64,000 nucleotides of DNA from Elusimicrobia bacterium CG1_02_56_21 (GCA_001871115.1 MNUR01000085.1:22060-86059), one strand, 5' to 3'. Positions 1 through 64,000 are shown, numbered from the stretch's first letter. A program made the numbers and translations. The notes: generated by a model not told the origin, from the sequence alone.

Positions 1-102
1 CGCGCCGCGGCAGAACCCGGAACTCCGGGCCTGAACAGGGGGATAAACCGCGGCCCCGGAACAGAGACCCCCGGCCTGCGCGCCGGTTTTACAAGCTCCT
101 CA

Positions 103-369
103 ATGCCGGAAGACGAGTTCGCTTCTTTCCTACATGGAAAAGCAATACCGTTCGCGGCCACCATCTTCGGCTTCGGCGGCGGCCTCTACCAGGTATATAA
201 ATACCTTAATACTCTGGACAAAGTTCCGTTCCAGACGGAACCAGGGCTGGCGGGCATAGCGCAGTCCCTGGGCTGGTTCCTTGCCGTCACGGTAGGCTGC
301 ATATCGCTTTTCCTGTACGGGCTGTACATGCTGTTCCGCGACCTCTCTAATATCTCCGAAGATAAATAG
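103..369 (+). CDS. Small hypothetical membrane protein with two hydrophobic segments. The frame is open to the left window edge, so it may be the C-terminus of a longer protein.
   Basis: 88-aa ORF with two hydrophobic stretches (AIPFAATIFGFGGGLY and LGWFLAVTVGCISLFLYGLYMLF). Frame 1 has no stop between positions 1 and 102. Confidence 0.3.
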   Translation: MPEDEFASFLHGKAIPFAATIFGFGGGLYQVYKYLNTLDKVPFQTEPGLAGIAQSLGWFLAVTVGCISLFLYGLYMLFRDLSNISEDK

Positions 370-453
370 CCTCCAAGCGGCCAGTGCCTGAATTCCCGCT
401 GGTCCGCCATTTTGCTAAACTTTTTGCCGGAATCCCCAATGCCTGAAAATCCT

Positions 454-479
454 GGAACCTTTTTAGCCTGCCGGTGTCT
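454..479 (+). promoter_or_regulatory. Candidate ECF-type promoter (GGAAC-N17-GTCT) upstream of the sigma factor gene
   Basis: GGAAC at 454-458, a 17-nt spacer, then GTCT at 476-479. It lies about 27 nt upstream of the TTG start at 506 and matches the general autoregulated ECF promoter pattern. Confidence 0.4.
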
Positions 480-505
480 TTTATCAGAGGCCGCTGGAGG
501 CTGCT

Positions 506-1045
506 TTGGATATTGAAGAGCTTTTTGAGAAATACTCGCCCATGGTCTACAACCTGGCGCTCAGGCTGAGCGGCAATAAGAGCGACGCCCAGGATATAGC
601 CCAGGACGCTTTCATAAAAGCGGTGCGGGGGCTTGGGAATCTGCGCGAACACTCGGCCGCCGGGACCTGGCTGTACCGCATCACAATGAATGTCTGGAAG
701 AACCGGGTGCGGGGAGAGAAGCGCAGGTCTTTATGGAAGACCCTGTCCCTGGACTGGGGGAGCGACGGCGACGAAACGCCGGCGCTCCAGGTTAAGAGCC
801 CGGAAGAACCGGCCGGAACGGCCATAGAGAAGCAGGAAGAAAAAGAAGCTCTTGAAGCGGCTATGGCTCAGCTGAACCCGGAAGAACGGGCAATGCTGAT
901 CTTGCGGGAAATTGACGGCCGCTCCTATGCCGAGATAGCAGAAATAACGGAGAAGCCGCTGGGCACGGTGAAATCTGGCATTTCCAGGGCGCGCGAAGCC
1001 CTGAGACTTAAGATGAACGCAGTACTGAACGATCATGGATCATAA
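506..1045 (+). CDS. ECF (sigma-70 family, group 4) RNA polymerase sigma factor
   Basis: Region 2 motif DAQDIAQDAFIKA and WLYRITMNVWKNRVR. Region 4 HTH motif ILREIDGRSYAEIAEITEKPLGTVKSGISRAREAL. TTG start. Overlaps the next gene by 11 nt. Confidence 0.85.
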   Translation: MDIEELFEKYSPMVYNLALRLSGNKSDAQDIAQDAFIKAVRGLGNLREHSAAGTWLYRITMNVWKNRVRGEKRRSLWKTLSLDWGSDGDETPALQVKSPEEPAGTAIEKQEEKEALEAAMAQLNPEERAMLILREIDGRSYAEIAEITEKPLGTVKSGISRAREALRLKMNAVLNDHGS

Positions 1046-1976
1046 AACCTGCAGAGAAAATATTTCCGCCTTCCTCGACGGCGAACTGCCGGAGGACGAG
1101 TGCTCCGCGCTGGAAAACCATCTTGCCGTCTGCCCTGAATGCAGAGCGGAGCTGAAACAGCTTGGCCGCCTCTCTGCCGTAATAAAGCAGCACGCTATGG
1201 AGCCGGTTCCTCTTTCTTTGAAAGGGCAAGTACTGGGAAGGCGCGGTAAGCAGGCCGCCTATCCCTGGCTCAGGCCGGTGCTGGCTCTTTCCGCGGCAGC
1301 CGCCGGGGTCCTGGTAGTATTGAACCTGGGGAAAAATCCTGAACAAACCGCGCAGCTGCGGCAGGAGTCTTTCAGCGCGGCCATGCCGATGCATAAAACA
1401 GAGAAAGCCTCTCCCCCCCGGACCGCAGAAGAACCCGCCGCGCCCGCCGGGCGCCTTTACGGTGAACTTGAAAACAAAGCGCAGGCGCCCGCAACCATAG
1501 CCGCCGCCCGCGGCTCTTATGGCCAGGCGAAATTCTCCCGTAATACCGGCTCAATAAGCGCCGCGGCGGCCGGGTCCGGCAGCGGCGCCGGGCTTTCCTC
1601 CCTTGCCGGGGCCAAGGAGAAATCGGCCGGCAGCGCCGAAGCTCTCTATGCGCGGGCTGCAAAAAAGCGGGCCGCGGCGGAATTCCGCGGCCCCGTCTGC
1701 CTCCGCGTCTATAAACCCGCATCTCTCAACGAGTCGGACTCAAATATGCACAAAGCCTTGCTCGAACTCAGGAAGAAAGGGACCAGGATAGTTGCGGCGG
1801 TACCCGGAAACCTGGTCTTCGTAAAAAACGACGGCTCCCGGATAACCCTCACAGAAAAAGACTGCAGCTACGGCTTTATTTTCTTCGACGGAAAGCAGGA
1901 CCCGCTGGTAGTAACAGACCTGGCCGGCATAAACGACAAATATAACGCCTACTTCCAAAGCCCCTCCCGGCCCTAG
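1035..1976 (+). CDS. Anti-sigma factor with an N-terminal zf-HC2 zinc finger, one TM helix and a C-terminal domain of unknown family
   Basis: N-terminus CRENISAFLDGELPEDECSALENHLAVCPECRAEL is the H-x3-C-x2-C pattern. TM helix LRPVLALSAAAAGVLVVLNL. Translationally coupled to the ECF sigma gene. Confidence 0.7.
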   Translation: MDHKTCRENISAFLDGELPEDECSALENHLAVCPECRAELKQLGRLSAVIKQHAMEPVPLSLKGQVLGRRGKQAAYPWLRPVLALSAAAAGVLVVLNLGKNPEQTAQLRQESFSAAMPMHKTEKASPPRTAEEPAAPAGRLYGELENKAQAPATIAAARGSYGQAKFSRNTGSISAAAAGSGSGAGLSSLAGAKEKSAGSAEALYARAAKKRAAAEFRGPVCLRVYKPASLNESDSNMHKALLELRKKGTRIVAAVPGNLVFVKNDGSRITLTEKDCSYGFIFFDGKQDPLVVTDLAGINDKYNAYFQSPSRP

Positions 1977-2100
1977 CGGCTGACCGCCAACAATCCACGG
2001 GCCATTGGGCCTATTTCATTTATTCCCATTGTACCCTGAATTTTATTCCGGTTTCGGCCTATCCTATTATTACGGCTAGACAGATGCGGAGGGTTACTAT

Positions 2101-2676
2101 ATGAAACCACTTATTTTCCTCGCTGCGGCAATGATAACGGCCCCGGTATTTTCCTTCGAACTCATCGGCTTGAGCCTGAAAGACATCCAGGGCAGCAATG
2201 CCGTAATGGCCGAACCTGTCCCTGAGATGGTCCCCGGTTCCGAGGACGCGCTGGACGGACAGTTTATCAGCGACAAGTCGGCGCCGTTCTATACCGTAAC
2301 CACAGCCCGGACAAATGTCTGTTCAGACGGACAAAAACTAAGCGCAGCCGACAAGAAACCCTGGGTTGAATATCAGAGGAAAAACGGCTTTGAAACCGCC
2401 TGGAAGGACGATTCTCATCAGGATGAAACCGCCACAGGAAAGGTAAACGCAATAGAAGTTCCCTATGTAGTAGTCCCCAGGAATCACAGGGAACTGCTCC
2501 GCAAAAAAGCGGAAGTCTGCGTAGTTGCCACCGGCAAATGCGTAAAAGCCGAGGTCCGGGAAATAGGCCCGGCTTTCGGCGAGGTTTCAGTAGCGGTCAT
2601 GATGGGCCTCGGGCTTAACGCCCACCCGGACTACGGCCGGCACAACGGCAAGGTCACCTACAAGTTCTACAAATAA
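2101..2676 (+). CDS. Secreted protein of unknown function with weak GH75 chitosanase-like resemblance
   Basis: Signal peptide MKPLIFLAAAMITAPVFS. The segment VPYVVVP...VCVVATGKCVKAEVREIGPAFGEVSVAVMMGLGL resembles the PYVV...GD.GP..GE.S..LA core of GH75 proteins. The family call is tentative. Confidence 0.45.
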   Translation: MKPLIFLAAAMITAPVFSFELIGLSLKDIQGSNAVMAEPVPEMVPGSEDALDGQFISDKSAPFYTVTTARTNVCSDGQKLSAADKKPWVEYQRKNGFETAWKDDSHQDETATGKVNAIEVPYVVVPRNHRELLRKKAEVCVVATGKCVKAEVREIGPAFGEVSVAVMMGLGLNAHPDYGRHNGKVTYKFYK

Positions 2677-2693
2677 AATCAGCCCTGCAATAA

Positions 2694-2725
2694 AAGAAGG
2701 CCGCCAATGGCGGCCTTCTTTATTT
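2694..2725 (+). terminator. Rho-independent terminator
   Basis: Hairpin aagaaggccgcc/ggcggccttctt followed by a T-rich tail, 18 nt after the stop codon at 2676. Confidence 0.75.
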
Positions 2726-2793
2726 AGCCGGGGATAAACAAATCCCCGCCCTATTCCTTAAAACATCTTTCTCCGCTTGAACATCCAGATTTC

Positions 2794-3162
2794 TTACCCG
2801 GCAATAATTACGAGCATCGCAGTCACGGCGCTGAAAGCCATTTTATTTTCCGCGCCGGGGATTCCGCCCGCGTTTATGCCCGGCAGGCCGGTTATAAGCC
2901 CCGGCGGCAGGAAGACAGCCGCCGCTACAGAAAGCAGTCACATTGTTTTGCTCATATACCGGGACAATTTATTATTAAGTTCTTCCTGGCTTATGAAAGC
3001 GCGGTCCCGCGCTGAATCTATATCCTCTATATAGCGCGCTGTCCTTTCAGCTACCTCCCGCATCTTCCCTCTCCGGGCCGCCATTGCCATGAACTTGGCG
3101 GTGGTAACCGGGCCCTTCCCGTCCAGGATAAAACCGAAAACAAGCCCGTTTTTCCCAGTCAT
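2794..3162 (-). pseudogene. Degraded ZntB/CorA-family divalent cation transporter remnant with an in-frame TGA and a large internal deletion
   Basis: The 74-aa ORF ends at TGA (2938-2940). The same frame continues as LLSVAAAVFLPPGLITGLPGINAGGIPGAENKMAFSAVTAMLVIIAG to TAA at 2794-2796. FLPPGLITGLPGINAGGIPG matches the ZntB signature [20 protein letters not shown]. The total is about 121 codons, against about 330 in full-length family members. Confidence 0.6.
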
Positions 3163-3192
3163 GATATTTTTTCCTTTTCAAAAACTTTCCCT

Positions 3193-3924
3193 TTAACGCA
3201 GGGCCCTGGCCGTAAAAACGCAGCCTTTACCCGCGGACGCTTTATGTTTTCCGTCCCCCGGCGCAAGAATAAGTTCTCCCTGCCCGCCGGCAAGGGTTTC
3301 AGAACCCTCTTTAAGAAGCAGGGTATACTGCAGCAGGAAAGTTCCGTCTATCCCTGAACTTTTGGGAAGGAGGCCTACCATAAACTTGCGCACAGTCTCG
3401 TATTTCTCGGTGTAAAGCACGGCGCTGTACTGCTCGTCTGGCAGGTAGACGAAGCTTGCCGGATAAGAATCTCTTCCGCACTTAAGGCTGGTTTCTATAC
3501 TTCCGGACCTTTGCCCCCGGCTTTTCTCCCCGGCTTCACCCTGGAGCTCGAGTATAAATTTCCAGCCTCCGGCTGCGGCGGCCAGCACAGGCTTGCCCGG
3601 GCGAAGCAGGATCTTGCCCGCAGCCTGGAAAGGCGGCCTGGCCCGCTGCCGGCCGGTGACCTCCACCTGGTAATCCAGCCTGTACAGGCCGTCTTCCTCA
3701 GGATTGAGGAAGGAGTTAAAAATTATTTCGCGCGCGGGACCGCCGCCTCGCATTTGCGGCTTGCCGGAAAAGTCTGCCTGTTCCCCCAAATTTATCTTCT
3801 GCGTATGGGAATAGGCCTCCCTGCCTTTTACGGCTTTCATCTTTACCGTCCAGGCCTCGGCTCCGGCCGCGCCGGCCGGGCAAAGCGCAAGACAGAAAAA
3901 AAATAATAATCCCGAAATCTTCAT
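3193..3924 (-). CDS. Secreted hypothetical protein
   Basis: 243-aa ORF with signal peptide MKISGLLFFFCLALCPAGAAGAEA. No recognisable family. Confidence 0.5.
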   Translation of the reverse strand: MKISGLLFFFCLALCPAGAAGAEAWTVKMKAVKGREAYSHTQKINLGEQADFSGKPQMRGGGPAREIIFNSFLNPEEDGLYRLDYQVEVTGRQRARPPFQAAGKILLRPGKPVLAAAAGGWKFILELQGEAGEKSRGQRSGSIETSLKCGRDSYPASFVYLPDEQYSAVLYTEKYETVRKFMVGLLPKSSGIDGTFLLQYTLLLKEGSETLAGGQGELILAPGDGKHKASAGKGCVFTARALR

Positions 3925-3949
3925 TGATTTTAATACCGGGGCTGACCTG

Positions 3950-4062
3950 GGAGCCTGTCCGACATAGGCAATTTCGCCTGCAATTGCCGCTTTTGTCCTG
4001 CGCTTCGGCTCGGCTCCAAAATAGACAATTTCGTCATGAAAGCCTAATGTCGGACAGGCTCC
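3950..4062. repeat. Nested palindromic intergenic repeat, family A, copy 1 (short form)
   Basis: 16-bp perfect terminal inverted repeats GGAGCCTGTCCGACAT / ATGTCGGACAGGCTCC. Inner palindrome GGCAATT...AATTGCC. Second copy at 57925-58089. The right end overlaps the TAG stop of the upstream response regulator gene. Confidence 0.8.
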
Positions 4063-4442
4063 TAGTGCCGGCAGAAGCGGGAGACCAGCGAGGTTAACTC
4101 TTCCACGCGCGAGGGCTTATAGAGCACGTCCACGGCCCCGATAGCCGAAGCCTTCCCGTCCATACCGGGCATGCCGGTAATAATAGCCACGGGGATAGCG
4201 GCCAACCCGGGGTCTTCCTGCTGAACTTTCCTGAATTCCCAACCGGTCATTACCGGCATCATCAGGTCCAGCAGGATAAGACCCGGGGGCAGGGCGGAAC
4301 CTCTGAGGTAGTCCAGCGCTTCTTTCCCGTTGCCGGCAACTGCGGTCTTATAGCCCTGGCCAACCAGGGTAGAGCTGATCAAGTCGCAGACATTCTTATC
4401 ATCGTCCACTACAAGAACTGTTGAATTCCCCGCTTTCGTCAT
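4062..4442 (-). CDS. Single-domain response regulator (CheY-like receiver)
   Basis: VLVVDDDKNVCDLI...LILLDLMMPVMTGWEF...YKPSRVEEL receiver motifs. The ATG at 4442 is preceded by GAGGG. The longest ORF extends to 4484. Confidence 0.85.
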   Translation of the reverse strand: MTKAGNSTVLVVDDDKNVCDLISSTLVGQGYKTAVAGNGKEALDYLRGSALPPGLILLDLMMPVMTGWEFRKVQQEDPGLAAIPVAIITGMPGMDGKASAIGAVDVLYKPSRVEELTSLVSRFCRH

Positions 4443-4580
4443 GGGTTTACCCTCATACCGGTATGATAACAAAAACCAAACCATTTTTCAGCGCAGGAAA
4501 AATCCGTAAGCCTTCCCCTGATTTCAGCCTCAGAGACAAAAACCAGACAACGGCCGCAGAAACACTCCTAATAGCATTTC

Positions 4581-6329
4581 TTAGCGGCCGCAGGCCCAGG
4601 CAGCCGCCTCTTCCAGGCCCGGCAAAGCCGGGTCCAGCGCTACGCTCACGCAAGTTTGGCCATCGGCCAGCCTGGCCAGGCGGTACCAGCGGTTCAGGAA
4701 ACCGGCCACCGGGTCAAAATGGAAAGCTTGTTCAAAGGCCGGCAGGGATTTGTAGTTTTGCTTCAGCCCGCTGCGCTCATAGGTCCGGTCCGGAAGCGGA
4801 ACTATCTTTATAGCGCCGTCCTCCACCATTGCGCCTCGGTATTCGGCGAGGGACTCGGTAGCCAGGGACAGAACCTGTACGCCAAGGATTTTGCCGCAAT
4901 CCCTGAGGCAGCCCGCGGCAGCGGAACTAACCGGCGCGTCAGTCCAGATCACCCCGGACCGCGCCGAGGAAAGGGCAAAATCACCTGAAGCGTTGCTCCC
5001 CGCGCGCGCAGCGGCTATTACTTCGCGATGCTCCGGGTCATAAGCAGAAAGCCAGAGCTGCACAGCCCCGCCCAAAGTCTGCGGGGCTTCGGTGAAACCA
5101 AGCAGCAGTGAGCCGCTCCCGGAGCCGTAAGCGGCCACGGCGCAAACAGTGGAACCCGCCACCTCGCTCAGCTCCCCCGGGCCTACTCCTGTAAAATGCA
5201 CTCCGCGGTCGTCGGCTATCCAGTAGGTGCGGGTCTTCTCCGGTTCATCGCCCGGCAGCGAAACCATCAGAACTCTGAAGGGCCATCTCTTCCAGGAACA
5301 GGACAGGGCCGCAACCGTAGCGGAACGGAAAAGTTCGCCCTCGGAAATACGGAACCCCGGGTCCAGCCTGTCCAGGGCCGCGGCCGCAAGCCAGCGGTCT
5401 GCCTCGCCGGGAGCGGAGAGCAGACCCTGAAAAACGGGAACAGCCAGGTCCGCTATGGCTCCGCCGCGGGGCAAAGCGCTGACTGCCGCAAAAGATACCG
5501 CAGGCAGGACGCGCCCGAGTTTACCCGCGGCAGCGGCCGCCTCCGGGGACTGGGCCCGGCTCTGCAGCGCCGGTGCCGCGGCCTCTCCTGCCGCGCGCAC
5601 TTTGGGCCACAAAAAAGCAAGCAGGCCGGCCCCGCCTACCAAAAGGGTCAGCAGAAACCACGAGCGGGCCAGTGAAGGCGCTGCCGCGCGGCTGCCGGGC
5701 TTGCTGAAATCAAAGCGCACGGGCAGCGCTTTTATAATGCGCAGCCGGTACAGTAGCGGGCTCAGCCCGAAAGCCAGCCCGGAGACGGTCATATAAAACA
5801 GAGACCAGAGCATGACCAGCGCGGTCAGCGCCGTCATCAGATAACCCCAGCCGCCTGAAGCGAATAGCTCCAGTACGCGGTGGAATTCCAGCAGGGCAGG
5901 ATAACGCGCAAAAGACGGAGCCCTGGCCAGGAAGAGATAAGCGCAGACCCCGAACAGGAAAGCGACCGGTGTATGTGGCTTGAGCTTCCTGGTGCGGCGG
6001 TCTGTAAAAGTGACTCCCAGCATGACATACATAAAACCAAAGCCGCAGACCTCACGCCAGAGCAAAGAGGGGTGCCACTGCCCCTGCACGGCCGTATTAA
6101 AAATCATCGCGGCGTAAACAGAAGAGAGGACTAGATAGTAAAGGATGCTCAGCAGGGTGCTGATCTCCTCGAATAAAACGCGCCTGAGCGCGGCTACGAG
6201 CAAATTAGCCAGGCGCGCCAGCATCCAGAACATAGCGCTTATGCTGCCCAAGGTACGCAAAGGGCTCAGCCAGGCCTGGAAATCGGGCGAGCCCCAGAGC
6301 GCGAAGGCCTGCGCCAGGTAAGATTCCAT
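4581..6329 (-). CDS. Large polytopic membrane protein with a C-terminal soluble domain, unknown function
   Basis: 582-aa ORF. The N-terminal roughly 250 aa hold multiple hydrophobic helices. No family recognised. Confidence 0.5.
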   Translation of the reverse strand: MESYLAQAFALWGSPDFQAWLSPLRTLGSISAMFWMLARLANLLVAALRRVLFEEISTLLSILYYLVLSSVYAAMIFNTAVQGQWHPSLLWREVCGFGFMYVMLGVTFTDRRTRKLKPHTPVAFLFGVCAYLFLARAPSFARYPALLEFHRVLELFASGGWGYLMTALTALVMLWSLFYMTVSGLAFGLSPLLYRLRIIKALPVRFDFSKPGSRAAAPSLARSWFLLTLLVGGAGLLAFLWPKVRAAGEAAAPALQSRAQSPEAAAAAGKLGRVLPAVSFAAVSALPRGGAIADLAVPVFQGLLSAPGEADRWLAAAALDRLDPGFRISEGELFRSATVAALSCSWKRWPFRVLMVSLPGDEPEKTRTYWIADDRGVHFTGVGPGELSEVAGSTVCAVAAYGSGSGSLLLGFTEAPQTLGGAVQLWLSAYDPEHREVIAAARAGSNASGDFALSSARSGVIWTDAPVSSAAAGCLRDCGKILGVQVLSLATESLAEYRGAMVEDGAIKIVPLPDRTYERSGLKQNYKSLPAFEQAFHFDPVAGFLNRWYRLARLADGQTCVSVALDPALPGLEEAAAWACGR

Positions 6330-6411
6330 CAGTTTTACGCCTTAGTCATTTTTAAGAAAAGAATTCCGGGAAATACCGGACCCGGCTCTAAATTCTACCT
6401 TTTACAATCCT

Positions 6412-6774
6412 TTAGAAACAGAGCCGCCGGGTTTCCCCGGCGGTTTTAGTCGCGGCCGCGGTCAGGGCGCCTATGCGCTTAAAGAAGGCCGGGAACAGCG
6501 AGCCCATCACCATCATAACGGCCGTAACCAGGCCGGTTATCCGCACCGCCTCCAGAACCAGGGAAGCGTCATACCTGCCCACTACCAGGTTTATCACAAA
6601 GCCGAAAGGGATAACCACAAAGTTGCAGCCGATAAAGTTTACCGACGGGCTCTTAGACTTATTGAACAAATATATACCAAGAAAGCAGGAGGCGAAGTAA
6701 CCACGAAGACATTGTTTTCCACAGCGATATTTTACCAAAACAAAAAGCCACCCGTAGGCGGCCTGAGTACTGGG
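6412..6774 (-). CDS. Small polytopic membrane protein, possibly a truncated Bax-inhibitor/YccA-like fragment
   Basis: The ORF from the internal ATG at 6774 avoids overlap with the kinase gene. It has hydrophobic segments only. Its last 10 codons run through a terminator-like hairpin, which suggests a truncated gene. Confidence 0.3.
   Translation of the reverse strand, partial: PSTQAAYGWLFVLVKYRCGKQCLRGYFASCFLGIYLFNKSKSPSVNFIGCNFVVIPFGFVINLVVGRYDASLVLEAVRITGLVTAVMMVMGSLFPAFFKRIGALTAAATKTAGETRRLCF
6421..6447 (-). terminator. Terminator-like GC hairpin
   Basis: gccgccggg-tttc-cccggcgg with T-rich flanks on both strands, at the end of the kinase/membrane-fragment unit. Confidence 0.4.
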
Positions 6775-6811
6775 CATCTGCACTGTGCTTAAGGGGCCAA
6801 GATCAGCTGAC

Positions 6812-7504
6812 CTATTTGACCAGCGGCAGGGACACGGTAATTTTAGCGCCGCCGCCGGGGGCGTTTTCCGCTTTGGCGGTTCCGCCATGCTGCTCAAAGT
6901 ATTTGCGCGCTATAGTAAGGCCCAGCCCTATGCCGCGCGGCCTGGTGGTAAAGAAAGGCTCGAAGGCCTTTTCTCCGTCGCCGTCAGGCAGCCCGGGGCC
7001 GCTGTCGGTAACGGATAAATACCCCGTCTTATCGTCATGAGTGCATTCCAGTGTTACTGTTCCGCCTTCCGGCATGGCCTGGACCGCATTGGCCATCACA
7101 CAGCGCAGCGCGTAGCGCACTGCCTCAATATCAACAATTACGCGCGGATCTCCCGCGTCGGGAGCCGTTTTAAGGGTGATTCCGGGCGGCAGCGGGTACG
7201 ACCCGGCCAGGTCGTCAATGCCGGCGTTCATATGGGCCGGCGCGAGGATCAGCTCACGCGTGCGGGTGAAAGCCAGGATCTCCTCCATAACATCATTACT
7301 GCGCTTTACCTCGCCCTCTATTATGCCCATATGCTTGGTGACCTTGGGGTCTACAGCCGCCCCGCCCGCGGCCAGCCTGGTCTTAATAAAATAAAGCGAG
7401 TTGGAGATGATAGCCAAAGGGTTGCGTATTTCATGGCTGACCACGCTGGCCATCTGCCTGAGCAGGTCCGGCTTGTCTTTTTTATCCGCATTGTTCATTG
7501 ACAT
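6812..7504 (-). CDS. Soluble histidine kinase core (HisKA + HATPase_c) with no sensor domain
   Basis: H-box VVSHEIRNPL, N-box ANAVQAM, G-boxes DSGPGLP and GIGLGLTIARK. Confidence 0.85.
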   Translation of the reverse strand: MSMNNADKKDKPDLLRQMASVVSHEIRNPLAIISNSLYFIKTRLAAGGAAVDPKVTKHMGIIEGEVKRSNDVMEEILAFTRTRELILAPAHMNAGIDDLAGSYPLPPGITLKTAPDAGDPRVIVDIEAVRYALRCVMANAVQAMPEGGTVTLECTHDDKTGYLSVTDSGPGLPDGDGEKAFEPFFTTRPRGIGLGLTIARKYFEQHGGTAKAENAPGGGAKITVSLPLVK

Positions 7505-7542
7505 ATAATATCCCCTATCTTTTACTAATTCCGCGCCGGCGG

Positions 7543-9297
7543 TCAGGGCTTATCAACCTTGGAGAAATCCATATAACCGTTGCTGTAGTACAGCCAGTTG
7601 TCGGACTGCGTACCGGTGATGCCCTTGCGGAAGGCCATGAATTTATTGGCAGAGTACAGCAGGATGAACGGCGCGTCCTCCGCGTATATCTCATCCATCC
7701 GTGCGAACAGCTTTTCCCGTTTATCGGCGGGCGTAAGCAGGGTCTCCTCGCATAGCTTGTCTATCTCCTTGCTGGAATACCCGGTGTACTTGGACATGGG
7801 CCCTTCGCTATAGAGCATAACATACGCGTAATTGTAATTATCCGGGTAAGCCGGCGCATAGCTGGTCCAGTTCAATGGCATCTGGAGCGCCAGATTTTCA
7901 CCGTTGGCTATAAAATCCTCCAGCGTACGCGGGGCAGGCTTCAGGACGAACCTGGGGTTTATTTTAGCGAATGCCTCGGCTACCTTTTCCCAGAGCTGCT
8001 GGCTGAGATCGTCGCCCTGCACGAAAGGGACACTGAGTTCGAACCCGGACTCCCAAAGCTTGCCGCCGAACGCTTTCTTAAAATGCTGCTCCGCCTTGGC
8101 GTGGTTATAAACATAAGGAGACACGGCCGGCGCTCCGGGGCGCGGTATGGGGCTGGTAATGCGCTGGGCCTTGTAGCGCGCCACCTCCAGCAGGATCTTT
8201 TCATAATCCAGGGAGTACGCGAATGCCTTGCGCACGTCTTTATCCGAGAAGAAATCGGCAGGGATCCCCTTGCCGTCCAGCTTGCCGCTGCCGATGAACG
8301 GATTATCCTTCGGGGCTACCTTGAACTTGTAAATAAAAACCGTTACGGCCTGGCTGGCAGGGCCTTCCTTGACGGTGAGATTCTTCATGTCGGCGAGGTC
8401 GTTCAGACAGGAACGGGAAAGGTCGGCGTAATCCACATCCCCCATCTCCAGCATGGAGAGCCGCGTGGTCTCCTTTTCCATCGGGGTGAAAATCAGGCGT
8501 TCCAGTTTGGCCCGCGCTCCCCAATAGTCCTCGTTCTTAACAAGCGTCACGCGTCCCGTCTTCTGGTCTACGGTATCCAGCCTGAATGGCCCTGTACCGT
8601 TGGCCTTGGCCCGAAGCCCCGACTTATTGGCTTTTACTCCGAAGTGTTTCTTCCACGTAGCTTGAGTCCCGTCCCATTCACCGTTGGCGGCTGCCCAGGC
8701 CCGGGAGATAATCATCGGCTTTGACGCCAGCAAAGACAGGAAAGGCTGGTAGGGTTCTTTGAGCGTGATTACAAGCTTGTCTTCGTCCGCCTTTACAGCT
8801 TTGGCGATATCGGAGTAAGAGACAGCGAAAGCGCCGTCCTTGCCGCGTATGGAGTTGAGCCCCAGGATGGGTTTTACGAACAGGCTGTTGTCGCTGGTTA
8901 TAATGGCCCTCTGCAGGGAGTAGGCGGCTTCGCCGGCGGTAAGCGGCGTTCCGTCATGGAACTTTACGCCTTTACGAACAGGGAAAGTATAAGTTAGTCC
9001 GTCTTTGGAGAGCAGGCCGTTGTCCTTTGTGGGAACCTCGGTGCTGAGCACCGGCACAAAGCCGGAGTCCGGGGATTTGCCGGCAAAAGCTACGAGCGGC
9101 TCGTAAATATTGAGCGCGATCATAGAACCCTGGCGGTCCATGTCCCCGGAGGGGTCCAGGGTAAACGGAGCGGTTACGGTGGCCATCACAAAAGTCCCCC
9201 CAGCCGAAGCCGGGACCGAAGCCGCAAGAAGCAGGGCGGCTACCGCTAAGCTGCGGGCTATTACAAGGCTGCCGGAAAGAAAGTGTATTTTTTTCAT
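7543..9297 (-). CDS. ABC transporter substrate-binding protein, family 5 (peptide/nickel type). It is an orphan with no adjacent permease.
   Basis: Signal peptide and SBP_bac_5-like motifs (VKFHDGTPLTAGEAAYSLQRA). The ATG at 9297 is preceded by GAGGA. The longest ORF starts at 9312. Confidence 0.8.
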   Translation of the reverse strand: MKKIHFLSGSLVIARSLAVAALLLAASVPASAGGTFVMATVTAPFTLDPSGDMDRQGSMIALNIYEPLVAFAGKSPDSGFVPVLSTEVPTKDNGLLSKDGLTYTFPVRKGVKFHDGTPLTAGEAAYSLQRAIITSDNSLFVKPILGLNSIRGKDGAFAVSYSDIAKAVKADEDKLVITLKEPYQPFLSLLASKPMIISRAWAAANGEWDGTQATWKKHFGVKANKSGLRAKANGTGPFRLDTVDQKTGRVTLVKNEDYWGARAKLERLIFTPMEKETTRLSMLEMGDVDYADLSRSCLNDLADMKNLTVKEGPASQAVTVFIYKFKVAPKDNPFIGSGKLDGKGIPADFFSDKDVRKAFAYSLDYEKILLEVARYKAQRITSPIPRPGAPAVSPYVYNHAKAEQHFKKAFGGKLWESGFELSVPFVQGDDLSQQLWEKVAEAFAKINPRFVLKPAPRTLEDFIANGENLALQMPLNWTSYAPAYPDNYNYAYVMLYSEGPMSKYTGYSSKEIDKLCEETLLTPADKREKLFARMDEIYAEDAPFILLYSANKFMAFRKGITGTQSDNWLYYSNGYMDFSKVDKP

Positions 9298-9319
9298 ATA
9301 GTTTGTCCTCATGCAGACT

Positions 9320-10042
9320 TCAGCGCAGGCGCGACCCGTAAGCGTTATAGGTCAGCGTCAGAGGCTCATACTCACCGAATGAGTTGGGACCGCCGGACTG
9401 GGTGACTCCGAAGGTGATCTCCCCGTTGTAAAGCGTCTGCACGTCCTGGGCGTAAGCGTTGTTGAGAGTTTCATATACCGCGCTCCAGAAGAAAGCGCCG
9501 TTACGGTCGTATTTCCAGAGCTCGGCCCTGGCCTGGTTAGCCCTTTTAACTGTAAGAGCCACATAGATATTGTCCTGTTTATCCGCGGCCAGGGCCACGG
9601 GAGCGGCCCCGGGAGTGTCGCCGATAACTTCGCGGAGGAGGAAATTATCAAATGAATAATATATCAGCGAGAAGGAGCGCTCCTTCCCGGCCCTGGTGGC
9701 AGCCAGGATCACCAGCCCCCCGGAATGAGCCACCATGCCGACGGGTTTAAGGTCCGTACCTCTGTCGTAATTCCCCTGCCAGACCATATTCCCGTCCAGC
9801 CCCATCTTGGAAATATGCAGATATTCATTGCGGTTATTATACCGGCTGGAGACAAAATAAATATCGCCCCTGGCGTCCCTGGCCACTATCCTGGACTCCT
9901 GCGCCCATAAAACCGGGCTGAACAGGATAAGAGCGGCAAAAGAACAAAAGGCCAGGAGAACCGCTTTGACGGCATGACCGCCGCCGGGTTTAACCACGCC
10001 TCCGGGCAAGCCGGGATAATTTGTATGTTCTCTGGGTTTCAT
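9320..10042 (-). CDS. Secreted hypothetical protein, possibly beta-propeller-like
   Basis: 240-aa ORF with a hydrophobic signal/anchor (AVLLAFCSFAALILFSPVLWA). No confident family. Confidence 0.45.
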   Translation of the reverse strand: MKPREHTNYPGLPGGVVKPGGGHAVKAVLLAFCSFAALILFSPVLWAQESRIVARDARGDIYFVSSRYNNRNEYLHISKMGLDGNMVWQGNYDRGTDLKPVGMVAHSGGLVILAATRAGKERSFSLIYYSFDNFLLREVIGDTPGAAPVALAADKQDNIYVALTVKRANQARAELWKYDRNGAFFWSAVYETLNNAYAQDVQTLYNGEITFGVTQSGGPNSFGEYEPLTLTYNAYGSRLR

Positions 10043-10450
10043 AAATTATAGAGCGTCCTTGCTTGATATCCTGCAGTTTACCCGCGCGGCGAATACGCCG
10101 GCATTCCAAATATAATACATCTTAACAAATCAGAGCATTTGTGTGACGGTCTGTCGGAATAGGCTGCTGCTTACGTTCAAGGTTCAAGCACATTGACCGC
10201 TTAAATAGCGGCGTAATATGATAAAATCCTCCTCGGGTAAGCTTAAGGTGGAGAAATGGCAAAGGCCGGGGAGCGGCGCGCGCTGAAGGAATTGCTGGGA
10301 CGCGGCAGGGACTCAGTTGAAGTAATACGGAAGTTGCCTGCCGCATTTACCATACCCCTTGCGCCGCTGTGACCCGGCTACTATACTAAACGTGTTCCAC
10401 GCGCCGCCCGGCAGGATAAGCTGTTTTAATTCCCAAGGAGAAGACATTGC

Positions 10451-11119
10451 ATGCTTACACTTCTCGTAATATTCATAGTCCTGGCCCTGGCCGGGACTGG
10501 TTTGACCTATGTGGGGTTGCGCGGCCTGCTGAGCAGGCGCGTAACTATCTATTCGGGAAGATGGCTGTTGGCCCTTATCGCCCTGTGCTTCCTGCCGCAG
10601 CTCATAAACGGCCTTAAACTGCTGGGCTCAGCCACCTCGCTGGCTATAATAAACATCATACTGTACCTGGGCATAATCCTTGTCTTCTGGCTAGTCACCA
10701 AAGGCCATATCCTTTTCGGAGTTTCTGAGGAAACGGCCACGGAAGCGTTAAAAGCCGCGCTGGACAAACTGGGCGTCAAACACGAGCAGCTGCTGGGCTC
10801 CGTTAAGCTGGAGGACGGCGGTATCTTCCAGGTGTCCATACAGGACTGGGTAGGAACCATGCAGCTAAAACCCAAAAATCCCGCGGCGTACCTGAGGTCG
10901 GCCCAGCTCGTAGCCGCGCTTGCCGAGCATTTTTCCGCCTCTACCGCCCCGGTGCGCTTCATGCCGTACTGGATCTACGCTTTCTGCGGCGGTTTACTGC
11001 TGGCCTCGCTGCTGTTCCTGGCCGCCCTGGTAGTGAAACACCCCGGCCACAGGACCCCGCAGCAGCCAAAGCCAAACGCTACCGCCTGCGCACAACAGCA
11101 GCCAGCGCCGCCGCTATAG
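10451..11119 (+). CDS. Hypothetical membrane protein
   Basis: 222-aa ORF with about 4 TM helices flanking a soluble central segment. GGAGAAG Shine-Dalgarno upstream. Confidence 0.5.
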   Translation: MLTLLVIFIVLALAGTGLTYVGLRGLLSRRVTIYSGRWLLALIALCFLPQLINGLKLLGSATSLAIINIILYLGIILVFWLVTKGHILFGVSEETATEALKAALDKLGVKHEQLLGSVKLEDGGIFQVSIQDWVGTMQLKPKNPAAYLRSAQLVAALAEHFSASTAPVRFMPYWIYAFCGGLLLASLLFLAALVVKHPGHRTPQQPKPNATACAQQQPAPPL

Positions 11120-11149
11120 CGATAGCCGCCTGAACCCGGCAATTATGTT

Positions 11150-11857
11150 ATGTGTCTCCCTATCAGGTGCTTAGGAAAATACTTCCGTTTCCTGTTTGCC
11201 GCGCTGCTGGCGGCCGGCCTGGGCATGGCCTTAATTCACATGGCGCAGAAGCCCGGCAGTATTATAAATCCCCCTGCCGCGCCATTAGCCGCCGCGCCAG
11301 AAACGCCGCCCTTTACGGCCGCGAGCAAAACGCTGCCCGCCCCGGCCGCCCCGGCCATACAACCGCTCGGCAGAAGCCTTGAAGGGATCACCACCCGCTA
11401 CAGGAATATTAAACCCAGCTGGATAGAGCCCATAATCTCGGGGCCCCTCGAGGGCGGGACCGTAAGAAAATATACCACCGGCTCCGGCACCGACGACCTG
11501 TACACCCTGGGCGGCGAAGTATACCGCCGGGTAATGTCCTTCCGGCTGGCCGAAATACTGGAACAGGTGGAGGGAACGCACGCCAATTTTTCCGGGCTGG
11601 TTTTCACCTACGGGCTTTACCCTAGCGCCTTCGATAAAGAATATGACGCCTCGGCCATACCGCCCGAGGTAAAGAAGCTGGCAGACGCCTACGGCGAAAA
11701 ATGCGGCGCGCTTGCCGAACCCGGCGCCCGCACAGCGGAACACCGCGAAACGCACGGCGGCTACGTTTTCTACTGCACCAACAGGGACACCACCAGGCTT
11801 ATCTACGGCGTCTGCTCCGAAGGCCTGCTAGCTGCCGGGACCGCAGCCGCAAAATAG
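11150..11857 (+). CDS. Hypothetical membrane-anchored or secreted protein
   Basis: 235-aa ORF with an N-terminal hydrophobic segment (FRFLFAALLAAGLGMALIHMA) and a Pro/Ala-rich linker. Confidence 0.45.
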   Translation: MCLPIRCLGKYFRFLFAALLAAGLGMALIHMAQKPGSIINPPAAPLAAAPETPPFTAASKTLPAPAAPAIQPLGRSLEGITTRYRNIKPSWIEPIISGPLEGGTVRKYTTGSGTDDLYTLGGEVYRRVMSFRLAEILEQVEGTHANFSGLVFTYGLYPSAFDKEYDASAIPPEVKKLADAYGEKCGALAEPGARTAEHRETHGGYVFYCTNRDTTRLIYGVCSEGLLAAGTAAAK

Positions 11858-11882
11858 CCAGCGCGCCCCCTTTCCCAAAACA

Positions 11883-11908
11883 AAACCGCCGGGGAGTCCC
11901 GGCGGTTT
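11883..11908. terminator. Bidirectional rho-independent terminator between convergent genes
   Basis: aaaccgccggg-gagt-cccggcggttt, flanked by an A-run on the left and a T-run on the right. Confidence 0.6.
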
Positions 11909-11954
11909 GACGCGACTTGGCGGATAATCAAATAGTCAACAGCGATTCTTAGCC

Positions 11955-14900
11955 CTACGCCTTACCGGCTGCAATTAAGTTGTGTGTCACCTTATCAACA
12001 TAAGCCAATAACCCTTTAGCAGGCTTTTTGTATACTTCCGCTATTATGGAGAGGTAGTTCTTCATCTGGGCGGTGTGCTTGGCGGTGTTTTCCTGGCCGG
12101 TTTTGAAGTCGATGACGGTGACGGAGGCAGGGTCTACGAGGACGCGGTCCATGCGGAAGAGGGAGCCGGTTTTGTCTATAAATTCGGCTTCTGTCAAGAC
12201 TTCGCGGCCCGGCGCGGTGTCAAATAAAGGGGCGGCGGCGGGGCTTTGCAGGAAAGACAGCAGGCCGCCAACCACCTTGGCTTTATCGAACTTGAAAGGG
12301 AAACCGGGGGCGAGGTCTTCGTAGGCGGCTTCGAGGGCCGGCTGCAGACCGGCAGGGAGTTCTATGAAGCGGGCCAGGATATTGTGAACCAGTTCCCCCT
12401 CGGCGGTCCCGAAGAAACTGTTATAGGTAGGCTTCTGGGCTTCGAAGCGCCGCTCGGGGCGGGCTTCGCCCGAGATTATTTTTACCGGGGCCGAAGGCTT
12501 GCGGCGCCCGGGCTTACGGGCGGCGGGCCTGCCCTGCTCATATTTCTCGAATAGATCCAGGAGTTTGGCTGTTTTGGCTTCGCTCTTGCGGGCTTTGCGG
12601 AGAATCAAATTGTAAAGCTCGTGCCTGGCGCGGGTGCTCACCACATAGAGCAAGTTCAGGTCCTGCACATTGGAATCTGTCTTATAGTTTTTATATACGC
12701 ACCCCAGATTAACACAATTCTCGGCCGCGGCTTTGGTGATGTGATAAACATTAATAGCGCCGTCTTTTTCCTCAAAATACATAGGGTCGCTTTGCCCCTT
12801 CTCTTCGTACATCAAATTTATCACCACCGAAAACCCCAGGCCCTTGCTCTTGTGGAAAGTCATTACCCGCACCGCGTCTATATACTCGGGCAGGGCTATG
12901 GTAAAAACCTTAGCTTTATCCTCGTCGGCGCCGGAGGCGTACTCAATAAATGAGCGCGGGCTGGCAACGCCCCCGGCCTCCAGAGTGCAGGCAGCGTCAA
13001 GGAAGCGGGAAAGGAAAGCCGACTCCTCGGGGAAATTCTCGAACAGCTCGAACTTGGCGTAGACCAGAGAGACCAGCTCGTAGAGCGGAAGATAGCCCAC
13101 TTTGCGGAAACTATCGTTAAGATAATCCTCCCAGTAAGCGCCGTACTTGGGATGATTGCGGAATTCGGCGTAAAGCAGGGCGCTCCGGTCTTTAGCGCGG
13201 GCCTCTAAGATAAATGCGTTCACCTCGGCGCGTTCTAGGCCGGTAAGCCTGTTGAAAATGTCACCGGCAATGAAATCAGCGAAAGAAAGATCGTCCGAAG
13301 GGGTTTCCAGGAACTTAAGGTAGCTCACCAGCTCGGCCACCACTTTGCGCTTACGGATATCCAGGGAACTAAGCGAAGCCACAGGGATCTTGGCCTCGGT
13401 CAGCCATTCCACCACCGGCTCTATGCGCTTATTCTTGCCCACTAAAATAGCTATCTCGCCCAGCGGGTAACGCTCCGCGGCGCTTTTAACCGCGTCCAGC
13501 AGCCATTCTTTCTGCCCGGCCGGGTCGGCCAGGTCTTCCAGCTCCAGAACTCCGGTCTTAACATAACCGTCTTTAACCCGGTCTGCCTGCACGCTCTGCT
13601 TATAGGTGGTCAGCTCGGTAATATCTTCGCCTATCAGGCCGGGAATATTCTTAAGCTTATCCTTGAAAATCCTGTCCACGTAGGCAAGAACCTCGCCATC
13701 CGAGCGGTAATTAACCGGCAGGTTCACGTATTTAAGCTCATTATCCAGCGATTCCAGGCTGATATTGGCGGCTTCTTCTTTTTTTCCCTCGGCTTTATCC
13801 AGCAGGTCCCGCATTATCTTGTAATCCGCGTTGCGGAACATATAAATAGCCTGTTTAATATCCCCCACCACGAACAGGGAACCGCTCCCGGAGAGACCTT
13901 CTTCCACCAGCGGGCGGATCACGTCCCATTGCAGGCGGTTGGTGTCCTGGAATTCGTCAATAAGGAAGTGGGAGATGCGCTCGCCTAGTTTTAGGTAGAC
14001 CTCAGGCACATTCTCTTCTTTAATGTAGGCCGCGAGCTTCTTGGCTATATCATTAATATGTATAACATCGGTCTTGCCGCGCTTTACTTTTTCAAGCTCG
14101 GTCTTGAAGAGGTCGTAGATGCCTACATAAGGATGATAATAAGCCACGGCGTTCAGCTCGGTCAGCTCTATCACCAGATCGCTTAAATGGGCTATGTCTT
14201 TTTCCCAGCCCGCGGGGAACTTGCCCTTCTTAACGCCGTTAAAAACGCCGAAGGTAAAACTGTAAGCGGCCAGGAAATCCGTTAAATTAGCGGCCTCTAT
14301 GGCTGCGGCGGCTTTCTCTTTAACGTATTCTTCCCCGAAATGTTTTATAAGGCTCTCTGTATGCTTTAGCGCGGCCTTGAACTTTACTTTGAGCAGGGCT
14401 TCATGGTCCCCGGGGGAACTTTTTATAAACCCGGTGGTTTTCCCTTCCTGGTTTAAAAAATTATTAAAATTATCTTTAACCCGCTGGGCCGGGTTCCACG
14501 GATAAGAGCCGGTCTTGGGCAAAACCGCCAGGAACTTATCCACCGTCCCGGCCGGCAGCTCGCTCTTGCCTATCTTCGAGAACATTGAATAAAGCGCCAG
14601 GTCTATAAGCACGTCATAGGCCATTGTGATCTCGGCTTTGAGGGGCAGTTTAAGCTCGTCTACGGAAGCGCTCATAATACGCGCCAGGAAGCTGTCTATG
14701 GTCTGTATATGGAAATCCGAATAGTTGGCTATTACCCGGTCTACAAGCTCGCCGGCGCGCTTATGGGCCTCTTCCCGGGAAAGGGAGACCAGTTGAAGGG
14801 TCTCGTCCATTTTCCGGCAGTTCTTATCCAGCGCCAGCTCTTTAAGCCAGGCCAGAATGCGGGCTTTCATTTCTTTAGCGGCGTTATTTGTAAAAGTGAC

Positions 14901-15080
14901 CGCTAGTATACCGGTAAGGTCGTTGCCGGGGACTTTCTCGGAAAGGAGGAACTGCACATAGCGCCGGGTGAGGGTATAGGTTTTGCCCGATCCTGCCGAG
15001 GCGCTTATTAAAAGGGCGTGCGGGAACTTAAGGGTTTTATCCCCCTCCAGCACAGGCCCGGCTTTTACGGTTTTCCCCAT
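11955..15080 (-). CDS. UvrD/Rep-family helicase fused to a C-terminal PD-(D/E)XK nuclease (AddA/RecB-like)
   Basis: Walker A SASAGSGKTYTL, motif DEFQDTN. C-terminal nuclease motif MDRVLVD...VIDFKTG...QMKNYLSII. Confidence 0.85.
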   Translation of the reverse strand: MGKTVKAGPVLEGDKTLKFPHALLISASAGSGKTYTLTRRYVQFLLSEKVPGNDLTGILAVTFTNNAAKEMKARILAWLKELALDKNCRKMDETLQLVSLSREEAHKRAGELVDRVIANYSDFHIQTIDSFLARIMSASVDELKLPLKAEITMAYDVLIDLALYSMFSKIGKSELPAGTVDKFLAVLPKTGSYPWNPAQRVKDNFNNFLNQEGKTTGFIKSSPGDHEALLKVKFKAALKHTESLIKHFGEEYVKEKAAAAIEAANLTDFLAAYSFTFGVFNGVKKGKFPAGWEKDIAHLSDLVIELTELNAVAYYHPYVGIYDLFKTELEKVKRGKTDVIHINDIAKKLAAYIKEENVPEVYLKLGERISHFLIDEFQDTNRLQWDVIRPLVEEGLSGSGSLFVVGDIKQAIYMFRNADYKIMRDLLDKAEGKKEEAANISLESLDNELKYVNLPVNYRSDGEVLAYVDRIFKDKLKNIPGLIGEDITELTTYKQSVQADRVKDGYVKTGVLELEDLADPAGQKEWLLDAVKSAAERYPLGEIAILVGKNKRIEPVVEWLTEAKIPVASLSSLDIRKRKVVAELVSYLKFLETPSDDLSFADFIAGDIFNRLTGLERAEVNAFILEARAKDRSALLYAEFRNHPKYGAYWEDYLNDSFRKVGYLPLYELVSLVYAKFELFENFPEESAFLSRFLDAACTLEAGGVASPRSFIEYASGADEDKAKVFTIALPEYIDAVRVMTFHKSKGLGFSVVINLMYEEKGQSDPMYFEEKDGAINVYHITKAAAENCVNLGCVYKNYKTDSNVQDLNLLYVVSTRARHELYNLILRKARKSEAKTAKLLDLFEKYEQGRPAARKPGRRKPSAPVKIISGEARPERRFEAQKPTYNSFFGTAEGELVHNILARFIELPAGLQPALEAAYEDLAPGFPFKFDKAKVVGGLLSFLQSPAAAPLFDTAPGREVLTEAEFIDKTGSLFRMDRVLVDPASVTVIDFKTGQENTAKHTAQMKNYLSIIAEVYKKPAKGLLAYVDKVTHNLIAAGKA

Positions 15081-15189
15081 TCTATATGTAATTATAAGAT
15101 ATTACCCCGCTAAGGGCATCGAGTTTAAAAAAAGAAGCGCTGCCTTGGCGACTTTTATATAATTGAGTAAGGAAAACAGGAAATCAACT

Positions 15190-15912
15190 ATGAAAAAACT
15201 ATTAAGCTGCGCTATTTTAATCTCTCTCGCTTCTTCCGCCATAGCGCAGGAGGCCCCCGCGCCTAAAAAGTGGAAAGACGCTTCCGAACTTTCATATGTT
15301 CAGACCTCAGGGAACTCCAAGACCTCCACCCTGGCCGCCAGGAATCTTTTCAATTACAACGGTGAAAAATCCGCGCTGGAAGTGGCCGCAGGCGGCCTGG
15401 GCACGGAAAGCGAAAAAGTAGTGACCGCTGAGCAGTACAACGCTTCTGCCAAGGTCAGCCAGAAGGTTTCGGATAAAAACTATACCTTCGAGAAGCTGGG
15501 CTGGGACAAGAACCGCTTTGCCGGTATCCTGGACCGCTATGACCTGGCTGTCGGTTTAGGCCGCAATTTGCTGGACCTGCCTAATGATAAACTTTCACTT
15601 GAGGCCGGCGGCGGTTATATCTTTGAAGACCGGATCGGCTCCAATAACCAGTCTTTCGGAACCTACCGCGGCTATGTCAGGTACACCCGCACGCTCTCAC
15701 CCACGGCCAATGCCGGCCAGAATTTTGAATATCTGGGCAATATGCAGGACGCCGGCGGCTACCGCATAACCTCAGAGACCTCGCTGATTTCCAATATCAA
15801 CAGCCATTTCTCACTTAAAACATCTTACCTCTGGAAATACGCAAACAGCCCCGCCGCGGGTTTCGACAAGACCGACACTATAACTGCGATGTCGATAATA
15901 GTTAATTATTAA
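15190..15912 (+). CDS. DUF481-family (YdiY-like) outer-membrane beta-barrel protein
   Basis: Signal peptide MKKLLSCAILISLASSAIAQ. SYVQTSGNSKTSTLAA is typical of DUF481. Alternating beta-strand pattern. The longest ORF starts at 15163. Confidence 0.65.
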   Translation: MKKLLSCAILISLASSAIAQEAPAPKKWKDASELSYVQTSGNSKTSTLAARNLFNYNGEKSALEVAAGGLGTESEKVVTAEQYNASAKVSQKVSDKNYTFEKLGWDKNRFAGILDRYDLAVGLGRNLLDLPNDKLSLEAGGGYIFEDRIGSNNQSFGTYRGYVRYTRTLSPTANAGQNFEYLGNMQDAGGYRITSETSLISNINSHFSLKTSYLWKYANSPAAGFDKTDTITAMSIIVNY

Positions 15913-15933
15913 GCCGGGGAAATAAAGGCGAAA

Positions 15934-16377
15934 ATGTTCAAGGACTTTAAACAGTTTATAATACGCGGCAATGTGGTGGACATGGCCGTCGGCGTAATAA
16001 TAGGCGCGGCCTTCGGCAAAATAGTGTCCTCACTGGTCAACGACATAATAATGCCGCCCATCGGGAAACTGCTTGGCGGGGTGGATTTCACCAACCTCTA
16101 CGTTAACCTCTCCGGCGGCATTTATCCCAGCCTGGCCGAGGCACAGAAAGCAGGGGCCGTAACTGTAAACTACGGGGTTTTCCTTAACACCGTAATCAGC
16201 TTCCTGATAGTGGGCGGCGCGCTATTTCTGATGATCAGCCAGATCGATAAGATAAAAAAGCGCTTCGAGGCGCCTGCCGCGGCCGCGGCGCCTGTCACCA
16301 AAGAATGCCCGCTCTGCCTTTCCACAATACCGCTTAAGGCCGTAAAATGCGCCCATTGCGCCTCGTCCCTTAGCTGA
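15934..16377 (+). CDS. mscL: Large-conductance mechanosensitive channel MscL with a C-terminal CxxC...CxxC extension
   Basis: MFKDFKQFIIRGNVVDMAVGVIIGAAFGKIVSSLVNDIIMPPIG is the canonical MscL N-terminus. The tail is KECPLCLSTIPLKAVKCAHCASSL. Confidence 0.95.
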   Translation: MFKDFKQFIIRGNVVDMAVGVIIGAAFGKIVSSLVNDIIMPPIGKLLGGVDFTNLYVNLSGGIYPSLAEAQKAGAVTVNYGVFLNTVISFLIVGGALFLMISQIDKIKKRFEAPAAAAAPVTKECPLCLSTIPLKAVKCAHCASSLS

Positions 16378-16401
16378 ACCGGAAGGCCGGGCGCAAAAAA
16401 C

Positions 16402-16432
16402 GAGAGCCCCCGAAAACGGGGGCTCTTCATTT
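16402..16432 (+). terminator. Rho-independent terminator of mscL
   Basis: agagccccc-gaaaac-gggggctct followed by tcattt. Confidence 0.7.
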
Positions 16433-16733
16433 GGCACAATGGCCGGTACTGCACAGCGCACACTGGGGGAGGCTGGAGACCAGAGACGCAAACCGCCCCG
16501 GGACCAGGCCACCCGCCGGACGGACCGCCGACCGGGCCCCGGGCAGCCGCAGCGCCCTGGGGGCGGACACGGACCGGGGAAAAAGCGCCGGGGCCGGGAC
16601 CGACCCGAAACCCGCCAACCGCACCGACGGCGCACCAAAAAGAACAAGACTACGTATCGAGTATAACAGCCGTTTCTTGACTTGTCAAGGGGGGCGGGGT
16701 CAAAGGAGAAAAATATTTCCGGCGGGCGCCGGT

Positions 16734-17585
16734 TTACCTGAGTGAAAAGCCGTCCAGCTTTATAAAGTTATAGCCGCGCCTGCGCAATTCGGGCACGGCC
16801 AGTTCCAGGGCTTCCCTGTTCGGCCATTCGGGATGGTTAAAATGCATTATGACCACGGCGCCGTGCCGGGCGCCTTTAAGAATATTGCGGCTCATCTTTT
16901 TAGCGGAGAAGCGGTTGGCGTCACCGGCCAGAATATCGTAGCTTACTACTTCCATGCCTATGCGCCCCGCCACCCTCAGCGAGAGCTCGTCGGTATAAGC
17001 CGTGGCGGAGCGGAAGAAAATAGGGCGGCGGCCGGTAAGTTCGTATATATAACGCGCGCCCAGTTCCATCTCGTCAATAACCCCGCCGAGGTCCCTGGTT
17101 GCGCGTACCCCGTATACGGTTTTGCCCTCAGTAGAGCAAAGGCGGTGCCTGAGGCCATGGTTCTCTATTTCAAAAAGCGGGTCCGCTGCCAGCTCCGCGA
17201 ACACTTCCTTGTTCTTCTCTATCCAGACCCCGGTCACAAAAAGAGTAGCCGGGATCTGCTCGCGGCGCAAATACTCTATCAGCTTCATATTGTAGCCGTC
17301 GCTGCGCCCCCCGCAGGCGTCGAAGGTGAAAGCCATAACTTTATGGTTCTCGTCCCCCGCTTTGTCCCTGGGCACCCTGGCATTCTTAACAAATTCGCTG
17401 AACCGGCCGGGGCCGGCTTTTTTAAACTCGCCCATTATGCGCTTCTTGAAAGCCAGGTATTCTTCAGTATAATAGGATTTAAAAACGTCGGACTTCTCTT
17501 TAACCGGAAGGGCCGCCGAGTAAGAAGCCAGCAGGCAAAGCGCGGCTGCGGCGGTAATCTTAAGTTTCGGCACGGTGATGCGCAT
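16734..17585 (-). CDS. Secreted polysaccharide deacetylase (NodB/CE4 family)
   Basis: Signal peptide. FTFDACGG...ATLFVTGVW...IENHGLRHR motifs. Confidence 0.8.
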   Translation of the reverse strand: MRITVPKLKITAAAALCLLASYSAALPVKEKSDVFKSYYTEEYLAFKKRIMGEFKKAGPGRFSEFVKNARVPRDKAGDENHKVMAFTFDACGGRSDGYNMKLIEYLRREQIPATLFVTGVWIEKNKEVFAELAADPLFEIENHGLRHRLCSTEGKTVYGVRATRDLGGVIDEMELGARYIYELTGRRPIFFRSATAYTDELSLRVAGRIGMEVVSYDILAGDANRFSAKKMSRNILKGARHGAVVIMHFNHPEWPNREALELAVPELRRRGYNFIKLDGFSLR

Positions 17586-17627
17586 AAATAATCAACCTGC
17601 TGAAGCGGGAGCGGCCGCCGAGCCGGG

Positions 17628-19304
17628 CTACTTCGTAAAATACGGGTGCTCCAGGTACGGCTTCTTCTCGGGCTTAACCTCGGTCTTCTTTATTTCCATC
17701 TCGCTGACCAGAATAGAAGGCGTAACTATGGTCCCGGGCGTGGTCCAGGCCAGATTATAAACATAAGCCTCTTTTGAGACCGCCGTTATGTCGCGCAGGG
17801 CCCGCAGGCTGGTTCCGGTGAACTCTATGCCGTGCACCGGTTCCTCCCGGCCGTCCAGGTATACCTTATAGGCGGTGAAAGGGCCGGCGAGGTCGCCCAG
17901 ACCGTCGAGCCTTATGCAGTATTCAAGTTCAACCTCCCGGCAAAGGTCCAGGAACTTTTTCTTAAGTTCCGTCAGGGAGACTACCCTGGCCGGATTGTCT
18001 TCCGGCAGGATAAAAACATTGGAAGGAGAGCCGGCGGGATATTCGCTGAAAGAAGCCCGGCCGTGGCCGTTGGATTTCTTAAAATCACGGGTAGCCGCCC
18101 TCGACATATAATAATCGGTCAGCTTGCCCTTCGTGACCAGGTTTATTTTCTGCGCCGGCACGCCTTCTTCGTCCGCCTCATAGAAGCCGGACAGCGGCAC
18201 GCCCTCATAATAGCGGGCGGAAGGGTCATCCACGACATTGATAAAAGGCGAGGTAACGCGCATCCCGAGGCGCTCGATAAGTTCCCCCGCCCTGCGGAAA
18301 ACGGTGTCGTTGGACCAGCGGTTCTTCTCGGTCCAGACCTCGCGCGGATTGGCCGCATTATTCACCAGCAGGGTCTCGAAAAACTTGCCCGCGGCGTCTT
18401 TTTCAAACAGCACCGGGCCTATATAAGCCTTTACCGGTTCCGACTTGCTCATCCGGGTCAGGTCCTGCCCCAGCAAGTCCGCCTCGGCCAGAAGCTTCTC
18501 CAGGGCGGGAGCGTCCTTGGCCAGGCAGAAGTCGTCGGTGCGGGAAGACCTGAGCCTGAACCCGTCCCTGGCGTAGCCGGCGGCCGCTATGGACACGGCC
18601 CCGGCGCAGGAAGGCTGGCTGTAGGCCGAACCTTCGCTGTTAAGATAGCGAACCCCGCCGGAATTAAAGTTCAAACGCACCGAGGAATACTTCACCTCCG
18701 GGTATTTAAGGAAGACCGCGGAAACCTTGCGGACGTTTTCCCGCCAGACTTCTTCATCCAGGCGCTCGGCCTTGAAAGCCCGGTACAGTTCAGACGGGGC
18801 CTGCGGCGCCATGTCTTCGTAGAGCTCGGCCATGTTCTTGGATTCCACGAACGCTTTTTTCTTGGACAGGGTCTCAAGAGCTTTTTTATAGGCTTTATCG
18901 GTAGCCGACCACACTGCGAAGCGCAGCGCGTCATAGTCGTCTTCGAGTGAAACAGACCAATCCGTTTCCGTCCGGTAGCCTTCCCAGGAAATAGGGGCGT
19001 AATGGCTATTGTCGAATTTGGGGCTGCCGGTGCGCAGGTCCACCTTAAGGCGGCGGTAATCCACGGAGTTCAGCGCCTCTACGGCTCCGAAGCCGGCCGA
19101 AACGCTGAAAGAATGCCCGTCACCGATATGATAGGACAGGAAATATGGCTTGCCCAAATTGTCCATATTCAGCTTTTCCATAGAGCGGGACATTTCGTCC
19201 TTCATTGCGGCAAAAACTTTATCTCCGGCCGGGGGAGCCGCGTTTACGCGGGCCGCGCAGGGCGCAGCGGCCAGGGCTAAAGAGAGCATTATTGTTTTTT
19301 TCAT
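17628..19304 (-). CDS. PmbA/TldE-like subunit of a TldD/PmbA-family metallopeptidase, with signal peptide
   Basis: The ATG at 19304 gives MKKTIMLSLALAAAPCAARVNA, preceded by AAGGA. Length and C-terminal core resemble TldD/PmbA, and the gene is paired with the upstream HExxxH protein. The longest ORF starts at 19391. Confidence 0.65.
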   Translation of the reverse strand: MKKTIMLSLALAAAPCAARVNAAPPAGDKVFAAMKDEMSRSMEKLNMDNLGKPYFLSYHIGDGHSFSVSAGFGAVEALNSVDYRRLKVDLRTGSPKFDNSHYAPISWEGYRTETDWSVSLEDDYDALRFAVWSATDKAYKKALETLSKKKAFVESKNMAELYEDMAPQAPSELYRAFKAERLDEEVWRENVRKVSAVFLKYPEVKYSSVRLNFNSGGVRYLNSEGSAYSQPSCAGAVSIAAAGYARDGFRLRSSRTDDFCLAKDAPALEKLLAEADLLGQDLTRMSKSEPVKAYIGPVLFEKDAAGKFFETLLVNNAANPREVWTEKNRWSNDTVFRRAGELIERLGMRVTSPFINVVDDPSARYYEGVPLSGFYEADEEGVPAQKINLVTKGKLTDYYMSRAATRDFKKSNGHGRASFSEYPAGSPSNVFILPEDNPARVVSLTELKKKFLDLCREVELEYCIRLDGLGDLAGPFTAYKVYLDGREEPVHGIEFTGTSLRALRDITAVSKEAYVYNLAWTTPGTIVTPSILVSEMEIKKTEVKPEKKPYLEHPYFTK

Positions 19305-19314
19305 GGCCTTGTCC

Positions 19315-21015
19315 TTATTTGGCCGCCCTGGGGGCGCGCGCCGGCGGTTCCAGCACCGGCGGTTTCTGCTGGGATTTCTGGGATTTCTCAACCTCCATCT
19401 CGGTTATCAGCACGCTGGGAGAAATGGCCGAAACGGGGACCCAGCCGGATTCCGCGCCGCAGGTTCCGTTGAACACCGCGTCGTCGTCGGCCGCGGCGGC
19501 TATCTTGGCGAAGCTGGTTATAGGCGTACCCACAATATCCACGCCGCGCACCAGCTGGTCCGGGCGGCCGTCGGTGTAAACCCTGTAGACCAGGAGAGGC
19601 AGAACCTTGAAAGACTGGCCCGACCCCCTGCCGGTATTAGTGAAGCCGCCGGAGATATCCTCAAAAACCAGGCCGAAAGGCTTGCCCTGCTTTACGCATT
19701 CCTCAATAAGCTGCTTGTGCAGCTCCGGGTAGGTGCTGGTGACGGAGGCCGTCATCCTGAGGTTGCCCATCCGCGACACCGTAGGAAGCCCGGAAGAACG
19801 CCGGCCGTGGCCGTTGGAAGCCGGGAAGCCGCGTATCGGAGAGCGGTTCATCAGGAACCCTTTCAGCACGCCGTTCTCTACCAGGCTGGCGCGCTGGGCT
19901 TTAACGCCTTCGTCGTCGTAACGGTAGAAACCGCGCAGCGGGATGCCGCGGAAATCCCTGATAGCAGGGTCGTCGTAGAGAGTAATAATGTCCGAGGTCA
20001 CTTTCTGCCCCACTTTCTTGGCGAAGGTCTGGCCGGAATCTTCAAGCTTCTGGCGGTGCCCTTCCAGGCGGTGGCCTATGATCTCGTGGAAATAAACGGC
20101 GGCCGCGCGGGCTTTTAAGATGGCCGGCCCGCTGTAAGGCTCAACAACGGGGGCGTCCTTAAGCGCCTTTAATTCCGCGATGGAGCGGTCGATATCGGCA
20201 TTGACCTTTTCCTCCGAGGGCAGGCCGGCGAATGAGTCCGCGGCATATTGCTCGCCGCGGCTTATCTCCATGCCGTCGGTGGTGCGGCTGGTAAGAAAAT
20301 AATTAAGCGTCAGATAATTGTTCCCGGTTTTTATCCTCGTCCCTTCGCTGTTAACCAGGTAGCGGTTCTCGTTCTCGTAACTTAAGGTCGCACCGGAATC
20401 GTAAATATACGGATAGCCGGCCAGGCGGGCGGAATGTTTTTTCAGGCGCGCGCTCCAGGCGGCCTTGTCCGGGGCCGGGAGGGTTACGGTTTCGTAAAAA
20501 ACCTCGGCGGCGGCCGGGGAGAAGTCGGGGGAGGGATCGTCCTCGGCCGCGGTCACGGCCTTGTTCATCTTAACCTTGGTAAAACTCTCCTGCGCTTTCT
20601 TGTAGACTTTATCGGTGTATTCCCAGATGCGTGCCCGGAGCGCGTCCTCATTGCCTTCAAGCGCCACGGGCAGGTCCGCCGTCTCCGCGTAGTTCTGCCA
20701 GGCCGCCCCGCCTTTTACCTGGTGGGTATTATCCAGCTCCATATTGTTTATGCGCAGGTCTATATCCAGCTTGCTGGTCTCAAATCCGGTTTCATAGTCC
20801 AGGGCCCCCAGTTTGGAGGAGAGATACCCGACTTTGGATTTTGTCAGCTCATAGCCGAGATAGTAAAGCGGGACTTTTTCCGCTTTTTTAAGCCCGGAAA
20901 ACGAGCGGTCAAGTTCTTTGACCAGGGCGTTCATTACCAAGTCTTTGCTTTGTTCGGAGGCTGAAAGGACCGAAGGGAAGATAAAAATACAAAATGACAG
21001 GAACAGTTTAAACAT
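19315..21015 (-). CDS. TldD-like zinc metallopeptidase, with signal peptide
   Basis: HEIIGHRLEGHRQ matches the TldD HExxxH motif. Signal peptide MFKLFLSFCIFIFPSVLSA. Confidence 0.75.
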   Translation of the reverse strand: MFKLFLSFCIFIFPSVLSASEQSKDLVMNALVKELDRSFSGLKKAEKVPLYYLGYELTKSKVGYLSSKLGALDYETGFETSKLDIDLRINNMELDNTHQVKGGAAWQNYAETADLPVALEGNEDALRARIWEYTDKVYKKAQESFTKVKMNKAVTAAEDDPSPDFSPAAAEVFYETVTLPAPDKAAWSARLKKHSARLAGYPYIYDSGATLSYENENRYLVNSEGTRIKTGNNYLTLNYFLTSRTTDGMEISRGEQYAADSFAGLPSEEKVNADIDRSIAELKALKDAPVVEPYSGPAILKARAAAVYFHEIIGHRLEGHRQKLEDSGQTFAKKVGQKVTSDIITLYDDPAIRDFRGIPLRGFYRYDDEGVKAQRASLVENGVLKGFLMNRSPIRGFPASNGHGRRSSGLPTVSRMGNLRMTASVTSTYPELHKQLIEECVKQGKPFGLVFEDISGGFTNTGRGSGQSFKVLPLLVYRVYTDGRPDQLVRGVDIVGTPITSFAKIAAAADDDAVFNGTCGAESGWVPVSAISPSVLITEMEVEKSQKSQQKPPVLEPPARAPRAAK

Positions 21016-21101
21016 TTAACCTCCGTGGCGGGGCTTGCTATCAATAACCGGCCCTTTAGGTAAATTGTATAAAATCCCACCCCTCCTGAGTCTTAATAAT
21101 C

Positions 21102-21479
21102 TTGCCCCGCAACCCGACAGCCCCTTGTCGGGCTCGTCTGCTATGCTATATGAAGTTAATGACGCAGGGGACAGGGGGGTTTATGAAATGGAATGTTAAA
21201 GAATGGGTTACTGAAAGCTACCGCGCGCGCAAAACGGGCGCGCTTACAGCGTATATCTACCGCTCTCTTAAATGGCCGGACTTTTACAGCAGCTGCGCGC
21301 CGGCTTACGAAGTAAGGTACGGGGGCGCGGTAATAGCCATTATCAGGTTTGAGGGAAAAGGCGCCACGGTGCGGTCCCTGGCCGCGGCCGGAAGCTTCCC
21401 CGAGATAACAGACCTGGATTTGGTTGAAATGGCGCTCTGGGTGAGCAAGCTGCGGGCGGCCTGCTCAGGCCTTAACTGA
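21102..21479 (+). CDS. Hypothetical protein
   Basis: 125-aa ORF only. The start is uncertain and it converges on the rhomboid gene with a 15-nt overlap. Confidence 0.3.
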   Translation: MPRNPTAPCRARLLCYMKLMTQGTGGFMKWNVKEWVTESYRARKTGALTAYIYRSLKWPDFYSSCAPAYEVRYGGAVIAIIRFEGKGATVRSLAAAGSFPEITDLDLVEMALWVSKLRAACSGLN

Positions 21480-22142
21480 GGCTTTATCTTCGAAAAGGCA
21501 GGAGGGCAGGGTGAAACCGAAGATGATGCCGGCAGCCAGGCCGCCGAAATGGGCCCAGTTGTCCACATAGGGGGTAAGTACGCCCATCAGAAGCTGGAAA
21601 GCCCCCCAGCCCAGCAGAGCGGCGCCTATGCGCCGGTCCCGCACGTGGAAAGAGCCGCGGTAGCGGTAGAAGAAAACTATAGCAGCGCCCATCAGCCCGA
21701 AGATGGCACCGGAAGCGCCTACTGCCGGCTTGGGCTGCATAAAGGCGCTTACAAAAGAAGCGGCCAGGCCGCTGAAAAAGTAGATATAAAGGGCGCGCAT
21801 ACGGCCCCACGCGCGCTCGGAGGCCAGGCCCAGCACATAAAGCGCCAGGCAGTTGCCTAAAAGGTGGCCGTAGCCGCCGTGCAGGAACATCCCCGTGGCC
21901 AGGCGCCAGCTCTGGCCGGAAAACACCTTTTCCCCGTAAATAGCCCCGGCGGCTATTATAGCCGCCTTGCTTTTAAGCGCGCCCGCCTTAAGCTCCCAGG
22001 CGAAAGCCAGGATATTGGCGGCTATAAGCGCCAGCGCAAATACCGGCGTGGCCGACATCCCTTTCTCAAAATCTATCCGGGAAGGCCTGAAAGGGTCCTC
22101 GGCCAGCATATCCGGAGTTATCTTCCTGGGAGGCTCAGGCAT
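21465..22142 (-). CDS. Rhomboid-family intramembrane serine protease
   Basis: Catalytic GASGAIFGLMGA and downstream WAHFGGLAAG, plus LHGGYGHLLGN. Confidence 0.85.
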   Translation of the reverse strand: MPEPPRKITPDMLAEDPFRPSRIDFEKGMSATPVFALALIAANILAFAWELKAGALKSKAAIIAAGAIYGEKVFSGQSWRLATGMFLHGGYGHLLGNCLALYVLGLASERAWGRMRALYIYFFSGLAASFVSAFMQPKPAVGASGAIFGLMGAAIVFFYRYRGSFHVRDRRIGAALLGWGAFQLLMGVLTPYVDNWAHFGGLAAGIIFGFTLPSCLFEDKASVKA

Positions 22143-23047
22143 CAGCGCTTCTCCCCGGTGTCCAGCATTATGCCCAGGGCCAGGGAGATGCGCCGGTCCA
22201 TAGAGCGCAGGGAATCTGAAGACAGATCCAGCACATAGCGGTCAAGTATAGTCAGCTTGCGGTTAAACTCGCCCACCATGTTCCCGGCCCGGTTATATAT
22301 TATGAAGTCGGTGCGGAGCAGTCCGAAGAAACTCCCCAGGAAACGGCGGAGTATGGACAGGATCATCGAGTCCTCTTTAGCTATAAAGCGGGAAGTTCCG
22401 CTGCTGTCCTGGCAGTACCAGCGTTTGCGGAAGATATTATGGAGGCGCTTTTTTACCAGCCTTACCACCGGGGCGCTCTGCGTGTCCAGCACGGTGAAAG
22501 CGGCGGTCAGTATCTGTATCTTGCTGTCCTGCAGTATAGTAAGCAGGATCTCGGCCTTGCTTTCATCGCGATAGACGGTGATATGGCGCTTTTTAGCCAG
22601 CAGCGCCGCCGTAAAATAAATTACGGGGATAGCGCCGAAAACGGCCCAGAATGATAAAAAAACAAGGAGTAAAGGGTCCCCGCCGCCGCTTTTAAGGACG
22701 GCCCGCACTGCGGCCGAGCCGAAAAAATTAAGCAGTCCGGCGAAGATCCCGGCGAAGATTGCGAGCACATTGAGAAAGATATAGCGGGGCCGCTCTACGT
22801 ACATAAGCGGGGCGCCGGCTTCGTCCGCCACGCCGTATTTCTCGCGGATAGCCATATGCTTCTGGTTAAGCAGGAATTTATCGCGGGCGAAGGCGGGGTC
22901 GCCTTCCTGGGCGTGCACCGGGGGAGCGGGAGGAAGTGCGGGGACCTCTATGCCTGCGCCGCACTTGGGGCAGGCCAGCGAGGAACCGGCGTATTCGTCT
23001 TTAAGATTATAGGCCGCGCCGCAGGCGCAGTTTACGTTAACGGACAA
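22142..23047 (-). CDS. Zinc-ribbon protein with a scramblase/LURP-one (tubby C-terminal-like) domain interrupted by TM helices
   Basis: N-terminus CACGAAYNLKDEYAGSSLACPKCG. YxjI/scramblase-like strands (FLLNQKHMAIREKYGVADEAGAPLMYVERP; DFIIYNRAGNMVGEFNRKLTILDRYVLDL). Its stop codon overlaps the rhomboid start by 1 nt. Confidence 0.5.
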   Translation of the reverse strand: MSVNVNCACGAAYNLKDEYAGSSLACPKCGAGIEVPALPPAPPVHAQEGDPAFARDKFLLNQKHMAIREKYGVADEAGAPLMYVERPRYIFLNVLAIFAGIFAGLLNFFGSAAVRAVLKSGGGDPLLLVFLSFWAVFGAIPVIYFTAALLAKKRHITVYRDESKAEILLTILQDSKIQILTAAFTVLDTQSAPVVRLVKKRLHNIFRKRWYCQDSSGTSRFIAKEDSMILSILRRFLGSFFGLLRTDFIIYNRAGNMVGEFNRKLTILDRYVLDLSSDSLRSMDRRISLALGIMLDTGEKR

Positions 23048-23094
23048 GGCACCCCCTTAGTGCTCCGCTGTCACCGTGACGGCGGCTGAAAATA

Positions 23095-25029
23095 TTAAAC
23101 AAGCTGTTTTATCCTGGCAACCAGGTCCGTAATAGATTCTGTCATCTTGGAACAATCGATGTAGGTCTCTAAATTAAGTTTCTGCCTGCCGTCCGGAGAG
23201 CACCAGAAAACCCGAAAGAGCAGGCCTTCTTCGGTAAGCTCGGCGTGGGCGCCCAGCGGGGTGGCGCAGCCGCCTCCGAGGGTAGCTAGGAAAAGTCTTT
23301 CGCATTCGGCGCAGATGCGCGTGCGGGCATGGTCCAGCCGGCGGACCAGGCGCATGGTCTGCAGGTCGGCCGTGGCGGCCTCTACGGCTATAATTCCCTG
23401 GCCGGGGGCCGGAACAACTTCATCGGCGGTAAAAACCTGGGTGATCCTGTTTTCAAGGCCCAGGCGCTTCAGGGCGGCGTAAGCCACCACTATTGCGTCG
23501 CACTCGCCGCGGTCCAGCTTGGCCAGGCGGGTGTCCATATTGCCGCGCAGGGGGCAGAACACAGCGCCGGGCTTGAGCCTGGCTATCTGGAAGCGCCTCC
23601 GGGAAGAGCCGGTGGCGATCTTCGCCCCGGGAGGCAAATCCGCCAGGCTGCAGCCGGTGCGGGTAATAATAGCGTCGCGCGGATCCTCGCGCTTTAAATA
23701 AGCCCCTATCCTCAGGCCTTCGGCCAGGTCGCCGGGCAGGTCTTTAAGGGAATGCATGGCCAGCTTTATCCCGCCGTCCAGGAGGTCTCGCTCTATTTCT
23801 TTTACAAAAAGGCCTTTACCGTCCGCGGCTATAAGCTTCTCCACCGGATCGGTCAAAAAAATGTCGCCGCTGGTCTTTATGATCTTCTGGCTTATCTCTA
23901 CGCCCTCTTTCCTCACCAGGTCGCAAATGATATTAGTCTGCGCCAGGGCCAGGCGGGAGCCGCGGGTCCCTATCCTCAGGGGCTCGGTAAAAACCGCGGG
24001 GTCCACGGAGGAATCCTGCGAGAACTTCTCCCAGATCTCCGCGCTCTTGGCGTCTATTATGCCCTGCGCCTTCTTTATTTCCTCCGAGAGCTGGGCCAAA
24101 TTCTCGGCCACTATCCGCTCCAGGTCGTCGATATTGTAAAGGTAAACATTGGAAAGGCTGCCCACCTCGGGCTGGATATTGCGGGGCACCGAAATGTCCA
24201 CCAGGAAAATAGGGTTGCCGTGGCGCAGCGCCATTATCTTCTTCATCCCGTCTTTGGTTATTACGGGCTCGGAAGAAGAGGTGGAAACCAGGACCACGTC
24301 GGCTTCGGAGAGGGCGGTCTCGAGGTTCTCCCAGGGTACGCTCTGCGCCGAAAACTTAGCCGCCAGCTCCTGGCCTTTGGCCCGGGTACGGTTGATAACA
24401 GTAAGGGCGGCTTTCTTTTCAGCGAAGGCCGAGGCGGCGGCTTCGGCCATCTCGCCGGCGCCCAACAGCAGCACCTTGGCTTTGTCCAGGTCGCCGAAGA
24501 TGCGGCCGGCGTACTGCACGGCCACAAAAGCCACCGAGCGGCCGCCCTGGCTTATCTTGGTATTCGCGCGCACATGCTTGCCCACGCCTATAGCGCGCTG
24601 AAAAAGGGTATTGGTCAGGCGGCCGGTGGTTCCCGCGCTTTTGGCCCCGTAGTAGGAATCTTTAAGCTGGCCCAGGATCTCGTTCTCCCCCACCACCATC
24701 GAGTCCAGGCCGCAGGCCACATTGAGCAGATGGTCCATGGCCTCTTTGCCGGTCTTGCTGTACAAATGTCCGCCTGAAGACTTATTGTCGTCGTACTGGG
24801 ACTGGTCGCTTAAGAACCCTATCAGGGCCGTTTCGCAGTCTTTCTTTTTTCCCACGGCGTAAAGGTCCACGCGGTTACAGGTGGAAACCCAAACCAGCTC
24901 TTCCGCCGCCAGCTTGCCGCTGGCCAGAGCCCTGAGCAGCAGGCGCTTGCGCTCGGGGCTTATGCTGAAAGCCTCCCGTGTTTCCACGGTACAGGTTTTA
25001 TGAGAAAGGCCGACAAGAACTAGTTCCAT
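23095..25029 (-). CDS. hemA-hemC: Bifunctional glutamyl-tRNA reductase / hydroxymethylbilane synthase (HemA-HemC fusion)
   Basis: HemA: VSTCNRVDLY and NADPH site LLLGAGEMAE. HemC from about residue 347: LRIGTRGSRLALAQT...KTSGD...GNMDTRL...GGGCATPLG. One uninterrupted 644-aa ORF. Confidence 0.9.
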   Translation of the reverse strand: MELVLVGLSHKTCTVETREAFSISPERKRLLLRALASGKLAAEELVWVSTCNRVDLYAVGKKKDCETALIGFLSDQSQYDDNKSSGGHLYSKTGKEAMDHLLNVACGLDSMVVGENEILGQLKDSYYGAKSAGTTGRLTNTLFQRAIGVGKHVRANTKISQGGRSVAFVAVQYAGRIFGDLDKAKVLLLGAGEMAEAAASAFAEKKAALTVINRTRAKGQELAAKFSAQSVPWENLETALSEADVVLVSTSSSEPVITKDGMKKIMALRHGNPIFLVDISVPRNIQPEVGSLSNVYLYNIDDLERIVAENLAQLSEEIKKAQGIIDAKSAEIWEKFSQDSSVDPAVFTEPLRIGTRGSRLALAQTNIICDLVRKEGVEISQKIIKTSGDIFLTDPVEKLIAADGKGLFVKEIERDLLDGGIKLAMHSLKDLPGDLAEGLRIGAYLKREDPRDAIITRTGCSLADLPPGAKIATGSSRRRFQIARLKPGAVFCPLRGNMDTRLAKLDRGECDAIVVAYAALKRLGLENRITQVFTADEVVPAPGQGIIAVEAATADLQTMRLVRRLDHARTRICAECERLFLATLGGGCATPLGAHAELTEEGLLFRVFWCSPDGRQKLNLETYIDCSKMTESITDLVARIKQLV

Positions 25030-25042
25030 TGTTTAGTATTGC

Positions 25043-25906
25043 TCAGAAGAATTTATGATAAGCGATTACCCGGCTAGACAGCACCAGGGTTGCGGCTATA
25101 AGGATAAAACCGGCCACATTCGCCCAGGCGGCCTTGGTCCCGCGCCAGTCTCCGTACTTCCGGAGCGCCAGGTACAGGCCGTAAACGGCCAGGGTGGCCA
25201 GCGCCCCAAGTTCTTTAACGTCGGAGCCGGGCAGGCGGGAATACTTTACGTAAAGCTGCACGCTGGCAATTACAAAGCCGGTCAGAAAAAGAGGGAAACC
25301 TATTTCCACCAGCCGCCAGATAAGTTTATCCATGTCGCCTATGGAAGGCAGAGCGAAAGCCGCGTCATGGGATTTGCGGGTTCTGAGCTCCCTGTCCGAA
25401 AGCAGCAGGGAGGAACTAGCCCCGAAAGCGTTTATGAACAGGGCGTAGGAAACTATGAACAGGACATTATGCAGGGCTGAAAGGCCGCTCCTGGCCTGAG
25501 ACGAGAAAGCTTCAAGTCCGGGAACCGCGGTAAAAAGCGGGAACGCCAGCGCGATCAGGCTCCAGGGCAGGACGAAAACAAAAGTAAGGCCGGTACCCCT
25601 GCGCAGCTCAAGCAGCAGCAGCAGGGCGTTTACGCAAAGGCCGAGCGCCAGAACCATCCCCCGCGGCGTATTGAGCGGGGTGATATATAAATTCTCGGGG
25701 ACGATCCAGAAATAAAGGGTCAGCGCTATGAAAGCCGCCGCCTGGAGGATAACCGCGCCTCCCAGAAAAGCCAGCGCGGCTTTAAAAACTTTTTCTATCC
25801 GGTTGAAGACAAAGAATATCCCCGTAGCCAGGGCCAGTAGCGTAAAGCCGAAAGCCAGCCTTACGCAGAAGGAAGAGATCGCCGAAAAATCAGGAATATC
25901 GCCCAT
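25043..25906 (-). CDS. CcsA-family / HemX-like cytochrome c assembly membrane protein
   Basis: Polytopic protein with a CcsA-like C-terminal third. It sits next to hemA, as HemX does in hemAXCDBL operons. The ATG at 25906 lies 4 nt from the upstream stop. The longest ORF starts at 25999. Confidence 0.65.
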   Translation of the reverse strand: MGDIPDFSAISSFCVRLAFGFTLLALATGIFFVFNRIEKVFKAALAFLGGAVILQAAAFIALTLYFWIVPENLYITPLNTPRGMVLALGLCVNALLLLLELRRGTGLTFVFVLPWSLIALAFPLFTAVPGLEAFSSQARSGLSALHNVLFIVSYALFINAFGASSSLLLSDRELRTRKSHDAAFALPSIGDMDKLIWRLVEIGFPLFLTGFVIASVQLYVKYSRLPGSDVKELGALATLAVYGLYLALRKYGDWRGTKAAWANVAGFILIAATLVLSSRVIAYHKFF

Positions 25907-25910
25907 TGTA

Positions 25911-26663
25911 TCAGCGCTTGAACGCGGTTTTCCCCAGGATAACTGCGTAGCTGTAGCCGGAGCCGAAATCTTTATCTTTGGCAACGGTGCCGCGGGCAAT
26001 CACGGTCTCGCCCACTTTAACTACTTCGGAGGTGGTGGCCAGCAGGTCGTGAGTGGCGGCTTTAGCGTCGCCGGAACCGTCCTGGATATGCACCCAGTTG
26101 CGGTCCATGATCTCCGTGGACACCTTTACCACTTTCCCCCTGACGGAAACTGTCTTGCCGTCCAGTTCTTTCCGCTTGCTGAAGATTTCGGCGACGGTAT
26201 AACCGTCCTTACCTTCGGCTTTGGAGATCCTGACGGAGAGCTGGCCGGAGACTTTTCCATGGGAAGCCGCAATCTGGGCTGCCTGGGCCATATGCCCGCC
26301 CTGTGCGCTGCCGTCCGAGAATATGATCTTTTTAAAAGTCCGGTTCAGGGTCTTGCTGCGGAAGTCGTTCATTACTATGCCGCCGGCAAAATAAACTTCT
26401 TCGCCTACTTTCACCTTGCGCTGGGCCGTAGCCACCCAGACTGATTCCGTCCCCTGGGCCAGCCTGATATAAGTGTATCCGCCGGAATCCATGGTCTCGG
26501 CCACTTTGCCGGTCACGGTCTCCTGCGCGGCAGCGGGCATCATAGCTTCCGAGTGACCGGCTTCCCGGGCAGGATCCACGGCTTTGTCTTTGGCCCGCAG
26601 GAAAGTCATTACCGCAAAGCCGCAGACCGCGAAAACCACGGCAAAATAAATATTACGGCGCAT
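25911..26663 (-). CDS. Membrane-anchored protein with two OB-fold-like repeats, possibly NrfJ-related
   Basis: TM anchor IYFAVVFAVCGFAVMTF. Two repeats of the type GKVxxxxDSGGYTYIRL...VxxG / GKVVKVSTEIMDRNWVHIQDGSG. AGGAGG-like Shine-Dalgarno before the ATG at 26663. Confidence 0.45.
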   Translation of the reverse strand: MRRNIYFAVVFAVCGFAVMTFLRAKDKAVDPAREAGHSEAMMPAAAQETVTGKVAETMDSGGYTYIRLAQGTESVWVATAQRKVKVGEEVYFAGGIVMNDFRSKTLNRTFKKIIFSDGSAQGGHMAQAAQIAASHGKVSGQLSVRISKAEGKDGYTVAEIFSKRKELDGKTVSVRGKVVKVSTEIMDRNWVHIQDGSGDAKAATHDLLATTSEVVKVGETVIARGTVAKDKDFGSGYSYAVILGKTAFKR

Positions 26664-26695
26664 AAGTTCCTCCGGTGAATAGTACTTCTTAGATC

Positions 26696-27535
26696 TTAGC
26701 TTCTGCCATAACTGTGCAGGCCGGACATCAGGTAATTGACTCCGAAATAGGTGAACATAACCAGGACAAAGCCCCACAGCATAAGGCCGGCGAACTTCTT
26801 GTCTTTCCAGCCCTTGGTCCTGCGCAAATGAATAGCCACCGCGTAATAAAGCCAGGTTATCAAAGACCAGGTTTCTTTAGGGTCCCAGGACCAGTAAGAG
26901 CCCCAGGCCGAGTTGGCCCAGACCGCGCCGGTGATTATTCCCAGGGTAAGCAGCCAGAAACCCACCAGGCAGGCCCGGTAAACAAGAGATTCAAGGCTAA
27001 TTTTCTTCTCATCATGCTTTAACTTGCCCATGAAAGAATAAACCGCGGCCCCGAGAAAAGAAAGCAGCAGAGCGCCGTAACCGGTCATAACGGTGCTGAC
27101 ATGGATAAGCAGCCAGTTGGACTGCAGCGCCGGGACCAGCGGTGAGATATCAGATTCAAGGAAGGAAGCTCCGCCCAGGCTTAGCACAGCGACCAGGGCT
27201 GTCCAGGGGGCCAGCCACTCAATAGCGCGCCCGGGGACGGCCGCGTGCTTATGCCCTTTCCCGGCTTTTTCTACAGCGGAAAAATGCCAGAACAGCAAAT
27301 AGGCGCCTACAAAGGCCCACACCAGGAAAACCATGGATTCGTACTGGTTGGAGAGCGGCGCCCGGCCGGCAATATACCAGCGCGCGCCTATATGATAGGT
27401 GCTGGAAAGAAAACCGGCGAAGAGCGCGAAGATAGAGTATCTGAATTTCCCGGGCATGCTGAAAAGAAAACCGGTCAGCGTAGCCGCCATAGCCACCGCG
27501 TAAAAAACAAAAGAAGCTTTAAGTGATATTTCCAT
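26696..27535 (-). CDS. ccsA: System II cytochrome c biogenesis protein CcsA/ResC
   Basis: WWD motif WGSYWSWDPKETWSLITW and conserved His residues. 1-nt TAATG overlap with ccsB. Confidence 0.9.
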   Translation of the reverse strand: MEISLKASFVFYAVAMAATLTGFLFSMPGKFRYSIFALFAGFLSSTYHIGARWYIAGRAPLSNQYESMVFLVWAFVGAYLLFWHFSAVEKAGKGHKHAAVPGRAIEWLAPWTALVAVLSLGGASFLESDISPLVPALQSNWLLIHVSTVMTGYGALLLSFLGAAVYSFMGKLKHDEKKISLESLVYRACLVGFWLLTLGIITGAVWANSAWGSYWSWDPKETWSLITWLYYAVAIHLRRTKGWKDKKFAGLMLWGFVLVMFTYFGVNYLMSGLHSYGRS

Positions 27536-28584
27536 TATTTCATCTCCTTCCAGAACTCCATGGTAAGCCCAAGCATCAGCGCGGCAAAACCGGAGTAGAT
27601 GAAAATTACACTGGGGTCTTTAGAAATCTGGATGCTGGAAAAACTAAGGTTCTTCGGGTCGTAACCTGACTGGTAAAGCCTATAGCCTTTGAAGCTGGCC
27701 GGCGAATTCACATTTATAAGCTTCTCAAACTTCTCAACCCCGTCCTCAAGAAAGGCCAGGCGGCTCTCGAACTGCTTTACCCTGCCGGGCCTGTATTCGT
27801 AGACATACCGCACCCCGCCGGTGTCGGACACTCCGTGAAAATCGGGATGGTTGGCAAAAAGATAACTGGGCTTGGCGGCTTTGGAGCCGGCTATCTTCAC
27901 CGCGAGGGCGGGGTTTTCCCTGTCCTCGCTTAAGCTCACCGGGCCGGCATCGCCTATTGTGAAGCTGGGATAGAACTTAAGCACCGTGATGTCGGCCGCC
28001 TCTGATTTAAAATGAGCCTCAGTGCCCGGCTGAACTTCCACCGATTCCAGGAGGTCTTCCCCGCCTTCATGTCCGGGGTCTTCGCGCTTTTTAAGTGCGT
28101 GGATAAAGTGCTTCTCCTGATCATAATAGACTATATTGAAATCTTTGAGCTGTACCGAAAAGGGCATGGCCACCGGGGTTCCGGCGTCGCCCGCGAATTC
28201 GCTCTCGGTCTGCCCGGTTTCCAGGGCCAGGGTTCCGCGTACCGAGAATATACCGTGCACCGCGCCTCCCACAAACATCAGCATAATCCCGAGATGGCTC
28301 AGGAAAACCCCGGGGCGCAGTTTAAGAACTTTCCACTGCCTTACGGTGCAGGCCAGCATGTTCAGGAAGCCGCCGGCCATCAGGGCCAGGAACCAGAAAC
28401 TGGAGAAAACATTATTGAACCGTAAATAAACGACCCAGTTGCCGCCTATGGGGCCGAACATCTCCTGGTAAGCCTGGTGGGACTCGCCCTGGGGAACCAC
28501 GCCGCCTATTATGAATGCCGCCAGCATCAGGCCCGAAAGAACAAAGAAGAATTTTATTGAAGAGAGGGGCTTTATAAGTTTCAT
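27535..28584 (-). CDS. ccsB: System II cytochrome c biogenesis protein CcsB/ResB
   Basis: ResB-like topology: N-terminal TMs, a large periplasmic domain and a C-terminal TM. Placed immediately upstream of ccsA. Confidence 0.8.
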   Translation of the reverse strand: MKLIKPLSSIKFFFVLSGLMLAAFIIGGVVPQGESHQAYQEMFGPIGGNWVVYLRFNNVFSSFWFLALMAGGFLNMLACTVRQWKVLKLRPGVFLSHLGIMLMFVGGAVHGIFSVRGTLALETGQTESEFAGDAGTPVAMPFSVQLKDFNIVYYDQEKHFIHALKKREDPGHEGGEDLLESVEVQPGTEAHFKSEAADITVLKFYPSFTIGDAGPVSLSEDRENPALAVKIAGSKAAKPSYLFANHPDFHGVSDTGGVRYVYEYRPGRVKQFESRLAFLEDGVEKFEKLINVNSPASFKGYRLYQSGYDPKNLSFSSIQISKDPSVIFIYSGFAALMLGLTMEFWKEMK

Positions 28585-28752
28585 CGCTACATTCCTTAAG
28601 CAAGCAAGTCTTATTCAGGCGCCGGAACCGGGGAATTTAGGAAAGTACTGCACCACAATTATATCAAAACGGCGGGTTTGGCCGCAAAATGAATAGGGCA
28701 GCGGTTTGGAGGATTTTTCGTCGCATCCGCTGCCCCTCCAGGCTAAAGTCTG

Positions 28753-29406
28753 CTACTGATGGCAGCCTTTGCAGGTTTCTTTATAATCTTTCCTGAGCGG
28801 AACCTTTTTATGCCCGCCTATATCGTGACATTTCACGCAGCCCATCATTTCGGCGTGGGCCTTATGCGGCATTGTTTTGCCGGAGATGGCCGCTATGCCG
28901 TTGGAGGCCGGGACCTTGACGGTTTCCGGCGGGACCTTCACGCCCACCGCCTGGTGGCACTGGGTGGCGCAATAGGAACCGGAAAGAAGCGGCTCGGCCG
29001 AGATATCGGTCAGTTCGACGGCAAGGGCGCGGCCGGTTTCGCCCAGCGCGCGGTCGGCTTCGCGCATGATCAGGGAGGCGAGGTATACATTGTGCTCGCC
29101 GTGAGCCGCCGACAGGAACTGCTCCAGCCTGAAGGCGTGGGCCAGTGACAGGCGCGCTTTTTTAAGCTCGACCTCCGGCTTGGAGGACTTGGCCAGTTCG
29201 CCCTTCGCAGCTTCTATCTTGGCAGCCAGCTGCTTCAGAGAGTTCCTAACATCGTCCTTCACATGGCCCCAGGTCCCCTTGAACTTCTCGCCATGGCATT
29301 TCGAGCAGGCCTGCTCCGAGGCTTTCTGGGTATGGCCGCTGTAGCCGCCGGCCTCGGATTTGTCCTGGTAATGGCAGCCTATGCAGTTGACGCCGGCCTT
29401 GAACAT
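28753..29406 (-). CDS. Multihaem c-type cytochrome (4 CxxCH + 1 CxxxCH), apparently 5-prime truncated with no signal peptide
   Basis: CIGCH, CSKCH, CATQCH, CVKCH, CKGCH. The frame stays open upstream to a TAA at 29497-29499 that is followed at once by CH-QDKH, which looks like the tail of another haem motif. Confidence 0.6.
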   Translation of the reverse strand: MFKAGVNCIGCHYQDKSEAGGYSGHTQKASEQACSKCHGEKFKGTWGHVKDDVRNSLKQLAAKIEAAKGELAKSSKPEVELKKARLSLAHAFRLEQFLSAAHGEHNVYLASLIMREADRALGETGRALAVELTDISAEPLLSGSYCATQCHQAVGVKVPPETVKVPASNGIAAISGKTMPHKAHAEMMGCVKCHDIGGHKKVPLRKDYKETCKGCHQ

Positions 29407-29644
29407 CGGGCTGGCCAGCTCGGGCAGCGAAGAGCCCTTTATATCCGCCGGGAGCCTGCCGGAATAGAGTTCCAGCTGCGTAAAATGCTTGTCCTGGTGG
29501 CATTAAACCTGTTCCAGAAAGGAGGACCGGCTATAAATTCACGACGGAACCACGACGAGTGATTTCAGGCTCATTCTTGGATTAGAAAATGCTGCCCGCA
29601 CTATTTGCATTTCAGGGAACTCAAATATACATGCGGGCCGCGGC

Positions 29645-29684
29645 GAAAAAACAGGCCCGCAACTTTAGTTAAAGCCGCGGGCCT
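29645..29684 (-). terminator. Rho-independent terminator after the MtrB-like gene
   Basis: On the minus strand, aggcccgc...gcgggcct followed by gttttttcg, about 30 nt after the stop at 29715. Confidence 0.6.
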
Positions 29685-29714
29685 ATCCTGACAGCCGGTC
29701 TGTTATGCGGCCTT

Positions 29715-31826
29715 TTAGAACTTATAGGCCAGCGAGGCGGTCAGCGTGTGGCCGCTACCGGACAGGGAAGAATACTGTTTGTCCTGGTAACGGTCAAAGG
29801 CGTACCGGCCCTTGATAGAGACGTCCCTGGCGTAGGCGTAATCCGCGCCGACGGAAAGAACGTGCAGATAATTATCTACGGCGCCGTCGTTAGTGGAAGC
29901 CAGCTCGGTGGCGATAAGGCCGCTGGCGATATCCCCCTCGGAGCGGCTGAGCGCGTAGCCGCCAGTCAGCTTCAGGTTCTCTTTCACCTGCCAGTCGGTA
30001 TCCATGGCAAGGGTGGTCGTGTTGATCAGGGACTTGGACTTACCGTGGTTAGTGAACAAGAGCGCTGTTTCATAGCGGCGTTTATTGCTGGTATTATAGA
30101 AGTTCTGAAAGTCGCTCTGGTTCCAGTCTACGCTGACGGATGAGTTGGTTTTGGCGGTAAAAGCCGCGCTCAGGGAAGCGCCGGCAGAATGCAGCACATT
30201 GTGAATGTTTTGCGACATGGTATTATTAGTTACCGCCCCGGTCATAGCTGTATAATCAAGCCCGGTATTGCGGGTGCGGCTATAGCTGTAATAAAAACCC
30301 AGCACCTTGCCGCCCGCAGTTACATAACTGGCATCCGTCTTGACATTAAGAGCTTCCTGCGCCTCTGCCACGGTACCCACCTTAGCCGCTTTCTGATAGG
30401 AAGGGGTCAGGTGTAAAACCAGGCCGTCTACAGGCCGCATAGCGCCTTTCAGGAAGACAGTATCGGATTCGGAATCCGCTTTATAAAGGATTCTCTGGGA
30501 AGGGATGCTCACGCCGGCATTGGTACCCAGAAGGAAGCCGCGTTTCTTTGTTTCATGCTTCCAGCCGGCGCCAAGGCTGTTTTTAGAACCGGCGGGCCGC
30601 AGCGTGGCGTTAAATCCATACTCCGCAGACTTAATGGAAGTCAGTTTCAGGTCCAAAGATTCCTTGTTGGTTGGGTCGTTAAACAAACCGGCGGCGTACC
30701 GGGTAGAATTATTCCACCTGTTTGCGGTTTTCACATAAGCTTCTGTCTCTACGGAGGGGATAGCCAGGCACTTGCCGCTGAGAAAGAAGTTATTGGTGGC
30801 TATCTCGCCTTTTTTATAGTTATTGTCTGTCTGTTTGGTAGCGAAAGAATCCTGGGAAAGCACAGACATCCCGTAGCCGGCCGCCAGGGAAGAATTCTTA
30901 AAAGTCTTGGAGAGCCTTAAAGAATTGGAGTTCAAAGTGCTGTCCTGGATGAAGTGCAGGGGTTTGCTCTGGTTCGCGGCGGTCATCGCGGGATAATACG
31001 CGTCTTTGAAATCCCCGATCGTATAGCCCCTTGCCTGATTTTCGAACTTCTCGAAAGACGCGTCGTAAGCTAATTGGAACCAGTTAAGAGGAGAGGCTGT
31101 AAAGTTAGCTGAAGTCCGGCCCATGAGCTCGTTGACGGGCTTATCGTAACCATGCCAGCGCCTGAGAGGAAAACCACTTTGGAAATCTCCCCCCCCGGAT
31201 ACCCAAGTAGCATAGGTGTTCCCAGTTCTGTTATAGCCTTCATGCTTAACCGAGACGGACGGAATATCGCGCAGCGGCCCGGATTTGGATTTAATCCCTA
31301 CGCCGTAATTAGTGCGGTCCAGCCTGAGAGGGGAACCGCCGGAATCATTGTTAAAGCGCGCCACATAGCCGTCGCCCGTGCCGGTATAAGCGGCGTCCGT
31401 GCCGCCGGTAACATTATTGGCCCTATTGCGGTAATCCAGGCCGACCGAGGCCGAGCGGTACTGAGAATAGAACCCGGAAACATTCACCAGCTCCGAGTCC
31501 ATCCGCACCATGCCGGAGTGGGTGTAAAAACCATAACCCTTCCGCTGAATTGCGATAGAATCTTTGCCGTTGGAATAGGAAAGATCCAGGTCCAGGTCCA
31601 GGTAGGCGCCCGAAACACCGCGGTCCGACCATCCTTTCTGGTAGTCGTAGCGCTGCAGGAACCGGGTATCAGCCGCGTTCCCGCCGCCCACATATTCATA
31701 TATAGACAGCTTGGGCGCCAGTGTGCCGTTGAACCAGCCTTTGCCGGCGGCGCCTTCCTGTGCGTTCACTATAGCCGGGCAGAACAGCGCGGCTAGCAGA
31801 AGATTTAGCAGATTTTTGGATTTCAT
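29715..31826 (-). CDS. MtrB/PioB-like large outer-membrane beta-barrel (porin partner of the decahaem cytochrome)
   Basis: 703 aa, signal peptide MKSKNLLNLLLAALFCPAIVNA, Tyr/Gly/Asn-rich alternating strands, C-terminal SLAYKF. It lies 38 nt downstream of the decahaem gene, the same order as mtrAB/pioAB/mtoAB. Confidence 0.65.
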   Translation of the reverse strand: MKSKNLLNLLLAALFCPAIVNAQEGAAGKGWFNGTLAPKLSIYEYVGGGNAADTRFLQRYDYQKGWSDRGVSGAYLDLDLDLSYSNGKDSIAIQRKGYGFYTHSGMVRMDSELVNVSGFYSQYRSASVGLDYRNRANNVTGGTDAAYTGTGDGYVARFNNDSGGSPLRLDRTNYGVGIKSKSGPLRDIPSVSVKHEGYNRTGNTYATWVSGGGDFQSGFPLRRWHGYDKPVNELMGRTSANFTASPLNWFQLAYDASFEKFENQARGYTIGDFKDAYYPAMTAANQSKPLHFIQDSTLNSNSLRLSKTFKNSSLAAGYGMSVLSQDSFATKQTDNNYKKGEIATNNFFLSGKCLAIPSVETEAYVKTANRWNNSTRYAAGLFNDPTNKESLDLKLTSIKSAEYGFNATLRPAGSKNSLGAGWKHETKKRGFLLGTNAGVSIPSQRILYKADSESDTVFLKGAMRPVDGLVLHLTPSYQKAAKVGTVAEAQEALNVKTDASYVTAGGKVLGFYYSYSRTRNTGLDYTAMTGAVTNNTMSQNIHNVLHSAGASLSAAFTAKTNSSVSVDWNQSDFQNFYNTSNKRRYETALLFTNHGKSKSLINTTTLAMDTDWQVKENLKLTGGYALSRSEGDIASGLIATELASTNDGAVDNYLHVLSVGADYAYARDVSIKGRYAFDRYQDKQYSSLSGSGHTLTASLAYKF

Positions 31827-31864
31827 TATATTTTCTCCAGTTATATATTTCCGAATAAGAGCGC

Positions 31865-32704
31865 TTAGTAGCGCAGGTGCTGGTCGAAAGCGCTGCCGTG
31901 TATTCCGCCGTGGCAGGCGGTGCAGTTCCTGAGCGCGGCGCCGGTAATACGCGCGCCGGCTGCCGCGCCGACAGCGTGCCGGTTGTCAGCCAGGGAATGG
32001 CAGCGCAGGCACAGAGCGGGCTGGGCAACCGTCAGCAGTTTCTTTATGGGAGAGCCGTGGGGATTATGGCAGGTAAGGCAGTCTTCGGTAACCGGCGGAT
32101 GCTCCATGGTATAGGGTCCGCGCACCGCCTGGTGGCACTTGGTGCAGGTCTCTGTCTTGGCAGTCAGGGCCTGTTTTTTATCGGTATGGGGGTCGTGGCA
32201 GTCCACGCAGGAGATTCCGCCTTCCTTTAAGGGATGGTGGGAAAACATATTGAAGCGGGCGGTCACTTCCTTATGGCAGGAAGCGCATAAGGCGGAATTG
32301 GCGTCCTTGTATTTTGCCGTGTCCGCGCCCTTTACGACCTTGGGCGTATGGTTGCTGTGACAGGCGGCGCAATTGAGGCCGGCCTTTTTATGGTCGGAGA
32401 ACGCCCAGTTCATCCGGTTGGCGTCTTTTACATGACAGACCTGGCAGGCGGCCGCGCCGGGCCTTGCGGGTTTTGTTTCCGGGCCGGGGTTGGCTAAATG
32501 TTTTTCAGTGCCGCTGTGGCACTTCGAGCAATCCTGCTTGCCGTGCACGCCCCTGGCGTGGGAAGACGAGGCTGCGTCATGGCAGGCTGAACACGCCGCA
32601 TTGGCTGTCGTGTCGGCGCGGGCCGCTGGCGGGTTCGAGAGTATTCCTACAGCGAAAGCCAGCAGGGCAATGACCCCACAGGCCTTTACGTTAATCCTAT
32701 TCAT
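31865..32704 (-). CDS. Periplasmic decahaem c-type cytochrome, MtrA/DmsE/PioA-like
   Basis: Signal peptide plus ten CxxCH motifs in 279 aa (CSACH, CSKCH, CQVCH, CAACH, CASCH, CVDCH, CTKCH, CLTCH, CLRCH, CTACH). The C-terminal CTACHGGIHGS resembles the MtrA family. Confidence 0.85.
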   Translation of the reverse strand: MNRINVKACGVIALLAFAVGILSNPPAARADTTANAACSACHDAASSSHARGVHGKQDCSKCHSGTEKHLANPGPETKPARPGAAACQVCHVKDANRMNWAFSDHKKAGLNCAACHSNHTPKVVKGADTAKYKDANSALCASCHKEVTARFNMFSHHPLKEGGISCVDCHDPHTDKKQALTAKTETCTKCHQAVRGPYTMEHPPVTEDCLTCHNPHGSPIKKLLTVAQPALCLRCHSLADNRHAVGAAAGARITGAALRNCTACHGGIHGSAFDQHLRY

Positions 32705-32872
32705 TTAGTTCTCCTGTTTTTTAAAGACCAAGGTCTTATTTGTACTGCGCGTATGTGCCGCAAAAGGCAATACAGTACCAATACACTAGCAAACATGCGG
32801 CAACCGCGTATTAATGTAAAGCAATTGCCGCATTGATTTAAGTTAACCGGTTTAAGCGCGGTCAGCCGCTAA

Positions 32873-33139
32873 GGGCTTGTTAAAGAATAACTGACGCATT
32901 TGGCTGAGCTGATTTTGGAGCGAGCCGAAGCGGCGTGAAGCGACACGTACTCCATGTACTTTAGCGGAACGCCGCAAAGGCGCAGCCCAAAAGCGGCTCA
33001 GCCCCCCGGGGGAGGCCCATCTTTGAACCGGCTGCCGCGTTGCTCCTCACTCACAGACCACCGGTATGCTCGTTCATCGCGCCTTGCATCCGGATCAAAT
33101 ATGGGCCTCCAAATGCGTCAGTTATTATTTAACAAGCCC
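32873..33139. repeat. MITE-like nested palindromic element, family C. It shares its core with family A.
   Basis: 31-bp terminal inverted repeats GGGCTTGTTAAAGAATAACTGACGCATTTGG (32873-32903) and 33109-33139, with 1 mismatch. Inner palindromes GCTGAGC...GCTCAGC and GGAGGCCCAT...ATGGGCCTCC. The core TTTTGGAGCGAGCCGAAGCG...GCGCAGCCCAAAAGCGG matches the reverse complement of family A. Confidence 0.8.
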
Positions 33140-33852
33140 TAACGCCGTGAAACCTGCTCCAGCCTGGCTTTGTCTTTCACCGCGACGTTCCGGCCGGCGA
33201 CGGAGATCCAGCCTTTCTTGCGGAATTCGGCCAGCAGGCGGCAAAGAACTTCCGGGGAGGTCCCGAGCATTTTGGCCAGGTCTCCCCTGGTCTCCGGGAA
33301 CTGTACGCTGGCAGAGCCCTTGGCAACGGCCCTCTCCACTATATATTTAGCCAAGCGTCCTCTTACGGTTTTAAAGCCGAAGTCCAGCAGCTGCTCCTCG
33401 GAGCGGCCAAGCTCCGCGGCAAAGCGGGTCAGCAGGGCGCGGCAGACCTGAGGGATCTCCAGGAAATTTTTCTCGAAATAGGCCCCGTCCAGGAAACAGA
33501 TCCGGCAGTCTTCCAGCGCTTCGCCAGTGCCCAGATAGGCTTCACCGGCAAGGAAAGAGCGGTCCCCCAGCAGGGCCGGGGCCTCTATCACACGGGGAAT
33601 GCTGGAATGAAGCCCCGTATCCGTCCTTATTATTTTAACCCGGCCTGTACAGAGGAAATACACGCCGAAAGGGCGATTGCCCTCGTAAAAAATAATATTG
33701 CCTTTGCGGTAATCATTGGTTATCCTCTTTTTGCAGAAGCCCTCCCATACCGCGTCAGGAACTGCGGCGAAGACCGGCATTTTCAGCATCGGGCATTTGC
33801 ACTTTGCCGCTTCAAAGGTTTCACACTTACACTTCGGACTGATAGTTTTCAT
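33139..33852 (-). CDS. Crp/Fnr-family transcriptional regulator with an N-terminal Cys cluster
   Basis: cNMP-binding-type beta-roll (IIFYEGNRPFGVYFLCTGRVKI) and C-terminal HTH (RGDLAKMLGTSPEVLCRLLAEFRKKG). N-terminus has SPKCKCETFEAAKCKCP. Confidence 0.85.
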   Translation of the reverse strand: MKTISPKCKCETFEAAKCKCPMLKMPVFAAVPDAVWEGFCKKRITNDYRKGNIIFYEGNRPFGVYFLCTGRVKIIRTDTGLHSSIPRVIEAPALLGDRSFLAGEAYLGTGEALEDCRICFLDGAYFEKNFLEIPQVCRALLTRFAAELGRSEEQLLDFGFKTVRGRLAKYIVERAVAKGSASVQFPETRGDLAKMLGTSPEVLCRLLAEFRKKGWISVAGRNVAVKDKARLEQVSRR

Positions 33853-33882
33853 AACAGTTCTCCTGAATGGTCTTAGTCCGGC

Positions 33883-35058
33883 CTAAACTGCCGGCTTTGC
33901 CGAGATCTCCTCATCAGTAATATAGCAAGCGGGATCGGCTTCCCACATATCGCCGGTAGCGCGAAGCGCGCGCACCCGGAAACCTCCGCCACAAACGTCT
34001 TTCCAGGCACAGGTTCCGCAGCGGCCCTTTAATAGAGGAAGGCGGTTCCTGAGGCCGGCCAGTACGGGGTGTTTCCCCTCCCCCCACACTTTACTGAAGG
34101 GGGTCTGGCGGATATTGGCTATGGTAAGGTCCTGCCAAAACTGGTCCGGGTGTATATTCCCCTTCCAGTCTATATTGGAAAGGGTGACGCCGGAGCCGTT
34201 GGCCCCGCCGCCGTTCCACTGCAGGATCTCGAGAACGGCCGCGGCGCGCTTCGGGTCCTTCTTGAGCAGCTTAAGGTAAAGATAGACCGCGTCGCAGGGA
34301 TTGTCCACGGTGAGGATCTCGGTGGGCTTGGGCTTTTTCGCCAGGATCTCCGCGCGGCGGATGATGGTCTCCATGGCCTTCCGGGATTCGGCGTGGGTGA
34401 GATCGTCGCCGCTGATTTCCCCGCCCCGGCCTGAATAGACCAAATGGTAGAAACAGGCCCTGGGGATCTCCTCGCCTTCTATAAAGTCGAAGATCTTATC
34501 CAGGTTCTCCACATTATGCTTGGTCAGGGTAAAGCGCAGGCCGGTCTTCTGCCCTACCTCTTTAAGGTTGCGCAGGCCTTTGAGCGCGCCCTCGAAAGCC
34601 CCGTCCACGCCGCGGAATTTATCGTTTATCGGGCCGATCCCGTCGAAAGAGATGCCGACATAAGTGATGCCCAGGGACTTGATCTTTTTGGCCATGTCCG
34701 GGGTTATCAGGGTCCCGTTAGTGGAGATAGTAACCCTTATGCCTTTGCCGGTGGCGTAAGAAGCCAGCTCGAAGAAATCCGGGCGGGTAAGCGGCTCGCC
34801 GCCGGAGAAAAGCAGGGCCGAGACGCCCATTTGTCCGACGTCGTCTATCATCACTTTAGCTTCCGCGGTGGTAAGTTCGTCGGTGTCCAGTTCCCCGGTG
34901 GAATTCGCGTAGCAGTGCACGCATTTCAGATTGCAGCGCTTGGTGCTGCTCCAGACCACGATGGGCCTGCGGGCGCCCGCGCCCTCTTTATTGCCGCCGT
35001 AGCGCAATTTCACTGAGGGAGTATCGATGCTGCACCACATTTTTGTTATATCAAGCAT
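33883..35058 (-). CDS. NirJ/AhbC/AhbD-family radical SAM enzyme with a SPASM domain (alternative haem biosynthesis)
   Basis: CNLKCVHCY radical SAM motif. C-terminal CGTCAWKDVCGGGFRVRA. Sits among ahbAB and other haem genes. Confidence 0.75.
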   Translation of the reverse strand: MLDITKMWCSIDTPSVKLRYGGNKEGAGARRPIVVWSSTKRCNLKCVHCYANSTGELDTDELTTAEAKVMIDDVGQMGVSALLFSGGEPLTRPDFFELASYATGKGIRVTISTNGTLITPDMAKKIKSLGITYVGISFDGIGPINDKFRGVDGAFEGALKGLRNLKEVGQKTGLRFTLTKHNVENLDKIFDFIEGEEIPRACFYHLVYSGRGGEISGDDLTHAESRKAMETIIRRAEILAKKPKPTEILTVDNPCDAVYLYLKLLKKDPKRAAAVLEILQWNGGGANGSGVTLSNIDWKGNIHPDQFWQDLTIANIRQTPFSKVWGEGKHPVLAGLRNRLPLLKGRCGTCAWKDVCGGGFRVRALRATGDMWEADPACYITDEEISAKPAV

Positions 35059-35094
35059 ATTTATATTCCTATTTATGTAAAACGCTGTAGTCTT

Positions 35095-36198
35095 TTATTT
35101 TTTAGCTTTTGCCTTGGGTTCATAGAGGCAGTACGGCTCCTGGCCCATGTAGTCGCCGGTGGTCCCGAAAGCCCTGGCCCGGCAGCCGGCGCAGATAACC
35201 CGGTATTCGCAGACCCCGCATTTTCCTTTAAGGGCGTCCGGGTCGGTGATGGTCTTGAAGACCTCGGAGTTCTCCCAGACCTCCCAGAAATTCTGTTTCC
35301 GCAGGTCCCCGGCCGGCACGGGCAGATAACCGCAGGGGAAAACCTCCCCCTTGTGGGAGATGAAGGCGATAGCGCTGCCGGCCAGGCAGCCGCGCATCTG
35401 GGCGGTCCGGCCCGCGAACTCGGGGCTGGAAGCGGCAACTTTCTGGCGGACTATCCTGGTCTGGTGCGGCGCGCAGGTGGCGCGTATCTCCATGCCGCCG
35501 GGCGCGGGATGAGCGTGACCGTGGCCATGGGCCGGGTGCCCGGCGGCGCCCTGCTGCACCATCAGCCAGTTGAGGAATTCCTCGTAGTTCTCGGCGCCGA
35601 GGCGCATCGCGTCTGGCAGCTCGGCGCCGCAGCCCACCGGGACCAGCAGGAAGAAATGCAGGGCGTCCACCCCCAGCTCGCGGGCCAGTTTCACCACCGC
35701 GTCGCGCTCGGCCACGTTCCTGGTGCTGACCGAGCAGTTGATCTGGGTGGAGATGCCGGCGGCCCTGAAAAGCTTGAGGGCGTTCACGGCCTTGTCGAAA
35801 GAGCCTTTCTGGCCGCGGAACTCGTCGTGCGTGGAAGCTATCGCCCCGTCCAGGCTGACGGAGATCCGGTGCGGGCCGTAGGAGGCCAGCATTTTGGTCA
35901 TCGCTTCGTCCACGAGCGCGCCGTTGGTGGCGATGGCGAAGGGGATGCCTTTCTCCTTGGCGAAGGCGAGCAGCTCGGGCAGGTCTTTCCGCATCAGCGG
36001 CTCGCCGCCGGAAAAGACCACCATCGGCGGGCGGCCTTCGCCTTTGAGCGAGAGCAGGATAGCCTTGAATTCGTCTGTGGGGAGTTCATATAGTTCATCG
36101 CCCCTCTCGGGGACATTGGTCCGGCGGCAGTGCACGCACTGCAAGTTGCAGCGGGAAGTGGTTTCCCAGAAAACTAACCTCGGCGGATTTCTTTTCAT
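35095..36198 (-). CDS. NirJ/AhbC/AhbD-family radical SAM enzyme with a SPASM domain and a His-rich insert
   Basis: CNLQCVHCR motif. C-terminal CGVCEYRVICAGCRARA. Insert GHPAHGHGHAHPAPGG. The ATG at 36198 is preceded by AAGGA. The longest ORF starts at 36225. Confidence 0.75.
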   Translation of the reverse strand: MKRNPPRLVFWETTSRCNLQCVHCRRTNVPERGDELYELPTDEFKAILLSLKGEGRPPMVVFSGGEPLMRKDLPELLAFAKEKGIPFAIATNGALVDEAMTKMLASYGPHRISVSLDGAIASTHDEFRGQKGSFDKAVNALKLFRAAGISTQINCSVSTRNVAERDAVVKLARELGVDALHFFLLVPVGCGAELPDAMRLGAENYEEFLNWLMVQQGAAGHPAHGHGHAHPAPGGMEIRATCAPHQTRIVRQKVAASSPEFAGRTAQMRGCLAGSAIAFISHKGEVFPCGYLPVPAGDLRKQNFWEVWENSEVFKTITDPDALKGKCGVCEYRVICAGCRARAFGTTGDYMGQEPYCLYEPKAKAKK

Positions 36199-36231
36199 GG
36201 TGGTGTCCTTCAAGTAGCGTATCAAAGTCTG

Positions 36232-36361
36232 GGGCCGTCAGGTGTTCTGCCCTGCGAACCCTGGAAGAGGAAACCCTTGCGTCGGTTTTCCCCCGCCCGG
36301 GAAAATTAGGGCGGGGCCCCCTTTCCGCAAAGGGTTCACAGGGCAGAACACCTGCCGGCCC
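36232..36361. repeat. Structured palindromic intergenic element, family B, copy 1 (candidate cis-acting RNA)
   Basis: Outer arms 36239-36254 CAGGTGTTCTGCCCTG and 36339-36354 CAGGGCAGAACACCTG (perfect 16 bp, extendable to 36232/36361 with 1 mismatch). Conserved core GAACCCTGGAAGAGGAAACCCTTGCGTCGGTTT...GGCGGGGCCCCC..TTCCGCAAAGGGTTCA is shared with 41143-41251. Confidence 0.75.
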
Positions 36362-36365
36362 GGGC

Positions 36366-37652
36366 TCATAAAAGCAGGGCCTGTTCCGCGGCTTTCAGCG
36401 TCGCTTCTATGTCCGCGGGCTTGTGGGCCGTGGAAATGAAGCAGGTCTCGAACTGGCTGGGCGGCAGGTAGACGCCGCGCTCAGCCATCGCCCAGAAATA
36501 GTCGGCGTAGCGCTTCGTATCGCAGCCGGCGGCGCCGGTCCAGTCTTTCAGCGGGCCTTTAGAGAAGAAAAGGGTGAACAGCGAGCCCACCCGGTTAAGA
36601 GTAAGCGGCAGGTTCCCCTCCCTTATAATAAGGCGCAGGCCTTTCTCCATGGCCTGGCCGGAAGCCTCCAGCTGTTTATAAACTCCAGGCTTTGAAAGCT
36701 TTTTGATCGCGGCGCAGCCGGCCGCCATGGCCAGGGGATTGCCGGAAAGCGTGCCGGCCTGGTATACCTTCCCGGCCGGGGAAAGGTGCTTCATTATTTT
36801 CTTGCCGCCGCCGTAGGCGCCGACTGGCAGGCCGCCGCCTATTATCTTCCCGAGAGTGGTCAGGTCCGGCTTGATGCCGTACAGGCCCTGCGCGCCGCCG
36901 AAGCCGACGCGGAAGCCGGTGATGACTTCGTCGAAGATGAGGAGAGCGCCGGTAGCGGTGCAGGTCTTCCTCAGCGCGGCCAGGAAGCCCGGCTCCGGAA
37001 GCATCAGGCCCATATTGGCGGCTACGGGCTCCACTATCACGCAGGCGACTTCTTTGCCGCTGCGCTTCATATAGGCCCGGAAGCCTTCGATATCGTTATA
37101 TTCCAGCGAGACGGTATTGCGCGCGAAAGCCGCCGGAACGCCGGGGCTGGAAGGAGAGCCGAAAGTAGCCGCTCCGGAGCCCGCTTTCACCAGCAGGGAA
37201 TCGGCGTGGCCGTGGTAGCAGCCGGTAAATTTGACTATTTTATCCCGGCCGGTATAACCGCGGGCCAGCCGGATGGCGCTCATTACGGCCTCGGTGCCGG
37301 AGGAGACGAAACGCAGCTTCTGGATAGAGGGCAGGGCTTTCTTTATCATTTCGGCCAGCACGGCTTCGGCCTCGGTGGGAGCCCCGTAGGAAGTTCCTTT
37401 GCCGATGGCGCCCGTGATAGCCTTCTGTATGTCCGGGTCGGCGTGGCCGAGTATCATCACGCCCCAGGAAGTGACATAGTCCACATAAGAGTTCCCGTCC
37501 ACATCCTTAAGCCGCGAGCCTTTGGCTTCTTTTATAAAGAGAGGCGTTCCGCCTACGGCGTTAAAGGCCCTGACGGGGCTGTTGACCCCTCCGGCCAGAT
37601 GCTTAAGGGAATAGTTCCAGAGTTTTTTGGATTTATCAGTTTTGAGTTTCAT
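36366..37652 (-). CDS. hemL: Glutamate-1-semialdehyde 2,1-aminomutase
   Basis: Class III aminotransferase with a typical HemL N-terminus (GGVNSPVRAF) and FDEVITGFR. Confidence 0.95.
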   Translation of the reverse strand: MKLKTDKSKKLWNYSLKHLAGGVNSPVRAFNAVGGTPLFIKEAKGSRLKDVDGNSYVDYVTSWGVMILGHADPDIQKAITGAIGKGTSYGAPTEAEAVLAEMIKKALPSIQKLRFVSSGTEAVMSAIRLARGYTGRDKIVKFTGCYHGHADSLLVKAGSGAATFGSPSSPGVPAAFARNTVSLEYNDIEGFRAYMKRSGKEVACVIVEPVAANMGLMLPEPGFLAALRKTCTATGALLIFDEVITGFRVGFGGAQGLYGIKPDLTTLGKIIGGGLPVGAYGGGKKIMKHLSPAGKVYQAGTLSGNPLAMAAGCAAIKKLSKPGVYKQLEASGQAMEKGLRLIIREGNLPLTLNRVGSLFTLFFSKGPLKDWTGAAGCDTKRYADYFWAMAERGVYLPPSQFETCFISTAHKPADIEATLKAAEQALLL

Positions 37653-37683
37653 ATTTTAGCTGCTGCTAATGTGCTGCGCTTCT

Positions 37684-39024
37684 TTATAACTTCAGCGCGT
37701 CTACAAAATCAGCGAGTTCTTTATCGGTTCCGTCGAAAGGGGGCATGGTAGCTGCGGGATTCCTTAAGATGTTCTTCAGCTCTTCTTTGGTGTGCAGCTG
37801 CAGGGGTTTCTCCAGGTTAGGGCCGAAAGTACCGCCTTCGCCGTTATAAGTGTGGCAGACCAGGCAGCCGCGCGCTTCCAGCTCCACTTCCACATCGTGT
37901 TTTGAAGCCGATGGTTTAACCGGCGCGGACTTGGCCGCGGCGGTTTTAACGGGTTCGGGTTTAGGCGCCTGCTTTGCCGGAGTTTTCACTTCTGCGGCAG
38001 CCTTGGTTTCTGCAGCCGCAATCCCGGCTTTTTTAGGCGCGGCTACCAGAGCCCCGGTCATATACATATGCCCGTATATCAAATAAGGCTTCCTGGCCCG
38101 CTCGCGTGTGTAAGCTCCGAATGAAAAAGCTGTGAGCGCGGCCAGGCCGCCGGCGAGCAGAACTTTCCGCTTTGTCTTACGGGAGAGCAGGTAAACGGCG
38201 GAACAGGCAACGGCTATCGTGGCCAGGCTGGCCATGGGCCAGAAGAATTTGGCTACCGGGCCTTTTACTATGCTGTCGAAGACCGCCAGATTTATGTATT
38301 TAAGGGTGAATAAATAAGACAGGCCGCTTAAAGGCTGGAGCAAAATAGCCACGGCGAAGATGGTTCCGCAATAATCCAGCATCCAGGAATAATAGCCGGC
38401 GTCGGCGGCCGGCGCTTTACGCAGTTTAATGAAAGCGTAGATATAGCCGAACATAGCTGAATTTATCAGGCAGGGGAGCAGCACATGGGTGCTGGAGGCG
38501 GCGAAGCTGGGATTAAAGACCGCGTTCATAAGACGGGGATCCTGGAAATAGGTACCCGGGGTCAGCATAAAAGACCAGGCGGCGTTTATGACCAGCGCCG
38601 CGGCTATACCGGAAGCCGCCGCTACCCCGCCTATGAAGATATGCCGGCCTTTATTTGGGTTATCCCAGGTTCCGCCGTAGAGCGCGGTAGAAGCCATCAT
38701 TACCAGGAAGAGAACCGCTTCAAGGAAAAGCGGCCAGAAGAAGATATTGTAAAGTTTTGAAGTGAACTCGGGGAAAAGCCCGATGAGGAGAACCACAAAA
38801 GTAACGCCCAGCACGCCGTTTATCTTCATCATGTCGGAAAGGAAATTTATATAACCTTTCGCGAACCTGTCATGAAAAGCGCTGTTCTTCCTGTAGCCTA
38901 TCCATTCCCCGGTAAAAGCCAGGAAAACACCCCCAACCGCCACGAAAGCGAAAAAAACATGGGTAACAATGACCAGCGCCATTACCAGGGAATTACCGAG
39001 GAAAGGGAAATTTATATGGGGCAT
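37684..39024 (-). CDS. Cytochrome bd subunit I (CydA)-like membrane protein fused to a C-terminal monohaem cytochrome c domain
   Basis: The N-terminus LVMALVIVTHVFFAFVAVGG...FWPLFLEAVLFLVMM resembles CydA helices 1-3. About 9 TM helices, an Ala/Lys/Pro linker, then CLVCH...MPPF. The family call is tentative. Confidence 0.5.
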   Translation of the reverse strand: MPHINFPFLGNSLVMALVIVTHVFFAFVAVGGVFLAFTGEWIGYRKNSAFHDRFAKGYINFLSDMMKINGVLGVTFVVLLIGLFPEFTSKLYNIFFWPLFLEAVLFLVMMASTALYGGTWDNPNKGRHIFIGGVAAASGIAAALVINAAWSFMLTPGTYFQDPRLMNAVFNPSFAASSTHVLLPCLINSAMFGYIYAFIKLRKAPAADAGYYSWMLDYCGTIFAVAILLQPLSGLSYLFTLKYINLAVFDSIVKGPVAKFFWPMASLATIAVACSAVYLLSRKTKRKVLLAGGLAALTAFSFGAYTRERARKPYLIYGHMYMTGALVAAPKKAGIAAAETKAAAEVKTPAKQAPKPEPVKTAAAKSAPVKPSASKHDVEVELEARGCLVCHTYNGEGGTFGPNLEKPLQLHTKEELKNILRNPAATMPPFDGTDKELADFVDALKL

Positions 39025-39063
39025 GTTTTATCAGTTTCCTCCTCTATCCGGGACAGCTATTTC

Positions 39064-39531
39064 TTAAAAGTACGCCATGCTGGTCTTTTTAAATTCTCTT
39101 AAGCTCTCAAGAACCAGGTACTCTTTGGCCCCGGTCTTTTTTACCAGTCCGCTGACCACCTTTAAGATTTCGGCGCGGCTGCGGCCGTGGACCATAGTAT
39201 AAAGGTTATAGGACCAGCCCGGGCGGACAACGCGCTCATAGCAGTGGCTTATGGCCGGGGAGGCTGCGGCGGTCTTGCCGAAAGAAATAGCCCGGCCGGC
39301 CGGGATCTTCCAGGCTACCATAGCGTTGGCAAAATAACCGGCGCGCTTATGCCTGACTATAGCGCGCACGCAGCGCAGCACTCCGGATTTTTTGAATTTC
39401 TTAAGCGCGGCCAGGAATTCTTCCTCTTTAATACCCAGGCCGGCCGCCATCTTTTTAAAAGGCTCGGGCTCAAGAGGGATATCTCCCTGGAGGGCGCGGA
39501 CTATGGCTTCTTCGGTCTTCTTTAATTTCAT
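39064..39531 (-). CDS. Sirohaem decarboxylase subunit (AhbA/AhbB, NirD/L/G/H family, AsnC-like)
   Basis: IVRALQGDIPLEPEPFKKMAAGLGIKEEEFLAALKKFKKSGVLR and SHCYERV. ATGA start/stop overlap with the upstream paralog at 39528-39531. The longest ORF starts at 39669. Confidence 0.75.
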   Translation of the reverse strand: MKLKKTEEAIVRALQGDIPLEPEPFKKMAAGLGIKEEEFLAALKKFKKSGVLRCVRAIVRHKRAGYFANAMVAWKIPAGRAISFGKTAAASPAISHCYERVVRPGWSYNLYTMVHGRSRAEILKVVSGLVKKTGAKEYLVLESLREFKKTSMAYF

Positions 39532-40118
39532 ATGGGAAAGAAAGTCTTTATCTTGAACATTGTTTTCACCGGGAAGGAATAACATTTCTCCACCCCGGGC
39601 AGCCGCCTGAAAACGGCTATCTGCCGGTTCACCCCGGCCATGGTTCCCCGCACTCCTACGGTAAACCAAAGGTTCATTTCCCCCGCCCTTTCATAACAAT
39701 GGGTAACTCCGGGGAATTTAGAAATTTCTTTAGCTACGGCCGCCAGCCGGGAGGGTTTCACCCGCGCACCGGCGAGCGTGGAAGAAAAACCCAGCTTGCG
39801 GGTTTCAAAGCTGCCGCCTATCCTGCGGACCACGCCTTTTTTCTTATAAGTTTTAAGCACTTTAAGGACATCGGCCCCCGTCACGCCTATCCCGGCGCCC
39901 AGGGCTTCAAAAGGGCGGCTGCAGGCGGGAATATCCGTCTGGGCCGCGTCCAGGACCAGTTTTTCTATTCTTGTAGCCCGAATTCCGCTTGCGGAATTCC
40001 CCGCGCAGCGGGCGGAAGGCCCAGCGCTATGCGCGCCCGGCCCGACGGGGCGTATGCCTCCCGCAGGGCGCCCGCTATGCGGGCGGTAAACTTCACCAGA
40101 AGTTTTCAGGCTAGCCAT
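39528..40118 (-). CDS. Sirohaem decarboxylase subunit (AhbA/AhbB family) with a low-complexity N-terminal extension
   Basis: LVLDAAQTDIPACSRPFEALGAGIGVTGADVLKVLKTYKKKGVVRRIG and THCYERA. The only ATG overlaps the hemB end by 13 nt. Confidence 0.7.
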   Translation of the reverse strand: MASLKTSGEVYRPHSGRPAGGIRPVGPGAHSAGPSARCAGNSASGIRATRIEKLVLDAAQTDIPACSRPFEALGAGIGVTGADVLKVLKTYKKKGVVRRIGGSFETRKLGFSSTLAGARVKPSRLAAVAKEISKFPGVTHCYERAGEMNLWFTVGVRGTMAGVNRQIAVFRRLPGVEKCYSFPVKTMFKIKTFFPI

Positions 40119-41092
40119 TTGGCGGCGTCCTTGGCGTGGTAGGTTATTATCATGTCGGCCCCGGCCCTTTTAATAGAGGTCAGGATCTCCAGGACCATGG
40201 CTTTCTCGTTTATCAGGCCTTTCTGCGCCGCCGCCTTCACCATCGAATACTCGCCGCTCACATTGTAAGCCGCGGTCGGGAACTGGAATTTTTCTTTTAC
40301 AGCGCGCAGGATGTCCAGGTAGGCCAGGGCCGGCTTCACCATTACGATATCGGCGCCCTGCCTCACGTCGAGCTCCACCTCGCGCAGCGCCTCGAGATAA
40401 TTGGCCGGGTCCATCTGGTAGGTTTTCCTGTCCCCGAACTGCGGGGCGGACTGGGCCGCTTCGCGGAAAGGCCCGTAGAAAGCGGAAGAATATTTGGCGG
40501 CGTAGGAAAGTATGCCTACGTCCTGGAAACCTTTCCCGTCCAGGGCTTTCCTTATCGCCCCGACGCGGTTGTCCATCATATCGGAAGGAGCGACCAGGTC
40601 GGCGCCGGCTTCGGCGTGCACCAAAGCTTCTTTGACCAGCAGCTCGAGCGTGCGGTCATTGTCCACCAGCATTTCGCCGGCGCGGTTCTTCCTGACGACG
40701 CCGCAATGCCCGTGGCTGGTGTATTCGCAAAGGCAGACGTCGGTCATCACGGCGATATCCGGCACGGACTTCTTTATCAGCCTGACGGCCTCCGGCACGG
40801 GGCCCCCGGGGTCATAGGCTTCTTTCCCGAGCGGGTCTTTTTTAGAGGGCAGCCCGAAAAGTATCAGCGAGTTTATGCCGAGGGCGCGGCATTTCGCGGC
40901 TTCGGCCGCCGCCTCGTCCACGGACAGGTGGAAGCAGCCGGGCATGGAAGAGATCTCTTTTTTGTATTTTTTACCGGGGACCACGAAAAGCGGGTAGACG
41001 AAATTGTCGGCGGTAACGCGGGTTTCCCTGAACATGTCGCGGGCCCATTTCAGGTTCCTGAGTCTGCGAGGGCGGGCTGAATCGGAAAGCAT
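40106..41092 (-). CDS. hemB: Porphobilinogen synthase (delta-aminolevulinate dehydratase), Zn type
   Basis: CLCEYTSHGHCG zinc site, SDMMDNRVGAIR, MVKPALAYLD. Confidence 0.95.
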   Translation of the reverse strand: MLSDSARPRRLRNLKWARDMFRETRVTADNFVYPLFVVPGKKYKKEISSMPGCFHLSVDEAAAEAAKCRALGINSLILFGLPSKKDPLGKEAYDPGGPVPEAVRLIKKSVPDIAVMTDVCLCEYTSHGHCGVVRKNRAGEMLVDNDRTLELLVKEALVHAEAGADLVAPSDMMDNRVGAIRKALDGKGFQDVGILSYAAKYSSAFYGPFREAAQSAPQFGDRKTYQMDPANYLEALREVELDVRQGADIVMVKPALAYLDILRAVKEKFQFPTAAYNVSGEYSMVKAAAQKGLINEKAMVLEILTSIKRAGADMIITYHAKDAAKWLA

Positions 41093-41142
41093 GTGGTCTT
41101 CTCCTTGAAGTCTGGCGGCTGTTAGCCTGCGGGTTCGGGCCT

Positions 41143-41251
41143 CCAGGGAACTTCCCCCGTGAACCCTGGAAGATGGAAACCCTTGCGTCGGTTTCCCCCC
41201 GTCAGGCGGGGCCCCCCCTTCCGCAAAGGGTTCACGGGGGAAGTTCCCTGG
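41143..41251. repeat. Structured palindromic intergenic element, family B, copy 2
   Basis: Perfect 25-bp arms CCAGGGAACTTCCCCCGTGAACCCT (41143-41167) and AGGGTTCACGGGGGAAGTTCCCTGG (41227-41251). Same core as copy 1, different outer arm sequence. Confidence 0.75.
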
Positions 41252-41261
41252 CGGACCTCCA

Positions 41262-42776
41262 CTAACGGGCTTTCTTAAAATATCCCTGCGCCGCTTCCAC
41301 GAGGCCCGGGATAGTGTAATCCTTCGCTTCGAAATCGGGTTTAAAGCCCTCCGATTTCATGGTGCCGGAAGTGATGGGGCCGATGCTGCCCATGGCCACG
41401 CCTTTAAGAAGTTTCTTGTCGGCGCCCTTGAAGCTCTCCATAAAACCGGTAACCGTGGAAGAGCTGGTAAAGGTGACAAGGTTTACCTCCCCTGCCTGCA
41501 GCAGCTTCTTCAGTTCCGGGAAATTGCCCCTGTCGGGAACGGTATTATAGGTGGGGATCTCGGTTACCAGGGCGCCGGCTTTTTTAAGGCCCGCATTAAG
41601 CATATCCCTGGCCATAGCGGCCCGGGGCAGGAGTATTTTCTGACCTTTCACTTTACCCAGCGCTTTCAGAATTGACTCGGAGATATACTTTTCCGGGACC
41701 AGGTCGGCATTTATGCCCCTGGCGCGCAGCGCCTCCGCCGTAGCGGGCCCGATAGCGGCCACTTTCGCGCTCCCGAAGCGGCGCGCGTCCAGGCCGAGCT
41801 TATTAAGCCGGTTAAAGAAAACTTCCACGCCGTTGGCGCTGGTAAAGATTACCCAATTGTAGCCGCCCAGCCCTTTTATTTCTTTATCCAGTGCGGAAAA
41901 AGTTTTAAGAGGTTCTATTCTTATTGAAGGGAAAACAATAACTTCGGCGCCCAGGCCGGTGAATTGCTGAGCAAGGGCGCTGGCCTGCTCCCGGGAGCGG
42001 GTCACCACTATTTTCCTGCCGAAAAGCGGCCTTTTCTCGAACCAGGCCAGCTGCCCGCGCAGGCCGGCCACGCCGCCCACCACGGTGACGGCGGGGGCTT
42101 TTATGTCCGCCTTGCGGGCGAGTTCGGCTATAGTAGAAAGGGTCCCGGAAAGGGATCTCTGCCGGGGCGTGGTCCCGTTGGAAACGATAGCGGCCGGGGT
42201 GGAGCCTTTCAGCCCCGCGGCCATGAGCTTGGCGGAAATGACGTCGAGGCTTGAAACGCCCATCAGGAAAACCAAAGTCCCGCCGCCGGAAGCCAGGCTG
42301 TCCCAGGGGAGTTTAAGCTCGCCATTCTTCTGGATATGCCCGGTAAGGAAGGTCACCATAGGCGCGAAAGAGCGGTCCGTGACCGGGATGCCGGCGTAAG
42401 CCGGCGCGGCCACGGCCGAGCTGACCCCGGGAACTATTTCAAAAGGTATTTTAGCGGCCGCGAGGTCCCTGGCCTCTTCCCCGCCGCGTCCGAAGATGAA
42501 AGGGTCCCCGCCTTTAAGGCGCACTACCGTGCCGCCTTTTTTGCCGAGGCGGACCAGGAGGGCGTTGATATCCTCCTGCTCCATGGCGTGTACCGCGCCG
42601 CGCTTTCCCACATAAAATTTTTTGGCTCTCTCCGGCGCCATGTTCACAAAATCGGGGTTGGACAGGGCGTCGTAAACCACATAGTCGGCCTTGCGCAGGC
42701 ACTCCGCGCCTTTGATCGTCAGCAGGCCGGGATCGCCGGGGCCGCCGCCCACCAGGTACACTTTGCCTTTCGTCAT
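41262..42776 (-). CDS. cobA-hemD: Uroporphyrinogen-III C-methyltransferase / uroporphyrinogen-III synthase fusion (CobA-HemD)
   Basis: N-terminal SUMT motif GKVYLVGGGPGDPGLLTIKG...VVRLKGGDPFIFGRGGEE. The C-terminal roughly 250 aa are HemD-like. Confidence 0.9.
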   Translation of the reverse strand: MTKGKVYLVGGGPGDPGLLTIKGAECLRKADYVVYDALSNPDFVNMAPERAKKFYVGKRGAVHAMEQEDINALLVRLGKKGGTVVRLKGGDPFIFGRGGEEARDLAAAKIPFEIVPGVSSAVAAPAYAGIPVTDRSFAPMVTFLTGHIQKNGELKLPWDSLASGGGTLVFLMGVSSLDVISAKLMAAGLKGSTPAAIVSNGTTPRQRSLSGTLSTIAELARKADIKAPAVTVVGGVAGLRGQLAWFEKRPLFGRKIVVTRSREQASALAQQFTGLGAEVIVFPSIRIEPLKTFSALDKEIKGLGGYNWVIFTSANGVEVFFNRLNKLGLDARRFGSAKVAAIGPATAEALRARGINADLVPEKYISESILKALGKVKGQKILLPRAAMARDMLNAGLKKAGALVTEIPTYNTVPDRGNFPELKKLLQAGEVNLVTFTSSSTVTGFMESFKGADKKLLKGVAMGSIGPITSGTMKSEGFKPDFEAKDYTIPGLVEAAQGYFKKAR

Positions 42777-43324
42777 ATTTGCCTTAGAAGTCTGAAGTAG
42801 GCCTGTTTGTCGGCCTTCGCTTTGGACGCGAGCATTTTAACGCGCAGCTGCCGCAAAGCCTCAACTTTTTCAGCGAAAGCGCCGCCGTAGGTTTTCTCCA
42901 GCTGAAGGCGGATCTTTTTCGCCAGGGCCGGGCTGGCCCCGCCGGTAGAAACGGCTATGGTCAGGGGCCCGTTCCTGAAAACCGCGGGCACTATGAAATT
43001 GCAGAGGGCCGGCCTGTCCACCACGTTCACCAGCGCCCCGCTCCTGGCCGCCGCCTCGCCTACCAGGGCGTTCACTTCTTCGGAATCTGTGGAGCAGACT
43101 ACCAGGGCCGCGCCTTTCAGGTCCGAAAGCCTGAATTTACGCCTGAAAAACCTGACCTGCCCTTTTTCGCCGAGCTTTGCGAAACCCGGGTGTAAAAGGG
43201 GAGCCACGACCTTAACTTGCGTAGCGCCGGACTTAAGCAGCGTTTCCGTTTTGCGGAACGCTACCTCGCCGCCGCCTACCACGAGGCATGGCTTCCCCTT
43301 TATGTCAAGGAACACCGGGTACAA
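42773..43324 (-). CDS. Precorrin-2 dehydrogenase / sirohydrochlorin ferrochelatase-type protein (SirC / CysG N-terminal domain)
   Basis: FLDIKGKPCLVVGGGEVAFRKTETLLKSGA...NVVD...IAVSTGGASPALAKKIR. 4-nt overlap with cobA-hemD. Confidence 0.85.
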   Translation of the reverse strand: MYPVFLDIKGKPCLVVGGGEVAFRKTETLLKSGATQVKVVAPLLHPGFAKLGEKGQVRFFRRKFRLSDLKGAALVVCSTDSEEVNALVGEAAARSGALVNVVDRPALCNFIVPAVFRNGPLTIAVSTGGASPALAKKIRLQLEKTYGGAFAEKVEALRQLRVKMLASKAKADKQAYFRLLRQI

Positions 43325-43332
43325 AAAGGCTT

Positions 43333-43782
43333 TTATTTCGCTTCCTCTTTCTTCTCTTCGCTCTTCTTCCTGTCCACGTCTACGTGGGGGCTGTGGCAGT
43401 CGCGGCAGTCGCGGCCTTTGCCGTTTATCATCTTTTTCTTATCGGCCATGGGGGCTTTCATGTGAAGGCTGCCCGCGCCGTGGCAGGCTTCGCACTGCAC
43501 GTTGGCCATTTCCGGGGTAGCTTCCATGGAGACAAAGCCGCCGGTTTCGCCCATGCCGGTAACATGGCACTTTACGCACTCGGGTTTTTTCCGGTCTTCG
43601 GCGGTAAGAGCATCTATCGCCGTAGCATGCTTCATCTTCATCCAGGTAGCGTGCTGCTTGGAATGACACATTTTGCACTTGCCTGCGCCGAGGTACGTAG
43701 CTGTTGCGGGCGCGTCCTGGGCCACAACTATTCCGGCTATGCCCATGAACACCAGACACCCGAGCAATGATATCGTTTTCAT
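43333..43782 (-). CDS. Periplasmic tetrahaem c-type cytochrome
   Basis: Signal peptide MKTISLLGCLVFMGIAGIVVAQ. CKMCH, CVKCH, CEACH, CRDCH. AGGAGG Shine-Dalgarno before the ATG at 43782. The longest ORF starts at 43866. Confidence 0.8.
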   Translation of the reverse strand: MKTISLLGCLVFMGIAGIVVAQDAPATATYLGAGKCKMCHSKQHATWMKMKHATAIDALTAEDRKKPECVKCHVTGMGETGGFVSMEATPEMANVQCEACHGAGSLHMKAPMADKKKMINGKGRDCRDCHSPHVDVDRKKSEEKKEEAK

Positions 43783-43996
43783 TTTTCCTCCTGAGGATCT
43801 AGAACAGATAAAACAATACTTATTTAGAAATGGTTGCAGGCTGGCGGACTGCCCACGGACTTGCAAGCATTACTCTGATTATACAGTTTTTTTTGAGGTT
43901 ATGCCAAAGAGCCGGACCCGGCCGCTATAGGACCGGGTTCCAGAGCGCTGCCGGGTTAAAAAAGCTTATTGAATAAGGGAAAGCCGAAATTCGGGA

Positions 43997-45319
43997 TTAA
44001 GGGTTTTCGGAGGGAGCCTTGTCGCGGCCCCATCTGCCGGGGGAAACCCCGGTTTTAAGGTTTCCGGACTGGACTGCGGCTTTATCCCCGCTTATCCCGG
44101 CAGAATGCGGCTCAGTATCAGCCTGCAGCCGGCCGGTCAAGATAGGAACGGCTATTTTAAGTATTAAGGTGTAAATAAAGAAACCAAGGGCCCAGATTCC
44201 CGCGCAGATCAGGATTTCGTTATAGGTAGGCAGATATTCGACTATCTCGCCCAGGGGATTGGGAATAAAAGCCGGGATTATAAAACCCATCCCTTTCTCT
44301 ATCCAGACCCCTATTATAGCCAGGACGCAGGCAGCGTTGAGCCATTTAAGTTTGCGGGAAGCCGGCAGCATCAAAAGCAGGAAAGCGGTCACGTTCATCC
44401 CCAGCGCGGTCCAGATCCAGGGAACCAGCGCGCTATGTCCGTGCAGGCCGAACAGGAGATATTTAATATGCGCCACATGCTGGGTCTGCATGTAAAACTC
44501 TTTAAAGACTTCGCTGAGAAAAAGAAAAATATTTATCGCCATCGCTACCTGTACCACGTCCCTCAGCCGCAGCACCGCCCCGTCCAGGATATTATAGGAA
44601 GTATAGCGCCGCACCAGCTGGAGAATGAGAATAAGGAAGGCGGGTCCCGCCGTGAAAGCCGAGGCCAGGAAACGCGGCGCGATAATGGAAGAATGCCAGA
44701 AAGGACGCCCGGCCAGGCCCTGGTAGAGAAAAGCCGTAACGGTATGAATGCTTACGGCCCAGACTATTGAAAGCAGGACAAAAGGGATATAGAGGAGCTT
44801 GAGCGGCTCCCGCTTTAAAAAACGCATATAAAGCAGGTACCCGGCGACATAAGCGTTAAGGAAAAGATAACCGTTTAAGACTATAACATCCCAGGTAAGC
44901 AGGGAGCTGGGCCAGTTAAAATTTCCCAGCGGCGGCGGCAGCATATGCCAGACCCTTTCCGGGCGCCCCAGGTCCACGGTTACGAACAGCATGGCCATTA
45001 TAAGCGTGGCAACGGCCAGGATCTCGCCGAAAACCACCACATCGTGCATATGATGGTCGTGATAGATATAAACCGGGATAACCATCATTACCGCCGCGGC
45101 GGCCATGCCCACCAGGAAGGTGAAATTGGCAATATAAAGGCCCCAGGAGACATGATCCGACATCCCCGTGGTCCCGAGACCGTGCACGAACTGCACGCAA
45201 TAAGCGTTGATCCCGGCCAGGGTAATAAGCGCAAGGGCCGACATCCAGGCGTAATAGCGCCAGTCGCCGTTCAGGACTTCCCCTGCGGAAAGCCGGAAAA
45301 ATCTGAGAAGATTAGACAT
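43997..45319 (-). CDS. NrfD/PsrC-family integral membrane quinol-interacting subunit
   Basis: About 10 TM helices with a NrfD-like N-terminus (WGLYIANFTFLVGMAAAAVMMVIP). The ATG at 45319 overlaps the FeS gene end by 8 nt. Confidence 0.8.
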   Translation of the reverse strand: MSNLLRFFRLSAGEVLNGDWRYYAWMSALALITLAGINAYCVQFVHGLGTTGMSDHVSWGLYIANFTFLVGMAAAAVMMVIPVYIYHDHHMHDVVVFGEILAVATLIMAMLFVTVDLGRPERVWHMLPPPLGNFNWPSSLLTWDVIVLNGYLFLNAYVAGYLLYMRFLKREPLKLLYIPFVLLSIVWAVSIHTVTAFLYQGLAGRPFWHSSIIAPRFLASAFTAGPAFLILILQLVRRYTSYNILDGAVLRLRDVVQVAMAINIFLFLSEVFKEFYMQTQHVAHIKYLLFGLHGHSALVPWIWTALGMNVTAFLLLMLPASRKLKWLNAACVLAIIGVWIEKGMGFIIPAFIPNPLGEIVEYLPTYNEILICAGIWALGFFIYTLILKIAVPILTGRLQADTEPHSAGISGDKAAVQSGNLKTGVSPGRWGRDKAPSENP

Positions 45320-46265
45320 CGGTGTAATAATAGAACCTGGGCACCGTGCCAAGTTCTTCCTTAAAGATATATACGCGCTTGTCGCGGATAATGCTGGAGA
45401 TCTCGCTGTCAGGGTCCAGCATATTCCCGAATTTCCGCGAGCCCGTGGGGCAAACTTCCAGGCAGGCCGGGTATTTCCCCGCCCGCGTCCGCTGCAGGCA
45501 GAAAGTGCATTTCTCCATTGTGCCTTTAGGCCTGGGCCGGTTGGAGAGATAATCTATCTTCGGATTAAAATCTTTTTCAGGCAGATAGGGCTCTTTGAAA
45601 TTAAAACGCCTGGCATGGTAGGGACAGGCGGCCTCGCAGTAGCGGCAGCCGATGCACCAGTTATAATCCACCACCACTATCCCGTCGGGCTCCCTCCAGG
45701 TGGCTTTAACCGGGCAGACCTTGGTGCAGGGCGATGTTTCACAATGATGGCACTGCACCGGCATGTAGTAATGGCCCTCTTTAGGGACCTGGCCCTCGTA
45801 ATCGATGCTGGATTTCTCCACATCGATATTCCCCTTCTCCATCTGCAGCACGCTTATATATTGTATCTGGGGGTCCCGGGACTGGTTATTTTCTTTCATG
45901 CAGGCGTAAACGCATTTCCGGCAGCCCACGCAGCGCCCGATATTAAGGGCGTAAGCGTACTGCACCCCGTCCATAGGCGGAAGGGCGGTCAGTTGCGGGG
46001 CGGCCCCGTATTTTTCCTGCAGCTGAGAGGCTATCCTTTCAAGGACCTCTTTCTTCTGGCCGGGAGTAAGCTCGGTAAAATGTTTTTGCAGCATCTCTCG
46101 CAAAGGAGGGAATCCGCCAAAATCCCTCAGGGGAGAGAGCGCGGCCGCCGCGGCTGCGGCGGCGCCGGCGGCAGCCACGGCGAGGAACTGCCTGCGGGTA
46201 ACGCCGGAGCCATAGGGCTTGGGATGGGAAAAGGGGGCTCCTTGCGGATCTTTTTCTTCGGCCAT
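45312..46265 (-). CDS. Tat-exported 4x[4Fe-4S] ferredoxin subunit (NrfC/PsrB/DmsB-like)
   Basis: Twin-arginine signal VTRRQFLAVAAAGAAAAAAAA. Cys clusters CVGCRKCVYAC, CHHCETSPCTKVCP, CIGCRYCEAACP, CTFC...CLEVCP. TAATG overlap at 46265. Confidence 0.85.
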   Translation of the reverse strand: MAEEKDPQGAPFSHPKPYGSGVTRRQFLAVAAAGAAAAAAAALSPLRDFGGFPPLREMLQKHFTELTPGQKKEVLERIASQLQEKYGAAPQLTALPPMDGVQYAYALNIGRCVGCRKCVYACMKENNQSRDPQIQYISVLQMEKGNIDVEKSSIDYEGQVPKEGHYYMPVQCHHCETSPCTKVCPVKATWREPDGIVVVDYNWCIGCRYCEAACPYHARRFNFKEPYLPEKDFNPKIDYLSNRPRPKGTMEKCTFCLQRTRAGKYPACLEVCPTGSRKFGNMLDPDSEISSIIRDKRVYIFKEELGTVPRFYYYTDV

Positions 46266-46873
46266 TAATGAGTCTCTCCCGGAGTATTGTGTTTTAACGG
46301 GGCCGGAGCGGCCTTCATCGGCTTGAAAGCCGGGGAGTGGGGGTCGTGGCAGGCAATGCAGACCAGGTTCTTTTGCTCGCCAGCGGTTTTGTCCCAGTAA
46401 CCATTGCGGCGCCCATGGGTCCCTCTCTGCCAGTCCCTGTACGTGGGGCCGTGGCATTTAGCGCAAAGCGTTTCCACTTTGGAAAAAGGTATCTGCCCGC
46501 CGCCATTGGCCGCAAAAAAATCCCGCTTGCCGTTATTATGGCAGTTGAAGCAGCGGTTGTTCGAACCGTGCTTTAAAACCACCTTATTATGTATTTCGGG
46601 GGCTGTCCTGGGGTCCTGGTCGGTGGGGTCCGAGTGGCAGTCTCCGCAGGCCATGCCCATGGTCCCGAGTTTTTTTCCTACTGTCCTGACGGGGGAAATA
46701 TCGTAATACTCGGGCTTCATTACAAAAGCGCGGGGGCCCTGCTCAGAGGTGTGCCTGTTGGTATAGAAGAACCAGGCTGCCGCAACGCAAGCCGCGCCTA
46801 CCGCTATAAGCAGCAGCGTGGGGATTTCCGTATTACGGAAAGCGTCGGTTTTTTTCCAGTCTTGCTCTGACAT
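46265..46873 (-). CDS. Membrane-anchored tetrahaem c-type cytochrome
   Basis: N-terminal TM IPTLLLIAVGAACVAAAWFFY. CGDCH, CFNCH, CAKCH, CIACH. Confidence 0.8.
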   Translation of the reverse strand: MSEQDWKKTDAFRNTEIPTLLLIAVGAACVAAAWFFYTNRHTSEQGPRAFVMKPEYYDISPVRTVGKKLGTMGMACGDCHSDPTDQDPRTAPEIHNKVVLKHGSNNRCFNCHNNGKRDFFAANGGGQIPFSKVETLCAKCHGPTYRDWQRGTHGRRNGYWDKTAGEQKNLVCIACHDPHSPAFKPMKAAPAPLKHNTPGETH

Positions 46874-46949
46874 TTTTAAACAAATCTAAACGCTCCGGAT
46901 AACCGGAATTCAAGCGCAAAGAGAAAACAAAGGCTGCGCTCTTCCCGGT

Positions 46950-47291
46950 TCAGGGCTTTTGCGCAGCGCCGGGAGTTTTTACAAATTTAACCAGTTCCGC
47001 TATCTGCTTGTCGCTCAGCTTATTTTTAAAGGCGGGCATTTTCCCTTTCCCGTCATGAATCGCCTTTGCTAGGTCAGCGTCAGCCTTTGCCTGTACTTCC
47101 TCGCTGGTAAGGTCCATCTCCGAGGGAGCTACTTTAAAGACTTTAGTCATTGCAGGGACGCCTTTTGCGTCTTTGCCGTGGCAGGAAACGCAAAGGCTTT
47201 TATAATTCCGGGAGGCTTCAGCGGCAAAAGACGGCATAGCCTGCCCGCAAAGCAGCAGAATTCCCGAGATCGCGGCCGTTCTTTTTATCAT
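46950..47291 (-). CDS. Monohaem class I c-type cytochrome
   Basis: Signal peptide, CVSCHGKDAKG and a distal Met in GKMPAF. Confidence 0.85.
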   Translation of the reverse strand: MIKRTAAISGILLLCGQAMPSFAAEASRNYKSLCVSCHGKDAKGVPAMTKVFKVAPSEMDLTSEEVQAKADADLAKAIHDGKGKMPAFKNKLSDKQIAELVKFVKTPGAAQKP

Positions 47292-47439
47292 GATGTTTTT
47301 CTTGCCGACTATTTAAAGCGTAAAGCCCTGCTGTCCGGTCAGGCAGATATCAGCAGGTTCCGGAACATTTTTAAATTATACAATTTCATCCCCTCCAGGT
47401 AAAGAGAACTTCGATATAATCACTACTAATATTCTGCTA

Positions 47440-48195
47440 TTACGCCGCATTCTCGCCCAGCGGAGGGCGCTGACCGCCTTTGCCGGCAAACCTTGATATC
47501 CAGATGCTCAGCTCGTAAAGGACCAGCATAGGCGCCGTAAAAAGAAGCATGTTAAAAATATCGGAGGTAGGGGTGATAACGGCCGCAACTATAAGTATCG
47601 CTACTATCGCGTAACGGTATTTGCTTCTCAGCAGGCGGTGGTCGATGATCCCCAGCCTTGTAAGTATATAGCTTAGAACCGGCATTTCAAAAACGAGGCC
47701 GCAGCCCATAACGGTCCAGGTGACGAAAGAAATATAGTTCTGGGCCGAGATTAGCGGCTGAAGCTCTTCTCCCGCAAAGCCGATAAGGAAAGCGATAGCC
47801 GGAGGGATCAGGATAAAATAAGAGAACAGGACTCCGAGCGAAAAAGAGAGCATTACCCCCCCCACAAAGACAAAAACATTGCTTTTCAGTTTCGAACCGG
47901 CGGCCGGCTCTATGAATTTCCAGGCCTGGAACAGCAGAAAAGGCATGGACAGTATCAGGGCGGAGATAAATGAAATATTAAGGTAGACCGCCAGGGCTTC
48001 GGTAGGCGAAAAGAAGACCAGCTTGTCCACTACCCCTGAGATAGGCTGCTTTATGACCTTAAACAGCAGCGAGGAATAATTGAAGGACAAGCCGAAAGCG
48101 CAGGCGAAAAAAGCGAGCGAATACAGCAGCCTGCGTCTTAATTCATCCAGGTGGGACGGTAAAGGAAGTACGGGGTCCATGAGGAGTAAAGACAA
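47440..48195 (-). CDS. tatC: Twin-arginine translocase subunit TatC
   Basis: HLDELRRRLLYSLAFFA..., six TM helices, typical TatC layout. Confidence 0.9.
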   Translation of the reverse strand: MSLLLMDPVLPLPSHLDELRRRLLYSLAFFACAFGLSFNYSSLLFKVIKQPISGVVDKLVFFSPTEALAVYLNISFISALILSMPFLLFQAWKFIEPAAGSKLKSNVFVFVGGVMLSFSLGVLFSYFILIPPAIAFLIGFAGEELQPLISAQNYISFVTWTVMGCGLVFEMPVLSYILTRLGIIDHRLLRSKYRYAIVAILIVAAVITPTSDIFNMLLFTAPMLVLYELSIWISRFAGKGGQRPPLGENAA

Positions 48196-48246
48196 AAAAA
48201 CCGGGGCGGAAGCTTTAGCCTGGCCTTTATCTATACCTGCTTTAAA

Positions 48247-48432
48247 TTATTTCAGCAGTTTTTCGTCAGCCGGGGATTTCTCTTCCGTGGTTTCCCTCAT
48301 GCCTTTTTTGAATTCTTTTATGGTCGTGGCTACGGACTTGCCCAGCTCGGGAAGCTTGTTGGCGCCGAAAAGAAGAACGCAGATAAACACTATAAAAAGC
48401 ATTTCCGGCGTATCCATTCCTAATATTCTCAT
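48247..48432 (-). CDS. tatA: Twin-arginine translocase subunit TatA/E
   Basis: LFIVFICVLLFGANKLPELGKSVATTIKEFKKG. Confidence 0.85.
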   Translation of the reverse strand: MRILGMDTPEMLFIVFICVLLFGANKLPELGKSVATTIKEFKKGMRETTEEKSPADEKLLK

Positions 48433-48474
48433 AATAACCTCCGGCCACTAAAAACTGTCATCTAACTCCCTATA

Positions 48475-49938
48475 TTATACCTCTTTCCGCAGGGCTAATG
48501 AGCGGCGCCTTATCTCCAGCGCGATACCCCGGAAGATCAGGACATGGGCCGGGTAAAGGGAGTACCAGTAAAGATTGCCGAACAGGCCGAAAGGCTCAAA
48601 ATACGCGGTGATGCGGAAGATAGAAGCCCCCCGCACATCCGGGACCGCCTCAAACTGCAGCCAGCCCTTGCCCGGCAGCCGCATCTCGGCGCGGAGCAGC
48701 AGCATTCGCCCCTCTATAACCCGCTCTACGCGCCAAAAATCCAGAACCTCTCCCTGGCGCACGCTGTCCGGGTTGCGGCGCCCGAGGCGCATCCCTATGC
48801 CGCCTATCAGCCTGTCCTGCAGCGCTTTCAGCGCCCAGAGCCACTGGGCATAGAACCAGCCCCGCTCTCCGCCTATACCGGAGAAAACCTTAAAGACGGT
48901 CTCGGCGGGCGCTTCTACTGACAGAACATGGGCGTGGCGGATAAGACCTTCCCTGTCCTCAAAAGTATAAGACTTGGCGTAGGAAGGCGTAAAAGCGGCT
49001 GTCCAGGAAGTTTCAACTTTATGCTCGCTCAGGCGTATCAGCGCGTATTTCACGGCCGTATCATAGTCCAGCGGCTTTATCCCGGGGAAAAATTCCTCCG
49101 CCTCTTTCCCGCTGCAGGTAACCTCGCAGAGCAGGCTTTCTATAAGGGGGCGGGCAAAAACTCTGGGTACCGGGGTTATCAAACCCACTATCGCGCTGCC
49201 GAATCCTATATTTCCGTAGCGCAGGTCTATAAACCGGCGCTTCAGGCCCCTGATATCGGCGTAAATGCGCAGCAGGTCCTCGTAGGGATGCGAGGTAGCC
49301 CCGCCTATCTCTATTATACGCCCGGCGGTTTCTGGTTTTTCAAGAGAGGTTACAAGGTAATTCAGGGCGTCCCGTACCGCTATCGGCTGGCAGCGGGCCT
49401 TGAGCAGCCGGCTGGTGGGAATTACCGGCAGGCGCTCTACCAGGTAGCGGATCATCTCAAAAGAGATGCTGCCGGAACCTACTATTATAGCGGCCCGAAA
49501 TTCGGTTACCGGGGTACCCAGGGATTTAAGTATCTCTCCCACGCGGTGACGGGAGTTCAGGTGCTTTGAAAGCCCGGGGCCTTCTTTGCCCATCCCCCCC
49601 AGATAGATTATCCTGCCGCAGCCCGCCGCGGCCGCGGCTTTGGCGAAATTCAAAGCGGAGGCGGCCTCCATTTTCTCAAAACCGGGCACGTCGGCCATGG
49701 AGTGCACAAGGTAATAGGCGGCGTCTATCCCGGCCAGGGCTTTGTCCAGGCCTTCGTTCTTATAAACATCGCCCTTGATTATCTCTACGCTGCCTGCCCA
49801 GGGGCGCCCGTCCAAGTGCTCCGGGTTCCGCGCCAGGCAGCGCACGAAATAACCTTTAGCAATAAGGCGCGGAATAAGCCGGCCGCCTATATACCCGGTG
49901 GGGCCGGTAACCAGAATTTTTTTATTTGTTCGGTCCAT
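48475..49938 (-). CDS. NAD(P)-binding (NmrA/SDR-like) protein fused to a DUF2867-like C-terminal domain
   Basis: KILVTGPTGYIGGRLIPRL Rossmann motif. The C-terminal half resembles DUF2867. Confidence 0.65.
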   Translation of the reverse strand: MDRTNKKILVTGPTGYIGGRLIPRLIAKGYFVRCLARNPEHLDGRPWAGSVEIIKGDVYKNEGLDKALAGIDAAYYLVHSMADVPGFEKMEAASALNFAKAAAAAGCGRIIYLGGMGKEGPGLSKHLNSRHRVGEILKSLGTPVTEFRAAIIVGSGSISFEMIRYLVERLPVIPTSRLLKARCQPIAVRDALNYLVTSLEKPETAGRIIEIGGATSHPYEDLLRIYADIRGLKRRFIDLRYGNIGFGSAIVGLITPVPRVFARPLIESLLCEVTCSGKEAEEFFPGIKPLDYDTAVKYALIRLSEHKVETSWTAAFTPSYAKSYTFEDREGLIRHAHVLSVEAPAETVFKVFSGIGGERGWFYAQWLWALKALQDRLIGGIGMRLGRRNPDSVRQGEVLDFWRVERVIEGRMLLLRAEMRLPGKGWLQFEAVPDVRGASIFRITAYFEPFGLFGNLYWYSLYPAHVLIFRGIALEIRRRSLALRKEV

Positions 49939-49954
49939 GGCGGAGGCAGGACGA

Positions 49955-51460
49955 CTAGACCGGCAGAATTGAACGCTCTTTGGCCCAGTTGCGCAGAAAA
50001 TCCACGGCCTCCGCTTTTATAACGGAGAGAGGGCGGGTAAGTTTCAGCTGCTCGAGAACATGTTTAGCGGAGATCTTTTCATTTGCGCCGGAGGCGCTGT
50101 ACAGGGCCGAGATAACGGCCTGCTCTATCTCGGCGCCGCTGAACCCGGCGCAGTTTTGCGCAAGACCGGGCACGTCGAATAATTCAGGGTCCAGGCCGCG
50201 CTTTTTAAGATGGATCTTCAGTATGGCCTCGCGCACCGGGGCCTCAGGCAGATCGGCAAAGAATATTTCATCAAAACGGCCCTTTCTCAGAAGCTCGGGC
50301 GGCAGGTTATTTATATCGTTGGAAGTAGCCGCGATAAAAGAGCGGTCTTTGCGCTCCTGCATCCAGGTGAGCATGGTCCCCAGGACGCGCTTGGACACGC
50401 CGCCGTCTATCTCCCCCGAAGAGGAAGCGAAGATCTTTTCTATCTCGTCTATCCACAGGCAGACCGGGGCCAGGCGCTCCACAGTGGCCAGCGCTTTGCG
50501 CAGGTTTTCTTCGGTTTCGCCGATATATTTGGAATAAAGCCGGTTCAGGTCCAGGCGGTAAAGCGGGATGCCGAGCTCGCCGGCTATAACCTTGGCGGCC
50601 AGCGACTTGCCGCAGCCCTGCACTCCCAGCAGCAGCAGGCCCTTGGGCGGAGGGAGAGGGCCTTCGCTGAAGAAAGAATTCCTGCGGTCTTTTACCCAGC
50701 GCTTAAGGCTGCCGAAGCCCGCTATAGCGGCATTATGCTCGGAGCCGAAATACTCAAGTATCCCGTCCTGGTCGAAAGCTTCTTTCTTGAATTTCTCCAG
50801 CTCGGAAATATCGCTGGCGTCAAAACAGCTGTCTTTTAACAGGCAGAGGTTTATCGCGTTCCTGACCTGCTGCAGGGAAAGGCCCTTCAGCGTTTTAATA
50901 ACGCGCTTCAAAGACTCGGGCGGCATATTGATAACCAGATGCGCCGAAGTCGTCTTGAAATCGGAAATCATCTTATTCACCTCGGACATTATCTGCTTCT
51001 CGTCCGGGTAGCCGCCGGAGATACGCGCGGCCAGCGGGGCTATGTCGGGCGGCAGTTTAACCTCGGTCCCCACCAGGACCACGGTGGTAGGGGTCCCCTT
51101 TATACGGTTGAGCATGTCCTTGAAAAGCCTGGCCGCCGCTGCGTCATTGAGGAAGCGGTCCAGGTCCGAAAAAGCGAAGACAGCGCTGTGCGGGTCTTTT
51201 ATCAGGTCATTGGCGATGCGCAGCATCGCGGCGGGATCCCCGGTTTTATAAAAGGAATTTTCATTCTTGCCTATGCGCAGCCCCTTGGTGAGCGACCAGG
51301 TATAAAAGGTGAGGGACTGCGCCTGCGCCACGCTATGAAGCTGCCCCAGGATATAGTTCTCGTCTATAGCGTCCACCAGCACAAGGGGATAGCGGGATTT
51401 GATAAGGAGTGATATTTCTTCTTCGAAATTCATAAGGCGGCGCAGGGACCGGCTAAGCAA
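49955..51460 (-). CDS. Stand-alone AAA+ ATPase (classic clade) with an uncharacterised N-terminal domain
   Basis: Walker A GVQGCGKSLAAK, Walker B LWIDEIEK, second region of homology SNDINNLPPELLRKGRFDEI. Confidence 0.85.
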   Translation of the reverse strand: MLSRSLRRLMNFEEEISLLIKSRYPLVLVDAIDENYILGQLHSVAQAQSLTFYTWSLTKGLRIGKNENSFYKTGDPAAMLRIANDLIKDPHSAVFAFSDLDRFLNDAAAARLFKDMLNRIKGTPTTVVLVGTEVKLPPDIAPLAARISGGYPDEKQIMSEVNKMISDFKTTSAHLVINMPPESLKRVIKTLKGLSLQQVRNAINLCLLKDSCFDASDISELEKFKKEAFDQDGILEYFGSEHNAAIAGFGSLKRWVKDRRNSFFSEGPLPPPKGLLLLGVQGCGKSLAAKVIAGELGIPLYRLDLNRLYSKYIGETEENLRKALATVERLAPVCLWIDEIEKIFASSSGEIDGGVSKRVLGTMLTWMQERKDRSFIAATSNDINNLPPELLRKGRFDEIFFADLPEAPVREAILKIHLKKRGLDPELFDVPGLAQNCAGFSGAEIEQAVISALYSASGANEKISAKHVLEQLKLTRPLSVIKAEAVDFLRNWAKERSILPV

Positions 51461-51779
51461 AACCCTGCCGGAGCCCGACGCTTACGCAGCGCGGAGGGCG
51501 AGGCTGGGAAGGGCGGGCACGGTGTGCGGGTGGCCGCAGGCCACTGCAGTGACCCTGTTTTTGCGTTCCGGTCCCCACGCCGCCCCGGCACCGAATAAGA
51601 ACAGACTAACCCTACAAGAGTCGGATTGATCGCGCCCGGCAGTCGGTCACAGGCTCCCGGACCTCCGTCGCTCACCGGGACCTTCGACCCCGGCTCCGCG
51701 TGCTCGCTCCGCCGGTCCGCCTTTCGATTCCTGCCGCGGGACATAATTATGTCCCGCTCCGGGTTCCTTAGAACAGAAA

Positions 51780-51854
51780 TGGTGCGCCCGGCAGGAATCG
51801 AACCTGCACTAGAAGCTTCGGAGGCTCCTGTGATATCCATTTCACCACGGGCGC
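51780..51854 (-). tRNA. tRNA-Arg (anticodon CCG) with encoded CCA
   Basis: The reverse complement folds as GCGCCCG-TG-GTGA..ATCAC-A-GGAGC-CTCCGAA-GCTTC-TAGT-GCAGG-TTCGATT-CCTGC-CGGGCGC-A-CCA. The acceptor stem is 7 bp and the anticodon loop is CT-CCG-AA. Confidence 0.9.
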
Positions 51855-52090
51855 GCTTGTCGCACCCCGCATACGCGGGGCGGATTAACCGCCGGCCCTC
51901 TAAAGGAATCCGGCCGGTGCTCTACAGGGGGGCTAAGCTCCCCTTTGTCGCTCGCTTTTCACGCCATTAAAGACGTAACCGCTCGCTGAACCCCTCTTAA
52001 GAGGTCCCCGCGCTCGCTAAAGAAGGTAAAGCGCGGGCTTATCTTAAAATACAGCACAAAACTTATTTTACCTTATTTCCGCCGTACACA

Positions 52091-54739
52091 TTAAACATGC
52101 TTCTTCGCTATTTCAACCAGGCTTTTTTCAAAAGCCTTCAGGTCAGCTGGGATCTCCCCCCCGCCCTGCGCGAAGTCTTTGCGGCCGCCGCCGGAACCGT
52201 TGACGGCGTCGGCTACGCTCTTGGCTATGGCCGAAGCGTCAACTTTCACATCCCCCGTATGGGTGATTATAAAAGAAAACTTGCTCTCCGACCTGGAGTA
52301 AATAAAAAGCAAAGTGGACCTCAGGTCTTTCTTGACCTCGTCGGACAGTCCGCGCAGGTCTTTCATGCCAAGCGCGCCAGCGTCATAAACCAGGAAACTT
52401 GAGCCGGAACCGTCTATCCCCTCGACCAGGAGTTTTTTTCCGTCTTTAGCCGGAACCGCTGGGGCGGACTTCGCTTTGCCCGCTTTCAGCTCTTTGATAT
52501 TCTCAAGCAGCTGGGCCACGCGCGCCGGCAGGTCCTGCGGCGGGATAGAAAGCCTGGAAGCGGCGGCTTCGGCGAAACCCGCAAGCCTGGAAAGATGCGT
52601 CACGGCGGCCGGACCGGCCACCCCTTCTATACGGCGAACTCCGCGAGAAACGGAGGAATCCTTGAGGATCTTGATCACTACGAGCTCGCTAAGGGAATCT
52701 ATATGGGTCCCGCCGCAGAGCTCCAGGCTGTAGCGGTCCCTGGCCGCGTCCCAGCCGCCGCTGTTTATAAGCACAAAACGCGCGGGGTCCTGGTATTTTT
52801 CTCCCAGCAGGGTAGTGGCGCCGAAGTTCCCGGCGTCTTTAAGAGGCCGCTCCATCTTAAAAACCCTGAATCTTTTTTTTATAGCTTCGTTCGCTATCTT
52901 CTCCACCGCGGACAGCTCCTCTTTGTTCGGAGTTTTGGTGATGGTATAGTCGAACCGGAAACGCTGGGAATCCACGTCCGAGCCGGCCTGCCGGGTGCCG
53001 TCCCCGAAAACTTCTTTAAGAGCGGCGTTCACCACATGCACCGCGGTATGGTTGCAGGCGATATCATGCCGGGACGAAGAAACCCGGGCCAGAACTTTCA
53101 TTCCCTTTTTAATTTCGGAGACGGGTTTCACATAGTGGAAATAGACTTTGGCCACCGGTTTCTGTGTATTGGCTACGCCCGCGACCTCTATCCCGCCGGA
53201 GATTAAATGCCCGGTATCCCCCACCTGGCCTCCCGATACTGCGTAGAACGGGGTACTATCCAGCACCGCGTAACCGTCGGCTCCGGCCGGCAGGGTATCT
53301 ACTATATTCCCTTTCAGGTCGACCAGGCCGAGAATTTCTGATTCTGTTTCTGTGACTTCGTAGCCTTTAAAAACGGTCGCGGGGAATTTTTCCTCGGCGG
53401 TCTGGAAGATAAAACCGTCCTTCTCCCCGGAATCTTTCCAGTTGGCGCGGGCCGTTTCCTGGGCGGACTTCCGGGCGGCTTCGAAGCCGGTTTCGTCCAG
53501 CGGGATATTCTTTTTAAGCGCAAGTTCGCGCGTCAGCTCTATGGGGAAACCGTAAGTTTCATAAAGTTTGAAAGCTTCCTTCCCGGGGACGCCGCGCGGA
53601 TATTTTTCCAGCAGGTCGGAGAGGAATTTTTCGCCGGTCTCCAGGGTCTCTATAAAACCCTGCTCCTCGAATTTGAGGGCGGCCGAGATCTGCTTTTCGG
53701 CCAAGATCACTTCCGGGTAAACATCCCTGAAGATTTCATGGACCGATGGGACCAGGGCGTGCAGGAAAGGGTCTTTGGCGCCGAGGATGCGGCCGTAGCG
53801 GGCGGCGCGGCGGATAAGGCGGCGCAGCACGTAGCCGCGTCCTTCATTGGAGGGCATAATACCCTCGGCTATCAGGAAAGAAGAAGCCCGGAGATGCTCG
53901 CTGATAATACGGTAAGCCGAGCCGGCCTCCCCGGAAGAACCCGGCTCCACTTTAAGAAGTTTCGAAGCCGCCTGCACTACAGGCTGGAAAAGCGAGGTTT
54001 CGAAAGGCGATTCTTTGCCTTCTACTATAAAAGTAAGGCGCTCCAGGCCCAAGCCCGTGTCTATATTCTTGCGGGGCAGCGGCTTAAAAGTCCCGCCGGC
54101 CTGCTTGTCGAACTGGGTGAAAACATGGTTCCAGATCTCTATATAGCGGTCGCATTCGCAGGCCCCGGGGCCGGCGCAGCCTTTATGGTCGTATTTCTCT
54201 CCGCGGTCCCAGTAAACCTCGGAGCAGGGACCGGAAGGGCCGGTATCGCCCATGGCCCAGAAATTATCTTTATCTCCCAGCTCTATTATATGGGAGCGCA
54301 GGTTCGCGGGGAGGATGCTTTCCCAGATAGCGCGGGCTTCCTCGTCGCGCGGCGCCACGCCGCCTTTATAAATGGAAGGGTAAAACCGCTCCGCCGGCAG
54401 GCCCAGTTCCTTGGTGAGGAATTCCCAGCCCCAGGAGAGGGATTCTTTCTTGAAATAATCCCCGAAGGAGAAATTCCCGAGCATCTCGAAAAATGTCAGG
54501 TGCCTGATGGTCTTGCCTACATTATCGATGTCGGTAGTCCGGAAACTTTTCTGGCAGGAAGCCGCCCGCTTCATATCCGTCTTAAGCCCGAGATAATAAG
54601 GCTTGAACTGCACCATGCCGGCCGAGGTAAAAAGCAGCGAAGGGTCCCCCTCCGGTATCAGCGGGCTGGATTTGACTACGGGGTGGCCGTTCTTGGCGAA
54701 GAAATCCAGAAAACTTTTGCGAATCTCGTAGCTTTGCAT
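52091..54739 (-). CDS. alaS: Alanine--tRNA ligase
   Basis: MQSYEIRKSFLDFFAKNGHPVVKSSPL... is the canonical AlaRS N-terminus. Editing-domain HxxxH/CGGTH present. The longest ORF starts at 54784. Confidence 0.97.
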   Translation of the reverse strand: MQSYEIRKSFLDFFAKNGHPVVKSSPLIPEGDPSLLFTSAGMVQFKPYYLGLKTDMKRAASCQKSFRTTDIDNVGKTIRHLTFFEMLGNFSFGDYFKKESLSWGWEFLTKELGLPAERFYPSIYKGGVAPRDEEARAIWESILPANLRSHIIELGDKDNFWAMGDTGPSGPCSEVYWDRGEKYDHKGCAGPGACECDRYIEIWNHVFTQFDKQAGGTFKPLPRKNIDTGLGLERLTFIVEGKESPFETSLFQPVVQAASKLLKVEPGSSGEAGSAYRIISEHLRASSFLIAEGIMPSNEGRGYVLRRLIRRAARYGRILGAKDPFLHALVPSVHEIFRDVYPEVILAEKQISAALKFEEQGFIETLETGEKFLSDLLEKYPRGVPGKEAFKLYETYGFPIELTRELALKKNIPLDETGFEAARKSAQETARANWKDSGEKDGFIFQTAEEKFPATVFKGYEVTETESEILGLVDLKGNIVDTLPAGADGYAVLDSTPFYAVSGGQVGDTGHLISGGIEVAGVANTQKPVAKVYFHYVKPVSEIKKGMKVLARVSSSRHDIACNHTAVHVVNAALKEVFGDGTRQAGSDVDSQRFRFDYTITKTPNKEELSAVEKIANEAIKKRFRVFKMERPLKDAGNFGATTLLGEKYQDPARFVLINSGGWDAARDRYSLELCGGTHIDSLSELVVIKILKDSSVSRGVRRIEGVAGPAAVTHLSRLAGFAEAAASRLSIPPQDLPARVAQLLENIKELKAGKAKSAPAVPAKDGKKLLVEGIDGSGSSFLVYDAGALGMKDLRGLSDEVKKDLRSTLLFIYSRSESKFSFIITHTGDVKVDASAIAKSVADAVNGSGGGRKDFAQGGGEIPADLKAFEKSLVEIAKKHV

Positions 54740-54868
54740 GGCTTGAAGCGTCCTTTGCTCTCTTATATATTCAGGATTATACAATTTTGTCCCGCTGCCG
54801 GGCCCCTAAAGAAAAAGTCCGGGAGGTTTGTCCTTCCGGGCTTTCTCAGGAAACGCGGACCACTTTGT

Positions 54869-55867
54869 TTAGAACGCAATTGCCGCAAGTTTGTAGAAGC
54901 CGGCCGCTATAAGCGCGGCGGCGGGAATGGTGAATATCCAGGCCCAGACTATCTGGCCGGCCACTCCCCACTTAACCGCGCGTATGCTCTTGACCATTCC
55001 AACGCCCACTATTGAGCCGGTTATGGTATGGGTGGTGCTTATGGGCACGCCAATGGCGGAAGCCCCGAACAGCACCAGCGAAGCGCCGAACTCGGCGCAG
55101 AACCCGTCCACCGGGCGCAGCTTGGACAGTTTATTGCCCATGGTCTTAACGATGCGCCAGCCGCCGGACATAGTGCCCAGAGCTATTGCCGCATGACAGG
55201 ACAGGACTATCCAGAGCGGAATATGGAATTCCGTGCCCAGGTAACCGGCGCTGAACAGCAGCCCGGCTATTATACCCATGGTTTTCTGCGCATCATTACC
55301 GCCATGGCCCAGACTGTAAGCCGCCGCACTAAGCAGCTGCCCTTTGCGGAACAGGTGATCAACCTTGGATGGAGTTGAGCGCGCGAAAAGATTATAAATA
55401 ATCGTGGCCAGCAGCATCCCCAGCAGCATTCCTACTACGGGAGAGATGACTATGAAAGCCACGGTCTTTATTATTCCTTTCATCACCAGCGCCGTCGGTC
55501 CGGCTTTTACAAGCGCGGACCCTATCAGCCCGCCCACCAGGGCATGCGAAGAGCTGGAAGGGATACCGTAATACCAGGTTATCACGTTCCAGGAACAGGC
55601 GCCCATCAGCGTGCCGAAGATAATATAACTGTCCACCTGGGCTATATCAACTATACCCTTGCCTATTGTTCCGGCCACATGCAGGCCGAAGAAGAGGAAG
55701 GCGATGAAGTTGAAGAAGGCGGCCCACAATACCGCGTACTTGGGAGAAAGCACGCGGGTAGCCACTATGGTGGCTATAGAGTTGGCGGCGTCGTGGAAGC
55801 CGTTCGAAAAGTCAAAGAACAGCGCCAGAGCGATCAGAAAAATAATGGCTATGAACGTACTATCCAT
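54869..55867 (-). CDS. pit: Inorganic phosphate transporter, PiT family
   Basis: NGFHDAANSIATIV and GHGGNDAQKTMG signature repeats. Confidence 0.9.
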   Translation of the reverse strand: MDSTFIAIIFLIALALFFDFSNGFHDAANSIATIVATRVLSPKYAVLWAAFFNFIAFLFFGLHVAGTIGKGIVDIAQVDSYIIFGTLMGACSWNVITWYYGIPSSSSHALVGGLIGSALVKAGPTALVMKGIIKTVAFIVISPVVGMLLGMLLATIIYNLFARSTPSKVDHLFRKGQLLSAAAYSLGHGGNDAQKTMGIIAGLLFSAGYLGTEFHIPLWIVLSCHAAIALGTMSGGWRIVKTMGNKLSKLRPVDGFCAEFGASLVLFGASAIGVPISTTHTITGSIVGVGMVKSIRAVKWGVAGQIVWAWIFTIPAAALIAAGFYKLAAIAF

Positions 55868-56486
55868 GTTTCACCAGTATGGACTCGATCACTTTGGCTG
55901 CATGCTCGCAGTTATCCAGCGTGGCTTCGGCCACTTCGAACATCTCTTTCCACTTTATCACCATGATAGGGTCTTTCTCGGTCTCGAACAACCGGCTTAT
56001 GGCCGTTTCCCGCACCAGGTCGCCCATATTCTCAAGGCGGTTGACCTCTATGCAGTGGTCCAGAACGCGGCGGGCGCGCTTGGTATCGTGCATATGATTT
56101 ATTGCGTTGGAAAGGGCGATGGCGGACTGGTCGATAAGATCGATGAACTGGGCGAAGTACTCGTTGCCCGGGTCCAGTTTATAGAGCTTCATGCGGCTGG
56201 CCATAGCGTTGATCATATCCAGCACATCGTCCAGCTGGTTAGCCAGAGCGAAGATGTCTTCCCGGTCTATGGGGGTGATGAAAGTGCGGTTGAGCATGTC
56301 CGTTATCTCGTGGGAGAGGGTATCTCCCTCGTGCTCCAGGTCATGAATATGCCTGGCGGACTCTTCGCTCATCACGCCGTCCTTAAGTATTGATTTAAAG
56401 AAAGCGGAAGCCTTGACCAGATTCTCGGCCTGCAGGTTGAAATAGTCGAAAAACTTTACTTCCTTCGGGATAAAATTAAGTGCCAT
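55860..56486 (-). CDS. DUF47 / PhoU-like phosphate transport regulator
   Basis: FFDYFNLQAENLVKASAFF..., HDLEHEGD. 8-nt overlap with pit, the classic pairing. Confidence 0.85.
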   Translation of the reverse strand: MALNFIPKEVKFFDYFNLQAENLVKASAFFKSILKDGVMSEESARHIHDLEHEGDTLSHEITDMLNRTFITPIDREDIFALANQLDDVLDMINAMASRMKLYKLDPGNEYFAQFIDLIDQSAIALSNAINHMHDTKRARRVLDHCIEVNRLENMGDLVRETAISRLFETEKDPIMVIKWKEMFEVAEATLDNCEHAAKVIESILVKHG

Positions 56487-56561
56487 ATTTTCTCCTTGTC
56501 CGCGTTTTAGTTGCGCTTCCTTTATAGTTTAAGAAAAGCGCTTGAAGCTGTAATGAAGCCT

Positions 56562-56579
56562 GTGTAAAATGTGTGTAAA
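56562..56579 (-). promoter_or_regulatory. Candidate Pho-box-like direct repeat upstream of the DUF47-pit operon
   Basis: The minus strand reads TTTACAC-ACAT-TTTACAC, two 7-mers with 11-bp periodicity, 76-93 nt upstream of the ATG at 56486. Confidence 0.35.
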
Positions 56580-56606
56580 CGGAACAAAACCCTGCGGCTT
56601 TTTCCC

Positions 56607-57845
56607 TTAGAATTTAATATTCAGGTCGGCCTGAAGCAGCCGCTCGCTCTTCAGGTTCCCGCTGAGAGGCTTTGCGGAGTAGTAATCAAACTCCAGCCCC
56701 GCCCCGCGCGTAAGGCCAAGCGCCAGCCGCGCCTCGTGGCCTTTAACGCTGGTGCTGCCGCCGTAATAGTCAGAATCCGGGTAATTATCCAGCCAGGCGT
56801 CTTTTTCAAGCCTGCGCAGGGAATAGCGCAGCTGCCACTCTCCGGGCGCCTCAACCTTTCTCTGGCCTATTTTCAGGCCTCCTATCCAGCCGGAATTATT
56901 ACTGCCGTGATCAAGAGAACGGACATAATTCCCGAAAACGCCGAGATAAGAGACTTTACACCCGAGCGCGCCCAGCAGCCGTACCGGATTACGGATATTG
57001 GCGTTAATTTCAAATTCCGGACTAAAAGCGTCATAGCCGTATTTATAGTTTCCAGCGTCCAGCGTATTAGCCTGCTGATAGCCTTCTGCCACGGAGGGGC
57101 GGTAGGCAAGTGCGGCCGAATGCTTTAAATGGCTGAAGGCGTAAACAGCCGCAGCCGCCTTGAAATCATAAACGCCGCCGGCGCTCTTCCAGCTTAGCCC
57201 CGGCTGGGCGAACAGCAGGCCAGGATCCTGCGGGTCATTTGAAAGCTCGTTAAGCACCAGGTACCCGGCATTGCCGAAGAACTTCCAGTTGCCGCCTAAA
57301 GCTGAAGTCACCCTGGCGCTAAGGCCCTCCGGATTAATATCCCCGTCCCAGAGCAGGTCATTGGTAAGCCACAGCGGGTTTTTAGAGCGCCCCGCCGTAA
57401 CAGATAGGGTGTCGGAAGCTTTATATTCTGCGAAAGCGTAATCAATATAAATATTTTTCTTTCCGTGATTGTCGGTAAAGGTCAGCATTGTGGAACGCGG
57501 ATCGGCGCCGGAGCCGCTGGCAAACCCGAAAGCTCCCGAAACGCGGTCGTTTATTTTAGCGTCAAAGCCCAGGCGCAGCCGGTAGCGGCCGCGGTGCCTG
57601 GAGTACTGTTTGTTCTCGTTATCATTTAACTGGTAGCGCATCCGCATGTCCCCGCGCAACTTCAGCGCCTGCTGCGGGGGGAGGGCTGCCGCGGGAGGAG
57701 CGCTTGCCCGTATTTCGCCGGCCTCGGAGCTGTTAATTATATTTTTCTCAACAAGCCGGTCCAGCAGGGTATCCATCTCTCCGGCGCTGGCGGGCGGGAC
57801 CGCCGCAAAAAACAACAGGCTAAGCATGATTTTCTTCAAGGTCAT
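56607..57845 (-). CDS. Outer-membrane porin, possibly phosphate-regulated
   Basis: Signal peptide, N-terminal LLDRLVEKNIINSSEAGEI helix, beta-strand-rich body, C-terminal DLNIKF. Confidence 0.6.
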   Translation of the reverse strand: MTLKKIMLSLLFFAAVPPASAGEMDTLLDRLVEKNIINSSEAGEIRASAPPAAALPPQQALKLRGDMRMRYQLNDNENKQYSRHRGRYRLRLGFDAKINDRVSGAFGFASGSGADPRSTMLTFTDNHGKKNIYIDYAFAEYKASDTLSVTAGRSKNPLWLTNDLLWDGDINPEGLSARVTSALGGNWKFFGNAGYLVLNELSNDPQDPGLLFAQPGLSWKSAGGVYDFKAAAAVYAFSHLKHSAALAYRPSVAEGYQQANTLDAGNYKYGYDAFSPEFEINANIRNPVRLLGALGCKVSYLGVFGNYVRSLDHGSNNSGWIGGLKIGQRKVEAPGEWQLRYSLRRLEKDAWLDNYPDSDYYGGSTSVKGHEARLALGLTRGAGLEFDYYSAKPLSGNLKSERLLQADLNIKF

Positions 57846-57876
57846 GCTATAAGTTTAGGAAAAACGCTTAACGCCT

Positions 57877-57894
57877 TGATAAAAACCGTGTAAA
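57877..57894 (-). promoter_or_regulatory. Candidate Pho-box-like direct repeat upstream of the porin gene
   Basis: The minus strand reads TTTACAC-GGTT-TTTATCA with the same 11-bp spacing, 32-49 nt upstream of the ATG at 57845. Confidence 0.3.
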
Positions 57895-57924
57895 TTATGG
57901 GTAAATTTGAGGATCAGAGGACTA

Positions 57925-58089
57925 GGAGCCTGTCCTACATAGGCAATTTCGCCTGCAATTGCCGCTTTTGTCCTGCGCCTTCGCGCCGCTCAACTCACAA
58001 CCTCCGTCGAGAGTGCTCGTCTCGCGGCGCTTTGGCTCGGCTCCAAAACAGACAATTTCGTCATGAAAGCCTTATGTCGGACAGGCTCC
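57925..58089. repeat. Nested palindromic intergenic repeat, family A, copy 2 (long form)
   Basis: Same termini as 3950-4062 (GGAGCCTGTCCTACAT / ATGTCGGACAGGCTCC, 1 mismatch) and the same flanking modules, plus an additional central segment of about 52 bp. Confidence 0.8.
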
Positions 58090-58166
58090 TGGAAGGCGAG
58101 AAGACTAGAAAGACGAGGAGCTCCTTACGGACCAATCCGCCAGTCTTCTATTCCTCAAATTCTCTA

Positions 58167-59522
58167 TTATTTCGGGATGGTGAACCAGAAGGAAGAACCG
58201 CGGCCCTCGGAACTTTCTACGCCGACACTGCCGCCATGAAGTTCTACCAGGTGTTTAACTATGGAAAGCCCCAGGCCCGTGCCGCCTATTTCGCGCGACC
58301 TGGCCTTGTCTACGCGGTAGAAACGCTCGAAGACCCTGGCTAGATGCGCGGCAGGGATGCCGGGGCCGGTATCCTCTACGGAAATCTTTACGCTTTCTTC
58401 GCCGGCAGAAGCGGATATTTTTATGCTTCCGCCTTCGCTATTGTACTTTGCGGCATTATCCAGCAGGTTTATAAGAACCTGCGAAAGCTTGTACCGGTCG
58501 GCTTTCACCTCAAACCCGGCCGGAACCAGGTTAAGGACGGAAACCTTTTTTTTAGCCAGAATAACCGTCAACCCGCTCGCGGCGTCATCTACCCTGTCCT
58601 TAAGGTCAAACGGCTTTATTTCAAGCTGGGCCTGTGCGGACTCCGCGTAAGACAGCTTCAGCAGGTCGTTTACCAGATTATCCAGCCGGAGCGCCTGCTC
58701 GTGTATGCTGCGGGCGAAGCCGGGCCCGTGCTCCCGGTCTTCAAGCGCGCCGTTAAGCAGGGTTTCGGCACAGCCCCTTATGGCGGTAAGCGGGGTTTTC
58801 AGCTCGTGCGAGACATTGGCCACAAAATCCCGCCGCATATTTTCCAGCTTGCGCGGCCCGGTGATGTCCCTGGCCACCAGGACGCAGCCGCCTATAACCC
58901 CGTTCTCAGCAAGAGGAGAAGCGCTCACGCTCAAGACCGTGCCGGGAAAGGCCTCCGGTTCTATCTCAAAAGAAACAGGCCGGCCGCTGGAAAGAGCCTT
59001 GATGGCCGCGGAAGACAGTTCCGGGCCGGCGGGCATACCGGAAAGGCGCATTCCTTCGGCGTCAAAACTCCGCGCCCCCATCAGCTCGCGGGCCCGCGGG
59101 TTTATCCGAGTTATAACGCCTCCGCCGTCGGTGACCACGATAGCCTCGGACATATCCCGGAAGGCCGCCTCCAGTTCAAGACGCCGCAATTCCGCCTCGC
59201 GTATCCTGACGTTGATCTCGCCCGCCATATAGTTAAGCGTTTCAGAAAGTTTTTTTAGTTCGCCGGAAGACCCTGCCGGGATCCGGTAGTCGAAGTCTCC
59301 GGCCGCAAAGCGTTTTGAACCCTCTATTATCTTGCCGAACTGCCTGCCGATAAGCAGGACTCCCGCCAGACCTATGAGCAGAACGGAGAAGGATGACAGA
59401 TAGAATGAAAGTGTTATATTGCGGCTCAGGTCCGAAAATAAAAAAAAGGCTGAAAGCGCCAGGACGAGGACCAGCAGACAGGAGAAAAGCGCCCTGAACC
59501 TGAAGGTGGAGAATATATTCAT
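58167..59522 (-). CDS. PhoR-like sensor histidine kinase (TM-HAMP-PAS-HisKA-HATPase)
   Basis: H-box FVANVSHELKTPLTAI and G-boxes DTGPGIP and GTGLGLSIVKH. Placed next to an OmpR/PhoB-type regulator. Confidence 0.8.
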   Translation of the reverse strand: MNIFSTFRFRALFSCLLVLVLALSAFFLFSDLSRNITLSFYLSSFSVLLIGLAGVLLIGRQFGKIIEGSKRFAAGDFDYRIPAGSSGELKKLSETLNYMAGEINVRIREAELRRLELEAAFRDMSEAIVVTDGGGVITRINPRARELMGARSFDAEGMRLSGMPAGPELSSAAIKALSSGRPVSFEIEPEAFPGTVLSVSASPLAENGVIGGCVLVARDITGPRKLENMRRDFVANVSHELKTPLTAIRGCAETLLNGALEDREHGPGFARSIHEQALRLDNLVNDLLKLSYAESAQAQLEIKPFDLKDRVDDAASGLTVILAKKKVSVLNLVPAGFEVKADRYKLSQVLINLLDNAAKYNSEGGSIKISASAGEESVKISVEDTGPGIPAAHLARVFERFYRVDKARSREIGGTGLGLSIVKHLVELHGGSVGVESSEGRGSSFWFTIPK

Positions 59523-60209
59523 TTAAGACTCGAACCTGTACCCGTAGTTCTTTACCGTCACTATGCGCTTACCCTCGGCCCCGAGTTTTTTGCGAAGGGT
59601 GCCTATATGCACGTCCACCGTCCGGGTCTCCACTTCTATAGAAGCGTCCAGGCCCCAGGCTTTCTCCAGCAGGGCCTCGCGCGAAAGCATTTTCCCCCCG
59701 GCCGCCATCAGGGCTTTTAAAAGCTCGAATTCCCGGGCTGTTATGTTCCTGGGCTTTCCTTTTAGCAGCACAAGCACGCGCGAGCAGTCCAGCTCGAGCC
59801 CGCCGGCGCGGTAAATTTCAAGTTTTTCCACCGCGGCGGCAGAGCGGCGGAGCACGGCTTTCACGCGGGAGAGAAGTTCCTTTACGCTGAAAGGCTTTGT
59901 TACATAATCGTCGGCGCCCATCTCAAGGCCCACAACCTTGTCGGACTCTTCGCCCTTGGCCGTAAGCATTATTATCGGGATGGAGGCGGTTTTCGCGTCC
60001 ATCTTAAGGCGGCGGCAGACCTCCAGGCCGTCCAGGCCCGGCAGCATCAGGTCCAGGATTATCAGGCGTGGCCGCTCTTTGGCGGCCAGCAGCGCGGCAG
60101 AGGACCCCTCGTGCGCGAGCACGGTACGGTAGCCCTCTTTTTTAAGATTATAGTCCAGCAGCCTGGCTATGTCTTTTTCATCCTCTACTACCAGTATCTT
60201 CTCGTCCAT
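59523..60209 (-). CDS. OmpR/PhoB-family response regulator
   Basis: MDEKILVVEDEKDIARLL...ILDLMLPGLDG receiver domain. C-terminal winged helix VDVHIGTLRKKL...VKNYGYRF. Confidence 0.85.
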   Translation of the reverse strand: MDEKILVVEDEKDIARLLDYNLKKEGYRTVLAHEGSSAALLAAKERPRLIILDLMLPGLDGLEVCRRLKMDAKTASIPIIMLTAKGEESDKVVGLEMGADDYVTKPFSVKELLSRVKAVLRRSAAAVEKLEIYRAGGLELDCSRVLVLLKGKPRNITAREFELLKALMAAGGKMLSREALLEKAWGLDASIEVETRTVDVHIGTLRKKLGAEGKRIVTVKNYGYRFES

Positions 60210-60270
60210 ACAAAAATATGATAGCAAAACAAAAAACAGGGAGCGGGAGCTTTTTTATTATAATTCCATT

Positions 60271-61023
60271 ATGCTTTCAAAAAGGTCGGCCACGATGAGC
60301 CTGTGGAACAAGGTCATGGCGAACGCGCGCAAAAGACGGCTTTTCGCGGACGGGGACGCCATACTCCTGGCCGTTTCGGGAGGGCCGGACTCCGTGGTCA
60401 TGCTTGATTTCTTCGCGGGGCAGGCAAGAAAGCACCGCCTGAAGCTTTATATCTGCCATATCAACCACAACCTCCGCGGCAAGCTGGCCGACGCTGACGC
60501 CGCTTTTGTAAAAAAGCTGGGCGGGGCATACGGCATTGAGACCTTTATACTTTCAGCCGACGTCAAAACCCTGGCCAGGAAGGCCGGGACCGGTATAGAG
60601 CACGCCGCGCGCAAAGCCCGCTACGGGCTGCTGTCCGCCACGGCTTTAAAGAAAAAATGCCGCCTGGTGGCCACCGCCCACCATTCGGATGACCAGGCCG
60701 AAACCATCCTTTTGAATTTATTGCGGGGCACGGAACCGAAAGGCCTGCTGGGCATACCCGGAAAGCGGGAACTTTGCCGCAGGGGCAGGACCAGGGTGGA
60801 CCTGGTGAGGCCCCTGCTCGCGGTTACGCGGCTGGAGATAGAAAACTACGCCGCGGCAAACGGCCTGGCGTCCAGGAAGGACCATACCAACGACGATGAG
60901 TACTATACCCGCAACTGGGTACGCAAAACCCTGCTGCCCCTGATGCTGAAAAAGCAGCCCCGCCTGCGGGAACATCTCTCTGAAATGTCCTCAAAGCTCT
61001 CCGGCGTGTTGAAAATCCGATAA
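60271..61023 (+). CDS. tilS: tRNA(Ile)-lysidine synthase, short form (PP-loop ATPase domain only)
   Basis: LLAVSGGPDSVVML PP-loop motif and TAHHSDDQAETILLNLLRG. The start is ambiguous: ATG at 60271 or 60295, with the longest ORF at 60169. Confidence 0.85.
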   Translation: MLSKRSATMSLWNKVMANARKRRLFADGDAILLAVSGGPDSVVMLDFFAGQARKHRLKLYICHINHNLRGKLADADAAFVKKLGGAYGIETFILSADVKTLARKAGTGIEHAARKARYGLLSATALKKKCRLVATAHHSDDQAETILLNLLRGTEPKGLLGIPGKRELCRRGRTRVDLVRPLLAVTRLEIENYAAANGLASRKDHTNDDEYYTRNWVRKTLLPLMLKKQPRLREHLSEMSSKLSGVLKIR

Positions 61024-61053
61024 ATAATTTAGGGCGGCGGGGAACGCCGCCCT

Positions 61054-61467
61054 CTATATCTTAAGGCCCGGCTTTCCCGCGGGGGAATCATAATCCCCGA
61101 AGAAAGGCAGGTCGGTAACTTCGTCTATGGCCTTGCGCAGGGCGGCCAGGCTAAAAGGCTTTTTAAGGAAACGCAGCTTAGGGTCGCTCTCCGCGAGGGA
61201 ATTGCCCTTTTCCAGCTCCAGGCCGCTCCAGAGAATAAACGGTGAAGCGGAATATTCCGGCATGGTGCGGGTTTTTTTATAAAGCTCTATTCCGTCGAAG
61301 CCCGGCATATTGATATCCGAGATCATCAGGTCCGCGCGGGTCTCTTTGATTTTTTTCAGGAACTCCGCCCCGTCGGCGGCCAGCGTAATCGCATGGCCCT
61401 CATGCTCCAGGTAGGGGACCAGCATGTCCAGCAGGTTCCGATCGTCGTCGGCTATGATGATATTCAT
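61054..61467 (-). CDS. Single-domain response regulator (CheY-like receiver)
   Basis: MNIIIADDDRNLLDML...LMISDINMPGFDGIEL...KKPFSLAAL. Confidence 0.85.
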   Translation of the reverse strand: MNIIIADDDRNLLDMLVPYLEHEGHAITLAADGAEFLKKIKETRADLMISDINMPGFDGIELYKKTRTMPEYSASPFILWSGLELEKGNSLAESDPKLRFLKKPFSLAALRKAIDEVTDLPFFGDYDSPAGKPGLKI

Positions 61468-61469
61468 GT

Positions 61470-62201
61470 TCAGGTCCTCCTTGCCTCGTCTATAAGTTTG
61501 GCCGGGTAGCCTATGGGCAGAACTTTTATAACCCCGGTATTTTTCTGGGCATGGGCCGCCATCAGACCGGACTTGGCAAAGCCCAGGGTAAGCGTCAGCC
61601 TGGCTATTATAAAAACCCCGCTGTGGTGCCCCGTGTCGGCGCTCAGCCCGGACGGCAGGTCCACGGCGACTATAGGCCGGCCGCTCTTATTCATAAGCTG
61701 TATGACCCGGTGGACCGGGCCGGCAGGCTTGCCTACCGCGCTTATTCCCAGCAGGGCGTCGACCAGCAGATCGGCGCCGGAGAAAGCGGCGGAAAGGGCG
61801 TCCAGGCCTTCTTTTGCTGTCATCTCCACGGGAACCCCGGCGGCTTTGGCGGCCGCCAGGTTCTTTACCACAAGCTCTCCATAGCCCGTTTCTTTGGGCG
61901 GAAGGATGAAAACTTTAACCTCTGCCCCGGCTTGTTTTAAATAACGGGCGGCAGTCAGGCCGTCCCCTCCGTTATTTCCCTTTCCGCAGCAGACCACGGC
62001 TTTTAATCCGGCGGGCCGCTTGCCCAGCCCTGCTGCCGCGAATTCCACGACGGCCTGCGCCACGGCGCGGCCCGCGTTCTCCATAAGGACATCAGAAGCA
62101 ACGCCGTACTCCATCGAAGCCTTCTTGTCCAGGTACTTCATCTTTTCGGCGGTGACAACGGGGAAGCCGTCGAACTCTTTAACTTGCGGTATTTTAGACA
62201 T
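61470..62201 (-). CDS. NAD(P)H-hydrate epimerase (YjeF N-terminal domain)
   Basis: VVCCGKGNNGGDGLTAARYL and DALLGIS motifs. Confidence 0.85.
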   Translation of the reverse strand: MSKIPQVKEFDGFPVVTAEKMKYLDKKASMEYGVASDVLMENAGRAVAQAVVEFAAAGLGKRPAGLKAVVCCGKGNNGGDGLTAARYLKQAGAEVKVFILPPKETGYGELVVKNLAAAKAAGVPVEMTAKEGLDALSAAFSGADLLVDALLGISAVGKPAGPVHRVIQLMNKSGRPIVAVDLPSGLSADTGHHSGVFIIARLTLTLGFAKSGLMAAHAQKNTGVIKVLPIGYPAKLIDEARRT

Positions 62202-62219
62202 ATAACTTTCGCCCCCGGT

Positions 62220-62765
62220 TCAGATCACCAGCCAGATCAGCCAGGCCAGGGAATAAACGCAAACGGCGAAGAATACCACGGAAAACCCGGCATAAGGGAG
62301 CCAGACGGAAAGCAGAGCCTTGTTTACCGAGACCGGGTAAAGCCTGCGTACCAGGCGGACCCTGGCATAAATAATAAGCAGCAAGCACAGACAGAACCAG
62401 AGGAAACCGTTAAGTATGTGCAGCTTCGCGAAAAAAGCCAGCGGGACAAGAAGCGCCAGGAAATAATCCGAGCAGCCGAAGGCCAGGAAGAGCCTGGAAG
62501 CGCTGCCTTTAACCCCGGTCAGGTCCATGAACAGGTGTATCGCGGAAGCAAAGAAAAAATTAGCCGCCAGCACCAGCAGGAGCACCATGGAAAAAGACAT
62601 CACTCCCGGAGGGACCGCCGAAAAAATACGCAGGAATACGAACAGGCCCAGGGTGCCTGAAAAGTAACCCAGCAGGCCGGTGCGCCCGAGGCCTTCCGGC
62701 CTCTCCGCTCCGGCCAGCAGTTCCGGCTTGTTTATTATTGTTTCCAAAGCTACAAAAGTATTCAT
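62220..62765 (-). CDS. Polytopic membrane protein, possibly Yip1-like
   Basis: 181-aa ORF with about 5 hydrophobic helices. The family call is tentative. Confidence 0.4.
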   Translation of the reverse strand: MNTFVALETIINKPELLAGAERPEGLGRTGLLGYFSGTLGLFVFLRIFSAVPPGVMSFSMVLLLVLAANFFFASAIHLFMDLTGVKGSASRLFLAFGCSDYFLALLVPLAFFAKLHILNGFLWFCLCLLLIIYARVRLVRRLYPVSVNKALLSVWLPYAGFSVVFFAVCVYSLAWLIWLVI

Positions 62766-62807
62766 CTCTCCTCCAGTCCAGACCTACCCCGCAACCTGAC
62801 CCGGCGC

Positions 62808-63875
62808 CTATTTCCCGTACCAGTGGTATTCCAGGCTGGCCGCGGGGCTGACGGAATCAAATACGGATTTTGCGCCGAATAAAGAAAGCTTGCTGTCCAT
62901 CAGGGAAAGAAAGTTCTCGAACGGGTCGGAGTCGGTGAGCACGCGGGGGTTCTTGCCCAGCCCGCCCAGTTCCCCGGCCTTATCAATAGCGTCCTGGAGG
63001 TCTCCCAGGCTATCCACCAGCTTCACTTCCAGGCCCTGCCTGCCGGTATAAATACGGCCGTCGGCCAGGAGCTTCACCTGGTCCGCCGGCATTTTACGCC
63101 CCGCGGAAACGGCCGTGACGAACTGGTCGTAAGAATCGTCTATCATGGCCTGGAGCAGTTTGCGTTCCTCGGGAGTCATCTCGCGCGAGGCGGAACCGAT
63201 ATCCTTGAACTTGCCGGACTTTATGACCTCGCTCCTGAAGCCTACTTTCTTCATCAGCCCCTCAAAATTACCTACGCTGAAGATCACGCCGATAGAGCCG
63301 GTTATGGTTCCGGGCTGGGCTATTATCTGGTCGCAGGCCGCGGCCACATAATAACCGCCGCTGGCGGAAACTTCTCCGAAGCGCGCGATAAAAGGCTTCT
63401 TGGTTTCTGCCTTGGCCTTAAGAATGGCCGAATATATTTCCTGTACCGCGCCCACTGTGCCGCCCGGGGAGTTTATATCCAGGACTATCGCTTTAACTTC
63501 TTTTTTCCCGGCCAGGGCGGTGATCCGCTTGGCTATCTGCTGGCTGCCGCGCTCCCACGAGCGGGAAGAATTGCCCTGGGAAATAGCGCCGTAAATAGGG
63601 ATGACAGCCACAGCGTCTTTCTTTGACTGGCCGATGCCCGTCAGCTTGGAAAGGTCTAGGTCTTTGGGCTTGGACTTGCGGACGGCGTCCGCTCTGTTGA
63701 TAACAGCTAACGCGGCTATAAGAGAGAGCGCGTAAAGACCGGCTATTATCTTCAGCCAGAGGGCCGCTCCCCTGGGCGACGCCGCCGGGGCCGGCTGAAC
63801 GGAGGGCGCCGGCTGCGCCCCGGGCTCAGGCTGTTCTCCGGGATTTACTCCGCCGAAATTATTTTGTTCTTCCAT
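62808..63875 (-). CDS. sppA: Signal peptide peptidase SppA (S49 family, 36K type)
   Basis: LDINSPGGTVGAVQEI, ASGGYYVAAACD, GSIGV. Confidence 0.85.
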   Translation of the reverse strand: MEEQNNFGGVNPGEQPEPGAQPAPSVQPAPAASPRGAALWLKIIAGLYALSLIAALAVINRADAVRKSKPKDLDLSKLTGIGQSKKDAVAVIPIYGAISQGNSSRSWERGSQQIAKRITALAGKKEVKAIVLDINSPGGTVGAVQEIYSAILKAKAETKKPFIARFGEVSASGGYYVAAACDQIIAQPGTITGSIGVIFSVGNFEGLMKKVGFRSEVIKSGKFKDIGSASREMTPEERKLLQAMIDDSYDQFVTAVSAGRKMPADQVKLLADGRIYTGRQGLEVKLVDSLGDLQDAIDKAGELGGLGKNPRVLTDSDPFENFLSLMDSKLSLFGAKSVFDSVSPAASLEYHWYGK

Positions 63876-63904
63876 TTAGTCCTCCGGACTGTAAAACCGC
63901 AAAG

Positions 63905-64000
63905 CTATAAACTGCCGGCGTCCATCACGCGGTTGCGTCCGCTTTCCTTGGCGGCGTAAAGCGCGGCGTCCGCCCTGGCCACAAGCTCTTCCGGGGCGCG
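63905..64000 (-). CDS. C-terminal end of a GGDEF-domain (diguanylate cyclase) protein, truncated by the window edge
   Basis: The minus-strand frame reads RAPEELVARADAALYAAKESGRNRVMDAGSL*, the typical GGDEF C-terminal motif AD.ALY.AK..GRNR. Confidence 0.6.
   Translation of the reverse strand, partial: RAPEELVARADAALYAAKESGRNRVMDAGSL

Follow-up and report, generated by a model that had tools for sequence, protein, structure and literature searches.

A putative quinol:cytochrome c oxidoreductase combining DsrO/DsrP homologues with a tetrahaem cytochrome in an Elusimicrobia bacterium

Gene content and organization of the locus

Five minus-strand genes, g1 to g5, span positions 43333-47291 of the window, the whole 64,000-nucleotide stretch of Elusimicrobia bacterium CG1_02_56_21 that was analysed here. 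The gene content, coordinates and motifs reported in the first-pass annotation were borne out on the sequence. The first gene, g1 (46950..47291), encodes a periplasmic monohaem class I cytochrome c of 113 aa with a Sec signal peptide and one CXXCH motif (CVSCH). It is followed by g2 (46265..46873), a membrane-anchored tetrahaem cytochrome c of 202 aa with a transmembrane segment at residues 17-35, a linker and four CXXCH motifs. The Tat-exported periplasmic 4x[4Fe-4S] subunit encoded by g3 (45312..46265; 317 aa) is a DsrO homologue, and g4 (43997..45319; 440 aa) encodes a haem-free 10-helix quinol/quinone subunit of the NrfD family, a DsrP homologue. The last gene, g5 (43333..43782), encodes a soluble periplasmic c554-like tetrahaem cytochrome of 149 aa with a signal peptide and four CXXCH motifs.

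The trio g2-g4 is tightly coupled. Both overlaps described earlier were found: g2 and g3 share 1 nt in a TAATG junction (stop codon 46267-46265, ATG 46265-46263) and g3 and g4 share 8 nt (45319..45312). Between g4 and g5 there is a gap of 214 nt, which contains a sigma-70-like promoter candidate (TTGGCA-18-TATAAT, 43878..43907 on the minus strand) matching the consensus at 11/12 positions. A second candidate, 5' of g1 (TTTACC-17-TATAAT, 47375..47403, minus strand), matches at 10/12; both are consensus matches only. The start of sirC is just 8 nt beyond g5, and sirC shares 4 nt with cobA/hemD. The five genes proposed as one module are therefore all present, but from the gap, the separate promoter-like site and the proximity of sirC the unit would be better described as a g1-g4 operon, with g5 at the head of the adjacent haem-biosynthesis operon that includes sirC and cobA/hemD.

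Directly 5' of the g1 region are tatC (47440-48195) and, 5' of it, tatA (48247-48432), both on the minus strand and identified by ORF and family scans (47440..48432 together). The export machinery required by g3 is thus encoded directly upstream of g1-g4. Genes for tat also adjoin the trio in loci L010/L012, L013, L015, L071 and L086 and in contigs of the same population (L002/L003); TatC is found in 7 of the trio-adjacent loci and TatA in L071 only.

A candidate conduit of an MtrA-like decahaem cytochrome and a putative porin lies at 29715..32704 (minus strand), 11 kb from g1-g5, with 11 haem-biosynthesis and other genes in between. The decahaem (31865-32704) has 10 CXXCH motifs, scores 177.1 bits against the DmsE family (cutoff 192.2) and matches PDB 6r2q chain A at 1.8e-32. 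The putative porin (29715-31826; 703 aa) has a signal peptide and ends in ...AYKF; it gave no family match and no detectable similarity to MtrB/PioB. The only large cytochrome nearby is a truncated remnant of a multihaem ORF. Conduit and trio share a 25-kb one-strand island with genes for haem synthesis, System II maturation and Tat export. At 37684..39024 (minus strand), family scans and motifs identify a CydA-like membrane protein with a monohaem cytochrome c fused to its C-terminus, which could rival the trio as the conduit's partner in the inner membrane; homologues of this fusion adjoin the trio in L044, L051 and L056.

The subunits and their family

The anchored tetrahaem cytochrome, exported four-cluster FeS protein and haem-free NrfD subunit were confirmed by motifs and Pfam matches. 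The twin-arginine motif of g3 is TRRQFL, and its 16 cysteines fall into four ferredoxin-type groups. Its best match is DsrO at 163.8 bits (cutoff 200), followed by QrcC, TtrB, ArrB and NrfC. The ten hydrophobic helices of g4 match Pfam NrfD at 3e-39 and the NCBIfam DsrP model at 423.7 bits (cutoff 350). The same model gives 426 for a genuine DsrP of the Archaeoglobales and 410 for an HAO-linked homologue from the Phycisphaerales, so it does not discriminate between them; PGAP labels the Elusimicrobiota homologues of g4 'DsrP'. In a cryo-EM preprint, Asp107 of DsrP is described as a strictly conserved residue, with the menadiol pocket on one side and a cavity facing the periplasm on the other (10.64898/2026.08.25.746951). 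The Asp of the VDLGRP motif in g4 was equated with it through an off-by-one alignment to an Archaeoglobales relative.

In a neighbour-joining phylogeny of moderate support (77/100 and 84/100), the NrfD proteins linked to the trio lie apart from the DsrP clade of the Archaeoglobales, with a bootstrap value of 84/100. The placement called for in the first-pass annotation came out as DsrO/DsrP homology, with the NrfD subunit outside that clade. By these comparisons g3 and g4 are DsrO/DsrP homologues of the DsrOhPh-tetrahaem family (PMC13047784), not of alternative complex III or Qrc.

This cluster has been described in cable bacteria, other Desulfobulbales and some Beta- and Gammaproteobacteria (PMC13047784; PMC10926707; 10.64898/2026.08.25.746951). 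Shared with g2-g4 are a DsrO homologue exported by Tat, a DsrP homologue of 10 helices that clusters close to canonical DsrP without falling inside it, an adjoining tetrahaem cytochrome with all-His ligation, a location apart from dsrMKJ and an occurrence that extends to organisms lacking sulfur metabolism. The three genes stand in the same order in L092, a Desulfobulbaceae locus, with a tetrahaem cytochrome (family HMM 1.6e-41), an FeS protein (DsrO 192.9 bits) and an NrfD protein (DsrP 424.2 bits) that is 52% identical to g4. Compared by published description, these sequences match the reported cluster (PMC13047784). The locus studied here differs in that the anchor is built into cytochrome g2, with no separate small TMH1 protein, that a monohaem cytochrome c gene lies upstream and a c554-like tetrahaem gene downstream, and that the host is Elusimicrobiota-type. 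The NrfDs of the Desulfobulbaceae trio also form a clade of their own (100/100, neighbour-joining), apart from the Elusimicrobiota/PVC clade.

The haem motifs of g2 are at residues 76, 108, 137 and 172. Four additional histidines (H95, H102, H153 and H179) are invariant in an alignment of relatives, making bis-His ligation of all four haems possible, and there is no conserved free cysteine. The best match of g2, a weak one, is NrfB. The g1 protein matches Pfam Cytochrome_CBB3 and Cytochrom_C, has a Met in its C-terminal half, and is likely to be a soluble electron acceptor or shuttle. Dihaem g1-like cytochromes precede the trio in L013-L015; in L007 the monohaem cytochrome upstream of the trio was unmatched to g1 by phmmer and a second copy further downstream did match. 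Among the loci examined, a homologue of g5 was seen only in contigs of the same population.

Comparison with known quinol dehydrogenases

Across the 64 kb, about 50 ORFs, most of them the largest present, were scanned with Pfam and yielded no molybdopterin, Dsr or HAO-type protein, consistent with the earlier statement that a molybdopterin subunit is lacking. The functional reading made from this architecture, a quinol:cytochrome c oxidoreductase that has no catalytic subunit, was supported. The product of g1-g4 is probably a membrane-bound (mena)quinol:cytochrome c oxidoreductase in which DsrO/DsrP homologues are combined with a tetrahaem cytochrome. The sequence shows gene structure, cofactor motifs, export signals, family membership and conserved synteny directly; which way the electrons run, which quinone serves, how protons are coupled and where the electrons end up are inferred.

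Similar modules occur in the NrfBCD of E. coli-type nitrite reductase and the NetBCD of Aeromonas hydrophila, which combine a multihaem cytochrome with FeS and membrane subunits of the NrfC and NrfD types and also pass quinol electrons to a periplasmic acceptor. Unlike these, g2-g4 score under the cutoffs for NrfB and NrfC, and g4 has no match to the accompanying NrfD model; g2 has four haems rather than the five of NrfB and is membrane-anchored. NetBCD, listed with the quinol dehydrogenases whose function in the MtrCAB pathway has been characterised, sets a precedent for a module of this kind working with an Mtr conduit (PMC8805035).

The Cbc4 complex of Geobacter sulfurreducens (CbcS-CbcT-CbcU, GSU0068-0070) has been proposed as a quinol:periplasmic cytochrome oxidoreductase (10.1101/2025.04.14.648717). 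It shares subunit logic and gene order with the trio, having an anchored tetrahaem cytochrome with four bis-His haems, a four-cluster FeS protein and an integral membrane subunit, but CbcS is described with an NrfH/CymA-like haem core (10.1101/2025.04.14.648717). Residues of CbcS available from published primers, to which the comparison is confined (DFGVHE from residue 30, RTKAYC at 59-64), had no match in g2 and corresponded position for position to the second-trio cytochrome of L092 (DFGVEE 30-35, RGKQYC 60-65). This paralogous trio consists of an NrfH-like cytochrome, an FeS protein of about 255 aa and an NrfD that is 19% identical to g4 and splits from the g4 type in 100/100 bootstraps. 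It stands in tandem with a g2-g4-type trio in the contig of the nearest relative and is absent from the window. Judged by these residues, Cbc4 most probably corresponds to the paralogous trio, so the earlier Cbc-type comparison is probably one of functional analogy, not orthology.

A stripped-down alternative complex III had also been suggested. In that arrangement quinol electrons would pass through g2 and g1 to an oxidase or N-oxide reductase encoded elsewhere, and the conduit would be unrelated. The subunit logic runs parallel, with an anchored multihaem cytochrome (ActA), a monohaem cytochrome (ActE), an NrfD-like protein (ActC) and a four-cluster FeS module, which in ActB is the C-terminal part. 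ActC chains are the solved structures nearest to g4 (2e-15 to 1e-7) and ActB chains align with g3; the best family matches of g1 are of cbb3 subunit III, c6 and c551 types; and the cable-bacteria homologue was once termed a 'candidate alternative complex III'. However, the ActB1 molybdopterin-like domain, ActD and the second NrfD-like subunit ActF are missing, there are four haems rather than five, and the 64 kb contain no haem-copper oxidase, only the CydA-like fusion. By family g4 is far nearer to DsrP, at 424 bits, than to ActC, at a weak 60 bits, and this explanation is unlikely.

Distribution of the trio and its partners

At least 596 species genomes, from Elusimicrobiota, Planctomycetota, Verrucomicrobiota and other groups, carry relatives of g2, and the order g2-FeS-NrfD is identical in all 62 loci (62/62) with enough sequence to judge. 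The trio belongs to a widespread, recently noticed family; it is a sound find and not unprecedented. An HAO-like octahaem cytochrome is directly 3' of the trio in 26/32 Planctomycetota and 10/10 Verrucomicrobiota loci (36/42 together). With a Hydrogenedentota locus and one unclassified locus, it is in the operon of 38/45 non-Elusimicrobiota loci. Among PDB entries the octahaem is nearest to 4qo5 (6e-48) and to anammox HAO-like proteins, which we take to be reductases. A reductase needs an electron donor, which suggests that the trio oxidises quinol. With this usual partner, the trio appears to be a general periplasmic electron-supply module rather than one dedicated to extracellular electron transfer (EET).

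It is quite unlikely, though, that the trio here serves an unlinked multihaem enzyme outside the window, such as an HAO-like octahaem nitrite or hydroxylamine reductase, by analogy with its apparent role in the Planctomycetota and Verrucomicrobiota and with NrfBCD, which serves NrfA. The frequent octahaem partner and the weak NrfB match of g2 favour this, as does the membership of g5 in the Pfam Cytochrome_C554 family, cytochrome c554 being the redox partner of HAO in nitrifiers. Yet the octahaem is in 0/13 Elusimicrobiota loci with room for one and is not in the 64-kb window; in its stead, Elusimicrobiota loci have a small pentahaem or class I cytochrome upstream of the trio.

A role as entry or exit point for the MtrA-like/porin conduit, as first proposed, draws on the common island and on one Elusimicrobia MAG locus, L042. 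There, an MtrA-like decahaem (256.7 bits, above the cutoff), an MtrB/PioB-like protein (179.6 bits) and 19-, 13- and 5-haem cytochromes form a same-strand string with the start of a trio, consisting of the tetrahaem cytochrome and the first 85 aa of the FeS protein, where the contig ends. Direct synteny of trio and conduit is seen in 1/19 Elusimicrobiota loci, many of which are on short contigs, and an FNR-box search found no FNR-type site common to the two. From this gene context it is plausible that the trio feeds the conduit.

The direction of electron flow in the trio is not fixed by sequence. In reverse, the same complex would be a quinone reductase, with electrons from extracellular Fe(II) or minerals passing through the MtrA-like/porin pair to g1/g5 and g2-g3-g4, and with proton-motive force spent to drive them uphill into the pool of quinones; this is very unlikely. 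It would fit a conduit of decahaem and putative porin with no MtrC-type outer cytochrome, like MtoAB and PioAB, beside which the only large cytochrome is a remnant. It would also fit g1, since class I His/Met-type cytochromes c are usually high-potential. An identical contig is in assembly GCA_002793335.1, from a sample that is presumably of the Crystal Geyser aquifer and was counted in favour. The NrfD-type module Qrc works as a quinone reductase (PMC6303296), and the CymA and CbcL/MtoC families are found in Fe(III) reducers and Fe(II) oxidisers alike (PMC6295460). Against it, most relatives couple the trio to the octahaem, implying quinol oxidation, and the carbon-fixation and oxidase genes that mark an Fe(II)-oxidising lifestyle are not visible in the window. 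In the cryo-EM preprint DsrP is reported to oxidise menaquinol and to hand the electrons on through DsrO to DsrJ (10.64898/2026.08.25.746951).

A split DsrMKJOP complex, with g2-g4 as its JOP half and a role in dissimilatory sulfite reduction or sulfur oxidation, is scarcely credible: the DsrO-like and DsrP-like subunits, the conserved Asp of the quinol-site motif, the above-cutoff DsrP score and the PGAP name are set against a non-discriminating model, a g3 score under the DsrO cutoff, the separate Archaeoglobales clade, other operon partners, the absence of dsrM, dsrK, dsrAB and dsrC from the window, a tetrahaem bis-His cytochrome in place of the trihaem DsrJ with its one His/Cys haem, and published structure predictions that failed to fit DsrOh/DsrPh onto DsrMKJ. 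A Dsr-pathway role is disfavoured.

Proposed electron path

As a quinol:cytochrome c oxidoreductase, the g1-g4 complex would oxidise quinol in the periplasm-facing pocket of haem-free g4, releasing protons to the periplasm. Electrons would traverse the four [4Fe-4S] clusters of g3 to the four bis-His haems of g2, and leave by way of soluble cytochromes in the periplasm, namely monohaem g1 and probably also the tetrahaem g5. With no catalytic subunit of its own, the complex would supply the periplasmic cytochrome pool. In the Planctomycetota and Verrucomicrobiota the trio may feed the operon-encoded HAO-like octahaem reductase, a gene that the Elusimicrobiota-type version does without. The likeliest sinks here would be the periplasmic cytochromes and, beyond them, the island's MtrA-like/porin conduit, or else a terminal oxidase or reductase whose gene lies elsewhere.

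Gene content and operon structure

Five minus-strand genes occupy positions 43333-47291, as the first-pass annotation described. The first, g1 (47291..46950), encodes a class I cytochrome c of 113 aa with a Sec signal and a single CVSCH motif (Pfam Cytochrome_CBB3 and Cytochrom_C). It is followed by g2 (46873..46265), a protein of 202 aa with one N-terminal TM helix (residues 17-35), a linker and four CXXCH motifs, and by g3 (46265..45312), an FeS protein of 317 aa with the twin-arginine motif TRRQFL and four ferredoxin-type groups that together have 16 Cys. The membrane subunit, g4 (45319..43997), has 440 aa and ten hydrophobic helices and matches Pfam NrfD at 3e-39. The last gene, g5 (43782..43333), encodes 149 aa with a signal peptide and four CXXCH motifs (Pfam Cytochrome_C554). 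The TAATG junction at 46265 and the 8-nt overlap of g3 and g4 at 45312-45319 are both present.

The five genes had been read as a single unit, which stands for g1 to g4 and not for g5. The gap between g4 and g5 is 214 nt and has a strong promoter-like site (11/12 consensus match), and g5 is only 8 nt ahead of sirC. The tight operon is therefore g1 to g4, while g5 is the first gene of the haem-biosynthesis operon next to it. No small TMH1-like ORF is found in the g4-g5 gap. Several metagenome contigs encode an identical g4, as does NCBI record PFQA01000107.1 (GCA_002793335.1), and the nearest named relatives are Elusimicrobiota MAGs.

Pfam scans that took in approximately 50 ORFs of the 64-kb window, for the most part its largest, identified no molybdopterin subunit, bearing out the earlier description of a module without one, and no Dsr or HAO-type proteins.

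Identity of the subunits

Against the NCBIfam models, g4 scores 423.7 bits for DsrP (cutoff 350), 54.4 bits for QrcD (cutoff 570) and 27.8 bits for TtrC (cutoff 314); the curated NrfD model is absent among its matches. The top match of g3 is DsrO, at 163.8 bits and under the cutoff of 200, followed by QrcC (148.5 bits, cutoff 400), TtrB (133.4 bits, cutoff 416), ArrB (129.3 bits, cutoff 450) and NrfC (111.1 bits, cutoff 377.6). For g2, the score against NrfB is 29.7 bits (cutoff 184). The DsrP cutoff is passed and the DsrO cutoff missed, and the DsrP model itself is non-discriminating: an Archaeoglobales DsrP representative reaches 426 bits and a Phycisphaerales homologue in an HAO-type operon 410 bits, so that genuine DsrP and HAO-linked homologues pass alike. 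The 'DsrP' label given by PGAP to the Elusimicrobiota homologues is therefore a family-level call and no evidence of sulfite reduction.

The nearest solved structures to g4, in a PDB set searched without a DsrMKJOP entry, are the ActC chains of ACIII, and the match is weak (2e-15). The other PDB sequence matches of the subunits, to PsrB and ActB, are weak and not decisive. In DsrP, according to a cryo-EM study, Asp107 is strictly conserved and lies between the menadiol pocket and a cavity that faces the periplasm (bioRxiv 10.64898/2026.08.25.746951). The Asp of the VDLGRP motif is kept in g4; its equivalence to Asp107 is drawn through a relative from Archaeoglobales, in an alignment that is off by one.

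The tetrahaem cytochrome g2 has, in addition to its four haems, four invariant distal His (H95, H102, H153 and H179). Its sole extra Cys, C29, is a non-conserved residue of the TM helix, so there is no conserved free Cys. An AlphaFold2 model of g2 from a 32-sequence alignment (mean pLDDT 59.5, pTM 0.42) was too poor for a fold search.

Family assignment

In cable bacteria, a locus has been described in which DsrO and DsrP homologues and a tetrahaem cytochrome with all-bis-His ligation are encoded apart from dsrTMKJ; this dsrOhPh-tetrahaem locus occurs also in organisms without sulfur metabolism (PMC13047784). It was earlier named as a candidate ACIII, and it has been speculated to carry quinol electrons to periplasmic cytochromes (PMC13047784; PMC10926707). 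The genes g2 to g4, here called the trio, resemble it in each part. As in that locus, g3 is a DsrO homologue with a Tat signal (TRRQFL) and four [4Fe-4S] sites, g4 is a 10-TM DsrP homologue near but outside canonical DsrP (84/100 bootstraps, a moderate value), and the adjacent tetrahaem is predicted to be all His/His, with four CXXCH motifs and four invariant extra His. No dsrMKJ is adjacent, nor are there Dsr genes in the 64 kb or in the loci of the relatives inspected.

A Desulfobulbaceae MAG (L092) of uncertain relation to cable bacteria, reached by a search with a 53%-identical representative, served as a proxy for the Ca. Electrothrix and Electronema proteins. It has three homologous genes in the order of the window's trio. 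Its tetrahaem matches the g2 family HMM at 1.6e-41 (2.5e-41 for that of a further locus, L094), its FeS protein, at 192.9 bits, falls short of the DsrO cutoff (200), and its NrfD scores 424.2 bits on DsrP with 52% identity to g4. This homology in all three subunits, together with the gene order, places the window's trio in the same family. By sequence, the trio is of the DsrO/DsrP-homologue plus tetrahaem (DsrOhPh-tetrahaem) type, a kind only recently recognised.

The canonical DsrMKJOP complex shares the DsrO and DsrP homology but differs in its other subunits. Neither dsrM nor dsrK is found within the 64-kb window. DsrJ is a trihaem cytochrome with one His/Cys-ligated haem (bioRxiv 10.64898/2026.08.25.746951), whereas g2 has four CXXCH motifs and no conserved free Cys.

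A Cbc-type complex of Geobacter had been suggested as a comparison. In architecture, the feature compared here, Cbc4 is indeed like the trio, with the anchored tetrahaem CbcS, which has an NrfH/CymA-like core, the FeS protein CbcT and the membrane protein CbcU in the same gene order (bioRxiv 10.1101/2025.04.14.648717). A second, paralogous tetrahaem-FeS-NrfD set is repeatedly found near the first, in L010/L012 (7472-9945), L015, L092 (289-2812) and L094 (9322-11884). This type-2 trio consists of an NrfH-like anchored tetrahaem of 150-170 aa, an FeS protein of ~255 aa and an NrfD of ~405 aa, the last having 19% identity to g4 and separating from it in 100/100 bootstraps. Published primers allow 12 residues of CbcS to be deduced, DFGVHE from residue 30 and RTKAYC at 59-64. 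The type-2 cytochrome of L092 has DFGVEE at 30-35 and RGKQYC at 60-65, a position-for-position match to these 12 residues; g2 does not match them. This thin evidence hints at the type-2 trio, a set missing from the window, as the counterpart of Cbc4, and the reading of g2 to g4 as a Cbc4 orthologue was set aside in its favour.

The other family proposed, a stripped-down ACIII, was rejected in favour of the DsrOhPh-tetrahaem type. The ACIII has a molybdopterin-like domain in ActB, ActD and the NrfD-like pair ActC and ActF; here ferredoxin domains are all that g3, of 317 aa, contains, no gene is ActD-like, and NrfD is encoded once. The remaining systems do not fit: Qrc is without a QrcB-like gene in the window and its QrcC and QrcD cutoffs are missed, NrfABCD misses the NrfB and NrfC cutoffs with no match to the NrfD model, and the molybdoenzyme anchors Psr, Ttr and Arr have no molybdopterin gene in the ~50 ORFs scanned, with the TtrB, ArrB and TtrC cutoffs missed.

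Distribution and synteny

A g2 alignment run against 185,579 species genomes identified at least 596 loci encoding a relative, with hosts among the Elusimicrobiota, Planctomycetota, Verrucomicrobiota, Omnitrophota, Hydrogenedentota and Desulfobulbaceae. The best 80 of these at least 596 loci comprise 20 from Elusimicrobiota, 40 from Planctomycetota, 13 from Verrucomicrobiota, one each from Omnitrophota and Hydrogenedentota, and 5 unclassified. Among the matches listed, the order tetrahaem-FeS-NrfD is present in 62/62 loci with sufficient downstream sequence; these counts, and those for the octahaem that follows, are based on stop coordinates.

Also among the matches listed, an HAO-like octahaem cytochrome of ~500 aa comes after the NrfD gene in 26/32 Planctomycetota and 10/10 Verrucomicrobiota loci and in 0/13 Elusimicrobiota. 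In the first two phyla it is often followed by a conserved protein of ~150 aa without a family match. In Elusimicrobiota a pentahaem cytochrome of ~260 aa is upstream of the trio in 12/19 loci, and a few loci have a class I cytochrome with one or two haems. The top PDB match of the octahaem is 4qo5 (6e-48), which we take to be the Ignicoccus hospitalis octahaem, followed by anammox HAO-like proteins and Nitrosomonas HAO.

The tetrahaem-FeS-NrfD-octahaem operon is conserved in L011 (8001-12496) and in 37 other non-Elusimicrobiota loci (e.g. L025, L034, L043 and L048), with ResB and CcsA genes after it in L038, L039 and L060. In L011 it adjoins genes for Crp, Rrf2 and the hybrid-cluster protein, which suggests N-oxide metabolism. 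In papers on the Phycisphaerae the octahaem is a putative nitrite reductase, and the passages of those papers that were searched say nothing of the trio as its operon partner. TatC is encoded beside the trio in seven loci (L010/L012, L013, L015, L086 and L002/L003 of the window's own population) and TatA alone in L071; the presence of tat genes there in several lineages fits the need to export g3.

The NrfD tree was built by neighbour-joining from 65 proteins, with Poisson distance and 100 bootstraps. Its named 50%-identity representatives are from Archaeoglobales, Magnetococcales, 'Deltaproteobacteria' and BMS3Abin14, and the presumed canonical DsrP clade is anchored by a single named sequence. 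In the tree, g4 groups with trio-linked NrfD proteins of Elusimicrobiota (77/100, moderate), and a split containing all the trio-linked NrfD proteins without the Archaeoglobales DsrP clade has 84/100, again moderate and with one named canonical anchor.

Some of the loci are rich in other cytochromes. Between its type-2 and type-1 trios, the Desulfobulbaceae MAG encodes a Rieske protein together with cytochrome b and a pentahaem cytochrome (L092, 2887-5303), and a 10-haem cytochrome of 706 aa comes after this set. On a metagenome contig (L007, 12695-21267), a second monohaem c, a 6-haem NapC/NirT-like protein, a glutamyl-tRNA reductase gene, a CbcL-like protein (9 haems plus Ni_hydr_CYTB) and a 9-haem cytochrome of 792 aa are found beside the trio.

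The conduit and the surrounding island

The window also has an MtrA-like decahaem (31865-32704) with 10 CXXCH motifs, scoring 177.1 bits against the DmsE family (cutoff 192.2) and matching PDB 6r2q chain A at 1.8e-32, a chain that we take to be MtrA, against its molecule label. By these comparisons it is a genuine MtrA-like protein. Next to it on the minus strand, at 29715-31826, is a protein of 703 aa that has a signal peptide and ends in ...AYKF. It has no Pfam or NCBIfam match, and no BLASTP similarity to the MtrB/PioB-like protein of L042, an Elusimicrobia MAG; it may represent an unclassified porin family of a porin-cytochrome conduit.

Beyond this putative porin is a minus-strand ORF of 217 aa (28753-29406) with 4 CXXCH motifs and no signal peptide. 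It aligns solely to residues 399-607, the C-terminal third, of a 609-aa, 13-haem cytochrome encoded beside the trio in L042 and L023. A stop codon is immediately ahead of a leftover 'CH', and a gap of 310 nt extends from the ORF up to 29715. The likely origin is a large multihaem cytochrome, of which this ORF would be a truncated remnant or pseudogene, so the conduit cluster appears partly decayed.

The trio had been proposed as the entry or exit point for this conduit. In favour of this is L042, where a single same-strand string encodes an MtrA-like decahaem (256.7 bits, above the cutoff), an MtrB/PioB-like protein (179.6 bits), 19-, 13- and 5-haem cytochromes, a tetrahaem resembling g2 and the N-terminal 85 aa of the FeS protein; the contig stops within the FeS gene, so that NrfD is out of view. 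The same cytochromes are present in L023 without MtrAB. There is also a published precedent in NetBCD, an Nrf-type quinol dehydrogenase serving MtrCAB (PMC8805035). Against it, direct synteny of trio and conduit is found in only 1/19 Elusimicrobiota loci among the matches listed, and in the window the two are separated by 11 kb of other genes. The FNR/Crp box TTGAT-N4-ATCAA, with up to 2 mismatches, has 15 matches for 13.9 expected and none upstream of g1, giving no evidence of co-regulation. Further points against a link are the putative porin without similarity to MtrB/PioB, the partial decay of the cluster, and the CydA-like fusion described next, which is nearer the conduit and recurs beside trio loci. 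A specific link between trio and conduit is judged less likely than not.

Another protein of the region is a CydA-like membrane protein fused to a C-terminal monohaem cytochrome c, with CLVCH at 387 (37684-39024, minus strand). It has ~7 TM helices, Pfam Cyt_bd_oxida_I covers the N-terminal half of the profile only, and no cydB is adjacent. It is nearer the conduit than the trio, and its homologues adjoin the trio in L044, L051 and L056. The fusion could itself be a partner that oxidises quinol.

All of these genes are within a 25-kb one-strand island (23095-48432, minus strand). Besides the trio and the conduit, it encodes TatAC, System II cytochrome c maturation and an alternative route of haem synthesis, sirohaem-dependent and of Ahb type. 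A hemA-hemC (GluTR-porphobilinogen deaminase) fusion of 644 aa (23095-25029, minus strand) is followed by System II (CcsA, ResB), the truncated multihaem ORF, the putative porin and the MtrA-like decahaem. Then come a Crp-family regulator, two radical-SAM enzymes (possibly AhbC and AhbD), hemL and the CydA-like fusion, and finally ahbA/B-like genes, hemB, cobA-hemD, sirC, g5 to g1, tatC and tatA. The intergenic stretch that separates the MtrA-like gene from the Crp-family regulator gene has a 32-nt inverted repeat (32872-32903 and 33109-33140; 97% complementary, arms 205 nt apart), with a 25-nt inverted repeat (33011-33035 and 33086-33110) nested in it. Neither has an Rfam match, a scan of the whole window returning a single tRNA and nothing else; the repeats could mark a MITE-like insertion or else some structured element.

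Proposed function and implications

In the proposed mechanism, g4 would oxidise quinol with release of protons to the periplasm, and the electrons would pass to the four clusters of g3, then to the four haems of g2, and from there to soluble cytochromes, namely g1 and probably g5. This is the best-supported mechanism, on the strength of homology to DsrP and DsrO (bioRxiv 10.64898/2026.08.25.746951) and of the HAO-like partner that most relatives encode within the operon. The functional picture first drawn, of electrons moving from quinol to the periplasm, is largely right as judged from sequence and synteny, the correction being to the family. The module is predicted to be a general quinol-to-periplasm supply unit, for which a role in EET in this organism is plausible.

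It is possible, if doubtful at present, that the trio represents one widespread and unrecognised class of inner-membrane quinol dehydrogenase, which in the Planctomycetota and Verrucomicrobiota would be the dedicated donor to an HAO-like octahaem reductase and in the Elusimicrobiota would have come, by rewiring, to serve small cytochromes and porin-cytochrome conduits of the Mtr type. The octahaem in the PVC operons and the MtrAB-like conduit in one Elusimicrobia MAG string are the clearest genomic clue yet that quinol electrons go to periplasmic cytochromes, and this cross-phylum synteny is the most useful by-product of the analysis. It also points to tractable candidate test organisms, e.g. 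cultured Phycisphaerae reported to have an HAO-like octahaem, among them Po. corsica.

Annotation pipelines call the membrane subunit of this family DsrP, associated with sulfate reduction, or a polysulfide reductase subunit, labels that can lead to false sulfur-cycling calls in metagenomes. If the reading as a single dehydrogenase class is true, the role of the cable-bacteria DsrOhPh-tetrahaem complex would be to feed periplasmic cytochromes, and the trio would be a further inner-membrane entry point for EET beside CymA, CbcL/MtoC, ImcH and NetBCD. For an Elusimicrobiota-type groundwater organism, the window suggests a route from the quinone pool to an outer-membrane conduit.
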